Below, one piece after another: positions 1 through 51,688 of a stretch of DNA of 51,688 nt. The stretch's first letter is position 1. Every line of letters starts with the position of its first letter. Origin of the DNA: Candidatus Woesearchaeota archaeon. Lineage in GTDB: Archaea; Nanobdellota; Nanobdellia; Woesearchaeales; WAPY01. The stretch spans positions 1-51,688 of the forward strand of contig JAWBOW010000002.1 in assembly GCA_038825775.1 (NCBI GenBank), in the 5' to 3' direction. The translations under genes and the position numbers were made by a program. The notes under the pieces are model-generated. The model searched no databases. It was not told where the DNA came from and saw only the letters and a list, made by a program, of their open reading frames with translations.

Positions 1-21
1 TGAAAGATTAAAATAAAAAAA

Positions 22-1374
22 TCAAAAGTTTATTCCCTTAAAATTCTTCATTAAACTTTGAAGGTTTTTTGGAATCTTAGAACCCCTAATTTGGGACCTC
101 AACATTTTTGCAAGCTTTTTTGATTGTCTGTATTGTTTTAATAATAATCTTATATCACTAACAGGAACTCCAGAACCCTTGGATATTCTGTTAATTCTAC
201 TTATATTAATTATGTCCGGGTTTTCAAGCTCTTCCTTAGTCATTGAATCCATAGCATACCTCCACTTCTCAAGCTTTTCCTGCTGCACGTCCAACAATTC
301 TTTTGGGAGTTTAAAACTTGAGAATCCTGGAATCAAATCAACTATTTTTGATAAGGGCCCCATCTTTTTCATAGCAATCATTTGGTCGTATAAATCCTTT
401 AGAGTGAATTTTCCTTCCAAAAATTTTTTAGTTAAATCTTCTGCTTTTTCTTCAGGAACCGCTTCCCTAACCTTTTCAAGCAACGATTTTAAATCACCAA
501 AACCTAATAGTCTTGAAACAAAACCCTCTGGGTCAAAAACCTCTAAATCATTTATTTTCTCTCCAACCCCAATAAACTTTACAAAAGCTCCTGTTGCTTT
601 ACAAGCAGTTATAGCACCTCCTCCTTTAGCAGTTCCTTCAAGTTTTGTAATTATAACTCCTGTAATCCCACAATTCTCATGAAAGGCTTCTGCTTGTTTT
701 TTAGCAGCTTGTCCAATATCAGCGCTTAAAACTAATAAAACCTCGTCAGGCATTATTTTTTGCTTTAAACTCTTCATCTCTAAAACCAAGTCCTCTGAAA
801 GAGCATCCCTTCCAGCAGTATCAACAATAACAACGTCATAGTTTTTTAGTTTTGTTTTAAACTCCTCAAAAATATTTAGAGGATTCTTTTCGTTCTTGTT
901 TCCAAAAACATCAACATTAATTTGTGAGCCAAGTTGTAATAATTGTTCATAAGCTGCTGGCCTATAAGTGTCTGTTTGTAACATCGCAACTTTAAATCCT
1001 CTTTTCTTAAAATAATTTGCAAGTTTAGCAGCAGTTGTTGTTTTGCCACTAGCGTATAAACCAACAAGCATTATAAAAAAAGGTGTTTTTGTAACATTAA
1101 TCCTTGCTTCTTTCTCTCCCAAAAATTTAACTAATTCCTCATAAACAATCTTCATTATAACTTCTTTTTTTGTCAGTCCAGGAATTTCTTCCTTCAAAGC
1201 CCTTGATTTTATCCTTTCAGAAAGTTCAAAAACAAGATTAACATCTACATCACTTTGTAATAAAGCCCTTTGAATATCCCTAACAATCTCCTCAATTAGA
1301 GATTTATCTACAAAAACACTCTTCATTAACTTATCAAGAGTATTTCTTAATCCCTGACTTAGTTTTTCAAGCAT
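22..1374 (-). CDS. srp54: Signal recognition particle protein SRP54
   Basis: 450 aa from the ATG at 1374 (MLEKLSQGL...). It has an N domain, GTPase motifs GLYASGKTTTAAKLA, DTAGR and TKLEG, and a C-terminal Met-rich M domain. The tracked start at 1497 runs into the 5S rRNA gene and is rejected. A TATA-like TTTTATATATT lies about 27 nt upstream, so the mRNA may be leaderless. Confidence 0.95.
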   Translation of the reverse strand: MLEKLSQGLRNTLDKLMKSVFVDKSLIEEIVRDIQRALLQSDVDVNLVFELSERIKSRALKEEIPGLTKKEVIMKIVYEELVKFLGEKEARINVTKTPFFIMLVGLYASGKTTTAAKLANYFKKRGFKVAMLQTDTYRPAAYEQLLQLGSQINVDVFGNKNEKNPLNIFEEFKTKLKNYDVVIVDTAGRDALSEDLVLEMKSLKQKIMPDEVLLVLSADIGQAAKKQAEAFHENCGITGVIITKLEGTAKGGGAITACKATGAFVKFIGVGEKINDLEVFDPEGFVSRLLGFGDLKSLLEKVREAVPEEKAEDLTKKFLEGKFTLKDLYDQMIAMKKMGPLSKIVDLIPGFSSFKLPKELLDVQQEKLEKWRYAMDSMTKEELENPDIINISRINRISKGSGVPVSDIRLLLKQYRQSKKLAKMLRSQIRGSKIPKNLQSLMKNFKGINF

Positions 1375-1430
1375 GATAAAAAAAGAACAAGAAAACAATA
1401 TATAAAAGTTATGAAAAAATAAAGCGCAAA

Positions 1431-1448
1431 ACGAAATCTTTAAATAAT
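1431..1448 (+). promoter_or_regulatory. BRE/TATA-like promoter for the 5S rRNA
   Basis: CGAAATC followed by TTTTAAATAA, centred about 26 nt upstream of the predicted 5S 5' end. This matches the archaeal BRE (cRnaAnt) plus TATA (TTTAWATA) pattern. Confidence 0.45.
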
Positions 1449-1468
1449 ACTTAAGGACAACTTTAGTT

Positions 1469-1587
<119 letters not shown>

Positions 1588-1588
<1 letters not shown>

Positions 1589-1597
1589 TTTTTTATT
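1588..1597 (+). terminator. Oligo-T termination signal after the 5S rRNA
   Basis: ATTTTTTATT lies directly after the 3' strand of helix I. Archaeal RNAP terminates at oligo-T tracts. Confidence 0.5.
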
Positions 1598-1822
1598 CTT
1601 GATTTCTTAATTTAGATTTATTAAATTTCTATTAAAAGAATATTCTAAAAACCGAAAGCTTTAAATATTAGTTCTTTTGTCTATATTTAAAGTTATCGCA
1701 AAAGTTATAAATATTTTCATCAAAACCTGCTGATTTTTGATTGCTAGCAATTTTTTTGTTTTTTATGCGAACAAACAAATTCTTCTAAAAACTAAAAAAA
1801 TAAAAAAATTAGGGGGTATAAA

Positions 1823-2740
1823 ATGACTTACATAAAAAAATGTCCTGAGTGTGGTTCTGTAAATTTATATTATGATAAGGAAAGGGGAGAAATAATTTGT
1901 AAGGATTGTGGTTTTGTAATAGACGATAGAATGGTTGATTTTGGCCAAGAATGGAGAGAATTTGAAGAAGGTGGTGAAGAGAGTGAGAGGAGGGGTGGTG
2001 CTCCAACAACATACACCCAATACGATCAAGGACTTGGAACAGATGTTGGAAGGAAATCTGATTTAAGCCAACTTTCTGGAAAAACAAGAAACAAGTTTTT
2101 TAGATTAAGAAAATGGCAGTATAGGATAAGCACTGCCATTGAGAGAAACTTAAAATTAGCATTAGCAGAATTAAAAAGGGTTTCTTCTTATTTAAAACTT
2201 CCAAAATCAGTTGAAGAGGACTCTGCAAGAATTTATACATTAGCAGTTCAGAGAGGGCTTGTAAGGGGAAGATCTATGGAATCAGTTGTTGCTGGTGCTC
2301 TTTATGCTGCTTGTAGGCGTCATGAAGTTCCAAGAACATTAGATGAGATTTCAGAAGCTTCTGGAATTGACAAAAAAGAAATTGGAAGAACTTATAGGTT
2401 CATAACAAGAGAATTACAAATAAAAATTATCCCAAGCAATCCTGTTGATTACATTGCAAGGTTTGCTTCTGCTTTAAAACTCAATCCTGAAACCCAAAGT
2501 CATGCTGTTGAAATTTTGGATAAAGCACAAAAAGCAGAACTTACTTCTGGAAGAGGACCTACTGGGATTGCTGCTGCAGCATTGTATGTTGCTGCTCTAA
2601 TACACGGTGAGAAGAGAACACAAAGAGAGGTTGCTGATGTTGCAGGCGTTACAGAAGTCACTATAAGAAACAGGTATAAAGAGTTGCTTGAAAAACTCGA
2701 TTTGGAAAAGGAAATTAAAAAGGTTAAAAAGAAGAAATAA
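1823..2740 (+). CDS. tfb: Transcription initiation factor B (TFB/TFIIB)
   Basis: It has an N-terminal Zn ribbon (CPECGS...CKDCG), then a B-reader/linker and two cyclin-like repeats (RGRSMESVVAGALYAACR, GRGPTGIAAAALYVAA). A GGGGGT SD-like motif lies a few nt upstream of the ATG. Confidence 0.95.
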   Translation: MTYIKKCPECGSVNLYYDKERGEIICKDCGFVIDDRMVDFGQEWREFEEGGEESERRGGAPTTYTQYDQGLGTDVGRKSDLSQLSGKTRNKFFRLRKWQYRISTAIERNLKLALAELKRVSSYLKLPKSVEEDSARIYTLAVQRGLVRGRSMESVVAGALYAACRRHEVPRTLDEISEASGIDKKEIGRTYRFITRELQIKIIPSNPVDYIARFASALKLNPETQSHAVEILDKAQKAELTSGRGPTGIAAAALYVAALIHGEKRTQREVADVAGVTEVTIRNRYKELLEKLDLEKEIKKVKKKK

Positions 2741-2786
2741 AATTTTTATTTTTTATCAATTTTTGGGGGTGGTGGATGGAGTTTAA

Positions 2787-3224
2787 ATGGAAGAGGTTTT
2801 TTTGGATTTTAATTTGGTAAAAATTTATTATGATGATTATAAAAAAACAAGAGATTTTTCTCTTTTAGAAAAAATTTTAAACACTCAAAAAATAGAATTA
2901 GCAAGTTTTAGTCCAAACCAAAAGATAAGTTGTTGTTTAAGGATAAATGATGAAAGATACACTTCTAAAATTAAAGAGATAGAAGATTCTGTTTTTGAGA
3001 ATATAAAAAGGGATGTGGCAAATAGTGTATCAAGAGAGTTTGGAATTGTTTTAAACCCAACAGAATATGGTTTTCTATACGGATTGCCGTTTCTTGGACA
3101 AAAAGTTGTAATAAAAAAAGATGAGGGAAAATTCTGTTTTTTTGGTTACTACGAGAGCATTCCAATAATGTGTTATCTCATTATGGAAGTGTTAGAAAGA
3201 GTTTTTGAAAAGGAAAATAAATGA
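2787..3224 (+). CDS. Hypothetical protein (145 aa)
   Basis: An ORF whose ATG follows a GGATGGAG SD-like motif. It is tightly packed between tfb and the convergent ogt-like gene. I recognise no motif. Confidence 0.5.
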   Translation: MEEVFLDFNLVKIYYDDYKKTRDFSLLEKILNTQKIELASFSPNQKISCCLRINDERYTSKIKEIEDSVFENIKRDVANSVSREFGIVLNPTEYGFLYGLPFLGQKVVIKKDEGKFCFFGYYESIPIMCYLIMEVLERVFEKENK

Positions 3225-3225
3225 T

Positions 3226-3531
3226 TTATTTGTGTTTTGGTTTGAAAAGAACTTCTTCAAAATTAATCACTCTTTTATTTTTTATTATTATTCCTTCTTT
3301 TTTTAAAATCTTAATCTTTTCTTTAGTCCCCTTTGCATAACCTCCAACAAAACCATTACTTTTTATAACTCTGTGACAAGGAACATTCTTGTAAGGGTTT
3401 TTATTCAAAGCGTTTCCAACCAATCTGTAAGCTTTTGTTTTTAATGCTTCTGCAACAAGCTTATAAGTTGTTATTCTTCCTTTTGGAATTTTTGAAACAA
3501 CAGCATAAACTCTCTCATAAAAATTGTTCAT
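3226..3531 (-). CDS. ogt: Minimal methylated-DNA-protein-cysteine methyltransferase (MGMT/Ogt C-terminal domain only)
   Basis: It carries the PCHRV active-site motif and the preceding HTH (TTYKLVAEAL...RLVGNAL). The protein is only about 100 aa. The ATG at 3531 forms an ATGA overlap with the upstream stop, and AGGTG lies 6 nt upstream. Confidence 0.85.
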   Translation of the reverse strand: MNNFYERVYAVVSKIPKGRITTYKLVAEALKTKAYRLVGNALNKNPYKNVPCHRVIKSNGFVGGYAKGTKEKIKILKKEGIIIKNKRVINFEEVLFKPKHK

Positions 3532-4748
3532 GAAAAACACCTCAAAATTTGATCAGTTATTTTTTTATAATAAGAATCAAAATTATCAAAATCCCTTTTT
3601 ACAACAATGTATTTTTTGTGCTCTTTTGAGATTTTTATCAATTCTTCTGTATTAACATTCATTTCATTTTTAACAATTTCCTTAAATTTTAACGAGTTAA
3701 AAAATTGAATTATTTGTGTTAAATTCTTTGGTTTTTTAGAATTATGTGCTCTTTCAAAATCAATCATTTTAACATCAAAATTATTTGTTTTCTTCTCAAT
3801 AAAGATGTGCTTTAAAGGATTGCATAACTCTTCCTTGTTAATTCCTAAGAAGTCCATAATCAAGCACTGCCTTATCAGTTCTTTAAGAACTATTAGAATA
3901 TTCTTTTTTTTGTTTTTGCTCAGAAAATCAAGTATTAAATCACCTTTAATAAATTCCATAACAACAAAGTTTTTTCCTCTAAAATAAACCTTTGGTCCTA
4001 TGTTGAATTTGTTTAAAAGTTTAAGTGTTTTAAACTCGTTATCAATCACATTTTTAGCACTTGTTTTTGGGCTTAAAACCTTAACCGCAACGTTCTTATT
4101 TTTAAATTTGGCTTTATAAACAAAACTCCTCTTGCCTTTTGCAAGAAAACTTATTTTTTCTAGTTTTTTGTTTTTCAAAAATTCTTGCTTAAAAATCTTA
4201 TAAAGGTAAATTGTTTCAAACAAAACCTTTTTTGAATTAATTTGCTCATAAAAAAACCCATTTTTAATTATTAAATCTTCAACAATATTTTTATTTGTTA
4301 ATGAAGAAAAAACCAAAAGACAAAACCCATTATCTCTTAAATGATTGTTTAGTTTTGATAAAAATTTAGAAATTATTTCATAACCATTTTTCCCCCCGCA
4401 AACAGCAAGTGCCACTTCTTTATCTTCTCCTTTCATCTCAGGCAAATAAGGAGGATTAAATATTATAATGTCAAACTTTCCCTTTATGTTTTGGAACAAA
4501 TCAGAAACAACAAATCTTATCCCTTTATTACCATACTTTTGCTTAGCACACCTTATGGCATAAGGATTTATGTCTGAGGCTGTTACAATCGCATTAAAAT
4601 CAGAACACTTAACAGCTATCAATGCAGAACCAGTTCCCAATTCTAAAACCCTTTTATTATTGAAGATTTCTTTATTTTTTTCAATAAAATCAACTATTAA
4701 AAAAGTGTCCTCTGCCGGCTCATAAATAAAGGTCTTTTCAACAACCAT
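3528..4748 (-). CDS. Fusion protein: HemK/Mtq2-like N5-glutamine (NPPY) methyltransferase plus atypical RIO/Bud32-like kinase fold
   Basis: N-terminal half: YEPAEDTFL, the SAM motif VLELGTGSALIA, and the catalytic FNPPYLP. C-terminal half: the loop LAKGKRSFVYKA, VAVKV (beta3 Lys), the hinge VVMEFIKG and MIDFERAH (like the RIO IDFxQ motif). Confidence 0.8.
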   Translation of the reverse strand: MVVEKTFIYEPAEDTFLIVDFIEKNKEIFNNKRVLELGTGSALIAVKCSDFNAIVTASDINPYAIRCAKQKYGNKGIRFVVSDLFQNIKGKFDIIIFNPPYLPEMKGEDKEVALAVCGGKNGYEIISKFLSKLNNHLRDNGFCLLVFSSLTNKNIVEDLIIKNGFFYEQINSKKVLFETIYLYKIFKQEFLKNKKLEKISFLAKGKRSFVYKAKFKNKNVAVKVLSPKTSAKNVIDNEFKTLKLLNKFNIGPKVYFRGKNFVVMEFIKGDLILDFLSKNKKKNILIVLKELIRQCLIMDFLGINKEELCNPLKHIFIEKKTNNFDVKMIDFERAHNSKKPKNLTQIIQFFNSLKFKEIVKNEMNVNTEELIKISKEHKKYIVVKRDFDNFDSYYKKITDQILRCFS

Positions 4749-4753
4749 TTTTT

Positions 4754-5320
4754 CTAAAAGTTTGGTTTCTTATCAACAGATTTTAAAAATAAGATAATAA
4801 TTCTTGTTGTTTTTTCAGGTGTGAGTTTTGTGGTGTCAATAACCAAATCATAATTTTTTAAGTCATTATAAATTATGCCGTATGTTTTTTTATACCTTTT
4901 TAACTCTGATTTTTTTCTTGTTCTTATGCTTTGAATTACTTCATTTAAGTTTTTATAGTTTTCACTTATTCTTTTATTTTCAACATTATTTATTTCCTTA
5001 AGTATTCTTTTAGCTGCTACTTCTTCATCACACTTTAAAAAGACCTTTATTGATTTTGGTATAAAATAAAATGCAATTCTTGAATCAACAACATAATTAT
5101 CCTTTTTTGAAATCTCAATTAGTTTTGAATCCAAGTATTTGTCAATCTCTAAGTTTTCTTCTGCTAATTTATTTATTTCAACAATTCCCTTATTATTTTT
5201 TAACGCAAGTTCTCTTAAAAAAGAGCCAATTGAAAAGTATTTTAATCCTAATTTTTTAGCAAGTATTTTTGCTACTGTTGATTTTCCAGCTCCTGGTTCT
5301 CCAGAAATAGTTATTATCAT
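4754..5320 (-). CDS. cmk: Cytidylate kinase, archaeal type
   Basis: MIITISGEPGAGKSTVAKILAKKLGLKYFS (P-loop), with overall collinearity to archaeal Cmk including the C-terminal YDLVIDT. Confidence 0.85.
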   Translation of the reverse strand: MIITISGEPGAGKSTVAKILAKKLGLKYFSIGSFLRELALKNNKGIVEINKLAEENLEIDKYLDSKLIEISKKDNYVVDSRIAFYFIPKSIKVFLKCDEEVAAKRILKEINNVENKRISENYKNLNEVIQSIRTRKKSELKRYKKTYGIIYNDLKNYDLVIDTTKLTPEKTTRIIILFLKSVDKKPNF

Positions 5321-5324
5321 TTTT

Positions 5325-7034
5325 TTATTTTGATGTTAAAATTTCAACAATCTTTGCATATGTTGGTCTTGTTATAAGCACACCAACTGTTATTCCAACA
5401 ATTATTGTTATTGCAAAACCCCTTAACAAACCAGCACCTGCTAACATTAGTGGAATCATAGCAAACAAGGTTGTTAAATAACTTCCAGTAATTATCGAAA
5501 AAGCACTCTTTATCTTTTGAGCCCAAGTATAGGATCTTCTTGATTCTCCCTTTAATGCTTCATCAGTTATTATTATTTGATGATCCACTCCTGAACCGAT
5601 AGAAGCAATTAGTCCTGCTATTGCTGCCAAATCAATATTCCAGTTTAACAATGACAAAACAGAAATTGTTATTATTAACTCTGAGAGTGATGTGAGCATT
5701 ATAGGAACTACAAGCTTTATTTTCTTATAAAACAAAAATATTATTAAAGAAACTGTTATGAACGCAAAAATAGCCATTAAAAGAATATTCTTTATGAATT
5801 TTTGTCCGAGTGAAGGGGTTATTGTATCTTGGCTTACAATCTCTAATTTTAAAGGCAGAGAACCTGTTTGTATTATTGTTTGTAATCTTTTCATATTCTT
5901 TATTGCTTCATTAATAGCATCTTCTTGGCTTAATCCAGAACCATAACCAGTAATCATGATCTCTGTTGCTTTTTTTCCTTTTAACTCAGCAGATATTCTT
6001 AAACTATCAACTAATTTATCATCCAAATAAAAATCAATGTTTTGGCTCAAATAAGATTCTCCTCCTTCAGAAATAACATCTAAGTTTGATGTTGCCCTTG
6101 CTTGTTTCTCTGCTGCTTCTTGGCTTAAAGTAACTGAAAACCTAAACTTGCAATAATAATTTCCATCAGAGGCTTTAAAGCAACCTCTAGTAGGATCAAT
6201 ACCAGAACACTCTGCACTCATGCAAACATACTTAATATCTGTTCCTGTAAATATTGTTTCATTATTTATTTTTGTCTCAAACTTTCCTTGACTTTTTATT
6301 AATGCTAAAACATCCTCTTCGCTTACACCAGCAACTTCGACAATTATATAATTGTTTCCTGAAAGGTCTGATGCTTCTCTTACAGTAATATCTGAGAGTC
6401 CATAAACATTTATTCTCTGCTTTAAATTATCAATTGTTATTTGAAAGTCCTCTGGAGTTGCATTCTTTTCAACAGCCTTTAAAATAATTCTTATTCCGCC
6501 CTCAATATCAATACCAAACTTTATGTTGCTCTTAGGAGCATTATAAACCTTTAAGCCAATATCCTCAACACCCTTTATTTCTTCCCTAAACTTATCAACT
6601 TCTATAGTCTTTGTTATGTTTTTTGTTGTATTTGTCTCATCATCAAAAATTTCTTCAATAATTGTTTGGTTTTCCTTCTCCCCAAGCGGAATTCTTTCAA
6701 TTATTGGTTTTGTATACAACTTATAAGTTGCTTTTGTTGTTTTTATAATAATTGTTTGGTTATAAGTAAAATCTTTTATGATGTTATAATAATCATTAAC
6801 ATCCCTAACTGGAATGTTGTTGATTAAAATTATTTTTTCTCTTGACATTGGAAGTTGGTTTGCTGTTGGTCCTCTAATTCCTGCAAGATAAGCAGCGCTT
6901 TCTGGCTTAACACTCCTAATAACAACACCACTATTCCAAGGCTTTGGCTGTATAACTATTAAAGCACAAAATAGTATAAACAAAAACAGTATTATTCTCC
7001 AATTCAGCAATAGACGCTTTATTTTTGTGCTCAT
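5325..7034 (-). CDS. secD: Protein-export membrane protein SecD (with an extra PDZ-like module after TM1)
   Basis: It has an N-terminal TM, a large extracytoplasmic domain and a C-terminal multi-TM bundle (GLIASIGSGVDHQIIITDE). It follows secF, as is usual in archaea. Confidence 0.9.
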   Translation of the reverse strand: MSTKIKRLLLNWRIILFLFILFCALIVIQPKPWNSGVVIRSVKPESAAYLAGIRGPTANQLPMSREKIILINNIPVRDVNDYYNIIKDFTYNQTIIIKTTKATYKLYTKPIIERIPLGEKENQTIIEEIFDDETNTTKNITKTIEVDKFREEIKGVEDIGLKVYNAPKSNIKFGIDIEGGIRIILKAVEKNATPEDFQITIDNLKQRINVYGLSDITVREASDLSGNNYIIVEVAGVSEEDVLALIKSQGKFETKINNETIFTGTDIKYVCMSAECSGIDPTRGCFKASDGNYYCKFRFSVTLSQEAAEKQARATSNLDVISEGGESYLSQNIDFYLDDKLVDSLRISAELKGKKATEIMITGYGSGLSQEDAINEAIKNMKRLQTIIQTGSLPLKLEIVSQDTITPSLGQKFIKNILLMAIFAFITVSLIIFLFYKKIKLVVPIMLTSLSELIITISVLSLLNWNIDLAAIAGLIASIGSGVDHQIIITDEALKGESRRSYTWAQKIKSAFSIITGSYLTTLFAMIPLMLAGAGLLRGFAITIIVGITVGVLITRPTYAKIVEILTSK

Positions 7035-7057
7035 TTTTTATTAACTCTTTTTTATTT

Positions 7058-7957
7058 TTATTTTGATTTTTGTTTTTCTCTTCTTGCAATGTAAAGTTTT
7101 AAAAATGAAGTATTTCCTACCCAAGTGTTAAAAACATCAAGTGAAAGTCCAATCATTAAGATAATCATTATTTCTTTAATAACAGTTGCTGTGCTCAAAA
7201 AATAACCAACTAATAAAGCACCAATTGTTGTTAAAGTCATTATTATACCTGTTTTCATTGCATCAAGTATTTTTTCATCAACTTCTTCAAACTTTGACTT
7301 TAAAGTTCTTGAAGTTAAGAGTATGTCAGTATCAACTGAATAACCAATTAACATTAAAAAGGCAGCTATTCCTGCGCTTGAAAGTTTCATGTTTAGTAAA
7401 GAAACTATTGATAGGGTTTCTGTTATGTCCAAAAAAGCACAAAACACTATATATGATGAAGGTGCTAAATTTCTAAAATAAATTAGAACAATTATTCCCA
7501 TTAGAATAAAAGAGAATATTATTGCCCTAATGATTTCTTTGTAAAAACTTTGGCCTAAAGTTGAGCCAACATTAACTGTAGTGTATTCTTTGTTTTTTAT
7601 AACTTCAAAATCCGATAGTGCTTTGATTATTTCCTCTTCTGAAAGTTCAGAACTCTCTATTACTAAACTCTTTTCTGTTAACCCAATTTCTCTAAAATTT
7701 ATGTCTTTACCCTTAAAAGTTGAGCGTAAAGTTTCTTTTATTAAGTTTGGATTGTCTGTTTTTGTGTTTAGAGTTACAATAACCCCTCCTTTGAGTGTTA
7801 TATCCCTCTGTATAAATTCTCCTGTTAATGAAAATTTAATTAGCACGGATAACATTAAAATAAAGAATATTGCAAATACTAGAATTATATTTAACTTGTA
7901 ATTCTTTAAAAATGAATTTTTAATTCTTAGTGAGATGTTTTGGATGTGCTTTTTCAT
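7058..7957 (-). CDS. secF: Protein-export membrane protein SecF
   Basis: It has an N-terminal TM, a small external domain and a C-terminal TM bundle containing LIGYSVDTDILLTSR. Confidence 0.9.
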   Translation of the reverse strand: MKKHIQNISLRIKNSFLKNYKLNIILVFAIFFILMLSVLIKFSLTGEFIQRDITLKGGVIVTLNTKTDNPNLIKETLRSTFKGKDINFREIGLTEKSLVIESSELSEEEIIKALSDFEVIKNKEYTTVNVGSTLGQSFYKEIIRAIIFSFILMGIIVLIYFRNLAPSSYIVFCAFLDITETLSIVSLLNMKLSSAGIAAFLMLIGYSVDTDILLTSRTLKSKFEEVDEKILDAMKTGIIMTLTTIGALLVGYFLSTATVIKEIMIILMIGLSLDVFNTWVGNTSFLKLYIARREKQKSK

Positions 7958-8051
7958 AAACCTTACCTTTAAATTGTTTAGTTTTTAGGATAAAAAGAAC
8001 TATTTATAAATATTTTGATTTGTTTAAGTTAAAAATAAAACGATTTAAAAT

Positions 8052-9884
8052 TCAAATAACTTGAAAATCAAAACAAACCCTATACTTTCTTGGAGAAACT
8101 TGGCCACAAATAGCGTATTCTTTAAACAAAATCCTCTTGTTTTGTTTTTTTGCTTCTTTTCTTATTAGTTCATAACCCTTTTTTGGAATTTCCTTTTCAT
8201 TTAAAAATGTGTAAAAATGAATTATTCCGTTTTTTCTTATTGCCTTAAAAGCAATGTTTAAGAAATTGTGTCCTGTTTTTGGAAGAGGCATTATTATTCT
8301 TGAAAACTTTGATTTTTCAATAACTAATTTTTGAATATTATCATAAGTGTTTAGCATTTCTTTTGCTTCAAGCTCACTTTTAGAATAAACTTCTACAATT
8401 CCAAAATCAACAACTTCTAATATTTTATTAAAATCCAAATGGCCTTTTCCAAAATCAACCGTGTCAATACTTTTATCCTTCCCCCTTAATTTTCCATCAG
8501 TGTCTGCTATGTGAACATAAACATTCAGCTTGTCTTTTAATTCTAAAAGTGTTTTAATCATTAATTCTTGATTCTTTGTTGCAATGTAAAAGTGTGCTAA
8601 ATCAAAACAAAAATTCTTTAAATCCAAATCAAATAAAATTTGTTTTATTTCTTCAGGTTTTGAAAAAAAACCTGAATTAATGTTTTCTAAGAAAAGGAAT
8701 TTCTTAAAATTTTCATTTGAAACCAACTTTTTTATTTCTCTCAAGAATACTTCTTCGCTTGTTTTTTCATCTTGTGCTCTGTAAGGGTGAACAACAAAAC
8801 CTAAAACATTGTTGTTTTTCAAACACAAATCAAGAAGTTCATTATAACATAATTTTGAGTTCTCGATTAAATCCTCATTGCTTAAAGAAACGTGTTTGTC
8901 ATTAAAGGAGAAGGGTTGGTGAAGCATAACCTTGATTCCTTTCCTTCCCAATGATTTTATTTTCTTGTCAATTTTTTGTTTTTTATTCTCCAAATCTCCC
9001 TTTCTTAAATAGAACTCTATAATTTTTGGTTTTTTCTTTAAACGAACATTCAGTTCTTTGGAGTTCCAATGAGATTTTAAACCAATTATTGGTTTTCTTT
9101 GTTCTATTATTTTTGGAACTTCTATTCTAACGTCCCCGTTTACTAAAATGAGTTTTTGCTCAGGAATTTTATTTAAGCTCCTGTTTATTATTGCATAATT
9201 ATGAGCTTCTTGATTTAATTCAACAGCATAAACAACTCTTGGATTAGAATGTTTTATGATTGTTATCGGATAAGCGCCATAGCCGGAAAACATTACCAAA
9301 ACATCTTCACCAATACTTACTTTCTTTGCTATTCTCAACCTTTCAGAGCTTAACCTTGTAGAAAAATAAACTCTTTCAACATTCAGCATAAACCTACAAT
9401 TGTTTTCAATGTATATTGTTTCTTTTTTGTCAAGCCCTGCTATTAATTTATACTTTTGAACCCTAAAATCTCCTTCGTGAGAACTTGCCTTTTTAAGAAC
9501 TGTTTTTATGTTAGAATGTGTTTTTAAGAGTGATTCTCCAACGATTTTCTCAAACTTTTCAAATCCTCTTGGAATTTCTATTATTGCAATGTCTCCAACA
9601 ACTTCGAATGATTTTTTTATTTTATCCGATTTTTCTCCAAATCTTTCTTTTAGAAGTTCTCTAAAACCTTTCTTCTTTTCATTAAAGTTTTTTTCAACTA
9701 TTTCAAACTCCTTAACAATCTTTTTTAAATTCTCCTTTATTTTTTCAACAGATTCTTCTTTTATTGGAAAAAATATTTCTTCAAGATTCTTTTCTATCAA
9801 AAAATCTTTGTTTAAAAAATCATTTTTTATTAGAAATGACTTTACTTTTTCAGCATTTTCTTTTTTTACCTTTAATCCAAACAT
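8052..9884 (-). CDS. trm5: tRNA (guanine37-N1)-methyltransferase Trm5/Taw2 family with a nested xylose-isomerase-like TIM-barrel domain
   Basis: Trm5 motifs are split. FEVVGDIAIIE, VYFSTRLSSER, VLVMFSGYGAYPI, AVELNQEA and NGDVR occupy aa 1-257. SRIIMPLPKTGHNFL...IHFYTF...YRVCFDFQV occupy aa 527-610. The roughly 270 aa between them carry VVHPY, LFLENI, CFDLAH, VHIADTDG, FGKGHLDF and IVEVY. Confidence 0.85.
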   Translation of the reverse strand: MFGLKVKKENAEKVKSFLIKNDFLNKDFLIEKNLEEIFFPIKEESVEKIKENLKKIVKEFEIVEKNFNEKKKGFRELLKERFGEKSDKIKKSFEVVGDIAIIEIPRGFEKFEKIVGESLLKTHSNIKTVLKKASSHEGDFRVQKYKLIAGLDKKETIYIENNCRFMLNVERVYFSTRLSSERLRIAKKVSIGEDVLVMFSGYGAYPITIIKHSNPRVVYAVELNQEAHNYAIINRSLNKIPEQKLILVNGDVRIEVPKIIEQRKPIIGLKSHWNSKELNVRLKKKPKIIEFYLRKGDLENKKQKIDKKIKSLGRKGIKVMLHQPFSFNDKHVSLSNEDLIENSKLCYNELLDLCLKNNNVLGFVVHPYRAQDEKTSEEVFLREIKKLVSNENFKKFLFLENINSGFFSKPEEIKQILFDLDLKNFCFDLAHFYIATKNQELMIKTLLELKDKLNVYVHIADTDGKLRGKDKSIDTVDFGKGHLDFNKILEVVDFGIVEVYSKSELEAKEMLNTYDNIQKLVIEKSKFSRIIMPLPKTGHNFLNIAFKAIRKNGIIHFYTFLNEKEIPKKGYELIRKEAKKQNKRILFKEYAICGQVSPRKYRVCFDFQVI

Positions 9885-9927
9885 AAAGAGAAAGAACTTA
9901 AATTTTGCTTATAAGTTTTTTGATATT

Positions 9928-10947
9928 TTAACCAAAAAAGCTTTTAAGATCTTTTTGTGATTGTTTTTTTACAAGAGGCTCTAACAACTTTCTTGTCCTC
10001 TGCTCTGAAAAGTCGTGCTCTAATAAAATTTTTAGAGTTTTATCTAAATTTATTTCGTGCCAATTTAGTTTGTAATTTTCTGTTACTGGAATGTTCTTTA
10101 TTGTTTCAAAAACTTCTTGCCAGGAAAAATCAAAATCCCAACTAACATTTTTGAATATTTGATCAAAATTCTTACCATACTTCCTTACTAATTCAAGAGC
10201 TCTTTTTGGACCTATGCCACTTACACCTCCAGGATTATAATCAGTTCCTATCAATATGCATAAAACTATTAATTGCTCATGATCTATACCTAAATTGTTA
10301 AGATTCTCATCTAATAATATTATCTCTGGCTCTACCTTTTCGTACAAAACTTTGTTTTGTATCTTCTTTCTTCCAGTAACTGAAAGATTCATTATCAATT
10401 TTGGGGCACCAAACATTAAAGAATCCTCATCTTGAGAAGCTATTGCAAAACAATCCCCTTTCTTTACCATAAAAGAAGCTTGTGCTTCTGCCTCGCTTGG
10501 AGCATCAATCCAAGGTATTCCTAACGCACTTAAAAGTTCCTTTGATTCTTGAATCATCTCAGGACTTAATTTTGAGATTCTTGAAGCGTATTTTCTTGCT
10601 TCTTCAATAAGTCCTTTTTCAACTGCTTCCTCATAAAGTTTTAGCGCTTCTTCTTTTTGAGCAGCTCTTAATTTTTGTATTCTGTGTTTTAGTTCTGGTG
10701 ATTTTCCTTCAAACACAAAAACAGGTTTTATTCCTTTGTTTAGAAAGTTTATAGTTCTTGTAAATAATCCCATCAAGTGACTCGTTATTCTGCCTTTTGA
10801 ATCCGTAAATGGTTTCCCATCTGGTTGTCTTATTGTTGATAAGAATTGGTATAAAAAAACAGGAGCGTCTATAACTATTATTTTTGATTTTAACTCTTCA
10901 AAACTCACCTTGTGTTTTATTAAGAGTTCGGTTAGTTTAACTCCCAT
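9928..10947 (-). CDS. fen: Flap endonuclease 1 (FEN1)
   Basis: XPG-N and XPG-I nuclease motifs are present (VIDAPVFLYQF, APSEAEAQASF, SQDEDSLMFG, GTDYNPGGV.GIGPKRA). The C terminus has a PIP box, QKDLKSFF. Confidence 0.95.
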   Translation of the reverse strand: MGVKLTELLIKHKVSFEELKSKIIVIDAPVFLYQFLSTIRQPDGKPFTDSKGRITSHLMGLFTRTINFLNKGIKPVFVFEGKSPELKHRIQKLRAAQKEEALKLYEEAVEKGLIEEARKYASRISKLSPEMIQESKELLSALGIPWIDAPSEAEAQASFMVKKGDCFAIASQDEDSLMFGAPKLIMNLSVTGRKKIQNKVLYEKVEPEIILLDENLNNLGIDHEQLIVLCILIGTDYNPGGVSGIGPKRALELVRKYGKNFDQIFKNVSWDFDFSWQEVFETIKNIPVTENYKLNWHEINLDKTLKILLEHDFSEQRTRKLLEPLVKKQSQKDLKSFFG

Positions 10948-10960
10948 TTTTGTATTTAAA

Positions 10961-11911
10961 CTATTGTAGTTTTATTTCCTTTATTATTAAACTAGAAACT
11001 TCCCTTTCAAAGAATTCCCTTGCCTTCTTTGTCAACTTACCAGTTATTAATAAGATTGCTGGAAGTTTCTTTGATTGTGCTTGAACAAAAACCTTGCTTA
11101 AATCTGCTTCGTTTATTGATTTCTTATTAAGCACCTTGCAATAATAATTTAGCTCCCCAACAGGTGTTTTTATTTTTATTATAAAATCAAACTCTTTATT
11201 CTTACTTATTATTTCTTGATTATCAACTGTAATGTTGTTTTGTCTGAAAAAGTTTAATATTTGTGATAAAAATTCTGTTTGTTCTTGTATTTTTGTTTTT
11301 TGCTTTTTTGGTTTTGACAAAACAATATTTTCCTTTTCAAAAATAGGACTAATAGGAGTTGTTGTTTTTTGAATCGTCTTTTCCTTAAAATCTTCTTTAA
11401 TTACATCTTGTTTTATTACCTCTTGTTTTATTTTTGGAATTTCCTTTTCTTCTTTTAAAATTGGTTTTTGCTCAACTGTTTCTTGGGCTATAAGTTTTTT
11501 TGCAGATTCCTCATCTAACAAATACCATCTCCAGAACAAAACATCTTCATTGTTTTTCTTCACAAAAAATGGTTTTGCAAAATCCTTAACTTGTCTTAGA
11601 GAAACCCTTGTAAGGGGATCCAACAAAGAGTCCTGCATTACTTTTTTTTCTTTTAATATTAAAACTGTTTGTCTATCTTTCTCATTAAGTTTTGAAATAA
11701 AGTCTTGAAGTTTTGATTCTTGTCCTGGTAAATAATAGAGTGGTGAGTTTCCAACTTTAAGATTTGAAATTTTTACAATACCTCTGCTTGAAAGTTCTGA
11801 TAGTATTGCAGAAGCAATAAGTATAGATGTCTTAAAATTTTCAGCTAATTGTGATGGGACAATAGGACCTTTTATTCTTAAAAAACTCAAAACTTCCTCT
11901 TCTTTGGGCAT
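10961..11911 (-). CDS. Hypothetical winged-helix protein with an uncharacterised C-terminal alpha/beta domain
   Basis: The N terminus looks like a wHTH (LSFLRIKGPIVPSQLAENFKTSILIASAILSELSSRGIVK). A K/E-rich linker follows. The C-terminal part FDFIIKIK...YYCKVLNKK...AILLITGK vaguely resembles a restriction-endonuclease-like fold. Confidence 0.6.
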   Translation of the reverse strand: MPKEEEVLSFLRIKGPIVPSQLAENFKTSILIASAILSELSSRGIVKISNLKVGNSPLYYLPGQESKLQDFISKLNEKDRQTVLILKEKKVMQDSLLDPLTRVSLRQVKDFAKPFFVKKNNEDVLFWRWYLLDEESAKKLIAQETVEQKPILKEEKEIPKIKQEVIKQDVIKEDFKEKTIQKTTTPISPIFEKENIVLSKPKKQKTKIQEQTEFLSQILNFFRQNNITVDNQEIISKNKEFDFIIKIKTPVGELNYYCKVLNKKSINEADLSKVFVQAQSKKLPAILLITGKLTKKAREFFEREVSSLIIKEIKLQ

Positions 11912-11996
11912 AAAAAAATAGATTTTGTTCTTATTTATATTTATTTTGTTTTGTTTTAAAAGAAAGATTTTTTTAATTTTGCTGAATGTTTAATAT

Positions 11997-12602
11997 CTAA
12001 GGTCTTATCCACCTTATCTCATAATAAGTAACATCTGACTCGTCATCAACAATTCCTATTAAGAGTTTTTTCTTTGTTGAATGTGCAACCCTGTTTTTTG
12101 CTGCAAATTCATACCATGTCAGGTTTTCTGCTTCGTGAACAGGATAAACAATCCATTTTGCATGACTCTCACCGGGTTTTAGGCCCCTATCATACACTCT
12201 AAAATCAGCCCCAAACTTAAGTGCTGTTTTTATTATATAACCCCTATCTCTTATGTCCTTAAAAACACAGTAACGAACCCAAAAATTTGGCTCAACTTTT
12301 CTCGCTTTTTTCAAAAAATCGTCAGGACTTATTAGTTTGTTCCTATAATCATAAACTTCAATCTTATCCTTTGACATTAAATAAAAAGCTTCTAACAACG
12401 AGAGTTGGACTCTACCATCATTTAACAACGAACCAAAAACGCTTTGAGTGTTAAGCAATCTTGCTTCGTCACTGTTTTCTGTTAAAACCCTTTCCCTAAC
12501 TAATAAACACTTTATTTTCTTCTTTTTTAATTCTTGCTTTGTTTCTTCTTGATCAGTAACTGTCTTTTCTTCTAAATTTGTTTTTTTGGTTTCCTTTGTC
12601 AT
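11997..12602 (-). CDS. endA: tRNA-splicing endonuclease EndA
   Basis: Catalytic-domain pattern: GYIIKTALKFGADFRVYDRG...HAKWIVYPV...AHSTKKKLLIGIVD. It also has a K/E-rich N-terminal extension. Confidence 0.85.
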   Translation of the reverse strand: MTKETKKTNLEEKTVTDQEETKQELKKKKIKCLLVRERVLTENSDEARLLNTQSVFGSLLNDGRVQLSLLEAFYLMSKDKIEVYDYRNKLISPDDFLKKARKVEPNFWVRYCVFKDIRDRGYIIKTALKFGADFRVYDRGLKPGESHAKWIVYPVHEAENLTWYEFAAKNRVAHSTKKKLLIGIVDDESDVTYYEIRWIRP

Positions 12603-12689
12603 TGTTTTTGAGAGTAATTTTATAATATTTAAAAATTTAACTGAGAAAAAAAGAATAAATATAAATAATAATTGAATATAACTTTTGTT

Positions 12690-13586
12690 ATGATAAAAAT
12701 ATTGTTTTTAGGAACTAGTTCTATGGTCCCAACCAAGGACAGAAACCACACTTCAATACTTTTAAAATTTAAAGAAGAGAACATATTGATTGATTGTGGT
12801 GAAGGAACTCAAAGACAATTAAAGATTGCTAATGAAAAAGTAACTAGAATAACTAAGATTTTAATAACTCACTGGCACGGAGATCATGTTTTGGGAATTC
12901 CTGGGTTGTTGCAAACTATGGCTGCGAGCAATTACCAAAAAACTTTGTTGATTTTTGGTCCTGATGGAACTAAAAAATTCTTTGAAAACATAATGAAGAT
13001 TTTTGTTTTTAACAATCAAATAAATTATGAGGTAAGAGAGATTTCTAAAGACGGAGTTTTTTATGAAAATGAGGATTTTAAGATAGAAGCTTACAAGCTA
13101 GAACACAAAATCCCTTGCTTGGGTTATCGCTTTGTGGAAAAAGATAAAAGAAAAATAAATGTTGCCGCACTTAAAAAATACAAAATACCTGAAGGCCCTA
13201 TTGTTGGAAGATTACAAAGGGGTGAAGATATTGTTTACAATGGAAAAAGAATAAGAGCTGATGATGTGAGTTATATACAAAAAGGTAAAATTGTTGGTTT
13301 TATAACTGATACAAATGTTTGTGAAAACTGCCTTAATGTTGCAAGTGATGCTGATATTCTAATTTCAGAAGCAACTTTTAAGGAAGATTTAGAGGAAAAG
13401 GCGTTAGAGTATTCTCACCTCACTGTAAAGGATGCGGCTTATATAGCAACAAGGGCTAATGTTAAAAAATTAGTTCTCACCCATTTTAGTCAAAGGTATA
13501 AGGGGATTGGAGAGCTTGAAGAGGAAGCAAAGAAGTATTTTAAAAATAGTGTTTGTGCTTATGATTTTATGAGAATAAGCTTATAA
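12690..13586 (+). CDS. rnz: Ribonuclease Z (tRNA 3' endonuclease)
   Basis: Metallo-beta-lactamase motifs are present: LFLGTSS, ILIDCGEGTQRQ, HWHGDH and LTHFSQRY. I prefer the ATG at 12690 over the tracked TTG at 12672. Confidence 0.9.
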   Translation: MIKILFLGTSSMVPTKDRNHTSILLKFKEENILIDCGEGTQRQLKIANEKVTRITKILITHWHGDHVLGIPGLLQTMAASNYQKTLLIFGPDGTKKFFENIMKIFVFNNQINYEVREISKDGVFYENEDFKIEAYKLEHKIPCLGYRFVEKDKRKINVAALKKYKIPEGPIVGRLQRGEDIVYNGKRIRADDVSYIQKGKIVGFITDTNVCENCLNVASDADILISEATFKEDLEEKALEYSHLTVKDAAYIATRANVKKLVLTHFSQRYKGIGELEEEAKKYFKNSVCAYDFMRISL

Positions 13587-13588
13587 AT

Positions 13589-13849
13589 TTATAATTGCTT
13601 TTGCTTGTTATAATTTTGAATTGCTAATTTTATATCCTCTTCTTTTATTGTTTTTCTACGAGCGTGTTTTGCAAACTCAAAAGCCATTTTTGTTATTTCT
13701 TCTGCAATGATTTCTAATGATTTTTTAAGCTCTAATTTTGCCTCTTCAGAAATCCTTTTAGCCCCTGATTTTTTTAAGAATTTTTCCGAAGAAGCTAAGG
13801 GTATTGTTTTTTCATTTGTTTTTTTGTTTATTTTATCTTTCTTATTCAT
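13589..13849 (-). CDS. Archaeal histone (HMf family) with a lysine-rich N-terminal tail
   Basis: The histone fold is collinear with HMfB (IPLASSEKFLKKSGAKRISEEAK...AKHARRKTIKEEDIKLAI). A 15-aa tail MNKKDKINKKTNEKT precedes it. The ATG forms an ATGA overlap with the TFE stop. Confidence 0.85.
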   Translation of the reverse strand: MNKKDKINKKTNEKTIPLASSEKFLKKSGAKRISEEAKLELKKSLEIIAEEITKMAFEFAKHARRKTIKEEDIKLAIQNYNKQKQL

Positions 13850-14496
13850 TTTTTAATTTTTTTATTCTTTTGTTTTTTGTTTTTAAATTTATTTGTGCTC
13901 TTTATTATTTTTACTTTGTTTTTCTTAATCTTTTTAATGCTTTTAGAAGATATTTTTTCGTCTTTATTTTTCGAATTCATTTTTTTGTTGGTCGAATTTA
14001 TTTTTGCTATTGTGCTCTTTAAAAATTTAATTTGTTCTTCATATTTTTTTATTTTGTCTTTAACATTATTGTCCTCTTCAAGCAAACAACCACACTCAGG
14101 ACACTTAAAATTAAAGTTTAACGCTTGTTCAAAACTAATTCTTGCACAATTATTATTGCAAACAAAATAAATTTGAGAACTTTCTCTCTCTAAAATTTCA
14201 ATTAGTTTCTCACATTTTTTCTCAAGATTTTTTATTAAGAATTCCTTGAATTTCTTTTCGTGAAGAGTCCAATGATAAATATACCACCCTTTGAGTTTGT
14301 CCTTTTCTTTAGTGAAAGAAACAAGATTGTGCTTTGCTAAAGTATATAATAAATTTCTTGTTGTGTTTATGTCAAGATTTAACTTCTCAGCCAATTTATA
14401 CTCTGATATTGTTTTTTCAAAATCCATCTTTTCTATTAATTTTATAACCTTTTCACCTAAAATTTCTGCAGCCAAATCAAGTTCTTGCTTATTCAT
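13846..14496 (-). CDS. tfe: Transcription factor E alpha (TFE-alpha) with a long lysine-rich C-terminal tail
   Basis: It has an N-terminal winged helix (ISEYKLAEKLNLDINTTRNLLYTLAKHNLV) and a Zn ribbon (CNNNC...CPECGC). The ATG at 14496 follows AGGTG. Confidence 0.8.
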   Translation of the reverse strand: MNKQELDLAAEILGEKVIKLIEKMDFEKTISEYKLAEKLNLDINTTRNLLYTLAKHNLVSFTKEKDKLKGWYIYHWTLHEKKFKEFLIKNLEKKCEKLIEILERESSQIYFVCNNNCARISFEQALNFNFKCPECGCLLEEDNNVKDKIKKYEEQIKFLKSTIAKINSTNKKMNSKNKDEKISSKSIKKIKKNKVKIIKSTNKFKNKKQKNKKIKK

Positions 14497-14506
14497 AAAA
14501 AACACC

Positions 14507-14893
14507 TTATTTTATTAATTCCTCAAATAATAATCCTTTCATCTTAGCAAGTTCTATCGAAACAACAAAGCCCTTGTCAGTTTTTTCAAGGTCTTCTAAA
14601 CTTATGAAATACCAAGGCATTGTGTTAAATTTTATTGCAATCCAAGGTTCTGCACCAAACTTTTGAGAAAAATCCTTAAGTTGATTAATCTCCTCTTCTA
14701 AAAAATACTTTTTTACTTCCTTAGTTGTTTTGCATTCTATAGCGAGTTTTCTTCCAATCTTGGCAGCTAAAACATCAGGGTTTGGAAACTTGCTTGCTCC
14801 AGACCCAGCAACCCTAACTGCTGCCCAACCATTATCCCAAAACTTGCTTACGATTGAACGCTCAGCATTTAAACCCTTTGCCTTTCTATGCAT
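14507..14893 (-). CDS. hjc: Holliday junction resolvase Hjc
   Basis: KGLNAERSIVSKFWDNGWAAVRVAGSG...PDVLAAK...LAIECKTT gives the PD-(D/E)XK signature typical of Hjc. Confidence 0.85.
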   Translation of the reverse strand: MHRKAKGLNAERSIVSKFWDNGWAAVRVAGSGASKFPNPDVLAAKIGRKLAIECKTTKEVKKYFLEEEINQLKDFSQKFGAEPWIAIKFNTMPWYFISLEDLEKTDKGFVVSIELAKMKGLLFEELIK

Positions 14894-14986
14894 TTTTCAA
14901 AGGGATATCCTTAATAAAATAAATATTTTTCCATAAAAAAAAGAATTTTTCTTTTTGTTTTGTTTACTTGTTTTATTTTTTTATGT

Positions 14987-15901
14987 TTATTTGATTGATT
15001 TAAAAATTTGTGGATAATGTGCTGTTACCTCGTGAACAAAAACTTCTGGCTTAAATATTCCTAATTCAGAGATTATTCCTGAAATTAATGATGGGTCTAC
15101 TCTTTCAAAAACAAAATTGTTAATAAAAACATTCTTCGGCGGATTTTCCCACACCTCTTTTTTGTTTCTCTCTTCTATTTCAAGTTCATAACCAAATATG
15201 CTTTTGAAATCAAACTTCCAAGAGTTTGTGCAAACATAAACAGGAACTCCTAAGTTGTGCGCTGCTTCTGCAAAAAGCTCAGAACCCACTTTATTTATTA
15301 TTTTACCTTCAGAAGTTATAGCATCACAACCAATAAGCATTAAATCAGCTTTTTTTAAGGCAATCCTTGCTGCTGAATCAACAAAGTGTTGAACCTTTAT
15401 TCCTGCTTTTGAAAGCTCTAAAGCAGTTTTTCTTCCTTGAAAAAATGGTCTTGTTTCTGTGTTGTGAACTATAAACCTCTTACCCTTGTTTTTAGCGTAT
15501 ATTAAAGCATTAACAACAGTGCTTGAGTGACAATGGGTAAAAATAACTGAACTGTTAGGTATTTTCTTTGCAACAATTTCACAAATCTTTAAGTTTGAGT
15601 CCTCAAAGTGTTTTATAACATAATCAATTCTTGAAAGAAAATTCTTAACAACATCTGGAAAATTATCAGACAACACATTATAAAATATGTAGTTTAGGGT
15701 GTTTAATAGGCAGGGTTCTGTTGGTCTTGCACTAAGTATTTCTTTTCTTGCATTAAGCATTTCTGCATAAAACTCCGAAACCGTTCTTGCCTTTGATTCC
15801 TTTATTATGTCTACAAAAGCCCTTGCACTTTCCTCTGCTATCCTCTCAGCTCCTTGAATCTTTAAGGTTTTTATGTCTTGAACTAGTTTTTTTAAACGCA
15901 T
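14987..15901 (-). CDS. eIF-2B alpha/beta/delta family protein, likely ribose-1,5-bisphosphate isomerase (e2b2 type)
   Basis: IQGAERIAEESARAF, ARPTEP, TETRP.FQGR, and GCDAITSEGKIINKVGS with YVC...KFD. Its 304-aa length fits the short e2b2 group. Confidence 0.75.
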   Translation of the reverse strand: MRLKKLVQDIKTLKIQGAERIAEESARAFVDIIKESKARTVSEFYAEMLNARKEILSARPTEPCLLNTLNYIFYNVLSDNFPDVVKNFLSRIDYVIKHFEDSNLKICEIVAKKIPNSSVIFTHCHSSTVVNALIYAKNKGKRFIVHNTETRPFFQGRKTALELSKAGIKVQHFVDSAARIALKKADLMLIGCDAITSEGKIINKVGSELFAEAAHNLGVPVYVCTNSWKFDFKSIFGYELEIEERNKKEVWENPPKNVFINNFVFERVDPSLISGIISELGIFKPEVFVHEVTAHYPQIFKSIK

Positions 15902-15929
15902 TTTAGAAATTAAAAAAGAAAAATGTTTT

Positions 15930-16163
15930 TTATTTTTTCTTTTTTAGGATCTTTTTCTCTATTTCCTCCTTTATTTCTTCTTCTTCTTTAATAACTTCTT
16001 CTTCCTCTTTCAACAGTTTAAAAACAAGCTTTTCAATGTTTGATTCTATTCTTGCAACCCTTCTCTCCATAACAAATAACAACCTTAAAGAATAAACAAT
16101 TGCTGCTAATGTTGCAAGTATTATAAAAAGAATTACTTGTTCTATTGGCAACACATTAACCAT
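15930..16163 (-). CDS. Small membrane protein with a Glu/Lys-rich coiled-coil tail
   Basis: One N-terminal TM (VILFIILATLAAIVYSLRLLFV) followed by a charged helix. It lies on the same strand between tdk and the eIF-2B-like gene. Confidence 0.5.
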   Translation of the reverse strand: MVNVLPIEQVILFIILATLAAIVYSLRLLFVMERRVARIESNIEKLVFKLLKEEEEVIKEEEEIKEEIEKKILKKKK

Positions 16164-16235
16164 ATTATCACCTCTTTTATTTTTGGATTAAGTTTTATAA
16201 AATCCTTTGTTAGTATAAAAAGATTTCGTTTAATT

Positions 16236-17507
16236 TTAGAATGGAAAAACCTCTTTTGGGTTTAGTTTTGAATTTTTATTATGTTCTACTCTGTGGTGTT
16301 CCCTACATTTTGGAGTATAAATATGAGCTTTGTATTCTATATTCGTTCCAACTTGGACAACTTCTTCATTATAATGAGATGGTTTGTAAATTTTTAAGTT
16401 TGGATCATAAGTTAATCTCATCGTCTTTGTTGCTTGATTTAAGCATCCTTCTTCACTGCATTGTGCACTTGATTTGTATATTTTACTTTTAAGAGAGAAA
16501 AGGGTGAACCAATTCCACGGTTCTCCTCTATAATCTGTGTCTAAACCTGAAACAATTACTGCTATTCCTTTATCTAATAGTTTTTCAATTAAAGATTGTA
16601 TTTTTGGTTTTTTAAAGAAAACATAAGAGTCTTTTATCTCGTATGGAGAAAAAATATTTAGTTCTGAAGAATCTTTTTTATAAAATTCTCTAATACCCTT
16701 TTCTATAATTTCTGGTAAAACAACCTTAATTAGTTCTGTCTCTTGAAAGAAATTTATTTCATCTATTCCAACATAATCTATTTTTCTTAGTTTTTCCACT
16801 TTATTGATTAATCTTTCAATCTCTTCAACATTACCTGCAGTATATGCTTCAAAACCATAAGGATCATCATCCTGTCCCCTGATGAATGTCTTTTTATCAT
16901 TAAACCTTTCAACATCTAAGGAGTGTTTAAAAGCAAGAACATTATAACCTTGAGATCTCAAGTTGTTCAGTTTTCTAGCTAGTTTTTGGCTTTTTGAAGA
17001 AAACATACAACCAGTTATTATCTCAAGATTCGGATTTGTGCTTTCTGACAAAACTATAACATTATCTGATTTTGCTATAAGTGCAGGCATTATTGGATAT
17101 GGCATTTCTGAATTTTTAGGAGTTTGATTTCCTGCAATAACAACCCTTTTTCCATGATAAGCTGCACTTTCAAGCAGCAAAATTAAATTTAAATCAGAGA
17201 AATTATGAATTCCATCTATGAATATTTGTTGATACTGAGAAACTTCTGAAATTCTTTCCCCATTGTTTTTTTCTATTTTATAAGCTTTTAAATTATGATA
17301 AATTTCTTCAACAGAAGAAACTATTTTAGCTTTAGAATCATTATATATTTTTTTAGTATTTTCATTTGCAGAATCAAAAGTTGTTTTGTGAACAAATATT
17401 ATGTAAGGAATTTTATTTGTTGCTTGTAATGGGCTAAACTTTTCTCTTAAAGTAGATGTCAAACCAGAACCAGGATCTCCTATTATGGCTTCTAAGCTGC
17501 CTTGCAT
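16236..17507 (-). CDS. tdk: Thymidine kinase (TK1 type) with an N-terminal degenerate TK-like domain
   Basis: C-terminal domain: GCMFSSKSQKL (P-loop), GIDEINFF, VIVSGLDTDYRGEPW, and the Zn/lasso cysteines CSEEGC...PKCREHH. N-terminal domain: GDPGSGLTS, FIDGIHNF and VVIAGNQT, in the same order. Confidence 0.8.
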   Translation of the reverse strand: MQGSLEAIIGDPGSGLTSTLREKFSPLQATNKIPYIIFVHKTTFDSANENTKKIYNDSKAKIVSSVEEIYHNLKAYKIEKNNGERISEVSQYQQIFIDGIHNFSDLNLILLLESAAYHGKRVVIAGNQTPKNSEMPYPIMPALIAKSDNVIVLSESTNPNLEIITGCMFSSKSQKLARKLNNLRSQGYNVLAFKHSLDVERFNDKKTFIRGQDDDPYGFEAYTAGNVEEIERLINKVEKLRKIDYVGIDEINFFQETELIKVVLPEIIEKGIREFYKKDSSELNIFSPYEIKDSYVFFKKPKIQSLIEKLLDKGIAVIVSGLDTDYRGEPWNWFTLFSLKSKIYKSSAQCSEEGCLNQATKTMRLTYDPNLKIYKPSHYNEEVVQVGTNIEYKAHIYTPKCREHHRVEHNKNSKLNPKEVFPF

Positions 17508-17710
17508 TAAAATTTCAAAAATAAAAAAAGAATTTTTAAATTTTTATGTTTTTCAAAATATATTTTTAAAGTAATTTGCTACTAAAGAATAATAAAAACC
17601 AAAAGATTTAAATATAGGTTTATTTTACTCACTGTATAATAGTCAAAATACGGAATGTTATAAGAGGGGGTGGACTATAATTCATTAAAGTAAATTAGGA
17701 GGGGATCATT

Positions 17711-18508
17711 TTGATCGTTCAAAAAGAATTTTTAAACAAACTGAGAGATTTTGGCATAAACAGTTACGAAGCAAAGTTGTGGGTTGCTCTTCTTTCAAGA
17801 GGTGTTTCAACTGCTGGAGAGCTTTCTGACATTGCAAATGTTCCGAGATCTAGAACATACGATGTGTTAGAGAGTTTAGAAAAAAAGGGTTTTATAATAA
17901 TGAAGATAGGTAAGCCTATAAAATATGTTGCTGTTCCTCCAGAAGAAGTTATTGAAAGGGTTAAGAAAAAGATAATAAAAGAAACAGAAGCAAAAACAGA
18001 ACTTCTTGAAAAATTCAAGGAAAGTAAAATCATTGAAGAGTTAAACCAGCTTTATAATACAGGAATAGAATTAGTTGATGTCACAGAACTTTCAGGAGCT
18101 ATAAAGGGGAGAAATAACATTTATAACAAGATAGAAAGCATAATAAAAAATGCAGAGAGTAGTGTAATAATACATACAACAAGTACGGAGTTTATAAAAA
18201 AACTTGATTATTTAAAAAACACATTAAAAAAACTAAAAGAAAAAAATGTAAAGGTAAGGATTGCTGCACCAATAAATAAAGAAAGTTTAGAAACTTTAAA
18301 AGAACTAAAAGATATTGTAGAAGTAAAGAAAGCAAAGACAAATTCAAGATTTGTTGTGGTTGACGGAAAAGAAGTTGTTTTCATGGTTGCAAATGATAAA
18401 GATATTCATCCAACTTATGACGTGGGTATTTGGGTGAGTTCAGAGTTTTTCGCATCAACTTTAGAAAATTATTTTAATTCTGTTTGGAAAGATCTCCCAC
18501 AACCATAA
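17711..18508 (+). CDS. TrmB-family transcriptional regulator
   Basis: N-terminal TrmB wHTH (YEAKLWVALLSRGVSTAGELSDIANVPRSRTYDVLESLEKKGF) plus a C-terminal effector-like domain. A TTG start lies shortly after AGGAGGGGATC. Confidence 0.85.
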   Translation: MIVQKEFLNKLRDFGINSYEAKLWVALLSRGVSTAGELSDIANVPRSRTYDVLESLEKKGFIIMKIGKPIKYVAVPPEEVIERVKKKIIKETEAKTELLEKFKESKIIEELNQLYNTGIELVDVTELSGAIKGRNNIYNKIESIIKNAESSVIIHTTSTEFIKKLDYLKNTLKKLKEKNVKVRIAAPINKESLETLKELKDIVEVKKAKTNSRFVVVDGKEVVFMVANDKDIHPTYDVGIWVSSEFFASTLENYFNSVWKDLPQP

Positions 18509-18562
18509 AAAATATAAAAATTTAAAATTAAAAATAATAGAAAATAAAAAAATAAAGTGAAA

Positions 18563-19693
18563 ATGAACAGAGAAGGAAATATTTTTGGGAGCGGTGATTT
18601 TTGTAAAAATTTAAGTAATTATAATATTCCTAATTCTAATGATTCTATTTCTCAACCTCCTGAAGGCACTTGGTTTAATTTTTATGATACTATAAAAGTT
18701 AGAATTCCTGAATTATTAAGGAGAGAAATTGAGGAAAGAAAGAATGGAAAGGATAACAATAAAGAAAGAAAGTTTAATCCATTAAAAAAGTTTGTAAGTT
18801 TTGTAACTCTTATTGTTTTAGGTTATAATTCAATTTCAATTCCAAAAACAACTATTGGAAATAATTTAAAAAGTGGTTTTGTTAATGGTGAAAAAAAAGC
18901 AGAAATTGTTGTTGATAAAAAAAATCCTTATTCGTTTAGTGGTGAGGGATTGTATAATATTTTAAATTTAGATTCTAGTAATAAGTATGAAATTTTGGAT
19001 TTTGAAAATTTAGAGAAGAAAATTGAAGAGGTTTACGCAAAGGATGTTTTAAGCTATGGTTCAAATGATAAAAAAGTATTAGTCAGAAAGGATTTTAATA
19101 ATAATTATTTCTTAAAAGATTTGTCTTCAAAAAAGGAAATTCCTCTTGAATTAAAAAATGAAACAGTTAATGATATTTATGTTGGAGAAAAAATATATTT
19201 AAGCACAAAAGAAAACAACAGTGATTTTTCAAAAATAATTTTTTATGATAAAAATTTGAACAAGAAAGGAAATTTAAGATTTTACACTGGGAAGAGTTCT
19301 ATAAGAGATTTTGAAGTTAAAGAAAACAAAAAAGGCATTGAAAGTATTTTAATCACCCTTGATAATAACCAAGTTAGAAGAATAGTTAGGGAAAAAGAAA
19401 AATATGTTTTTAAGGAAATTTGGAATTTGAATTATTTAAAAAATGATGTTTTAACTTGTGCAACAGAAGTTGGTTCTTACATAATGTTTGGAACTGAAAA
19501 TGGAAAGATTGGTTTTTACAAGAAAAACAATCCTGAGGAAGTGTATTTTTTAAAATTGAAAGAAGAAGATAATTTTGCTGTTAAAGAATTAAAAATAAAA
19601 AGTATTAAATATGATGAAAAAACTAAAAGAGCGATTGTTGATTTTTCTGCTGTAAGGAGTTATGGGGTTGTTGATTATAGTGTAAAACTCTAA
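18563..19693 (+). CDS. Hypothetical single-pass membrane protein (beta-rich ectodomain)
   Basis: The ATG at 18563 is preferred over the GTG at 18557. It has one TM (FVSFVTLIVLGYNSISI), about 75 aa N-terminal to it and about 280 aa C-terminal. I recognise no motif. Confidence 0.6.
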   Translation: MNREGNIFGSGDFCKNLSNYNIPNSNDSISQPPEGTWFNFYDTIKVRIPELLRREIEERKNGKDNNKERKFNPLKKFVSFVTLIVLGYNSISIPKTTIGNNLKSGFVNGEKKAEIVVDKKNPYSFSGEGLYNILNLDSSNKYEILDFENLEKKIEEVYAKDVLSYGSNDKKVLVRKDFNNNYFLKDLSSKKEIPLELKNETVNDIYVGEKIYLSTKENNSDFSKIIFYDKNLNKKGNLRFYTGKSSIRDFEVKENKKGIESILITLDNNQVRRIVREKEKYVFKEIWNLNYLKNDVLTCATEVGSYIMFGTENGKIGFYKKNNPEEVYFLKLKEEDNFAVKELKIKSIKYDEKTKRAIVDFSAVRSYGVVDYSVKL

Positions 19694-19793
19694 TTTTTTG
19701 TTTTTTGTTTTAAAAGTTTTTTATTACAAATTATGTTTTATTTTCTTCCAAATTTTTTTATATTTGATTTTTTAATGTTAACTTTAGTAAGAA

Positions 19794-19813
19794 GACTCAC
19801 ACACCTTTATTTC
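19794..19813 (-). repeat. ORB-like box, left arm
   Basis: Read on the minus strand it is GAAATAAAGGTGTGTGAGTC. It matches the right-arm box in 16 of 20 positions, in inverted orientation. Confidence 0.45.
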
Positions 19814-19959
19814 GTTTAGAAATTTAAAAATGAGAATAAATTTTAAGTTTTTGTTTTGTTTGTTTTTTGTGTTTGTATATTTTTGTTTTATTATTCTCTT
19901 TTAATCATTTGTTTTCATTTGTTTTTAATTAATTTTTTTGATTTTAATATTCTGCTTAT

Positions 19960-19991
19960 GACACATTTTTATTATTGGACACATTTTTATT
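19960..19991 (+). repeat. Tandem direct repeat GACACATTTTTATT x2 (possible mini-ORB-like boxes)
   Basis: Identical 14-mers lie at 19960-19973 and 19978-19991. The reverse complement AATAAAAATGTGTC loosely resembles the AATAAAGGTGTGTG core of the left box. Confidence 0.35.
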
Positions 19992-20358
19992 TTTGTTTTG
20001 TTTTTAGTTTTTGTTTTTTTAGTTAGCATTTTTATCTTTTATTTTATTAATATTAGTTTAATTATTTTCGATATTGAAAATAAATAATTTCAAAATTTAA
20101 TATAACACTTAAATTTTTATTTTCTTATTTCAACTTAAAACACAAAAATACAAAAAAGAAAACATAAGAAAATTCAAAAAATATTTTTAAAGAATTTAAA
20201 GAATTTGATCAGGTTTTTTATTTTTTTATTTTAATATTTGTTTAAAAATATATTTTTAAATTAATATTTTATAAAATAGTTTTTATTTTATATATTTTTT
20301 TAATATTTTTATTTTTTTATTTTTGATTTAAGGTTATTTAAACTCTAAAACTCCATAA

Positions 20359-20378
20359 GAAATGAAGGTGTAAGAGTT
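20359..20378 (+). repeat. ORB-like box, right arm
   Basis: GAAATGAAGGTGTAAGAGTT, an inverted partner of 19794-19813, about 100 nt upstream of the cdc6 ATG. Confidence 0.45.
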
Positions 20379-20475
20379 ATTTCTTTTGCAAAATCTTTTT
20401 TCTTTTATTCAATATTAAAATATAACTAAACAAAAAAATAAATATTTAAATATTTGCTTATTTCTTTTGGAGAAC

Positions 20476-21684
20476 ATGGAAAAAAACATGGTTAGTTTTT
20501 TTGAAAAGTTCCTGACAAAAGACTCAATATTCTTAGATAAAAAGGTTTTACAAGCAAATTATACTCCAAATAAGATATTACATAGAGAACAAGAGATTGA
20601 ACAGATTGCACAAGTTTTAGCACCAGCACTTAGGCGTGAAAAACCATCAAACTTGTTCATATATGGAAAAACAGGAACTGGAAAAACGGTTTGTGTTAAA
20701 TACACAACCAATAATATTTTAGAAGTTGCTTCTAAAAATAAGATTCCTTTAAGAATAGTTTATATTAATTGCAAACTAAAAAGAGTTGCAGACACAGAAT
20801 ATAGACTAATAGCACAACTTGCAACAGAGTTTGGAAAAGCAATACCAGCAACAGGGCTTCCAACAGATGAAGTTTATAAAATATTTTTTAACGCTTTAGA
20901 TTCAAAAGAACAAATTATAATTTTAGTCTTGGACGAAATTGATCAATTAGCAAAAAAAGCAGGAGACGCAATACTTTATAATTTAACAAGAATAAACGAA
21001 GAGTTAAACAGAGCACAACTATCTATTGTTGGAATTTCAAACGATTTAGTTTTTGTGGATAATTTAGATCCAAGAGTAAAAAGTTCACTTTCAGAAGAAG
21101 AAATTTTGTTCCCACCATACAATGCCTTACAAATACAAGACATACTTTATGAAAGAGCAAAAAAAGCATTCAAAAAGGACGCTTTAGGAGAAGGAGTTAT
21201 TGAAAAGTGTGCTGCTTATGCAGCAAGAGAACACGGAGATGCAAGAAGAGCATTAGAACTCTTAAGAGTTGCAGCAGAGATAGCTGAGAGAAAAGGGCTT
21301 TCAAAAGTTTCATTAAACCACATAGACGAAGCAGAAGAGAAGATTGAAAGAGAAAGAATTTTAGATGCCGTTCAAACACAACCAAAACAATTCCAAGTTG
21401 TTTTGTATTCTGTTTTAAAACTATCAGAAAAGAACAAACCAATAATATTTACAGGAGAAATTTATGATTTCTATAAAAGTTTGTGTGATAAAATAAATTT
21501 AAGACCTTTAACACAAAGAAGAGTTTCTGATGTTTTAGCAGAACTTGATATGCTTGGAATAATAAATGCTAAAGTTATCTCAAAAGGAAGGTATGGTAGA
21601 ACAAGAGAGATAACACTTTCAACATCTCACGAAATAACAAACAAACTAAAAGAATTACTTGAAAAAGAATTAGAAATTTCTTAA
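20476..21684 (+). CDS. cdc6: Orc1/Cdc6 replication initiator
   Basis: Walker A GKTGTGKT, Walker B LVLDEID, GISND, sensor-2 GDARRALELLR, and a C-terminal winged helix. I prefer the ATG at 20476 over the TTG at 20467. Confidence 0.95.
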   Translation: MEKNMVSFFEKFLTKDSIFLDKKVLQANYTPNKILHREQEIEQIAQVLAPALRREKPSNLFIYGKTGTGKTVCVKYTTNNILEVASKNKIPLRIVYINCKLKRVADTEYRLIAQLATEFGKAIPATGLPTDEVYKIFFNALDSKEQIIILVLDEIDQLAKKAGDAILYNLTRINEELNRAQLSIVGISNDLVFVDNLDPRVKSSLSEEEILFPPYNALQIQDILYERAKKAFKKDALGEGVIEKCAAYAAREHGDARRALELLRVAAEIAERKGLSKVSLNHIDEAEEKIERERILDAVQTQPKQFQVVLYSVLKLSEKNKPIIFTGEIYDFYKSLCDKINLRPLTQRRVSDVLAELDMLGIINAKVISKGRYGRTREITLSTSHEITNKLKELLEKELEIS

Positions 21685-21714
21685 TTTATTTTTTTCTAAT
21701 CTTTGAGGTAAAAA

Positions 21715-23268
21715 ATGGATGAGGAAACTAAAAGGATAATTCAAAAGTTTGCTATGAGAAATGTTTTGGTAAGTCCTGACGCTATTGAAAGGATTAAAGA
21801 ATTAAATGAAGATTTGATCGAAGAAATTTTAAGACAAAATATTGTAGTTATTGATTTAGATACTATAGAATTGTTCAAAAAAAATAAAAAAATAAATTTG
21901 GAAGAATTTGAAAGGGCAAAATCAATAAAGCAAAAGTTTGGGGAGGAAAAACTCTACAAATCATTTTTTGAAGATAAAGAATGTAATAAAGAAAATGTGA
22001 AAGAAATAAATGGTTACACTGTTAAGATTGTCAAAAATTATTGTGAAAACGCAAGTAAGAAAAAAACAGAAGATTTTGTTAATTATTACCTAAGCAGGTA
22101 TAAAGTATTGTCTTCAATTCTTGAAAAGAATATTGAGTTAAAAGATCTTACAACAATAAGAAAAGCTAAGGAAAAAAGGGATGGTGGAGATTTAAGCATA
22201 ATTGGAATGGTTTATGACAAAACAATAACAAAAACAAACAAAGTACAATTAGTTCTTGAAGACCCAACGGGAATGATTAGTGTTTTTGTGAGTGATTCAA
22301 ACAAAGAAGTGTATGAAAAATCATTAGACATAGTTACTGACGAGGTTATTGGTGTTTTTGGAAATGTAAAAGGAAATGTGCTTTTTGCAAAAGAAATATT
22401 TTTTCCAGAAATTCCTATAAGTGAAAAATTAAAATCAGAAGATGAAGTTTATGCTGTTTTTTTATCAGATTTTCATGTAGGTTCGAACAAGTTCATGCCT
22501 GAAGAACTAAATAAATTTTTGAGTTGGATAAACTCTGATTTGGGAGATGAAAATCAGAGAAGAATTGCACAACTTACAAAGTATGTTTTTATTATGGGTG
22601 ATTTGGTTGATGGTGTTGGTATTTATCCAGGACAGGAGAAAGAGTTAGTTGTGAAGGATATTTATAAGCAGTATGAAGAATTTGTTTCTTTAATTTCAAA
22701 AATTCCAAAGGACAAGCACATAATAATAATTCCAGGAAATCACGATGCAGTTAGAATCTCTGAGCCACAACCACCAATTCCAAAAAAATTTATTCCTAAA
22801 ATTTATGAGATGGAAAATGTTACTTTACTAAGTAATCCAAGTTTAGTTAATATTCACAGCTCTGGAAACTTTAAGGGTTTTGATGTTTTGTTATATCACG
22901 GTTTCAGTTTTGATTATTATGTCGCGAATGTTAATTCAATAAGATTAAAAGGAGGTTATGATAGGGCTGATTTGGTAATTAAATTTTTGTTGCAAAGAAG
23001 ACACTTAGCACCAACTTATACTTCAACAATATTTTCTCCAGAATACGATGAGGATCCTTTGGTTATAAGTAAAATCCCACAAATTATAGCAACAGGTCAC
23101 ATTCATAAATGTTCAATTTCAGATTATAGAGGAACAACTTTAATCTCAGGAAGTTGTTGGCAATTAAAAACATCATTTCAAGAGAAGATGGGGCATCATC
23201 CAGAGCCAGGAAGGGTTCCATTAATAAACTTGAACACTAGAGAATACAAAATATTAAAATTCAATTAA
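21715..23268 (+). CDS. polB: DNA polymerase II (PolD) small subunit DP1
   Basis: An OB-fold region plus calcineurin-like phosphoesterase motifs DFHVGS, GDLVDGVG, GNHD and GHIH. Confidence 0.95.
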   Translation: MDEETKRIIQKFAMRNVLVSPDAIERIKELNEDLIEEILRQNIVVIDLDTIELFKKNKKINLEEFERAKSIKQKFGEEKLYKSFFEDKECNKENVKEINGYTVKIVKNYCENASKKKTEDFVNYYLSRYKVLSSILEKNIELKDLTTIRKAKEKRDGGDLSIIGMVYDKTITKTNKVQLVLEDPTGMISVFVSDSNKEVYEKSLDIVTDEVIGVFGNVKGNVLFAKEIFFPEIPISEKLKSEDEVYAVFLSDFHVGSNKFMPEELNKFLSWINSDLGDENQRRIAQLTKYVFIMGDLVDGVGIYPGQEKELVVKDIYKQYEEFVSLISKIPKDKHIIIIPGNHDAVRISEPQPPIPKKFIPKIYEMENVTLLSNPSLVNIHSSGNFKGFDVLLYHGFSFDYYVANVNSIRLKGGYDRADLVIKFLLQRRHLAPTYTSTIFSPEYDEDPLVISKIPQIIATGHIHKCSISDYRGTTLISGSCWQLKTSFQEKMGHHPEPGRVPLINLNTREYKILKFN

Positions 23269-23324
23269 TTTTTTCAATTTAAAAATTTTAAAAAAATTTT
23301 ACATGATCTCAAAAGAGGTTTTTT

Positions 23325-26300
23325 ATGGTTGAAGCGACAAAAGAAATGCAAAATTATTTTGAATGCTTAACAAAAGAAGTTGCAAGAGTTTATGATGTTG
23401 CACAAAAGGCAAGAAGCTTAGGTTATGATCCTGAAAGAAAGGTTGATATTGCAATTGCAAAGAATATGGGAGAAAGAGTGGAAGGTTTAATTTCAAGCGT
23501 TGCACCACAACTACTGAATTCAGGAGTTACAAAAAGAATATTAGAATTAGAAAAAAAGTATGGAGTTCTTGATTGGAGGGTTGCACTTGTTATTGCAGAA
23601 GAAGTTGCAAAACAAAAATTCTGCAAGTTCAATGATTTGAAAGAAGCAATGGAGGTTGGAATAAGAACTGGTTTTGCATATGTTACTTTAGGAGTTGTTT
23701 CAGCACCATTAGAAGGATTTGTAGAGTTAAACATTAAAAAAAGAATGGACGGTAAGGATTATGTTGCAATTAAATTTGCAAGTCCAGTAAGAGGGGCTGG
23801 TGGAACAGCAGCAGCTTTTTGTGTGGTAATAGCAGATTATATAAGAAAGATTTTTGGTTTTGAAAGTTATGATCCAACAGAAAAAGAAATAAATCGTTTT
23901 GTTACAGAACTTTTTGATTATGACGAAAGAGTAACTAACCTACAATACAGGCCTACAAAAGAAGAAATACAATTCTTAGCTTCAAACATTCCTGTTGAAA
24001 TTGATGGAGACCCAACAGAAAAAATAGAGGTGTCAAATTATAAGGACTTAGAAAGAATAAGCACGAATAGGATAAGGGGTGGTTTTTGCTTAGTGGTTTC
24101 GATGGTTGCTTTAAAAGCTCCAAAACTTTGGAAAGAACTAAAAGTTTGGGGTTCTGATTTTAATCTTGATTGGAGTTTTTTAGAAGAATTTCTAAAAATA
24201 CAAAAAATAAAAAAAGCAGCAGCAGAAGACACTGAAATTTTAAACTTAAAAATAACGCCTGATTATACTTTTATAGCAGATCTTGTTGGTGGTAGACCAG
24301 TGCTTTCTTTTCCAATGGCATCAGGAGGTTTTAGATTAAGATTGGGAAGGTCAAGAACTAGTGGTTTTTCAGCAGTTTCTTTGAGCCCAATAACAATGGA
24401 AGTTTTAGAAAATTATATAGCAGTAGGAACTCAACTAAAACTTGAGAGGCCTGGAAAAGCAGCAGCGATAAGTTCTTGCGATTCAATAGAAGGTCCAATA
24501 GTAAGATTAAAGGATGGAACTTTATTAAAACTTGAGAGTATTTCAGAAGCTAAAAAATTAAAACAAGACATAGAAAAGATAATTTATTTAGGAGATATCC
24601 TAATTAGTTATGGCGATTTTCTTGACAGGGCTCACAAATTAGTTCCTTTAGGTTATTGTGAAGAATGGTATATTAAAGAATTAGAATCAAGTGTTGTTGA
24701 GCATTTTGGAAGTTTAGATTTTGAAAAAACAGCTTATATTTTAGAAGAAGATTCAGAAATAATAATAAATCTTTTTAAGAATCCCTTCAAAACAAAAATA
24801 AGCTCAGAATTAGCATTTAAAATTTCAAAAACATTTAATGTTCCATTACACCCACATTATACTTATTATTGGACTCAAATATCAAAAGAAGATTTTATTA
24901 TTTTAATTCAAAGTTTTGAAAGAGCAAAGATTGAAAACAACAAAATAGTATTTCCTTTAGAAAAAAAACTCAAAAACGTTCTCGAAATTTTAGGAATACC
25001 TCATAAAAAAATACAAAATGAATTCATAGTTATAGAACCAAATGATGGAAGAGCACTATTAGAAACTTTAGGTCTAAATGAAAAGGAATTTAATTCTAAA
25101 ATAAAAGATTATGTTTTTGAGATCTCAAAAAATTCTGAATTTAACATTCTCTCTTTCTTAAAAGAAAAATCAGGGATTAAAATAATGGATAAGGCAGGAA
25201 CTTTTATTGGTGCAAGAATGGGAAGACCTGAAAAAGCCAAGATGAGGGTTTTGGTAGGAAGCCCAAATGTTTTGTTCCCTGTTGGAGATCAAGGCGGTAA
25301 GATGAGGTCTTTTCAAGCAGCATTGGAGGAGGGTTTTATCGAAGCAGAATTTCCACTATACTTTTGCACAAATTGTAACAAAAAAACAATATATCCAATC
25401 TGTGAGGTTTGTAACAAAAAGACAATAAGAATGTTTTATTGTAGTGTTTGTGGAGAAATAAGCCAACCGTGTAAGCATAATAACTTAAAAACATACAGTA
25501 TGCAGAGAATAGATATAAAACATTATTTTAAAAAAGCACTTGAAAGATTAGACACAGAAATATATCCTGACTTAATAAAAGGGGTTAGAGGAACAAATAA
25601 TAAGGATCATGTTATGGAAAACTTATGTAAGGGAATACTTAGAGCAAAATATGGGCTTTGTGTGAACAAGGACGGAACAATAAGGTATGATATGACCGAA
25701 CTTCCAATAACACACTTTAAACCAATAGAGATTGGAACGCCAGTTGAAAAACTTAGAGAATTAGGATACGAAAAAGATATTTATGGAAGAAAACTAGTGA
25801 GTGAAGAACAAATTTTAGAGTTAAAACCACAAGACATAATAATTCCTAAGGAAAAATATACTGACGAGCCAGCAGACATAATTCTTTTCAAAGTTTCAAA
25901 ATTTATTGACGAACTCTTAGAAAAATTCTATAAACTAAAACCTTTTTATAACTTAAATTCTCCACAAGACTTAGTAGGACATTTAGTTATTGGATTAGCA
26001 CCTCACACTTCAGCAGGTATAGTTTGTAGGATAATTGGGTTTTCAAAAATACAAGCAATACTAGCTCATCCTTTATGTCACGCTGCAATGAGGCGTGATT
26101 GTGATGGGGACGAAACATCGATAATGTTACTTATGGACGGGTTTTTGAATTTTTCAAGACAATTCCTACCTGATAAGAGGGGAAGCAGAACAATGGATAG
26201 TCCTCTTGTTTTAACAGAAATTATTGTGCCTTCAGAAGTTGATGATATGGTTTATAAGATGGATGTAGTTGAAAGTTATCCTCTAGAACTTTACTATGAA

Positions 26301-26849
26301 TCATACAATTATAAAATGCCTAATGAGGTAAATGTTGAAACTCTTGGAAAGAGATTAAGAACGGAAAAACAATACGAAGGTTTTTCATTTACTCATCCAA
26401 CAACAAACATTAATTTGGGAACTTTATGCTCTTCGTATAAAACACTACCCACAATGGAGGAAAAAATAAAAGGACAAATGAAGATTGCAGAAATGTTAAG
26501 GGCTGTTGATTCTGGAAAGGTTGCTGAGCTTGTAATTGAAAAACATCTCTTAAAGGACTTGAGGGGAAACTTGAGAAAATTTTCAAGACAACAGTTTAGG
26601 TGTGTTAAATGTAATAAAAAGTTTAGAAGAATACCCTTTACTGGAAAGTGTGATTGTGGTGGGAGAATTATATTTACAATATCAGAGGGCTCAATAATTA
26701 AGTATTTAGAACCTGCTTTGAGCATAGCAGAAAAGTATGATGTTTCACCATACATTAAACAAAGTTTAGAACTTACTAAGAGTATGATAGAAAGCGTGTT
26801 CGGAAAGGAAAAGGACAAACAACAAAGTCTTGGAAGGTGGTTTGGATGA
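23325..26849 (+). CDS. polC: DNA polymerase II (PolD) large subunit DP2
   Basis: 1174 aa with GARMGRPEKA and Zn-finger clusters (CTNCNKK..CEVCNKK; CVKCNKKF..CDCGG). The C terminus has a PIP-like QQSLGRWF. No intein-sized insertion is present. Confidence 0.95.
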   Translation: MVEATKEMQNYFECLTKEVARVYDVAQKARSLGYDPERKVDIAIAKNMGERVEGLISSVAPQLLNSGVTKRILELEKKYGVLDWRVALVIAEEVAKQKFCKFNDLKEAMEVGIRTGFAYVTLGVVSAPLEGFVELNIKKRMDGKDYVAIKFASPVRGAGGTAAAFCVVIADYIRKIFGFESYDPTEKEINRFVTELFDYDERVTNLQYRPTKEEIQFLASNIPVEIDGDPTEKIEVSNYKDLERISTNRIRGGFCLVVSMVALKAPKLWKELKVWGSDFNLDWSFLEEFLKIQKIKKAAAEDTEILNLKITPDYTFIADLVGGRPVLSFPMASGGFRLRLGRSRTSGFSAVSLSPITMEVLENYIAVGTQLKLERPGKAAAISSCDSIEGPIVRLKDGTLLKLESISEAKKLKQDIEKIIYLGDILISYGDFLDRAHKLVPLGYCEEWYIKELESSVVEHFGSLDFEKTAYILEEDSEIIINLFKNPFKTKISSELAFKISKTFNVPLHPHYTYYWTQISKEDFIILIQSFERAKIENNKIVFPLEKKLKNVLEILGIPHKKIQNEFIVIEPNDGRALLETLGLNEKEFNSKIKDYVFEISKNSEFNILSFLKEKSGIKIMDKAGTFIGARMGRPEKAKMRVLVGSPNVLFPVGDQGGKMRSFQAALEEGFIEAEFPLYFCTNCNKKTIYPICEVCNKKTIRMFYCSVCGEISQPCKHNNLKTYSMQRIDIKHYFKKALERLDTEIYPDLIKGVRGTNNKDHVMENLCKGILRAKYGLCVNKDGTIRYDMTELPITHFKPIEIGTPVEKLRELGYEKDIYGRKLVSEEQILELKPQDIIIPKEKYTDEPADIILFKVSKFIDELLEKFYKLKPFYNLNSPQDLVGHLVIGLAPHTSAGIVCRIIGFSKIQAILAHPLCHAAMRRDCDGDETSIMLLMDGFLNFSRQFLPDKRGSRTMDSPLVLTEIIVPSEVDDMVYKMDVVESYPLELYYESYNYKMPNEVNVETLGKRLRTEKQYEGFSFTHPTTNINLGTLCSSYKTLPTMEEKIKGQMKIAEMLRAVDSGKVAELVIEKHLLKDLRGNLRKFSRQQFRCVKCNKKFRRIPFTGKCDCGGRIIFTISEGSIIKYLEPALSIAEKYDVSPYIKQSLELTKSMIESVFGKEKDKQQSLGRWFG

Positions 26850-27145
26850 ATTTTATAACAAAAATTCATAAAGCTCAAGGAAAGATCGTGCTTGCTGTTT
26901 GTGATGAAGAAATATTTGGAAAAAAATTTTGTGAGGGAAACAAGCAGATTGATTTAACTTCTGATTTTTACAATGGCAAAAAAACAGACGAACTTCACGT
27001 TTTAGAATTAATGAAATCAGCTAACTCAATAAATCTTGTTGGAAAGAACATAATAAAACTCGCAATTAAAAACAATTTTTTAAGTGAAGAAAATGTTTTG
27101 ATAATAGACAAAATTCCAATCGCAATTATTGTAAATGAGATTTAA
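26846..27145 (+). CDS. DUF424-like small protein
   Basis: The ATG at 26846 forms an ATGA overlap with the DP2 stop. The pattern VLAVCDEEIFGKKF...DLTSDFYNG...INLVGKN...IDKIP resembles archaeal DUF424. Confidence 0.6.
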   Translation: MNFITKIHKAQGKIVLAVCDEEIFGKKFCEGNKQIDLTSDFYNGKKTDELHVLELMKSANSINLVGKNIIKLAIKNNFLSEENVLIIDKIPIAIIVNEI

Positions 27146-27151
27146 ACGAAT

Positions 27152-27550
27152 TTATGGAACACTCTTCTTTGCTCCACAGACAGAACACTTTATAAATGTA
27201 AAGGAGCCTTCTTTAACCAAATCAGTGTCAGGTTTTTTGCATTCTGGACAAAAAACATAAATCTTTGCGTATTTATCTATTTTTTCATTTATTTGTGATG
27301 CAGAAATTTTTCTTCCCAAAATTAGTGAACTCTTAGTTAGTTCGCCAGGAGTTGCAAGTTCTTTAAGAAGAAATTTTAGAACATGCTCTGGTTTTCTCCT
27401 CAAAACAGAACATATGTCTTGAAAATTACTTATAACTGTTTTATTACCTTGGATGTGTCCCCTAACTTTTGGAATTTCAAATCTTTCTTCTGTTGTTTTT
27501 TTCTCAGGCAGTTTTGAATAAGCCCTTTCAAGCATTTCCTCATAATTCAT
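27152..27550 (-). CDS. eif2b: Translation initiation factor aIF2 beta subunit
   Basis: MNYEEMLERAYSKLPEK...RFEIPKV...GNKTVISNF, and a C-terminal C4 Zn ribbon (CPECKKPDT...CSVCGA). Confidence 0.9.
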   Translation of the reverse strand: MNYEEMLERAYSKLPEKKTTEERFEIPKVRGHIQGNKTVISNFQDICSVLRRKPEHVLKFLLKELATPGELTKSSLILGRKISASQINEKIDKYAKIYVFCPECKKPDTDLVKEGSFTFIKCSVCGAKKSVP

Positions 27551-27597
27551 GATTAGAAGGCACTATTAAGCATTATTTAAATCTTTTGAATAAAAAA

Positions 27598-28206
27598 TTA
27601 AAAATCAATACCTCTTATTGGACCAACAATTTTTGAATTATTGCTAAAATAGTGTTTTACACATTTTATTTCAGAAACAATGTCTGATATTTTAATAAAA
27701 TCCTGTGGAGAGTTTCTTCCTGTTAAAACAACATTTGTTTCTTTTGGAACGCTTCTTAAAAATTTTATTATTTTTCTCTTATTTAACAAACCAAAATAAA
27801 CAGCAGTGTTTATCTCATCAAGAATTAATAAGAAGGGTTTTTGTTTTAAACAATCAAAAGCTTTTTTTAAACCCTTTTCAGCGAGAATTTTATCCTTTGA
27901 TTTTATTTCTTTTATTTTTTTCAATTCTACATTTCCAATTTTTTTATTACTTATCTTGTTTTTACTTTTTGTTAAAAAATAGTTTGTACCAAAATTATAA
28001 ATCAATATTTTTTTCCCAAATCTTTTATCACTCTTATTAAGTTGTTTGATAAAATTATACTCTCCAGAATTTTTTGTTTTCATGAATTGTATTATAATTA
28101 TTTTTTTGTTATGTCCCAAAGCCCTAAAAGCAACTCCCAAAGCAGATGTTGTTTTTCCTTTTCCATCCCCTGTTATGTTTATTATCATAATTTTTTTTAA
28201 CCGCAC
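27598..28206 (-). CDS. cobA: ATP:cob(I)alamin adenosyltransferase (CobA/CobO/BtuR type)
   Basis: GDGKGKTTSALG (P-loop), IIIQFMK, LLILDEIN, VVLTGRN and EIKCVKH. The start is either 28206 (overlapping the nrdJ stop) or 28188. Confidence 0.8.
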   Translation of the reverse strand: MRLKKIMIINITGDGKGKTTSALGVAFRALGHNKKIIIIQFMKTKNSGEYNFIKQLNKSDKRFGKKILIYNFGTNYFLTKSKNKISNKKIGNVELKKIKEIKSKDKILAEKGLKKAFDCLKQKPFLLILDEINTAVYFGLLNKRKIIKFLRSVPKETNVVLTGRNSPQDFIKISDIVSEIKCVKHYFSNNSKIVGPIRGIDF

Positions 28207-30608
28207 TTGCTATAACCGCAGTTTAAACAAGTATAACAACCCTCGGCAAAATAAAGTTTTGAACCACAAACAGGACAACTTTCTTCTGATTCTTCAAAAA
28301 CAGAACTCAGCTCTTCTTTAATCAAACTTGGATCTATTCTTTCTGATTTGTTAGGAGTTGGTTGAGAAGTTCCCTTATAAATGACCTGAATACTTTTGCT
28401 TTGGTCCCTATAAATGGTTATTCCCTTACAACCAAGTTCATAAGCAAGCTTATAAGCCTTTTCAACATCCAAGATTGTTGCATCACTCCTTAAGTTTATT
28501 GTTTTGCTTACAGCATTATCCGTGTATTTTTGGAATGCAGCTTGCATCCTAACATGCCATTCTGGTTCAATATCGTGAGCTGTTACAAATAATTCTTTTA
28601 TTTTTTTTGGAATGTTCTTTACATTTTCAAGAGTGCCTGTTTCAACAACCCTTTTCATTAACTCTTCAGAATGAATCTCGTTTTTTATTAGAACCTCTTC
28701 AAATAGTCTGTTTACTTCTATAAGTTCTGTTCCCCCAAGAACTCCTTTTCTTACAAAAGCAAGAGCAAATAATGGTTCAATACCAGAACTCGTGTCTGCT
28801 ATTATGCTGAGAGTTCCTGTTGGGGCTATTGTTGTAACAGTAGCATTTCTAACCTTGATGTTCTTTTGATCCCAAACACTACCTTTAAAGTTTGGAAAAA
28901 CACCTTTATAATCTGCAAGTTCAACTGATTTTTCTCTAGCCTTTTCAGTTATGAATTTCATAACTTTCTCAGCAAGATTTAGGGCTTCTTCAGAATCATA
29001 CTTAATTTCAAGTTTTATAAGCATCTCAGCCCAACCCATAACTCCCAAACCAATCTTTCTGTTTGCTCTTGTTAACCTCTCAATTTGTGGGATGACATAC
29101 TTATTAGCGTCAATCACATTATCCAAAAAATGAACTGCTGTTTTAACTGTTTTTTCTAACAGCTCCCAATTAACTTCTTTATTTTCACTAACCATCAATG
29201 AGAGGTTTATAGAACCTAAATTACAACTCTCATAATTTAATAATGGTTGTTCACCGCAAGGGTTGGTGGCTTCTATTAATCCAACGTGTGGTGTTGGGTT
29301 AAACTTGTTTATTGTGTCAATAAAAATTACTCCGGGATCTCCTGTTTTCCAAGCTTGATAAACTAATAAATCCCAAACCTTTTGTGCAGAAATCCTAGCC
29401 ACAACTTCGTTGTTTCTCGGGTTTATCAGTTCATATTCTTTTTTTTCTTTTAAAGCTTTCATGAATTCGTCTGTTATTGCAACAGAAATGTTAAAATTGC
29501 TTAAAATCTTGTTTTCAGAGTCCTTTGATGTTATGAATTCCAAAATATCTGGGTGGTGGACGCTTAAAACACCCATGTTAGCTCCCCTTCTCTTCCCACC
29601 CTGTTTTATAACTTCTGTTGTGACGTCAAAGACCCTCATGAAAGATAATGGTCCTGAAGCAACTCCTTTTGTTGAGCTTACAATATCCCCTTTTGGTCTT
29701 AACTTTGAAAAAGAAAACCCTGTTCCACCGCCTGTTTGGTGAATTATTGCAGTGTTCTTTACAGCTTCAAATATTTCTGGAATTGAATCACCAACACCCA
29801 AAACAAAACAAGCAGACAATTGGCCTAGTCTTGTTGAACTGTTCATTAGAGTTGGAGAGTTTGGGAGAAAATAAAGTTTTGACATAATTTCATAAAACTC
29901 GTCCTCTAATTTTTTTATCTCTGAAAGATTTTCTTTTAAACTTAAAATAATCTCTTTAAAATCAACTCTCATCCTTCCTTCTCTGTTTAAATTATTGTAA
30001 GCTCTCTTTAACATTTCATAATCATAAACATTATAACCTAATGCTTGCATGTATGATAAAAGTTCTTTTTCTTCATTAGAATTTATTTCTTTTATACTCT
30101 GTTTTCTTTCCTTATCATAGAATTTTTTGTTATACAAAATTTCTACAAGAGCAATATATTTTGCACTTCTTCTGAATAATTCGCTTGTGGATTCTACAAC
30201 CTTTCCATCAACATCTTTAAGCAAGTATCTTGATTCTAAGACCTTTATTGCATTTATAGAAAGTTTTAATTCGTCTCTAACTCCTAAAGTTTCTTTAAAC
30301 TCTCTTATCTTTTGTCTTTTGTTTCTATAAAGAATGTAGTCCTTTGCAATTTTTGAATAATTCTTTTCAATAAGAACTGCTTCAACAATATCTTGGATTT
30401 CTTCAACAGTCGGTATTTTCTTGCCATCGAATTTTTCATTTAATTTTTTAACAACTTCTTCTCCAACTTCTATTGCAATGTTTTTGTCATCATAACCAAC
30501 ACTCTTAGCTGCTTTCCAAACAGCATTTATTATCTTGTTCTTATCAAAATCAACAATTCTACCATCTCTTTTTTGAACTTTTTTGACAACCTTTTCTTCT
30601 TGGTTCAT
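28197..30608 (-). CDS. nrdJ: Adenosylcobalamin-dependent (class II) ribonucleotide reductase
   Basis: It has an N-terminal ATP-cone ([16 protein letters not shown]), the active site [22 protein letters not shown], and a C-terminal Cys cluster (CPVCGS...[13 protein letters not shown]). No intein is present. Confidence 0.9.
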
Positions 30609-30823
30609 AAAACACCTCTTAAAACTATAAAAAATTTTTATTCTAAAAAATTATAAAAACCCCAAGCACAATTTTTTTTAATTTAAAACCCATATTTAAA
30701 TATTGTTTTTGTTAAAAATATTTATTAAAAATATTAGTAAGAAAAATAACTATAAGAATTTTTAATTAGTAACTTTAAAAAAGTTAAAATAAAAATTCAA
30801 AATTAAAATTAAAGTTTTAAAAT

Positions 30824-31918
30824 TTATTTTTCAACATTAAATCTGAGAATAGCAGCAACTCCTCCTAAATCCTTAAGTTGAACTCCTTCACTTGTTTCTG
30901 TTGATATTATCCTAAAATTAGTTGAAAACTTCTTAGCTTCTTCTTCAAGTTCTTCAATTAGTTTTTCATCACAACTTTCTGAAACAAGAAGGGTGTCAAC
31001 AAATCCTTGTTGTAAATAATTCTTTACATAATCTAAACCATAAGCAACACTACCAGGTTCTTTTGCAAGCTTGTTAAAGAATAATTCCATTATTTTTTTC
31101 TCTTCAAAAATTTCTTCTCCTTCTAAAATATCTTGAGACCTGTTAACCAATTCTTGAAGTCCAAACTCATCAGTATAGGTTATGTCCTTTACCGCAATTA
31201 TTTTCTTTTTAATCTCATTTGTAATGTAGTTTCCTTCAACAAACTCTTGTTTTGTCGGACCAGGACCTCCTACAATAATACCTTTTAAATCCCTTTTTAA
31301 GAATTGTTCCTTAACATACTCGCCAACTTTATTATAAAATTCTTTAGCAGCACCCTCTCTTAATCTTGCAAATCTTTGGGCTGATTGTCCTCCTGCCTTG
31401 AATTTTCCAGGAACAGCAGAGTGTGTTTTAACAAGTGGAATTATTTGTTTTCCATTGAGCAATGCAATAGTTGCTTCTCTCCTGTCAATGACTATTAGTC
31501 CATAAACGTTTTTTTCTGAGAGCATTTCTTTTAATGGCTCAAGAACAAACTCTTTATCACACCTATAAATTCTAATTTTTATTGGTAGGGGAGGTTCAAT
31601 ACTCCAAACCCTCAAATCTGTTTTTCCTTCTGCGCTTGCAACATTTCCTGAAAAAACAGCCAAGCCATGAGGTGGTGTTCTTTTGTATAATCTTAAATGT
31701 TGAAGCATTCTTTCAAGAGCGTCAATAACATTCTTTCTTGTTGTAGATGACTTAATATTTGTAGCAGTGCTTTGTTCTTGTAGTAAATGTTGTATTATTT
31801 TATTTAGATCATAGTCTTCAGGAATATAAACAGAAACAAGTTCTGTGTGTCTTGCTTTGTATTGGGAAAGTTCTTTTATGAATTTTTTAAGCTTATAACG
31901 TTGTTCTTCACTAATCAT
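30824..31918 (-). CDS. prf1: Peptide chain release factor aRF1
   Basis: It has the NIKS motif (TATNIKSS) and GGQ (KAGGQSAQRF). I prefer the ATG at 31918. A TTTTATATAA TATA box lies about 27 nt upstream, which suggests a leaderless mRNA. Confidence 0.95.
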   Translation of the reverse strand: MISEEQRYKLKKFIKELSQYKARHTELVSVYIPEDYDLNKIIQHLLQEQSTATNIKSSTTRKNVIDALERMLQHLRLYKRTPPHGLAVFSGNVASAEGKTDLRVWSIEPPLPIKIRIYRCDKEFVLEPLKEMLSEKNVYGLIVIDRREATIALLNGKQIIPLVKTHSAVPGKFKAGGQSAQRFARLREGAAKEFYNKVGEYVKEQFLKRDLKGIIVGGPGPTKQEFVEGNYITNEIKKKIIAVKDITYTDEFGLQELVNRSQDILEGEEIFEEKKIMELFFNKLAKEPGSVAYGLDYVKNYLQQGFVDTLLVSESCDEKLIEELEEEAKKFSTNFRIISTETSEGVQLKDLGGVAAILRFNVEK

Positions 31919-32308
31919 TATAAAAAGGTGTTTTTGCAAATTATATAAAATTAACGATTAAAAATAATCAAAACCAATATAAAAATAGAAAATATATTTT
32001 ATAAAGAGTATTTTTTGTAAATTATTTTTAAGTAGTCATTTTTTTGTTTGTTTTAAAACAAAATTTCCAAAGGAAACAAGGGGGTCGTTTTTTTTATTTA
32101 ATCTTAAAAACAAAATTTTTTGAATTTTTAAACCAAGAAAATCAAAAATTCTAATGGAAAAATAAGGGGCATACTATTTTTAAATGTTATTTTTTAAAGA
32201 TTTTATTTTTATACAAAAGTATTTATAAATTAGTTCTCACAACTATTTAAAAAGGGTTTAAAAATAAAAAGTTTAAAAATATAAAAGGCAAGAAGAGAAA
32301 AATGGAGG

Positions 32309-32893
32309 ATGGTAATAATGGCAAAAAAAGAGAAGAAAGAAAACAAAGAGAATAAAAGAGAAATACACGTTGTAAACATCGTAGTGAGCAGTTCTTTAAA
32401 ACATGAGATACCATTAGAAAAGATGGCAGCAACACTCAGCAACACAGAATACAATCCAGAACAATTTCCAGGATTAGTAATAAGGATAAAAGAACCAAAA
32501 ACATCAGCTCTGATTTTTAGTTCAGGAAACATTGTCTGCACAGGAGCAAGAAGCATGAGAAAGGTTAAGGAAGCAATAAAGAAAATAATAAGCAGTTTGG
32601 AAAAGATAAACATAAAGATTGATATAGAACCAGAAATCAGGATTCAAAACATTGTCGCTTCTGGCCAAATAGGAATGGACTTAAACCTTAATGAACTTGC
32701 AATAAAACTCAGAAACACAGAATATGAGCCAGAACAATTTCCTGGATTAGTTTATAAACTACCTCAAGCAAACGCAACATTTTTGCTTTTCAGCAATGGA
32801 AAGATAGTTTGCACAGGAACAAAGAGCGAGGAAGAAGTGAATAGTGCACTAGACATGCTCATAAGCAACCTTAAAAAGGTTTTAAAGAAATAA
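32309..32893 (+). CDS. tbp: TATA-box binding protein
   Basis: Two direct TBP repeats are present (EYNPEQFPGLVIRIKEPKTSALIFSSGNIVCTGA and EYEPEQFPGLVYKLPQANATFLLFSNGKIVCTGT). It has a K/E-rich N-terminal extension. The alternative ATG at 32318 is equally plausible. Confidence 0.95.
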   Translation: MVIMAKKEKKENKENKREIHVVNIVVSSSLKHEIPLEKMAATLSNTEYNPEQFPGLVIRIKEPKTSALIFSSGNIVCTGARSMRKVKEAIKKIISSLEKINIKIDIEPEIRIQNIVASGQIGMDLNLNELAIKLRNTEYEPEQFPGLVYKLPQANATFLLFSNGKIVCTGTKSEEEVNSALDMLISNLKKVLKK

Positions 32894-33045
32894 AATATTA
32901 TTGGAACTTTAAGGATTTTTGTATTTTTTGCACTTTTTATTTTTTTGTTTTTTAAATCAACAAATTATTTTTACAACTCAAATAAAAAAAGATTCAATAA
33001 TAAAAACAACACAATAAAAATCCTACAAAAATAAAAAAGTTGAAA

Positions 33046-35070
33046 ATGGAAGTAAATGAGCAAATAAACACTTTCTTGGAATTCTTTGAAAAACACTATG
33101 AAGTCGAACTACTAACTGCCCTAAGCACTAACAAGAATTTTATTTTTATTGATTTTGTAAAGTTAAGCATTTTTAGTCCAGAATTAGCAGAATTACTAAT
33201 AGAACAACCAGAAGAAACCTTAAAAGCAGCAGAACTAGCTATTAAAAAATTCAGCAATGAAGAAATAAAACACTTCAATATTAGAATCACAAACCTTCCA
33301 AAAGAAAGAGAGAAAAAAATAAGAGAGATCAGAACTGAAGACATTGGAAAACTAATTTTTGTAGAAGGGATTGTAAAACAAAAATCAGATGTTAGGCCTC
33401 AAGTTATAAGTGCAAGGTTTGAGTGTCCTTCTTGTGGCAACATAATCTCTGTATTACAAACATCACAAACATTCTCAGAACCATCAAGTTGTAGTTGTGG
33501 AAGAAAAGGAAAGTTTAAGTTATTAAGCAAGGAAATGATTGACGCACAAGGAATTGTATTAGAAGAAATCCCAGAATTGCTTGAAGGAGGAGAACAACCA
33601 AAGAGAATAAATGTTTTCTTACAAGAAGACCTTGTAAGCCCAATCTCTGAGAGAAAAACAAACCCTGGAAGCAAAATAAGAGTTATTGGTTGGATAAAAG
33701 AAAAACCAATAACAACAAAAACAGGAAGCAAACTAACAAGATTTGACTTAATGATAGAAGCAAACAATGTTGAATCAATAGAAGAAACATTTTATGAAGT
33801 AAAAATTTCAAAAGAAGAAGAAGAAAAAATAAAAGAACTAGCACAAGACCCAAAAATATACAAGAAATTAGTTGATTCTGTTGCACCTTCAATATTTGGT
33901 TATGACAAAATAAAAGAAGCACTAGTTCTACAATTATTTGGCGGCGTGAGAAAAAAGAGAAGTGATGGAGTTCTAAGCAGGGGAGATATTCACATACTCT
34001 TAGTAGGAGACCCTGGAGCTGGAAAGAGCCAACTACTAAAAAGAATCTCACTAATAGCTCCAAAAGGAAGATACGTGTCTGGAAAAGGTGTTAGTGGGGC
34101 AGGACTAACAGCAACAGTTGTTAGAGACGACTTCTTAGGAGGTTGGAGTTTAGAAGCAGGAGCTCTTGTTTTAAGCAACGACGGTATTTGTTGCATAGAC
34201 GAGCTTGATAAGATGAGTAATGAAGACAGAATAGCAATGCACGAGGCACTTGAACAACAAACAATATCAATAGCAAAAGCAAACATACAAGCAACTTTGT
34301 TGGCAAGAACAACTGTTTTAGCAGCAGCAAACCCAAAGTTTGGCAGGTTTAACCGTTCAGAAACCCTAGCAAAACAAATAGATTTACCACCAACACTAAT
34401 AAACAGGTTTGACTTAATATTTCCCATACAGGATATTCCGGATGAAAAGAGAGATGAAAGCATGGCAAGACACATTCTACAATTACACCAAAACCCAGAA
34501 ATGCAAGAACCAGAAATACCAACAGAATTGTTAAAAAAATACATTGCATATGCAAGACAAAAAGTTAATCCAAAATTAACTGATGCAGCAATAGAAGAAA
34601 TAAAAGATTATTATGTAAAAATGCGTTCGTCAGAAAAAGGAGAAGGAGAAGAGTCAAAAGTCCCAATTATTTCCTCATCAGCAAGACAGTTAGAAGCCCT
34701 TGTTAGATTAGCAGAAGCATCAGCAAGAGTAAGGTTATCAGATAAGGTTAGTAAAAAAGACGCTAGGAGAGCAATAGAATTATTAACATTTTGCCTATCA
34801 CAAGTTGCAGCTGACGAGGGAGGAAGAATTGATATTGATAGAATCACAACAGGAATAACAGCATCTCAAAGGAGCAAAATAATAATATTCAAAGAAATTT
34901 TAGAAAATCTTGAAAAGAGCTTAAAATCAGAAAAAATACCTAAGGAAAAGATAATTAATAAATGCCAAGAAGAAGGTATATTGGCAGATGAAGTTGAAGA
35001 GATTATAGAAAAATTAAGGAGAAGTGGGGATATATTTGAACCAGAAAGAGGTTTTATTCAAAGAATTTAA
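33046..35070 (+). CDS. mcm: MCM replicative helicase
   Basis: It has the Zn finger CPSCGN...CSCG, Walker A GDPGAGKSQ, Walker B CCIDELDKM, the arginine finger SRFDL-type region NRFDLIF, and a C-terminal winged helix. No intein is present. Confidence 0.95.
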   Translation: MEVNEQINTFLEFFEKHYEVELLTALSTNKNFIFIDFVKLSIFSPELAELLIEQPEETLKAAELAIKKFSNEEIKHFNIRITNLPKEREKKIREIRTEDIGKLIFVEGIVKQKSDVRPQVISARFECPSCGNIISVLQTSQTFSEPSSCSCGRKGKFKLLSKEMIDAQGIVLEEIPELLEGGEQPKRINVFLQEDLVSPISERKTNPGSKIRVIGWIKEKPITTKTGSKLTRFDLMIEANNVESIEETFYEVKISKEEEEKIKELAQDPKIYKKLVDSVAPSIFGYDKIKEALVLQLFGGVRKKRSDGVLSRGDIHILLVGDPGAGKSQLLKRISLIAPKGRYVSGKGVSGAGLTATVVRDDFLGGWSLEAGALVLSNDGICCIDELDKMSNEDRIAMHEALEQQTISIAKANIQATLLARTTVLAAANPKFGRFNRSETLAKQIDLPPTLINRFDLIFPIQDIPDEKRDESMARHILQLHQNPEMQEPEIPTELLKKYIAYARQKVNPKLTDAAIEEIKDYYVKMRSSEKGEGEESKVPIISSSARQLEALVRLAEASARVRLSDKVSKKDARRAIELLTFCLSQVAADEGGRIDIDRITTGITASQRSKIIIFKEILENLEKSLKSEKIPKEKIINKCQEEGILADEVEEIIEKLRRSGDIFEPERGFIQRI

Positions 35071-35115
35071 TTAAAAAATTTTAATCATTAATTTTTTGTT
35101 TAGTTTGGGGGTAAA

Positions 35116-35718
35116 ATGCAAGAAAACCTTAAGAGACAGATAGCTTACAAAGTCAAAATAAAAGACTTACTTAGGGGAGATTATGTTAAGAGGGATGGTT
35201 GGGAGCCAAACTACATTAGGGATGTTTTTGGAAGAGAAATTTCAAGGGTTAATATTTCAGGAGTAATATTATCAAAATCAGAAGAACTTAATTATAAAAG
35301 CATAACAATAGATGATGGAACAGGAATAATAAGTGTAAGAACATTTGGAGAATTTGATCTTTCAGATTATGACATAGGAGACATAGTTTGTGTTATAGGA
35401 AAACCAAGGGTTTTTGCAAATGAAAAGTATGTTGTTTTAGAAATAATAAAAAAAATAAAAGATAAAGAATTCTTAAAAACAAGGGATTTGGAAATTGAAT
35501 ATCAAAAGAGAAAACTAGCATTACAACAAGAACACAAAGTTGGAAAGATAGATACAATATACAATTTAATAAAGGAATTAGATGATGGTTTTGGAGTTGA
35601 AATTCAAGAAATAATAAAGAGAACAACAATACCTGATGTTGAAAAAATCATTAAGAAAATGTTAGAGTCAGGAGACATATTTGAAATAAGACCAGGTTAT
35701 GTTAAAACATTAGAATAA
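35116..35718 (+). CDS. OB-fold plus winged-helix protein (RPA32/Stn1-like architecture)
   Basis: The OB-like core is VNISGVILSK...ITIDDGTGIISVRTF...GDIVCVIGKPRVF. The C-terminal wH ends ...VEKIIKKMLESGDIFEIRPGYVKTLE. A GGGGGT SD-like motif lies upstream. Confidence 0.6.
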   Translation: MQENLKRQIAYKVKIKDLLRGDYVKRDGWEPNYIRDVFGREISRVNISGVILSKSEELNYKSITIDDGTGIISVRTFGEFDLSDYDIGDIVCVIGKPRVFANEKYVVLEIIKKIKDKEFLKTRDLEIEYQKRKLALQQEHKVGKIDTIYNLIKELDDGFGVEIQEIIKRTTIPDVEKIIKKMLESGDIFEIRPGYVKTLE

Positions 35719-35738
35719 TCCTCCCAAATTATTTTAAA

Positions 35739-36587
35739 CTAGAAGAAGAGAGGAGTTACAAAAACCTCAATAAGAGCGGCAACGAACAGCATTAATAATG
35801 AAATTATTAACAAATCAGCAGTATCTATTATAACCCTTTCAAAATTCTTTGTTGTAAAATCATGCCTTACTATTGCTGTTGAAATTATTCCCCCTGCTAA
35901 TCCTGCTATCAAGTAAGCACAAATTTCTGGTATTCCGTGAATTAAATATCTCAAAATCGAAAGAGAATAAGCCCTAAAATAATAGTACAAAGAAGTAAAG
36001 CCAAAAGCCAAACTAAACTTTGCAATCTCTGTTCTGAAAAAATTCCCAATTGCAGTTCCAACAACAGAAGCATTCCAAGTTAGAATAAAAAGAGCACCAG
36101 CACCATACAAAAATGAGAAGAAAACACAAAATAATAAAACCTTAACATTATTCAAAAAAATTATTGAAAAAATATTAACTTGTGATTTAAAATTCCCTGT
36201 TGGAGCGTTTATTGCAGCAATAGTTTGTGTTTGGGCTAAAAAAACATTTTCAACAGTTTCTCTAGGAAGCACAATATACCAAAAAGAAAAGCCGATAATA
36301 AATCCAACAAATAAAAAACTCATTGCCAAGAATAATTTCTCATGCTCTTTTAAGAGTTTAACCTCATCATCTATTGAAATATCCTTTTGCTCTTCATACC
36401 TTATAGAATCATAAAACAATGGGAGAGCAGCAATTACGGTTAGCAAGATAACAACCATGCTCAAGTGAGTTGAGAATATCCAATTTCCTAAAAAGATTGC
36501 AATGCTGCAATACAAAAATCCAAGAAGCATTAACTCCCAAGGTTTTTTTTCAGCTTTAAAAACATTAACGAGATACTCAACAACCAT
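35739..36587 (-). CDS. SpoIIM/DUF95-like integral membrane protein
   Basis: A multi-TM protein with FSFLYGAGALFILTWNASVVG and HGIPEICAYLIAGLAGG, which is typical of the family. Confidence 0.55.
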   Translation of the reverse strand: MVVEYLVNVFKAEKKPWELMLLGFLYCSIAIFLGNWIFSTHLSMVVILLTVIAALPLFYDSIRYEEQKDISIDDEVKLLKEHEKLFLAMSFLFVGFIIGFSFWYIVLPRETVENVFLAQTQTIAAINAPTGNFKSQVNIFSIIFLNNVKVLLFCVFFSFLYGAGALFILTWNASVVGTAIGNFFRTEIAKFSLAFGFTSLYYYFRAYSLSILRYLIHGIPEICAYLIAGLAGGIISTAIVRHDFTTKNFERVIIDTADLLIISLLMLFVAALIEVFVTPLFF

Positions 36588-36670
36588 GTCTTAGAATAAT
36601 ATAAGTTAATTTAAAAATTTTTTTAATTTAAACACAAAGTAATTAAACAATAAGAGATATCTTTGTTTTT

Positions 36671-37399
36671 ATGGATGAAGAATTTTTAAAAAAGGCCTTT
36701 GAAGAATTATTCTCTGAAAAACCAAATAAGTACAATATTGTTTTTAGAGTAGATTATCGTTCTTTAAAAGGTTTTAATGCTTACGCAATTTTAAGACAAG
36801 ATCTTAATAAAAAAACAGTAACTTTTGTTCTAAGCAAAAAATGGGAGGACATAAATTTAATGATAAAAAAAGGCTTAGTTCAAAGTCTAATGGCAAGATT
36901 GCTTTCAAAAAAATTAGGACTAAAGCCAAAAACGACAACAAGCGTTAGCGTCTATAACAACTTCCTTAAAAGCATGCATTTATCAATAAACAAAACAAAA
37001 ACAGAAAGTAAATTAGAAGAATCATTTAACAGGGTTAATAAAAAATATTTTAACGAGCTCATAGAAAAACCAAACTTAAGATTTGGTAGAGAATCCTACA
37101 GAGTTTTAGCACATTACAATTTACAAACAGATACAATAACCGTGAGTAATATTTTTAGAGAAGCGGATGATGATATTTTAGACTTTTTGATTTATCACGA
37201 ACTCTTACACAAAATTATAAAATTTAATGGTAATTTTAAAAGGTTTTATCACACAAGAAAATTTGGTAAAAAAGAAAAAGAGTTTGAAAATTATGATATA
37301 ATTAATAAAAAGTTAAACAACTATGTTAAAAAATATTTAACCAATAAACTAAAAACAAAAAACTTTAAAAAGAAACCATTTTTCTTTAATTTCAGGTGA
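36671..37399 (+). CDS. DUF45/SprT-like putative zinc metallohydrolase
   Basis: It has an HExxH motif (LIYHELLHKI) followed by FYHTRKF, as in YgjP/DUF45 proteins. The rest of the protein is unrecognised. Confidence 0.5.
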   Translation: MDEEFLKKAFEELFSEKPNKYNIVFRVDYRSLKGFNAYAILRQDLNKKTVTFVLSKKWEDINLMIKKGLVQSLMARLLSKKLGLKPKTTTSVSVYNNFLKSMHLSINKTKTESKLEESFNRVNKKYFNELIEKPNLRFGRESYRVLAHYNLQTDTITVSNIFREADDDILDFLIYHELLHKIIKFNGNFKRFYHTRKFGKKEKEFENYDIINKKLNNYVKKYLTNKLKTKNFKKKPFFFNFR

Positions 37400-37403
37400 G
37401 CTT

Positions 37404-37802
37404 ATGGGAGAGACCAAAGTTGTGCAAGCAACATCTTTAAAGATTGGAAGCTATGTTATACTAGAAGGAGCGCCTTGTAAGGTAGTCAATATTCAAATAT
37501 CAAAGCCAGGAAAACACGGGCATGCAAAAGTAAGAATCGTAGGTGTAGGTTTAATAGACGAGAAAAAAAGGGATGTTGTTGTTCCAGGCCATGAAAACCT
37601 CGAAGTGCCAATAGTAGGAAAAAAATCAGCTCAAATACTCTCAATTCAAGGAGACACAGCAACAGTTATGGACTCAGAAACATTTGAAACTTTTGATATG
37701 AAAATCCCAGAAGAATTAAAAGAACAGGTTGCTCCAGGAGTAAATGTGTTGTATTGGGAGATAATGGACCAAAAGATAATGAAGCAAATAAAACCATCTT
37801 AG
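37404..37802 (+). CDS. eif5a: Translation initiation factor aIF5A
   Basis: It has the hypusine loop ISKPGKHGHAKVRIVG, with an N-terminal SH3-like domain and a C-terminal OB domain. Confidence 0.95.
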   Translation: MGETKVVQATSLKIGSYVILEGAPCKVVNIQISKPGKHGHAKVRIVGVGLIDEKKRDVVVPGHENLEVPIVGKKSAQILSIQGDTATVMDSETFETFDMKIPEELKEQVAPGVNVLYWEIMDQKIMKQIKPS

Positions 37803-37812
37803 GTGATCTTTT

Positions 37813-37974
37813 ATGGCAAAATTTCCTGAAGCAGAAGAAAGACTCTTTAGAAATGTTTTTGTTTGTAGAAAGTGCAAGACAAAAGTAAGAGCTCCAACCT
37901 TGAAAGTAATAGCAGGGAAGGTTAGGTGCAGGAAGTGTGGAAGCAAAGCATTAAGGCCTATAAGAAAAAAATAA
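37813..37974 (+). CDS. rpl40e: Ribosomal protein L40e
   Basis: Not in the ORF track (53 aa). My own translation is MAKFPEAEERLFRNVFVCRKCKTKVRAPTLKVIAGKVRCRKCGSKALRPIRKK. This has the conserved FPEAE start and the C4 knuckles CRKC...CRKCG. Confidence 0.85.
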   Translation: MAKFPEAEERLFRNVFVCRKCKTKVRAPTLKVIAGKVRCRKCGSKALRPIRKK

Positions 37975-37989
37975 TCTAGAAAGGTTTTC

Positions 37990-39177
37990 ATGTTAGAAAG
38001 CATAATAAAAAGCACAGCAAGCATTATAGAAAAAAACATTTACATAATTCTTTTTTATTTAGTGCTTATCATCATAATCTTAATTTTTAGAAAAAGATTT
38101 GAAATAGAGTCAAAATTCATTCTGTTGTATAAGACAAAATTTGGTTTGAAATTAATGGAAAAATTAAGCAAGAATTATGGAGAAATAATTAAAATAGTTG
38201 GATACAGCTCTATAGGAGTAGGTTTTTTAGGAATGTTATTCATGATTTTTGTTCTTATTCAAAACCTAATCTCAATTATAATAAAACCTTCAACAACATC
38301 TTCACTCACTTTAGTTCTTCCAGGAACAATAATACCGGGAATTGGAAAGTTAAATTTCACATTTTGGCTTATCACAATATTTGTTGTTGCTCTAGCTCAC
38401 GAATCAGCACACGGAATAGTTTCATTAGCACACAAGATAAGAGTCAAAAGTTCAGGAATTGTTTTTTTTGGACCAATAATTGGTGCTTTTGTTGAGCCAG
38501 AAGAAAAGGAAATCTCAAAATCAAAAGATATTGTTCAATACTCAATATTTGCAGCAGGTCCATTTGCTAACATCATACTATCAATAATAATTATGTTCAT
38601 AATCTCATTATTCCTAAACCCACTTTATATAAAACTTACGACAGAAGCAGGAATCTCTTTTACAAGCATACAAAAGGATTTTCCTGCTGAAAAAGCAGGT
38701 TTAAAAGAAGGAATAATAATAAATAAAATTAACAATCAATCAATAAAAAATTATAATGATTTCTTAGAATTTATGATAAGTGTAAAACCAAACCAAACAC
38801 TAGAGTTGAGCTCAAAAAACCAAACATTTGTTTTAGTAACAACAGAAAATCCTGAAAAACCAGGTAGGGGCTATATAGGAATAAGCGGTATTAAAGAAGA
38901 AAGAGTTCCAAAATCAAACAATATCTTATTTTTAACAACATCTTGGTTTTTAACATTGTTTAATTTTATAATGGTTATTAGTGCAGGAATAGGACTTTTT
39001 AATCTTTTACCATTAGGAATAGTTGATGGTGGGAGAATGATAAAAACAGCATTAGAATCAATTTATAAGGACAAAAACAAAGCACTAAATGTTTGGAAAA
39101 GAATTTCCTGGTTTGTTCTTCTGCTTTTGTTATTTAACCTGTTGATACCCGCCTTTAAGCCAATAATCAAAATCTAA
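37990..39177 (+). CDS. Site-2 protease (M50 family) with PDZ domain
   Basis: HESAHGI (HExxH) lies within a TM helix. A PDZ domain is present (FPAEKAGLKEGIIINKINNQSI), as is the NLLPLGIVDGGRM motif. Confidence 0.85.
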   Translation: MLESIIKSTASIIEKNIYIILFYLVLIIIILIFRKRFEIESKFILLYKTKFGLKLMEKLSKNYGEIIKIVGYSSIGVGFLGMLFMIFVLIQNLISIIIKPSTTSSLTLVLPGTIIPGIGKLNFTFWLITIFVVALAHESAHGIVSLAHKIRVKSSGIVFFGPIIGAFVEPEEKEISKSKDIVQYSIFAAGPFANIILSIIIMFIISLFLNPLYIKLTTEAGISFTSIQKDFPAEKAGLKEGIIINKINNQSIKNYNDFLEFMISVKPNQTLELSSKNQTFVLVTTENPEKPGRGYIGISGIKEERVPKSNNILFLTTSWFLTLFNFIMVISAGIGLFNLLPLGIVDGGRMIKTALESIYKDKNKALNVWKRISWFVLLLLLFNLLIPAFKPIIKI

Positions 39178-39267
39178 TTTTAATATTCTTTATTATTTGT
39201 TTCTTAATTCAAAAAAACAACACACTCTATCTTAAAATTTTTAAATACTTACGAAAACCTAAAAAAC

Positions 39268-39969
39268 ATGATAACAATTGTTTTTGTAGAACCAGAAAAC
39301 GAAGAAAACATTGGGCTAATAGCAAGGGTGATGAAGAATTTTGGTTTTGAACAACTAATATTAGTTAATCCAAAATGCAAAATTAATTTAAAAGCATTCT
39401 TTGTTAGCAAGCACGCAAGTGATGTTATAAAAAAAGCAAGAATTGTTAAAAGAATTTTCTTAAAAAATTTTGATTATGTTATTGGAACAACAGCAAAGAT
39501 AACAACGGATTATAACATAATAAGATCCCCTTTAACTCCAGAAATTGCAGCAGAAAAGATTTCAAAACTTAAGAATAAAAATATTGCAATACTTTTAGGC
39601 AGGGAAGGAATTGGTTTAAAAAATAAAGAATTAGAAAAATGTGATTTTACAATAACAATACCAACATCAGAGTATAAAACATTAAACGTTTCTCATGCTT
39701 TGGCAATAATACTTTACGAAATATTCAAAAGGGATTTTAAAGGATTTGAAAAAATAACACCTGCTTCAAAAATAGAAAAAGAGGTAATTCTTAAAAAAAT
39801 AAAAAACATTCTTAATAATTTGGAATTTAAGACAAACTCTAAAAAAAGAACTCAAATTTTGGTTTGGAAAAGAGTAATTGGAAAAGCAGAATTAACAAAA
39901 AGAGAAGCATACGCTATTCTTGGGTTTTTATCAAAGATTGAAGAGAACCTTAATAAAAAAAATTCTTGA
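39268..39969 (+). CDS. trmJ: SpoU/TrmJ-like tRNA 2'-O-methyltransferase
   Basis: IVFVEPENEENIGLIARVMKNFG, AILLGREGIGL and LNVSHALAIILYE are the SPOUT motifs. Confidence 0.8.
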   Translation: MITIVFVEPENEENIGLIARVMKNFGFEQLILVNPKCKINLKAFFVSKHASDVIKKARIVKRIFLKNFDYVIGTTAKITTDYNIIRSPLTPEIAAEKISKLKNKNIAILLGREGIGLKNKELEKCDFTITIPTSEYKTLNVSHALAIILYEIFKRDFKGFEKITPASKIEKEVILKKIKNILNNLEFKTNSKKRTQILVWKRVIGKAELTKREAYAILGFLSKIEENLNKKNS

Positions 39970-39974
39970 AAGTT

Positions 39975-40046
39975 GGGCTCGTAGTTCAATGGTAGAACGC
40001 TGCCTTCGCAGGGCAGAAGCTCCGGGTTCAAATCCCGGCGAGTCCA
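39975..40046 (+). tRNA. tRNA-Ala (anticodon CGC)
   Basis: A 72-nt cloverleaf folded by hand: acceptor GGGCTCG/CGAGTCC with the G3:U70 Ala identity pair; D arm GTTC-AATGGTA-GAAC; anticodon arm CTGCC-TTCGCAG-GGCAG; T arm CCGGG-TTCAAAT-CCCGG; discriminator A. There is no intron and no encoded CCA. Confidence 0.95.
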
Positions 40047-40067
40047 TTATCAAAATTATTTTAATTT

Positions 40068-41666
40068 TTACTCAGAAAACTTCTTCACACTTTCCATAAT
40101 ATTCATGCAATGATCACTAACCCTTTCAAGATTGTTTAAAATATCTGTGTAAATTGTTGACGCGGCAACATTACAAACCTTATTTTTTAATCTTTCAACG
40201 TGATTATGAGAAGCTTTCTTAACCATTAAATCAATCTCTTGTTCCCTATACTCTATAATCTTTGCTAGTTTTTTATCATATTTTCTTAAAAGTTTAAACG
40301 CATCAACTACATTCTCTCTAACATTCTTATAAATTATCTTTAATTCTCTTATTGCATATTTTGAGAAATTAATATTCTCATTATAAGCATAAATTCCTAA
40401 TTCTGTTAGATTTGTAGCATGATCTGCAATTCTTTCAACATCATTAACTATTCCTAAGTATGAAGAGACAGTTTTTGCTTCCCTATCAGACATTTCTCTC
40501 ATCGAAATTTCTGTTAGAAAATTAGTTATTTCCTTTTGCAAATCATCAACAACAACTTCTGCATTGTTAACATACCTTTCATTATTTATTTCATTATTAA
40601 AAATTATTTTCATTGATTTATCAAGCATTTTTAAAGAGAGCTCTGCTTCTCTTATAATTTCCCTTTTAACAAGTTCCAAACCAATCAAAATATTATTAAC
40701 CAATTTTTTGTTCAAGTATTTTGGCCCTACACTTATAAAATCTTCCTCTCCTCTAACTAGAACGTTTATTAAATTATAAAATGGTTTTATAAAAATAAGC
40801 ATAATAAAAGTTGTAGTCACATTAAATATTGTGTGTGACATTGCTATTTGCTTTCCCAATTCTAACGGCATTAAACTACAAATTTTTACGAAGTAATTAA
40901 GGAAAGGAAGGAATAATAAAACTCCAAAGAGATTAAACAAGAAATGAGCAAGAGCACTCTTTTTTGCAGTTTTGGAAGTGCCGATAGAAGCTAATAGTGC
41001 AGTAACTGTTGTTCCAATGTTCGCTCCCAATATTATTGGAATTGCATAATTTAGAGTTATGAGTCCTTCAATCCCCAAAACAACTACAATGCTTGTTGTA
41101 ACACTGCTTGATTGTATTATTGCCGTGAATAAAAGACCAATTAGTATTCCTAATAAAGGGTTTTTTAAATTTTTTATTGATTCTAAAAAATAAGGGCTAT
41201 CTCTTAATGGAACAAGCCCTGTTTCCATCATTTTTAAACCAAAAAACAACAATCCAAAATAAAACATTATTTCACCAACACCCCTTCTTTTTGATTTTCC
41301 AAAAAACCAAAGCAAAAAACCAAAAATCATGAAGTAAATTCCATACTTCGTTAACTTAAAAGCAACAAACTGTGCTGTAATTGTTGTTCCGATGTTTGCT
41401 CCAAAGATTATTCCAAGAGAATCATAAAAGCTAATGATTCCGGCATTAACTAAGCCTATAACAATAACAGTTACTGCACTGCTGCTTTGAACAATAGAAG
41501 TCACAATTGTTCCTAAAAAAACACCCTTTAAAGGATTACTCAGGGCTTTTTCAAAACTCTTTCTTAAACTAGAACTAAATGATTTTTGAATAGAATTACT
41601 AAGCATAATTATTCCGTGTAGGAATAAAATAAAACCAGCAACGGCATAGAGCATATTTGAGTTCAT
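40068..41666 (-). CDS. Na+/phosphate cotransporter (NptA family) with C-terminal PhoU-like domains
   Basis: It has duplicated Na/Pi motifs (VQSSSAVTVIVIGL and IQSSSVTTSIVVVL; GANIGTT twice). The cytoplasmic tail has two PhoU-type repeats (ERIADHATN, ERVSDHCMN). Confidence 0.85.
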   Translation of the reverse strand: MNSNMLYAVAGFILFLHGIIMLSNSIQKSFSSSLRKSFEKALSNPLKGVFLGTIVTSIVQSSSAVTVIVIGLVNAGIISFYDSLGIIFGANIGTTITAQFVAFKLTKYGIYFMIFGFLLWFFGKSKRRGVGEIMFYFGLLFFGLKMMETGLVPLRDSPYFLESIKNLKNPLLGILIGLLFTAIIQSSSVTTSIVVVLGIEGLITLNYAIPIILGANIGTTVTALLASIGTSKTAKKSALAHFLFNLFGVLLFLPFLNYFVKICSLMPLELGKQIAMSHTIFNVTTTFIMLIFIKPFYNLINVLVRGEEDFISVGPKYLNKKLVNNILIGLELVKREIIREAELSLKMLDKSMKIIFNNEINNERYVNNAEVVVDDLQKEITNFLTEISMREMSDREAKTVSSYLGIVNDVERIADHATNLTELGIYAYNENINFSKYAIRELKIIYKNVRENVVDAFKLLRKYDKKLAKIIEYREQEIDLMVKKASHNHVERLKNKVCNVAASTIYTDILNNLERVSDHCMNIMESVKKFSE

Positions 41667-42028
41667 TTTAATTTTTCTCTTTTTTTAAATTCAAAATTTT
41701 TTTTATTTTTTATTAAATCTTTTAATTTATTAAACCTTACTATAATTTTCTTATCAGGGTTTGGCCTGGCATTTCCAGACAACTTATAATAAACCCTTTC
41801 AGATTTTGAACCCCAACTAAAATTTCCATCCTCACTCTTTATTCTGCTGATCTCAAAATCCCCTGTTGAAATTCCTTTTCTTAAATGATAATATATTAAC
41901 CTCTGACTAACCTTTGGAAATAAAGCATTATAGAATTTATAAATCTCATAACCATGAGCCTCTTTTAGCAAGAATAACAGATCAATAATGTTTTCTCTAA
42001 CATCAGATTTTAAAGGCCTACCCCTCAT
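41663..42028 (-). CDS. PadR-like winged-helix transcriptional regulator
   Basis: IIDLLFLLKEAHGYEIYKF...SQRLIYYHLRKG resembles the PadR-like HGYE wHTH. An ATGA overlap couples it to the downstream phosphate transporter. Confidence 0.55.
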   Translation of the reverse strand: MRGRPLKSDVRENIIDLLFLLKEAHGYEIYKFYNALFPKVSQRLIYYHLRKGISTGDFEISRIKSEDGNFSWGSKSERVYYKLSGNARPNPDKKIIVRFNKLKDLIKNKKNFEFKKREKLK

Positions 42029-42087
42029 AATTATTTCTTTTTTTTAGTATTATAAAAATCTTATTTTTTTTAAGCAAAATTTTTTTA

Positions 42088-42768
42088 ATGAACAAAAAAC
42101 TTCATTTCCTTATGAACAAAAACCACAACACCAAAAACAATACTCTTTTGAAACAAAAAAAGGAACTAATTAATATGTGGTTAAGAGAAGGAATAATAAG
42201 CAAAGAAGACAATTTACTAATAAAAGCTTTTTTGGAAGTGAAAAGAGAGGATTTTGTGCTTCAAGAACATAGAGATTTTGCTTATGCTGACACAGCACTT
42301 CCATTAATTAATGAAGCAACAATATCCCAACCAACAGTAATAATGATGATGCTAAAAAATCTTGATTTAAGAAAAAATCAAAAGGTTCTTGAAATAGGGA
42401 CAGGTTCTGGTTATCAAACAGCAATAATCTCACTAATAGTTAAAAAGATAATAAGCATAGAGATCGACAGAGAAGTTTTTGAGATGGCAAAGAAAAACCT
42501 TTCAAATTTCAAGCAAAAGAATATTAAGCTAGTTTGTGGTGATGGAAAAAATGGTTTTGAAGAAGAAGCACCTTATGATAGAATAATAATAAATGCTGCA
42601 TGCGAAGAAATACCTAAAAGTTTACTCAAACAACTGAAGAATAATGGCATTCTAGTTGCTCCGGTTGGAAAACCTTATCAATCATTAGTTGTTGTGAATA
42701 AGAAAAACAACAAATTATTTTTTGAAGAAAAATTAAATAATGGTTTGGTTTTTGTTAATTTAAGATAA
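42088..42768 (+). CDS. pcm: Protein-L-isoaspartate O-methyltransferase
   Basis: TISQP, the SAM motif VLEIGTGSGYQTA, and YDRIIINAA. The start is ambiguous (42088, 42109 or 42175). Confidence 0.85.
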   Translation: MNKKLHFLMNKNHNTKNNTLLKQKKELINMWLREGIISKEDNLLIKAFLEVKREDFVLQEHRDFAYADTALPLINEATISQPTVIMMMLKNLDLRKNQKVLEIGTGSGYQTAIISLIVKKIISIEIDREVFEMAKKNLSNFKQKNIKLVCGDGKNGFEEEAPYDRIIINAACEEIPKSLLKQLKNNGILVAPVGKPYQSLVVVNKKNNKLFFEEKLNNGLVFVNLR

Positions 42769-42801
42769 AAATTAAAAAGAGTAATATTGTTTAATAAAAA
42801 A

Positions 42802-44022
42802 ATGTTTAAAGCATGGAATCATGGAAGGGATATTGCAAAAATAAAGAACTTAATAAAAAGTAATAGAACTAGCTTAATAAAGAATAAGTTTAAAAAATTA
42901 AAACAAGAAGAACTAAAAGAATTAGTAAGCATTGCAAAAGCACAAATAAAAGCAGAAAATTTGTTTTCTAAGGGCTTCAAGATGTTTTTAAACGAAGAAG
43001 ATTTAAGATTCACGACACAAGAATTCATAGCAGATTATAGGGCAAGAAAAATATATTCTTTTGTTGGAAAGGAAAAAATTGTTGACTTGTGCTGCGGAAT
43101 TGGATCGCAAACAATAAGCTTTGCAAAGTATTTTAGGCATGTTTTAGCAATTGATATTGATGAGAGAAAAATAAATTATGCTTTTAAGAACATTCAGCAC
43201 AGGGACTTAAGGAATGTAACCCTTTTAAGAGGAGACATTTTTGATAAAGAAATCATAAAAAAGGTAAGTGATTTTAAACCAAAAGTAATATTTTGTGATC
43301 CTCAAAGAAAAGAAAAGGGTTTGAGAGAAGAGGAAAGAGAGTTGATTAAAAATATTATAAAAAACTATTCAAATATAACGAATAATTTAGTAATAGAAGC
43401 ACCACCTTTCATTAACATTCAAAAATTAAAAGAAGAATTAAAAAAAGAATTTAATTTGGATTTTGAAGCTGAATTTTTAAGTCAAGATCAAAAGCTAAAG
43501 AGGTTAACGCTTTATTTCTCAGAACTCAAAAGGGCAGATTACAGCATAATTAATTTTCCAGAAGAAAAAATTATTTACTTAAACTCAGAGAATAATGATT
43601 CAATAATCAAAGAAACTAACGATTTAAAAGATTATTTGTTAGAGCCAAACACCGCACTAAAAAGAGCTTCTATGATACACAAAGCATTAGAAATTGCTGG
43701 TATAAAAGCAGAAGCATTTGACTTTGGAAGAAATTTAATTTTAACATCAAAAGAAAAAATAAGTGATGAAAACATTAAAGTTTTTTTCCAACAATACAAA
43801 GTTTTATTTTCAAAAGAATCGAATAAAGAATGTGATGAAGAAATAATAAAAAAACTTCAAGAGTTTAATGCAAAATATGTTATACTAAAACAAGGTTTTA
43901 AACCAGAAAATTATTGGGGTGTGAGAAATTATTATGAGAGGGAATTAAACAGCACAACAAACAAAATTTTATACTTGTTCTATTTAAAAAATAAGCTCAT
44001 AATAACAGAATTAGAACCGTAA
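42802..44022 (+). CDS. Class I SAM-dependent methyltransferase with an about 200-aa C-terminal extension
   Basis: It has SAM motif I VDLCCGIGSQTISFA, the acidic loop AIDIDE, and motif IV-like IFCDPQR. The substrate is unknown. Confidence 0.65.
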   Translation: MFKAWNHGRDIAKIKNLIKSNRTSLIKNKFKKLKQEELKELVSIAKAQIKAENLFSKGFKMFLNEEDLRFTTQEFIADYRARKIYSFVGKEKIVDLCCGIGSQTISFAKYFRHVLAIDIDERKINYAFKNIQHRDLRNVTLLRGDIFDKEIIKKVSDFKPKVIFCDPQRKEKGLREEERELIKNIIKNYSNITNNLVIEAPPFINIQKLKEELKKEFNLDFEAEFLSQDQKLKRLTLYFSELKRADYSIINFPEEKIIYLNSENNDSIIKETNDLKDYLLEPNTALKRASMIHKALEIAGIKAEAFDFGRNLILTSKEKISDENIKVFFQQYKVLFSKESNKECDEEIIKKLQEFNAKYVILKQGFKPENYWGVRNYYERELNSTTNKILYLFYLKNKLIITELEP

Positions 44023-44048
44023 CCTAATTTTTTTATTAATCCTATTAA

Positions 44049-44819
44049 TTATTTATTATAAAATTCTTTCAGAACATCTTCTATTTTTTTCCTGTCAAAA
44101 ATTATTCTTTTCAAAGCAAGAGTTATTCTTTCAGGATTTTCGTTCTGCCACACGTTTCTACCAATTGTTAAACCACAAGCCCCTGCGTTCATAACTTCCT
44201 CAGCAATCCTTAAAACATTCTCATCATCAGTTTTAAAACCACCAGCAACAACAACCCTCGTCTTAGAAGCACAATTGACAACCCACTTGAAACCCTCAAA
44301 ATCATTATTATACTTTAGTTTAACAGCATCAGCTCCTAATTCTAAAGCAACTCTTGCAGCATACGCAATAACATCTGTGTTGTTATCATCAATTCCACTC
44401 TTGCTTCTAGGATAACTCCAAACAAAAACAGGCAAACCATAATTGTGCGCTTCTTCAATTATGTTTGAGAGCTCATTAAACATTACTCCTTCATACTCAC
44501 TTCCAGGATATATTGTATAACCTATCCCGACAGGATTTATTTTTAGAGCACGCTTTATACTACAATTTTGTCTTGAAACTATTTCAGAACCTAAATTTGT
44601 TTTTCCATTAACCTTCACAATTATCGGAACTTTATAAGAACTTGAAAACTTCTCTGCAACTCCTGGTTGGGTTACAAGAGCGTTAAATCTTAATTTTTCA
44701 GCAAGCTCAAAAACAAAATCAGGATTAACATTAATAGTGTTAAAATCCTTTGGACCGTGCTCTAAACCATGATCATAAGCCAAAATTAATGTTTTATTAT
44801 TCCAAAAAAGTTTTTTCAT
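44049..44819 (-). CDS. fba: Class I fructose-bisphosphate aldolase, archaeal DhnA/FbaB type
   Basis: LILAYDHGLEHGP, IIVKVNGKT (Schiff-base Lys context), WSYPR, GADAVKLKY, VVVAGG and GRNVWQ. I prefer the ATG at 44819 over the GTG at 44858. Confidence 0.75.
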   Translation of the reverse strand: MKKLFWNNKTLILAYDHGLEHGPKDFNTINVNPDFVFELAEKLRFNALVTQPGVAEKFSSSYKVPIIVKVNGKTNLGSEIVSRQNCSIKRALKINPVGIGYTIYPGSEYEGVMFNELSNIIEEAHNYGLPVFVWSYPRSKSGIDDNNTDVIAYAARVALELGADAVKLKYNNDFEGFKWVVNCASKTRVVVAGGFKTDDENVLRIAEEVMNAGACGLTIGRNVWQNENPERITLALKRIIFDRKKIEDVLKEFYNK

Positions 44820-45028
44820 CCTCCTTTTGAATTTGTTGTTAAAAAACAAAACAACCACCCCCTAAAACAACAAAAATATTAGGATAATTAAAACAATTAA
44901 AAATAAAAGTGCAAAAATTTTATCATTTATTTTATAATTTAAATTGTTTAATCCTTTCTTGTTTTCATCACAAAAATTGTTTGTCTTTTTTCTTTTTAAG
45001 TTTTCAACAATTCTCCTGTCATAACTAT

Positions 45029-47446
45029 TCAATTTAAAACACCTTCTTTCTCAGCAATTCTTAAGCGCATCTTAACAACACTATCAGGATTTAATGATAT
45101 GCTATCAATATTGTTTTCAACCAAAAAATCAGCAAAATCAGGAAAATCACTTGGAGCTTGTCCACAAATTCCAATCTTTTTATGATATTGTTTTGCTATC
45201 TTTATAACCTGTGATATTAATCTCTTAACAGCTTCATTTCTTTCATCATAAATAGAACTCACAAGTTCAGAATCCCTGTCCAAACCAAGAGTTAGTTGAG
45301 TTAAATCATTACTTCCAATACTAAAACCATCAAAGATTTCTGAAAACTTGTCAGCCAAAACAACATTACTTGGAATCTCACACATAACATAAACTTCCAA
45401 ACCATCATCATGCTGTACTAAACCATTCTTTGCCATTTCTTCCAAAACCTTTTTACCCTCTTCAACAGTTCTGCAAAAAGGAATCATAACCTTAACATTC
45501 TTCAATCCAAAAACATTCCTAACTTTCAGTATTGCTTTGCATTCAAGAGCAAAAGCGTCTCTAAAATTAGGAGAATAATACCTTGAAGCACCCCTCCAAC
45601 CAATCATTGGATTATCCTCTTTTGGTTCAAAAACATCCCCTCCCAAAAGACCAGCATATTCGTTTGTTTTAAAATCAGAAAACCTAACAATAACATCTTT
45701 TGGATAAAAAGCAGCAGCAATCATTGCAATTCCCTCTGCAAGTTTATCAACAAAAAACTCTTTTTTATCAGCATAACCTTCTGTTAATTCCAAAATCTTT
45801 TGTCTAACAGAATAATCAGTTATTTTTTCAAAGAATATTAAAGCATTTGGGTGAACTTTAATGTAAGAATTTATTATAAACTCTTCCCTCGCAAGCCCAA
45901 CACCATCATTTGGAAGGAAAGATAGTTTAAAAGCTTCTTCTGGATTACCAACATTCATCATAATCTTTGTTCTTGTTGAGGGTATTTCATTAACATCAAT
46001 CCTTTCAACCTTATAATCAAGTATTCCCTCATAAACAAAACCAGTTTCTCCCTCAGCACAACTAACAGTTATTTCAGAATCTTGCTTTAGAACCTCAGTA
46101 GCATTACCAGTCCCAACAATACAAGGAACACCAAGCTCTCTGCTTACAATAGCAGCATGACAAGTTCTACCGCCCCTGTTGGTTACAATTGCAGAAGCAA
46201 TCTTCATTATTGGCTCCCAATCAGGATCTGTCATTTCTGTAACTAAAACATCCCCCTTTCTAAATTGATTAATGTGATGAACATCCTTAATAATATTTAC
46301 CCTTCCAGAACCAATCTTATCACCGACACTCATTCCAGAAACAAGAACCTTAGAATTCTTTTTTGATTCAGGATTAATAATGTACTTTTCAATAATGTTT
46401 TTGTTTCTTTGAGAAACAACTGTTTCAGGTCTTGCCTGAACAATAAATAATTGTCCACTAATTCCATCCTTCGCCCACTCAATATCCATTGGTTTATAAT
46501 AGCCAGCTTTTTGAGAATAATACTCCTCAATAATACAACCCCAATTTGCCAGTGTTAAAATCTCATCATCATTAAGAGCAAATTTTTTCCTATCAGCAAA
46601 ATCAACAGGAACGTTCTTTGTGTGTTTGTTACCTTCCTGGGCATAAATCATCTTTATATCCTTAGAACCCAATTTTTTAGAAATAATCGCCCTATAACCT
46701 TGTTTTAATGTTGGTTTAAAAACATAGTATTGGTCAGGATTAACAGCTCCTTGAACAATATTCTCTCCCAAACCATAAGAAGCATTTATTAAGATAACAT
46801 CCTTAAAACCAGATTCTGTGTCAATGGTAAACATAACTCCACTACAAGCCTTGTCAGAACGAACCATCTTTTGAACTCCAACACTCAAAGCAACCTTAAA
46901 ATGGTCAAAACCCTTATCTGCCCTGTAAGAAATTGCCCTGTTAGTAAATAAAGACGCAAAACACTTCTTAACAGCTTCAAGCAACTCATCATTCCCCCTA
47001 ATGTTCAAGTAAGTTTCTTGTTGTCCTGCAAAACTCGCATCAGGCAAATCCTCAGCAGTTGCAGAGCTCCTAACAGCAACATCAGGATTAGAACCATACT
47101 GCAAGCCCAAATGATAATAAGCTTCTAAAATAGCATTCTTTAATTCTTCAGGCATTTGAGCATTCCTTATCAAATATCTTATCTCATGCCCAACTTTCTG
47201 CAATTGCTCAATATTCTTTGTGTCAAGATTCAATAATAATTCATTAATTTTATCCCTTATCCCTGCTTTTTCTAAGAAATAATAATAAGCCCTAGCAGTT
47301 ATTGCAAAACCATTAGGAATGTTTATTCCTCTTTTAGTTAAATTAACATACATCTCTCCAAGGGAAGCATTTTTGCCACCAACAAGCCTAACATCATCAA
47401 TACTTATTTGGTCAAACCAGAGAATAAAAGCATCATCCTTCCACAT
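45029..47446 (-). CDS. ppsA: Phosphoenolpyruvate synthase
   Basis: It has an N-terminal ATP-grasp (GGKNASLGEM), the swivel His domain TNRGGRTCHAAIVSRELGVPCIVG, and a C-terminal PEP-utilising TIM barrel (GFSIGSNDLTQ). Confidence 0.95.
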   Translation of the reverse strand: MWKDDAFILWFDQISIDDVRLVGGKNASLGEMYVNLTKRGINIPNGFAITARAYYYFLEKAGIRDKINELLLNLDTKNIEQLQKVGHEIRYLIRNAQMPEELKNAILEAYYHLGLQYGSNPDVAVRSSATAEDLPDASFAGQQETYLNIRGNDELLEAVKKCFASLFTNRAISYRADKGFDHFKVALSVGVQKMVRSDKACSGVMFTIDTESGFKDVILINASYGLGENIVQGAVNPDQYYVFKPTLKQGYRAIISKKLGSKDIKMIYAQEGNKHTKNVPVDFADRKKFALNDDEILTLANWGCIIEEYYSQKAGYYKPMDIEWAKDGISGQLFIVQARPETVVSQRNKNIIEKYIINPESKKNSKVLVSGMSVGDKIGSGRVNIIKDVHHINQFRKGDVLVTEMTDPDWEPIMKIASAIVTNRGGRTCHAAIVSRELGVPCIVGTGNATEVLKQDSEITVSCAEGETGFVYEGILDYKVERIDVNEIPSTRTKIMMNVGNPEEAFKLSFLPNDGVGLAREEFIINSYIKVHPNALIFFEKITDYSVRQKILELTEGYADKKEFFVDKLAEGIAMIAAAFYPKDVIVRFSDFKTNEYAGLLGGDVFEPKEDNPMIGWRGASRYYSPNFRDAFALECKAILKVRNVFGLKNVKVMIPFCRTVEEGKKVLEEMAKNGLVQHDDGLEVYVMCEIPSNVVLADKFSEIFDGFSIGSNDLTQLTLGLDRDSELVSSIYDERNEAVKRLISQVIKIAKQYHKKIGICGQAPSDFPDFADFLVENNIDSISLNPDSVVKMRLRIAEKEGVLN

Positions 47447-47953
47447 AAAAACACCACTTTTATTTTTTGATTTTAAAATTTTTATTCTTTTTTTATTATT
47501 TTTTATTTAAATTTTATAGAATAAAGTTTATTCCTGAAGGTTTATAAAAGTTTTTATTAACTTAAAAATTAAAAATCACTATAAAATGCGTATTTGACTA
47601 AGTGTTGAATTTATTATTGCTAAAACTAAAAATTATTATAAAACAGAACAAAATTGTTAATTATTTTTAGAACATTATTTAGAAGAGTTTTTTAATAAAA
47701 TAAGATTTATGAAAGTTTAAAATTGCAAAAATTTTATTTTTTAGTTGCAAAAACATTCATCCAAGTGTTTTTTATTTGAGCTTTATCAATATCTTTTATC
47801 TTTTTAATAAGGATTTTCAAAATCTTAAAATTACAAAACTCTATTAACTTTTTGAATTGTTTTTAGAATACAGTGCATAAAATCTTGATAGTCCTTTATA
47901 TTCGCTTTTTTGAATAATCTTTTCTCCCCTCCCTACTTATTTTATTTTATATT

Positions 47954-48757
47954 TTAAACCCCAAAACAAATACTCTTTAGTCTACAAAACTTGCACTTAT
48001 TATTATTTAATATTTTAGGTGGTTTTTTTGAATTTAGAATTTCAAGAACTTGTTTTACAAGCATTTTTATTTTTAAATCAACGAAAGGATTATAATAAAC
48101 ACTCCTTTCTTCGTCATAGTCAAGGTATTTTATTATTGCTTTTTTCACTTCACCATTTTTAACCTTCTTAACTAGGAACATATAAGCTTCTGCTTGTATT
48201 CTGTGAGAAGACCAAACACCTTCTTTTGGAATCCTTCCTGTTTTTAATTCCACAGGAATAATTTCATTTTCAAAACTTAAAATCCTATCAACCCTTCCAC
48301 ACAGTTCTAATTCTTCGTCACTAATGGAAACTTCTGATTCAATCTTTGGAGTTAAAGCATTCCAAAGTTCTCTTCCGTAAAGTCCTGTTTTTAGCATGAA
48401 ATTGTAAATTATTGAAGTTCTGTCCTTTATTTCAGAAAGAATATTATTCCATGTTAACTTATAAGCTTCAACCAAACTTATGTTAAACTTGTTAAGCAAT
48501 TCAGAATTTTCTTTTATCACATTCAAAAGAACGTTTGAACTTTCTGCCCTAAACGTTTTTTCTATAAAATCCTTATCCATCTTTTGTATTTCAGTAACAA
48601 TTCTTTCTTGTTCTTTATTTAAAAAATCAAAAACAGCGTGCTTTAATCTTCCAATAACAACTTCCCTACTTAAAGGTTCTTTTACTTCTAAAGTTCTTAA
48701 CAAAAATAATTTTCTTGGACAATACTCAAAACAAGCAAGTTCTGTTACTGAAATCAT
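47954..48757 (-). CDS. Cas4/RecB-family PD-(D/E)XK exonuclease with a 4-Cys cluster (stand-alone)
   Basis: It has an N-terminal Cys (FEYCPRK), GRLKH, GRVDRI, VELKTGR, and QAEAY (the QxxxY motif). The C-terminal CKFCRLKSIC gives the Cas4-type Fe-S ligands. Confidence 0.8.
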   Translation of the reverse strand: MISVTELACFEYCPRKLFLLRTLEVKEPLSREVVIGRLKHAVFDFLNKEQERIVTEIQKMDKDFIEKTFRAESSNVLLNVIKENSELLNKFNISLVEAYKLTWNNILSEIKDRTSIIYNFMLKTGLYGRELWNALTPKIESEVSISDEELELCGRVDRILSFENEIIPVELKTGRIPKEGVWSSHRIQAEAYMFLVKKVKNGEVKKAIIKYLDYDEERSVYYNPFVDLKIKMLVKQVLEILNSKKPPKILNNNKCKFCRLKSICFGV

Positions 48758-48833
48758 GTCAAGAAAAATAAAAAGTAGTTTTTAAATATGTTTTGCTAGT
48801 TTATGTCTTGTGTTTTTAAGTTTTTTAGAAAAA

Positions 48834-50684
48834 CTAACAAATTTTTTCTATCAAGTTGTGCTTTTTATCACTTTTTTTAAGAAGAATAATCTTTGGTTTT
48901 TTATCTGATTCTAAAGAATTTATAATTATGTCGTTATCTAAACTTTCATCATAGGCCTTGACAAAGAAACCATAAACAACTTTATCCTTTAAAACATCAG
49001 TTATGTCCAAAAAATATTCTCCTTTTCTATCAATCATAACATCATAATGAGATTCATAAGTCTTTGGTACCAAAACAAAATTAATATTATTTATATTAAA
49101 ATCAGAACTTATTGGATAAAACCTTATGACACTCTTTTTGTTAAAACCATAAACATTAAACCTTAATTTTGCAATATCAAACTCCTTTTCAATTGGCTTT
49201 GTTTTTATTATTGTTCTTAACACACCATTTTGATTTCCAACATGCAAGTCAATTCTATCATTATTTATAATTGAAGGATTCGCTTCATAAACAAAGAAAT
49301 CATCAACTGGATAATATATACTAATTTCATAATAATCTCTAAACAAATCTTTTTCAAAATTAATCTTAATTGTTTTTTCAAAAACAAACTCTTTTGAGCC
49401 AAAATAATTATAAGGAGAATATCTTATTAAAACACTTAGCTCTCTTCCAACCATAGAACAAAAATCTTCAGTATAAAATATTAATTCCTTTGTTTCTGAA
49501 ACATCAATAATATTATTATTTAATAAAGAATTAAAAGTATAGTTTCTTTCATTATCAAAAAACAGAACATCCTTTATTTCAACAGGCATTTTTCCGTCAT
49601 TATTTATTTTTAAATTCAAAATTATCTTTAAACTGCTAAAATCCTTATAAACATTTAAAACATTTATGCTTACAAGCTTCTTCAAAGCATCTTCTTCGTC
49701 CTTAAAATCATAATTTTTTATGTTTTTTTCTGCGAAATCTTCCAAGGTTGTGATATTTTTAAAGTTAAAACCTGGGTTTTCAACAACAACATTTTTTAAG
49801 TTCTTGTTATAATAAATTAAAGAATCAGAACCAACCCCAAATTCCTTTTTTAATTCTTCATCTCCAAATATTAAAACTGGCTTTGAAAATCTTAACCCAG
49901 AACTATATTGTCTAAAATGAATTGCAGAACACCAAAAACCATTCTCTAATTTGCAAAGAACATTGTAAGGATATAAAATTTTACTACCCCCATACATAGT
50001 GGCATTATGAAATGTTATTCCAAACAAATCACTAAAAAATTCCACCTCACTCCTAAAAATCTTTTTTTCCTTAAAACACTGGTCAACACAATCAATATAT
50101 TTTTCAATTAATGAGGAATTTTTTGTTGTGTCAAACTTATTGTGACAGAAAGAATAACATTCCTCCTTCTTACTTTCATTCTCTTCATAAAGCAAGTAAA
50201 ACATCTTTCCAGGTTCTTCATTACACTCGTCATTCTTGTTTATAAAACTGCATTTTGGTTGGTAACTCTCAAGTTCAAGCCACTTACAACAAACATATCT
50301 TATAGATGTTTCTCTTGGCAGATTAGAAATGTCACCATTCATAAAACTCTCAAATAATTTGAACAAATCATTATCAACAATCAATGGAGGGCTTGTTACA
50401 CTGCCACCATTAAAATACCACTCACCATCAAAACTCTCATTTCCCTCATAATCCCCCTCATAATAATCATCCTTAACATTACTCAAACTTATGCTGTTAT
50501 CCTTTAAGACATTACCATACTTATCAGTAAGCACATGATTGCCAAATATCTTAATGTCAACATTACTCCAACTCCAAGCAGAGAAGAAATTAACATTTTT
50601 TTCTAGAGTTGCAAATGATGGTTGAATAAGTAAAGTTAAAACTAAAAATGCAAAACAAAATACTTTTTTAAAAGCATTACTCAT
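48834..50684 (-). CDS. Secreted Cys-rich hypothetical protein (616 aa)
   Basis: It has a signal peptide (MSNAFKKVFCFAFLVLTLLIQPSFA). The N-terminal half holds many cysteines, and the C-terminal half looks beta-rich. I see no TM anchor and recognise no motif. Confidence 0.6.
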   Translation of the reverse strand: MSNAFKKVFCFAFLVLTLLIQPSFATLEKNVNFFSAWSWSNVDIKIFGNHVLTDKYGNVLKDNSISLSNVKDDYYEGDYEGNESFDGEWYFNGGSVTSPPLIVDNDLFKLFESFMNGDISNLPRETSIRYVCCKWLELESYQPKCSFINKNDECNEEPGKMFYLLYEENESKKEECYSFCHNKFDTTKNSSLIEKYIDCVDQCFKEKKIFRSEVEFFSDLFGITFHNATMYGGSKILYPYNVLCKLENGFWCSAIHFRQYSSGLRFSKPVLIFGDEELKKEFGVGSDSLIYYNKNLKNVVVENPGFNFKNITTLEDFAEKNIKNYDFKDEEDALKKLVSINVLNVYKDFSSLKIILNLKINNDGKMPVEIKDVLFFDNERNYTFNSLLNNNIIDVSETKELIFYTEDFCSMVGRELSVLIRYSPYNYFGSKEFVFEKTIKINFEKDLFRDYYEISIYYPVDDFFVYEANPSIINNDRIDLHVGNQNGVLRTIIKTKPIEKEFDIAKLRFNVYGFNKKSVIRFYPISSDFNINNINFVLVPKTYESHYDVMIDRKGEYFLDITDVLKDKVVYGFFVKAYDESLDNDIIINSLESDKKPKIILLKKSDKKHNLIEKIC

Positions 50685-50775
50685 ACTTTAAAGTAAATAA
50701 ACTAAGAGTATTTAAAAATTACTAAATTAAAGCCCATAGAAAATCTTATTTTTTAGTTTAAAAAGCTTAAAATTT

Positions 50776-51324
50776 TTAGTATATGTCATAATCTTCTGAA
50801 GATTCAGGTTCTTTTGTGATGAACCATACAATTAAAATAAAAATTATTATTGGCAAAAAATATTTTATAAAAGGAATTGATAAAAAATTAAAATATTGCT
50901 TATTACAACCTTCACCGCCAGATGTTAGAAAAGTATACATAACAAATCCAAATATAAATATAACTATCCAACCAATAAATCTTTCAAGAAAAAATAAATT
51001 TATTCCTATTACACCTAGAATAAGAAAAAAGCTTATGATTCCTACAATGAGTAGTGCAATTTTAGGCATGGAGTTATTTATTATTTCTACTATGTCCCAA
51101 CACGGAGGATACTTATTAAGAACATGAGGTATAATTGTTGTAAGAGACATTACTAAAGATAACATGACATTTACATTCTTATTAAACAATTTTGTTTTAA
51201 ATAAAATAGCAAATACTATTGTAAATATTAATATAAAAGGCAATAATACGTCACTAATTCCTAAAGATTCAAGTTGTATTATTATGCTTTGAAGATTCAT
51301 TTTTATTATCTTTCTTTTTTCCAT
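50776..51324 (-). CDS. Hypothetical integral membrane protein (about 5 TM)
   Basis: About five hydrophobic helices and an acidic C terminus (PESSEDYDIY). The start may instead be 51300. It overlaps the 3' end of the upstream glycosyltransferase gene. Confidence 0.55.
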   Translation of the reverse strand: MEKRKIIKMNLQSIIIQLESLGISDVLLPFILIFTIVFAILFKTKLFNKNVNVMLSLVMSLTTIIPHVLNKYPPCWDIVEIINNSMPKIALLIVGIISFFLILGVIGINLFFLERFIGWIVIFIFGFVMYTFLTSGGEGCNKQYFNFLSIPFIKYFLPIIIFILIVWFITKEPESSEDYDIY

Positions 51325-51688
51325 AAATTAGTTCCCTGTAAGAATCTAACTGATTTTGAATCATTTTTTCAAAAGAATAATTTTCAAGAACAAAATCTCT
51401 TCCTCTATTAGCAATTTCATCATGCTCTTTAGAATCGTGTTTGTCTAGTATTTGATTCACTGTTTCGGCAATTCCGTCACCATTACGTTTATCTAAATCA
51501 ATTCCTAATCCGATTCCTTTAGATATATATAGTTCATCTAGTGCTTTTGTTTTTGTCATTATAGGAATTCTTTTATGCATTAATGCTTCGCTTGCTGTTA
51601 ATGAAAAACTTTCTGCTTTGCTAGGTATTATCACGTAATCAGTCCATCTGTAGTGTTCATTAAGTTTTTCTTTATCTGTAACCCAACC
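51269..51688 (-). CDS. GT-B (GT4-like) glycosyltransferase, C-terminal part only (5' end outside the window)
   Basis: The reading frame stays open to the window edge. My own translation is GWVTDKEKLNEHYRWTDYVIIPSKAESFSLTASEALMHKRIPIMT, which has the E-x7-E type GT1/GT4 signature. Confidence 0.7.
   Translation of the reverse strand, partial: GWVTDKEKLNEHYRWTDYVIIPSKAESFSLTASEALMHKRIPIMTKTKALDELYISKGIGLGIDLDKRNGDGIAETVNQILDKHDSKEHDEIANRGRDFVLENYSFEKMIQNQLDSYRELIYGKKKDNKNESSKHNNTT

What the first reader, a model, noticed from the sequence alone, without database searches (positions are those of the whole stretch)
8052..9884. Complete TIM-barrel domain nested inside the catalytic domain of a Trm5-type tRNA methyltransferase
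Seen in sequence: this is one uninterrupted 610-aa ORF.
- aa 1-257 carry the Trm5/Taw2 (Met_10) elements in canonical order: a D1-like N terminus, FEVVGDIAIIE, VYFSTRLSSER, VLVMFSGYGAYPI, AVELNQEA and NGDVR.
- In characterised Trm5 enzymes the catalytic loop DR(I/V)IM-x-x-P follows that last strand within a few residues.
- Here the equivalent SRIIMPLPKTGHNFL...IHFYTF...YRVCFDFQV does not appear until aa about 527-610.
- The intervening about 270 aa (nt about 8307-9113) carry, in order, the hallmark motifs of the xylose-isomerase-like / AP-endonuclease-2 TIM barrel: VVHPY, LFLENI, CFDLAH, VHIADTDG, FGKGHLDF and IVEVY.

Inference: a whole metal-dependent TIM barrel (a sugar-phosphate isomerase/epimerase or Endo IV-like fold) sits in a loop next to the methyltransferase active site. 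I know of no described Trm5/Taw2 with this architecture. It could couple a second chemistry on position-37 (wyosine-type) modification, or it could be a moonlighting repair or isomerase activity.
Basis: partly seen in the sequence, partly recalled or inferred. Interest (0 to 1): 0.72.

Follow-up and report, generated by a model that had tools for sequence, protein, structure and literature searches.

The report
Metal-enzyme barrel nested inside tRNA methyltransferase
A tRNA-methylating enzyme (Trm5) of uncultivated Woesearchaeota-type archaea carries a second, complete and apparently active metal-dependent enzyme domain spliced into the middle of its catalytic fold; the arrangement is real, recurs in dozens of species, comes and goes as a clean cassette, appears undescribed, and the inserted domain's substrate is unknown.

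Summary
Window 8052-9884 (-) is one 610-aa ORF. A complete Trm5b-type tRNA m1G37 methyltransferase (D1-D2-D3) is interrupted at aa 263-523 by a full (β/α)8 barrel of the AP_endonuc_2 / xylose-isomerase-like superfamily. AlphaFold gives pLDDT 95 and pTM 0.85, and the two methyltransferase halves re-form one Trm5 fold.

It is not an assembly artefact. At least 85 protein clusters and at least 36 species-representative genomes, all Woesearchaeota/Nanoarchaeota MAGs, carry the insert at the same point.

The barrel belongs to an uncharacterised clade that also exists as free-standing proteins of about 255 aa. Its invariant residues reproduce seven of the nine Endo IV metal ligands, plus an approximate eighth. 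Its nearest solved relatives by sequence are MJ1311 and Endo IV, not sugar epimerases. I therefore favour a multinuclear metallo-phosphoesterase. The substrate (tRNA, DNA or a small molecule) is unresolved.

Unexpectedly, orthologous syntenic trm5 genes in close relatives differ only by presence or absence of the barrel, and one pair shows a swapped barrel.

Verdict: a new variant of a known kind, with moderately high interest.

The parts
8052..9884 (-). Whole ORF: 610 aa plus TGA stop, a Trm5b-type methyltransferase with a nested barrel
9693..9884 (-). Trm5 domain D1 (aa 1-64; Pfam Trm5_N matches aa 3-47)
9429..9662 (-). Trm5 domain D2 (aa 75-152, Pfam TYW2_N_2); it carries R141, the equivalent of MjTrm5 R145
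9099..9419 (-). N-terminal half of the Rossmann methyltransferase domain D3 (aa 156-262): strands β1-β3 and helix αC. It contains Y173, E181, the AdoMet motif VLVMFSGYGAYP, E222 and D251.
   Evidence: Pfam profile positions 1-100; secondary structure; residue mapping
8316..9098 (-). Inserted (β/α)8 barrel (aa 263-523) of the AP_endonuc_2 superfamily, in the Endo IV / MJ1311-like clade
8391..9077 (-). Span holding the codons of the invariant barrel residues: K270 (9075-9077), E290 (9015-9017), H322 (8919-8921), H366 (8787-8789), E400 (8685-8687), D428 (8601-8603), H431 (8592-8594), H458 (8511-8513), D461 (8502-8504), D474 (8463-8465; H, D or E in 53 of 56 sequences) and E498 (8391-8393)
8055..8315 (-). 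C-terminal half of methyltransferase domain D3 (aa 524-610): strand β4, the catalytic loop, and β5-β7
8277..8291 (-). Catalytic loop M532-P-L-P535-K, equivalent to N265-L-P267-K of MjTrm5. P535 is invariant.

Best explanation
Shown. The gene encodes one polypeptide containing two complete enzyme folds. The host is an archaeal Trm5b-type tRNA (guanine37-N1) methyltransferase with all AdoMet-binding and catalytic residues intact. Its Rossmann domain is interrupted, between helix αC and strand β4, by a whole (β/α)8 barrel that folds as an independent excursion. The barrel belongs to an uncharacterised clade of the AP-endonuclease-2 / xylose-isomerase-like superfamily. That clade also occurs as free-standing proteins of about 255 aa in related archaea. 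The same residues are invariant in the nested and the free-standing forms. The barrel is present or absent as a clean cassette at one fixed site of orthologous trm5 genes.

Inferred. The invariant set is H322, H366, E400, D428, H431, H458 and E498, plus H/D/E at position 474. It matches the Endo IV / MJ1311 multinuclear metal site. So the barrel most likely binds two or three metal ions and hydrolyses a phosphoester, as Endo IV and CbiR do, rather than epimerising a sugar. I put that at about 0.55.

My preferred substrate is a nucleic acid. Fusion to Trm5 would tether the barrel to tRNA, for end-healing or lesion-processing chemistry. I put a tRNA substrate at about 0.3. The methyltransferase half should work as in M. 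jannaschii Trm5.
For: Architecture and fold:
- The Pfam split and its rejoining, and end-to-end alignment of the joined flanks to 2yx1 and 5yac.
- AF2 on the full protein: pLDDT 95.4, pTM 0.85. Barrel strands are at 266-271, 288-292, 318-322, 360-365, 397-400, 424-428, 454-459 and 494-497.
- Foldseek hits whole Trm5 structures (2zzm, 2zzn, 5wt1) at TM 0.79-0.82 normalised to the target, over about 615 alignment columns.
- The insert alone gives pLDDT 96.8 and pTM 0.93.

Methyltransferase intact: R141, Y173, E181, E222 and P535 are invariant and D251 nearly so (54 of 56) in the long forms.

Barrel identity:
- PF01261 is above threshold in 27 of 31 inserts.
- The insert profile's best PDB hit is M. 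tuberculosis Endo IV 5zhz at 3e-7, then APN1 at 1.6e-3. A sugar isomerase appears only at E 8.
- The profile of free-standing members hits MJ1311 (3wqo) at 3e-18 and Endo IV structures at 1e-9 to 1e-6. Epimerases score above 0.01.
- hhalign of the insert profile against MJ1311 gives probability 96%.
- NCBIfam hits are only sub-threshold. The most frequent is the CbiR phosphodiesterase (16 of 61 members); Endo IV models and several sugar-epimerase models match a few members each.
- A superfamily alignment places H322, H366, E400, D428, H431, H458 and E498 on E. coli Nfo H69, H109, E145, D179, H182, H216 and E261. UlaE and YcjR share only the E-D-H-E subset and have Leu or Pro at the H366 column.
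- The same residues are invariant in 85 nested and 61 free-standing barrels.

Conservation and cassette behaviour.
Against: - No biochemical data exist for any member of this barrel clade. Its closest solved relative, MJ1311, is itself of unknown function.
- Fold search ranks sugar epimerases (YcjR, UlaE; TM 0.68-0.76) slightly above Endo IV (0.64).
- The Nfo D229/H231 pair is not reproduced exactly. The family has H, D or E one residue out of register.
- E290 on β2 is shared with epimerases and MJ1311, not with Nfo.
- The same ligand set also occurs in the iron-dependent oxidase MbnB. Ligands alone do not fix the chemistry.

Against a tRNA substrate specifically:
- Close relatives do without the barrel.
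- Free-standing copies keep the same active site with no Trm5 attached.
- The insertion point and the barrel termini lie on the faces opposite the two active sites, so the sites probably point away from each other. This is inference, because no coordinates were available.
Confidence: 0.6

Rival explanations
1. The barrel is a DNA-repair AP endonuclease / 3'-diesterase, the lineage's Endo IV equivalent. It merely rides inside trm5 and gains co-expression with the FEN1 gene immediately upstream. There is no functional coupling to tRNA.
For: - It has Endo IV-type ligands and Endo IV as a top sequence relative.
- MJ1311 is listed as the predicted Nfo homolog of M. jannaschii, next to the proven P. 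furiosus enzyme PF0258 (PMC2770678).
- FEN1 lies 43 nt upstream on the same strand in the window.
- Free-standing copies exist.
- The barrel is dispensable in close relatives.
Against: - FEN1-Trm5 adjacency is equally common in barrel-less loci: 39 of 44 short-form loci against 28 of 36 long-form loci. It therefore predates the insert.
- The barrel does not reach any Endo IV family threshold.
- From memory, the MJ1311 structure paper reports no DNA-binding groove.
- At least one Woesearchaeal genome also carries another conserved MJ1311-like barrel (L043).
Confidence: 0.2
2. The barrel is a small-molecule enzyme, either a sugar or sugar-phosphate epimerase/isomerase or a CbiR-like phosphodiesterase. 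It was fused to Trm5 by chance or for co-regulation.
For: - The best structural matches are YcjR, UlaE and TM0416.
- The E-D-H-E core and the β2 Glu are shared with epimerases.
- Sources annotate relatives as 'sugar phosphate isomerase/epimerase'.
- More distant relatives are fused to NeuB-SAF sugar enzymes.
- The most frequent NCBIfam hit is CbiR, a phosphodiesterase acting on a cofactor (PMC7733943).
Against: - Sequence profiles rank epimerases far below Endo IV and MJ1311.
- The invariant extra histidines are unnecessary for mononuclear epimerases. In particular H366 is Leu or Pro in UlaE and YcjR.
- No sugar or cofactor genes neighbour the nested or free-standing copies.
Confidence: 0.15
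3. The barrel is a selfish or mobile cassette. A nuclease-family domain spreads into, and is lost from, one permissive site of trm5 by homing-like gene conversion, and is tolerated in frame rather than spliced out.
For: - Presence or absence differs between very close, syntenic orthologs. In L090 and L091 the neighbouring genes are 86-90% identical. The window and L094 share gene order and differ at trm5 by the barrel.
- Long and short forms interleave in the methyltransferase tree.
- P0026 and P0053 have flanks 78-88% identical but barrels only 28% identical.
- The domain comes from a nuclease-containing superfamily.
Against: - There is no Hint/intein signature or junction nucleophile.
- Catalytic residues are invariant in all 85 nested copies, with no decayed copies.
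- Barrel and methyltransferase identities co-vary (r = 0.60). This fits mainly vertical descent.
- Composition shows no discontinuity (GC3 0.245 against 0.17-0.23).
- There are no hits to defence or phage libraries.
- Endo IV-type enzymes are structure-specific, not sequence-specific (background knowledge).
- Ordinary homologous recombination between alleles explains the pattern.
Confidence: 0.05
4. The barrel binds iron and acts as an oxidase (MbnB / MNIO-like) on a tRNA base, or it is a non-catalytic tRNA-binding module.
For: - MbnB structures match the family profile at 6e-6 and use the same ligand framework.
- CbiR is oxygen-sensitive and needs a reductant (PMC7733943).
- Many long forms lack the elbow-binding D1 domain.
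Against: - MbnB ranks below Endo IV and MJ1311.
- No partner protein is conserved nearby.
- Strict conservation of about ten active-site residues, also in free-standing copies, argues against a purely structural role.
- The apparent enrichment of D1 loss among long forms is confounded by ranking bias.
Confidence: 0.05

Closest known systems
Archaeal Trm5b, tRNA (guanine37-N1)-methyltransferase: M. jannaschii MJ0883 (PDB 2yx1, 2zzm, 2zzn) and P. abyssi Trm5b (5yac)
   Same: It has the same D1-D2-D3 architecture. With the insert removed, the sequence aligns end to end (E 2e-43 and 4e-42). The model superposes on the tRNA-bound structures at TM 0.79-0.82. The equivalents of R145, Y177, E185, D251 and P267 are conserved.
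   Different: A 261-aa barrel is inserted between αC and β4. The catalytic loop reads M-P-L-P-K instead of N-L-P-K; this change is also present in barrel-less Woesearchaeal relatives. The NCBIfam Trm5b score (196 bits) is far below the equivalog cut-off of 600.
MJ1311 of M. jannaschii (PDB 3wqo, deposited as 'uncharacterized protein')
   Same: It is the best solved-structure match of the free-standing family profile (E 3e-18) and a confident match of the insert profile (hhalign probability 96%). It has the same H, H, E, D-x-x-H, H-x-x-D motifs and the β2 Glu.
   Different: It is a free-standing 293-aa protein and only a distant relative. The insert profile alone does not retrieve it by hmmsearch. 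Its function is unknown. It was predicted to be an Nfo homolog (PMC2770678). From memory, its structure paper (Uechi et al. 2014, not held here) reports the Endo IV zinc ligands but no DNA groove.
Endonuclease IV (Nfo / Apn1) AP endonucleases
   Same: Both are TIM barrels. Seven of the nine Nfo metal ligands are matched by invariant residues: H69, H109, E145, D179, H182, H216 and E261. Endo IV is among the top sequence-profile hits.
   Different: The D229/H231 pair is not reproduced in register. No Endo IV family model reaches threshold. The DNA-intercalating loops were not identifiable. Here the domain is nested inside another enzyme.
CbiR cobamide-remodelling phosphodiesterase (Mok et al. 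2020, PMC7733943)
   Same: It is the most frequent NCBIfam match of the barrel family. It shows that this superfamily's phosphodiesterase chemistry is used on substrates other than DNA.
   Different: Scores are far below the cut-off (28 against 105 bits). No cobamide genes lie nearby.
Ketose and sugar-phosphate 3-epimerases (UlaE 3cqj, YcjR 6wn6, TM0416)
   Same: They give the highest structural similarity (TM 0.68-0.76) and share the E-D-H-E metal site.
   Different: In UlaE and YcjR the H366 column holds Leu or Pro. UlaE has Asn at the H431 column (YcjR keeps His), and YcjR has a gap at the H322 column (UlaE keeps His). Neither has a metal-binding residue at column 474. Sequence-profile E-values are above 0.01.

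Membership tests
Trm5b / Trm5-TYW2 methyltransferase family | Pfam domains Trm5_N, TYW2_N_2 and TRM5-TYW2_MTfase, each above its gathering score | tested here: met
   31.7, 63.1 and 132.6 bits against cut-offs of 22.7, 27.7 and 28. The joined flanks cover methyltransferase profile positions 1-163 of 164.
Trm5b / Trm5-TYW2 methyltransferase family | Three-domain fold superposable on solved Trm5 | tested here: met
   Foldseek hits 5yac, 2zzn, 2zzm and 5wt1 at E 1e-24 to 6e-29 and TM 0.77-0.82 normalised to the target.
Trm5b / Trm5-TYW2 methyltransferase family | AdoMet-binding and catalytic residues: MjTrm5 R145, Y177, E185, D223, D251 and P267 (roles recalled from the MjTrm5 literature) | tested here: met
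   R141, Y173, E181, E222, D251 and P535 are invariant or nearly invariant in the 56 long forms.
Trm5b / Trm5-TYW2 methyltransferase family | N-L-P-K catalytic loop, with Asn at MjTrm5 position 265 | tested here: not met
   Pro533 replaces the Asn in all 56 long and all 25 short Woesearchaeal forms examined. This is a clade feature, not linked to the insert.
Trm5b / Trm5-TYW2 methyltransferase family | NCBIfam equivalog score for Trm5b (NF047730) | tested here: not met
   196 bits against a cut-off of 600. Trm5b is the best of the Trm5/Taw models. The assignment to the Trm5b subtype rather than Taw22/Trm5a therefore rests on ranking only.
Trm5b / Trm5-TYW2 methyltransferase family | m1G37 methyltransferase activity | not testable with these tools
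   Needs an enzyme assay.
AP_endonuc_2 / xylose-isomerase-like TIM-barrel superfamily (PF01261) | Pfam score above gathering, and a (β/α)8 fold | tested here: met
   44.7 bits against 31.1, with 27 of 31 inserts matching. AF2 gives eight β/α units at pLDDT 96.8. Foldseek hits are superfamily members.
Endonuclease IV (Nfo) family | Nine metal ligands: H69, H109, E145, D179, H182, H216, D229, H231 and E261 | tested here: inconclusive
   Seven are matched by invariant residues. Column 474 holds H, D or E in 53 of 56 sequences but lies one residue out of register with H231. There is no conserved D229 equivalent.
Endonuclease IV (Nfo) family | Family model score (TIGR00587 / NF0021xx) | tested here: not met
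   The insert has no Endo IV hit. Only a few free-standing members hit, all below cut-off.
Endonuclease IV (Nfo) family | DNA-binding groove and intercalating residues (Nfo R37, Y72, L73); AP-site incision | not tested
   These loops could not be aligned reliably and no coordinates were returned. Activity needs an assay.
Ketose / sugar-phosphate 3-epimerases (UlaE, DTE, YcjR) | Mononuclear E-D-H-E metal site and family-level sequence similarity | tested here: inconclusive
   The E-D-H-E site is present, but it is shared by the whole superfamily. Sequence profiles reach only E 0.02-0.12 against epimerase structures. No NCBIfam epimerase model hits the insert.
CbiR phosphodiesterase (NF041277) | Equivalog score, and neighbouring cobamide genes | tested here: not met
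   27.9 bits against 105. No cobamide genes appear in any locus examined.
Intein / homing element | Hint domain and Cys/Ser/Thr junction nucleophiles with a C-terminal His-Asn | tested here: not met
   No Hint or intein Pfam hit. The junctions read ...QRKPIIGLKS... and ...KLVIEKSKFSRIIM..., with no conserved nucleophile.

The most novel reading that the evidence does not exclude
The Endo IV / MJ1311-type barrel acts on tRNA itself and uses Trm5's anticodon-arm and elbow grip as its delivery platform. That would be a previously unknown metal-dependent tRNA repair, processing or modification activity, for example healing of 3'-phosphate or 2',3'-cyclic-phosphate ends, or incision at damaged or abasic anticodon-loop nucleotides. 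It would also give the first functional clue for the widespread, uncharacterised MJ1311-like archaeal barrels.
Probability: 0.3. Interest if true: 0.85.

Novelty: new variant of a known kind. Interest (0 to 1): 0.6.

Why it matters
- Both parts are known folds, but a complete TIM-barrel enzyme nested inside the Rossmann fold of a core tRNA-modification enzyme appears undescribed. It recurs across at least 36 species-level genomes.
- By Rosetta-stone reasoning, the fusion links an orphan clade of Endo IV/MJ1311-like metalloenzymes to tRNA metabolism, and that link is directly testable.
- The clean presence or absence of a 240-260-aa catalytic domain at one site in otherwise syntenic orthologs is a natural experiment. 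It shows how far a Rossmann methyltransferase tolerates domain insertion.
- It may also illustrate how the reduced genomes of DPANN archaea shuffle functions between fused and free-standing forms.

Tried and rejected
- Assembly chimera: rejected. The same junctions occur in at least 36 independent genome assemblies and at least 85 protein clusters. Composition shows no break. Reads themselves could not be mapped.
- Intein: rejected. There is no Hint domain and no junction nucleophile.
- TYW1/Taw1-type radical-SAM barrel: rejected. There is no Radical_SAM hit and no CxxxCxxC motif.
- FEN1 adjacency as evidence for a base-excision-repair role: rejected. The adjacency is just as frequent in barrel-less loci.
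- Conserved operon for the barrel: none. Contexts of nested copies in distant relatives (L002, L003) and of free-standing copies (L004, L086, L088, L092, L093) all differ.
- Free-standing barrel next to a short-form trm5: none within 4 kb in 44 loci, nor in L090 or L094.
- Defence-system and phage protein libraries: no relevant hits.
- Direct repeats at the insert boundaries: only a chance-level 9-mer.
- The word-indexed homolog search with the insert profile returned a single protein. The exhaustive search was needed to reveal the free-standing family.
- One PDB search was an accidental repeat.
- The MJ1311 structure paper could not be retrieved, so its content is cited from memory only.
- Fold search could not separate epimerase from nuclease relatives.
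- The relative orientation of the two active sites could not be measured, because no coordinates are returned.
Full report
**1. Observation**

Window 8052-9884 (minus strand) is a single 610-aa ORF with an ATG start and a TGA stop. Pfam finds Trm5_N (aa 3-47), TYW2_N_2 (75-152) and a TRM5-TYW2 methyltransferase domain broken into two stretches. The first stretch, aa 156-257, covers profile positions 1-100.

The middle segment alone reaches the Pfam gathering threshold for AP_endonuc_2, the xylose-isomerase-like TIM barrel (44.7 bits against 31.1, E 1.8e-11). The two flanks joined in silico give one continuous methyltransferase match to profile positions 1-163 of 164. They also align end to end with M. 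jannaschii Trm5 (2yx1, E 2e-43) and P. abyssi Trm5b (5yac, E 4e-42).

**2. Anatomy**

I aligned 56 long homologs with insert-free relatives and MjTrm5. The insert lies at aa 263-523 (nt 8316-9098), at the same point in every long form, and is 236-268 aa long.

AlphaFold2 with the family alignment gives mean pLDDT 95.4 and pTM 0.85. Methyltransferase strand β3 (245-249) and helix αC (252-263) lead straight into eight β/α units. The barrel strands are at 266-271, 288-292, 318-322, 360-365, 397-400, 424-428, 454-459 and 494-497. The last barrel helix (508-524) leads straight into methyltransferase strand β4 (527-532) and the catalytic loop M-P-L-P-K (532-536).

The full model superposes on whole Trm5 structures across the gap (5yac, 2zzn, 2zzm, 5wt1). 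E-values are 1e-24 to 6e-29, TM is 0.77-0.82 normalised to the target, and the alignments span about 615 columns. The two halves therefore do rebuild one Trm5 fold. The insert alone folds with pLDDT 96.8 and pTM 0.93.

The insertion is in the αC-β4 crossover, at the N-terminal end of β4. In Rossmann-type methyltransferases the cofactor and substrate bind at the C-terminal ends of the strands. The barrel is therefore close to the catalytic loop in sequence but probably on the opposite face in space. This is inference, because the tool returns no coordinates.

**3. Not an artefact**

A homolog search found about 57 clusters of 490-634 aa that carry both Pfam domains, down to 33% identity. All come from Woesearchaeota, Nanoarchaeota or Nanobdellota MAGs. 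A scan of one genome per GTDB species found 581 related loci. Of the best 80, 36 carry the barrel inside trm5, each from a different assembly. GC and GC3 of the insert (0.276 and 0.245) match the flanks. Reads could not be mapped, but a chimeric join is excluded by this conservation.

**4. What the barrel is**

Fold search places it in the xylose-isomerase-like superfamily but cannot split the sub-families. YcjR, UlaE and TM0416 give TM 0.68-0.76, M. tuberculosis Endo IV gives 0.64, and UVDE gives 0.61.

Sequence evidence does discriminate.

- The insert profile's best solved relatives are Endo IV (5zhz, 3e-7), APN1 (1.6e-3) and a viral AP endonuclease (0.011). A sugar isomerase appears only at E 8.
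- The exhaustive search revealed 61 free-standing full-length relatives of 245-290 aa.
- Their profile hits MJ1311 (3wqo) at 3e-18, eight Endo IV structures at 1e-9 to 1e-6, MbnB at 6e-6 and E. coli Nfo at 1e-4. Epimerases score above 0.01.
- hhalign of the insert profile against MJ1311 gives probability 96%.
- NCBIfam gives only sub-threshold hits. The most frequent is the CbiR phosphodiesterase, and Endo IV models and several sugar-epimerase models match a few members each.

I took E. coli Nfo, UlaE and YcjR from the K-12 genome. I checked that the published ligand numbers fall on the expected residue types.

In a superfamily alignment the invariant barrel residues H322, H366, E400, D428, H431, H458 and E498 fall on Nfo H69, H109, E145, D179, H182, H216 and E261. 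The UlaE ligands E155, D185, H211 and E251 fall only on E400, D428, H458 and E498. The H366 column is Leu or Pro in the two epimerases.

Column 474 is H, D or E in 53 of 56 sequences. It lies one residue out of register with Nfo H231, and a D229 equivalent is not conserved.

The same residues are invariant in the nested and the free-standing copies: K270, E290, H322, P324, H366, E400, N401, D428, H431, H458 and E498. The active site is therefore under the same constraint in both contexts.

Kiyonari et al. 2009 list MJ1311 as the predicted Nfo homolog of M. jannaschii, beside the proven P. furiosus AP endonuclease PF0258 (PMC2770678). From memory, the 3WQO paper (Uechi et al. 2014) reports the nine Endo IV zinc ligands but no DNA groove. 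That paper was not retrievable here. CbiR shows that the superfamily's phosphodiesterase chemistry also serves substrates other than DNA (PMC7733943).

**5. The methyltransferase is intact**

The equivalents of MjTrm5 R145, Y177, E185, D223, D251 and P267 are R141, Y173, E181, E222, D251 and P535. They are invariant or nearly so in all long forms. N265 is replaced by Pro in both long and short Woesearchaeal forms.

**6. Evolutionary behaviour**

This was the unexpected part. Long and short forms interleave in a neighbour-joining tree of the shared methyltransferase columns. Fifteen of 62 short forms have a long form as their nearest neighbour.

- Short P0090 and long P0019 sit in orthologous, syntenic loci (L090 and L091). 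FEN1 is 90% identical, the downstream 418-aa ORF 86%, and the Trm5 flanks about 80%. The loci differ by a clean 237-aa barrel in place of a linker of about 7 residues.
- The window itself shares gene order with L094 (short form P0037) across the region: TFIIB, a methyltransferase, cytidylate kinase, SecD, SecF, Trm5, FEN1, orf316, EndA, RNase Z, Hjc and TFIIE. Within trm5 the difference is the barrel.
- Among long forms, barrel identity and methyltransferase identity co-vary (r = 0.60). The barrel evolves faster, with mean identity 33% against 54%.
- One pair is a mosaic. P0026 and P0053 have flanks 78-88% identical but barrels only 28% identical. Other pairs at that methyltransferase identity have barrels 66-71% identical.
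- Seven free-standing proteins nest among the nested barrels in the barrel tree.

I read this as an old insertion that is mostly inherited vertically. The barrel has been lost repeatedly, or the alleles exchanged by recombination. At least one barrel has been replaced, and fission to free-standing genes is possible. These trees are simple NJ trees without support values.

**7. Context**

RNase Z, the tRNA-splicing endonuclease EndA, an unannotated ORF, FEN1 and Trm5 form a conserved block in loci both with and without the barrel. The FEN1 adjacency therefore says nothing about the barrel. Free-standing barrels have no conserved neighbours. No locus carries two barrels.

**8. Mechanism and rivals**

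My best-supported reading is a bifunctional protein: a working m1G37 methyltransferase plus an Endo IV/MJ1311-type multinuclear metallo-phosphoesterase.

- I put about 0.55 on phosphoesterase chemistry.
- I put about 0.3 on tRNA as the substrate. The fusion partner, the rigid predicted joint (pTM 0.85) and the presence of another conserved MJ1311-like barrel in the lineage (L043) favour it.
- Arguments against tRNA: the barrel is dispensable in close relatives, free-standing copies keep the same active site, and the two active sites probably face away from each other.

The rivals are:

- a hitch-hiking DNA AP endonuclease (0.2);
- a small-molecule epimerase or phosphodiesterase (0.15);
- a mobile nuclease cassette (0.05);
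- an iron oxidase or a purely structural module (0.05).

**9. Novelty**

Full-text searches found no description of this architecture. Both folds are known. The nesting, the orphan barrel clade and the cassette-like presence or absence are new. I rate it a new variant of a known kind, with interest 0.6.

Noticed in passing
window 8052-13586 (and L001, L006-L085, L090, L091, L094): A conserved gene block runs RNase Z (opposite strand), tRNA-splicing endonuclease EndA, an unannotated ORF, FEN1, then Trm5. FEN1 lies within 4 kb upstream of trm5 in 28 of 36 barrel-carrying and 39 of 44 barrel-less loci. The window and L094 share the same gene order across the region.
   Followed up: partly
window 10961-11911 (-): A 316-aa ORF between EndA and FEN1 has no Pfam hit. 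It is nevertheless conserved at this position in 19 of 36 long-form and 26 of 44 short-form loci.
   Followed up: partly
window 8277-8291 (-), aa 532-536: The Trm5 catalytic loop reads M-P-L-P-K instead of the N-L-P-K of M. jannaschii Trm5. The Asn-to-Pro change is invariant in both long and short Woesearchaeal forms.
   Followed up: partly
L008, L010, L015, L016, L018, L025-L027, L030-L032, L035, L037, L039, L045; proteins P0006-P0011, P0017, P0028 and others: Many barrel-carrying Trm5 proteins (514-560 aa) lack the N-terminal elbow-binding D1 domain: about 15 of 37 long loci against 3 of 43 short loci. The comparison is biased, because D1-less short forms score lower and drop out of the top 80.
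   Followed up: no
L043 6283-7041 (+): A 252-aa MJ1311-like TIM-barrel gene lies 1.25 kb downstream of a short-form trm5. Its family of about 254 aa is 60-87% identical across Nanoarchaeia, Aenigmatarchaeota, Bathyarchaeia, Archaeoglobus and Acidilobus. It is annotated only as 'sugar phosphate isomerase/epimerase'. Its best NCBIfam hit is CbiR, below the cut-off. The conservation is striking and the function is unknown.
   Followed up: partly
proteins P0026 and P0053: This is a mosaic pair. The methyltransferase flanks are 78-88% identical but the nested barrels only about 28% identical, with indels. This suggests barrel replacement or an independent acquisition at the same site.
   Followed up: partly
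proteins P0243, P0256, P0261: More distant relatives of the barrel (E 1e-12 to 1e-14) occur as NeuB-SAF-AP_endonuc_2 fusions, that is, in a sugar (sialic-acid-synthase-like) context.
   Followed up: no
L012, L013, L016, L018, L020 and other loci: Many third-party MAG records titled 'uncultured Methanosarcinales archaeon' carry Woesearchaeota-type trm5 loci. The titles are probably taxonomic mislabels.
   Followed up: no
window 8276-8284 and 9110-9118: A 9-nt direct repeat (TTTTTGGAA) brackets the insert. On the coding strand it encodes (L/V)-P-K in the catalytic loop and in helix αC. It is at chance level for a 921-nt AT-rich stretch.
   Followed up: partly
window 1470-1587 (+) and 39974-40047 (+): There is a 5S rRNA gene, whose start is overlapped by a mechanical ORF at 22-1497 (-), and a single tRNA-Ala(CGC). 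No tRNA-Phe gene and no wyosine-pathway gene were seen in the parts of the window examined.
   Followed up: no
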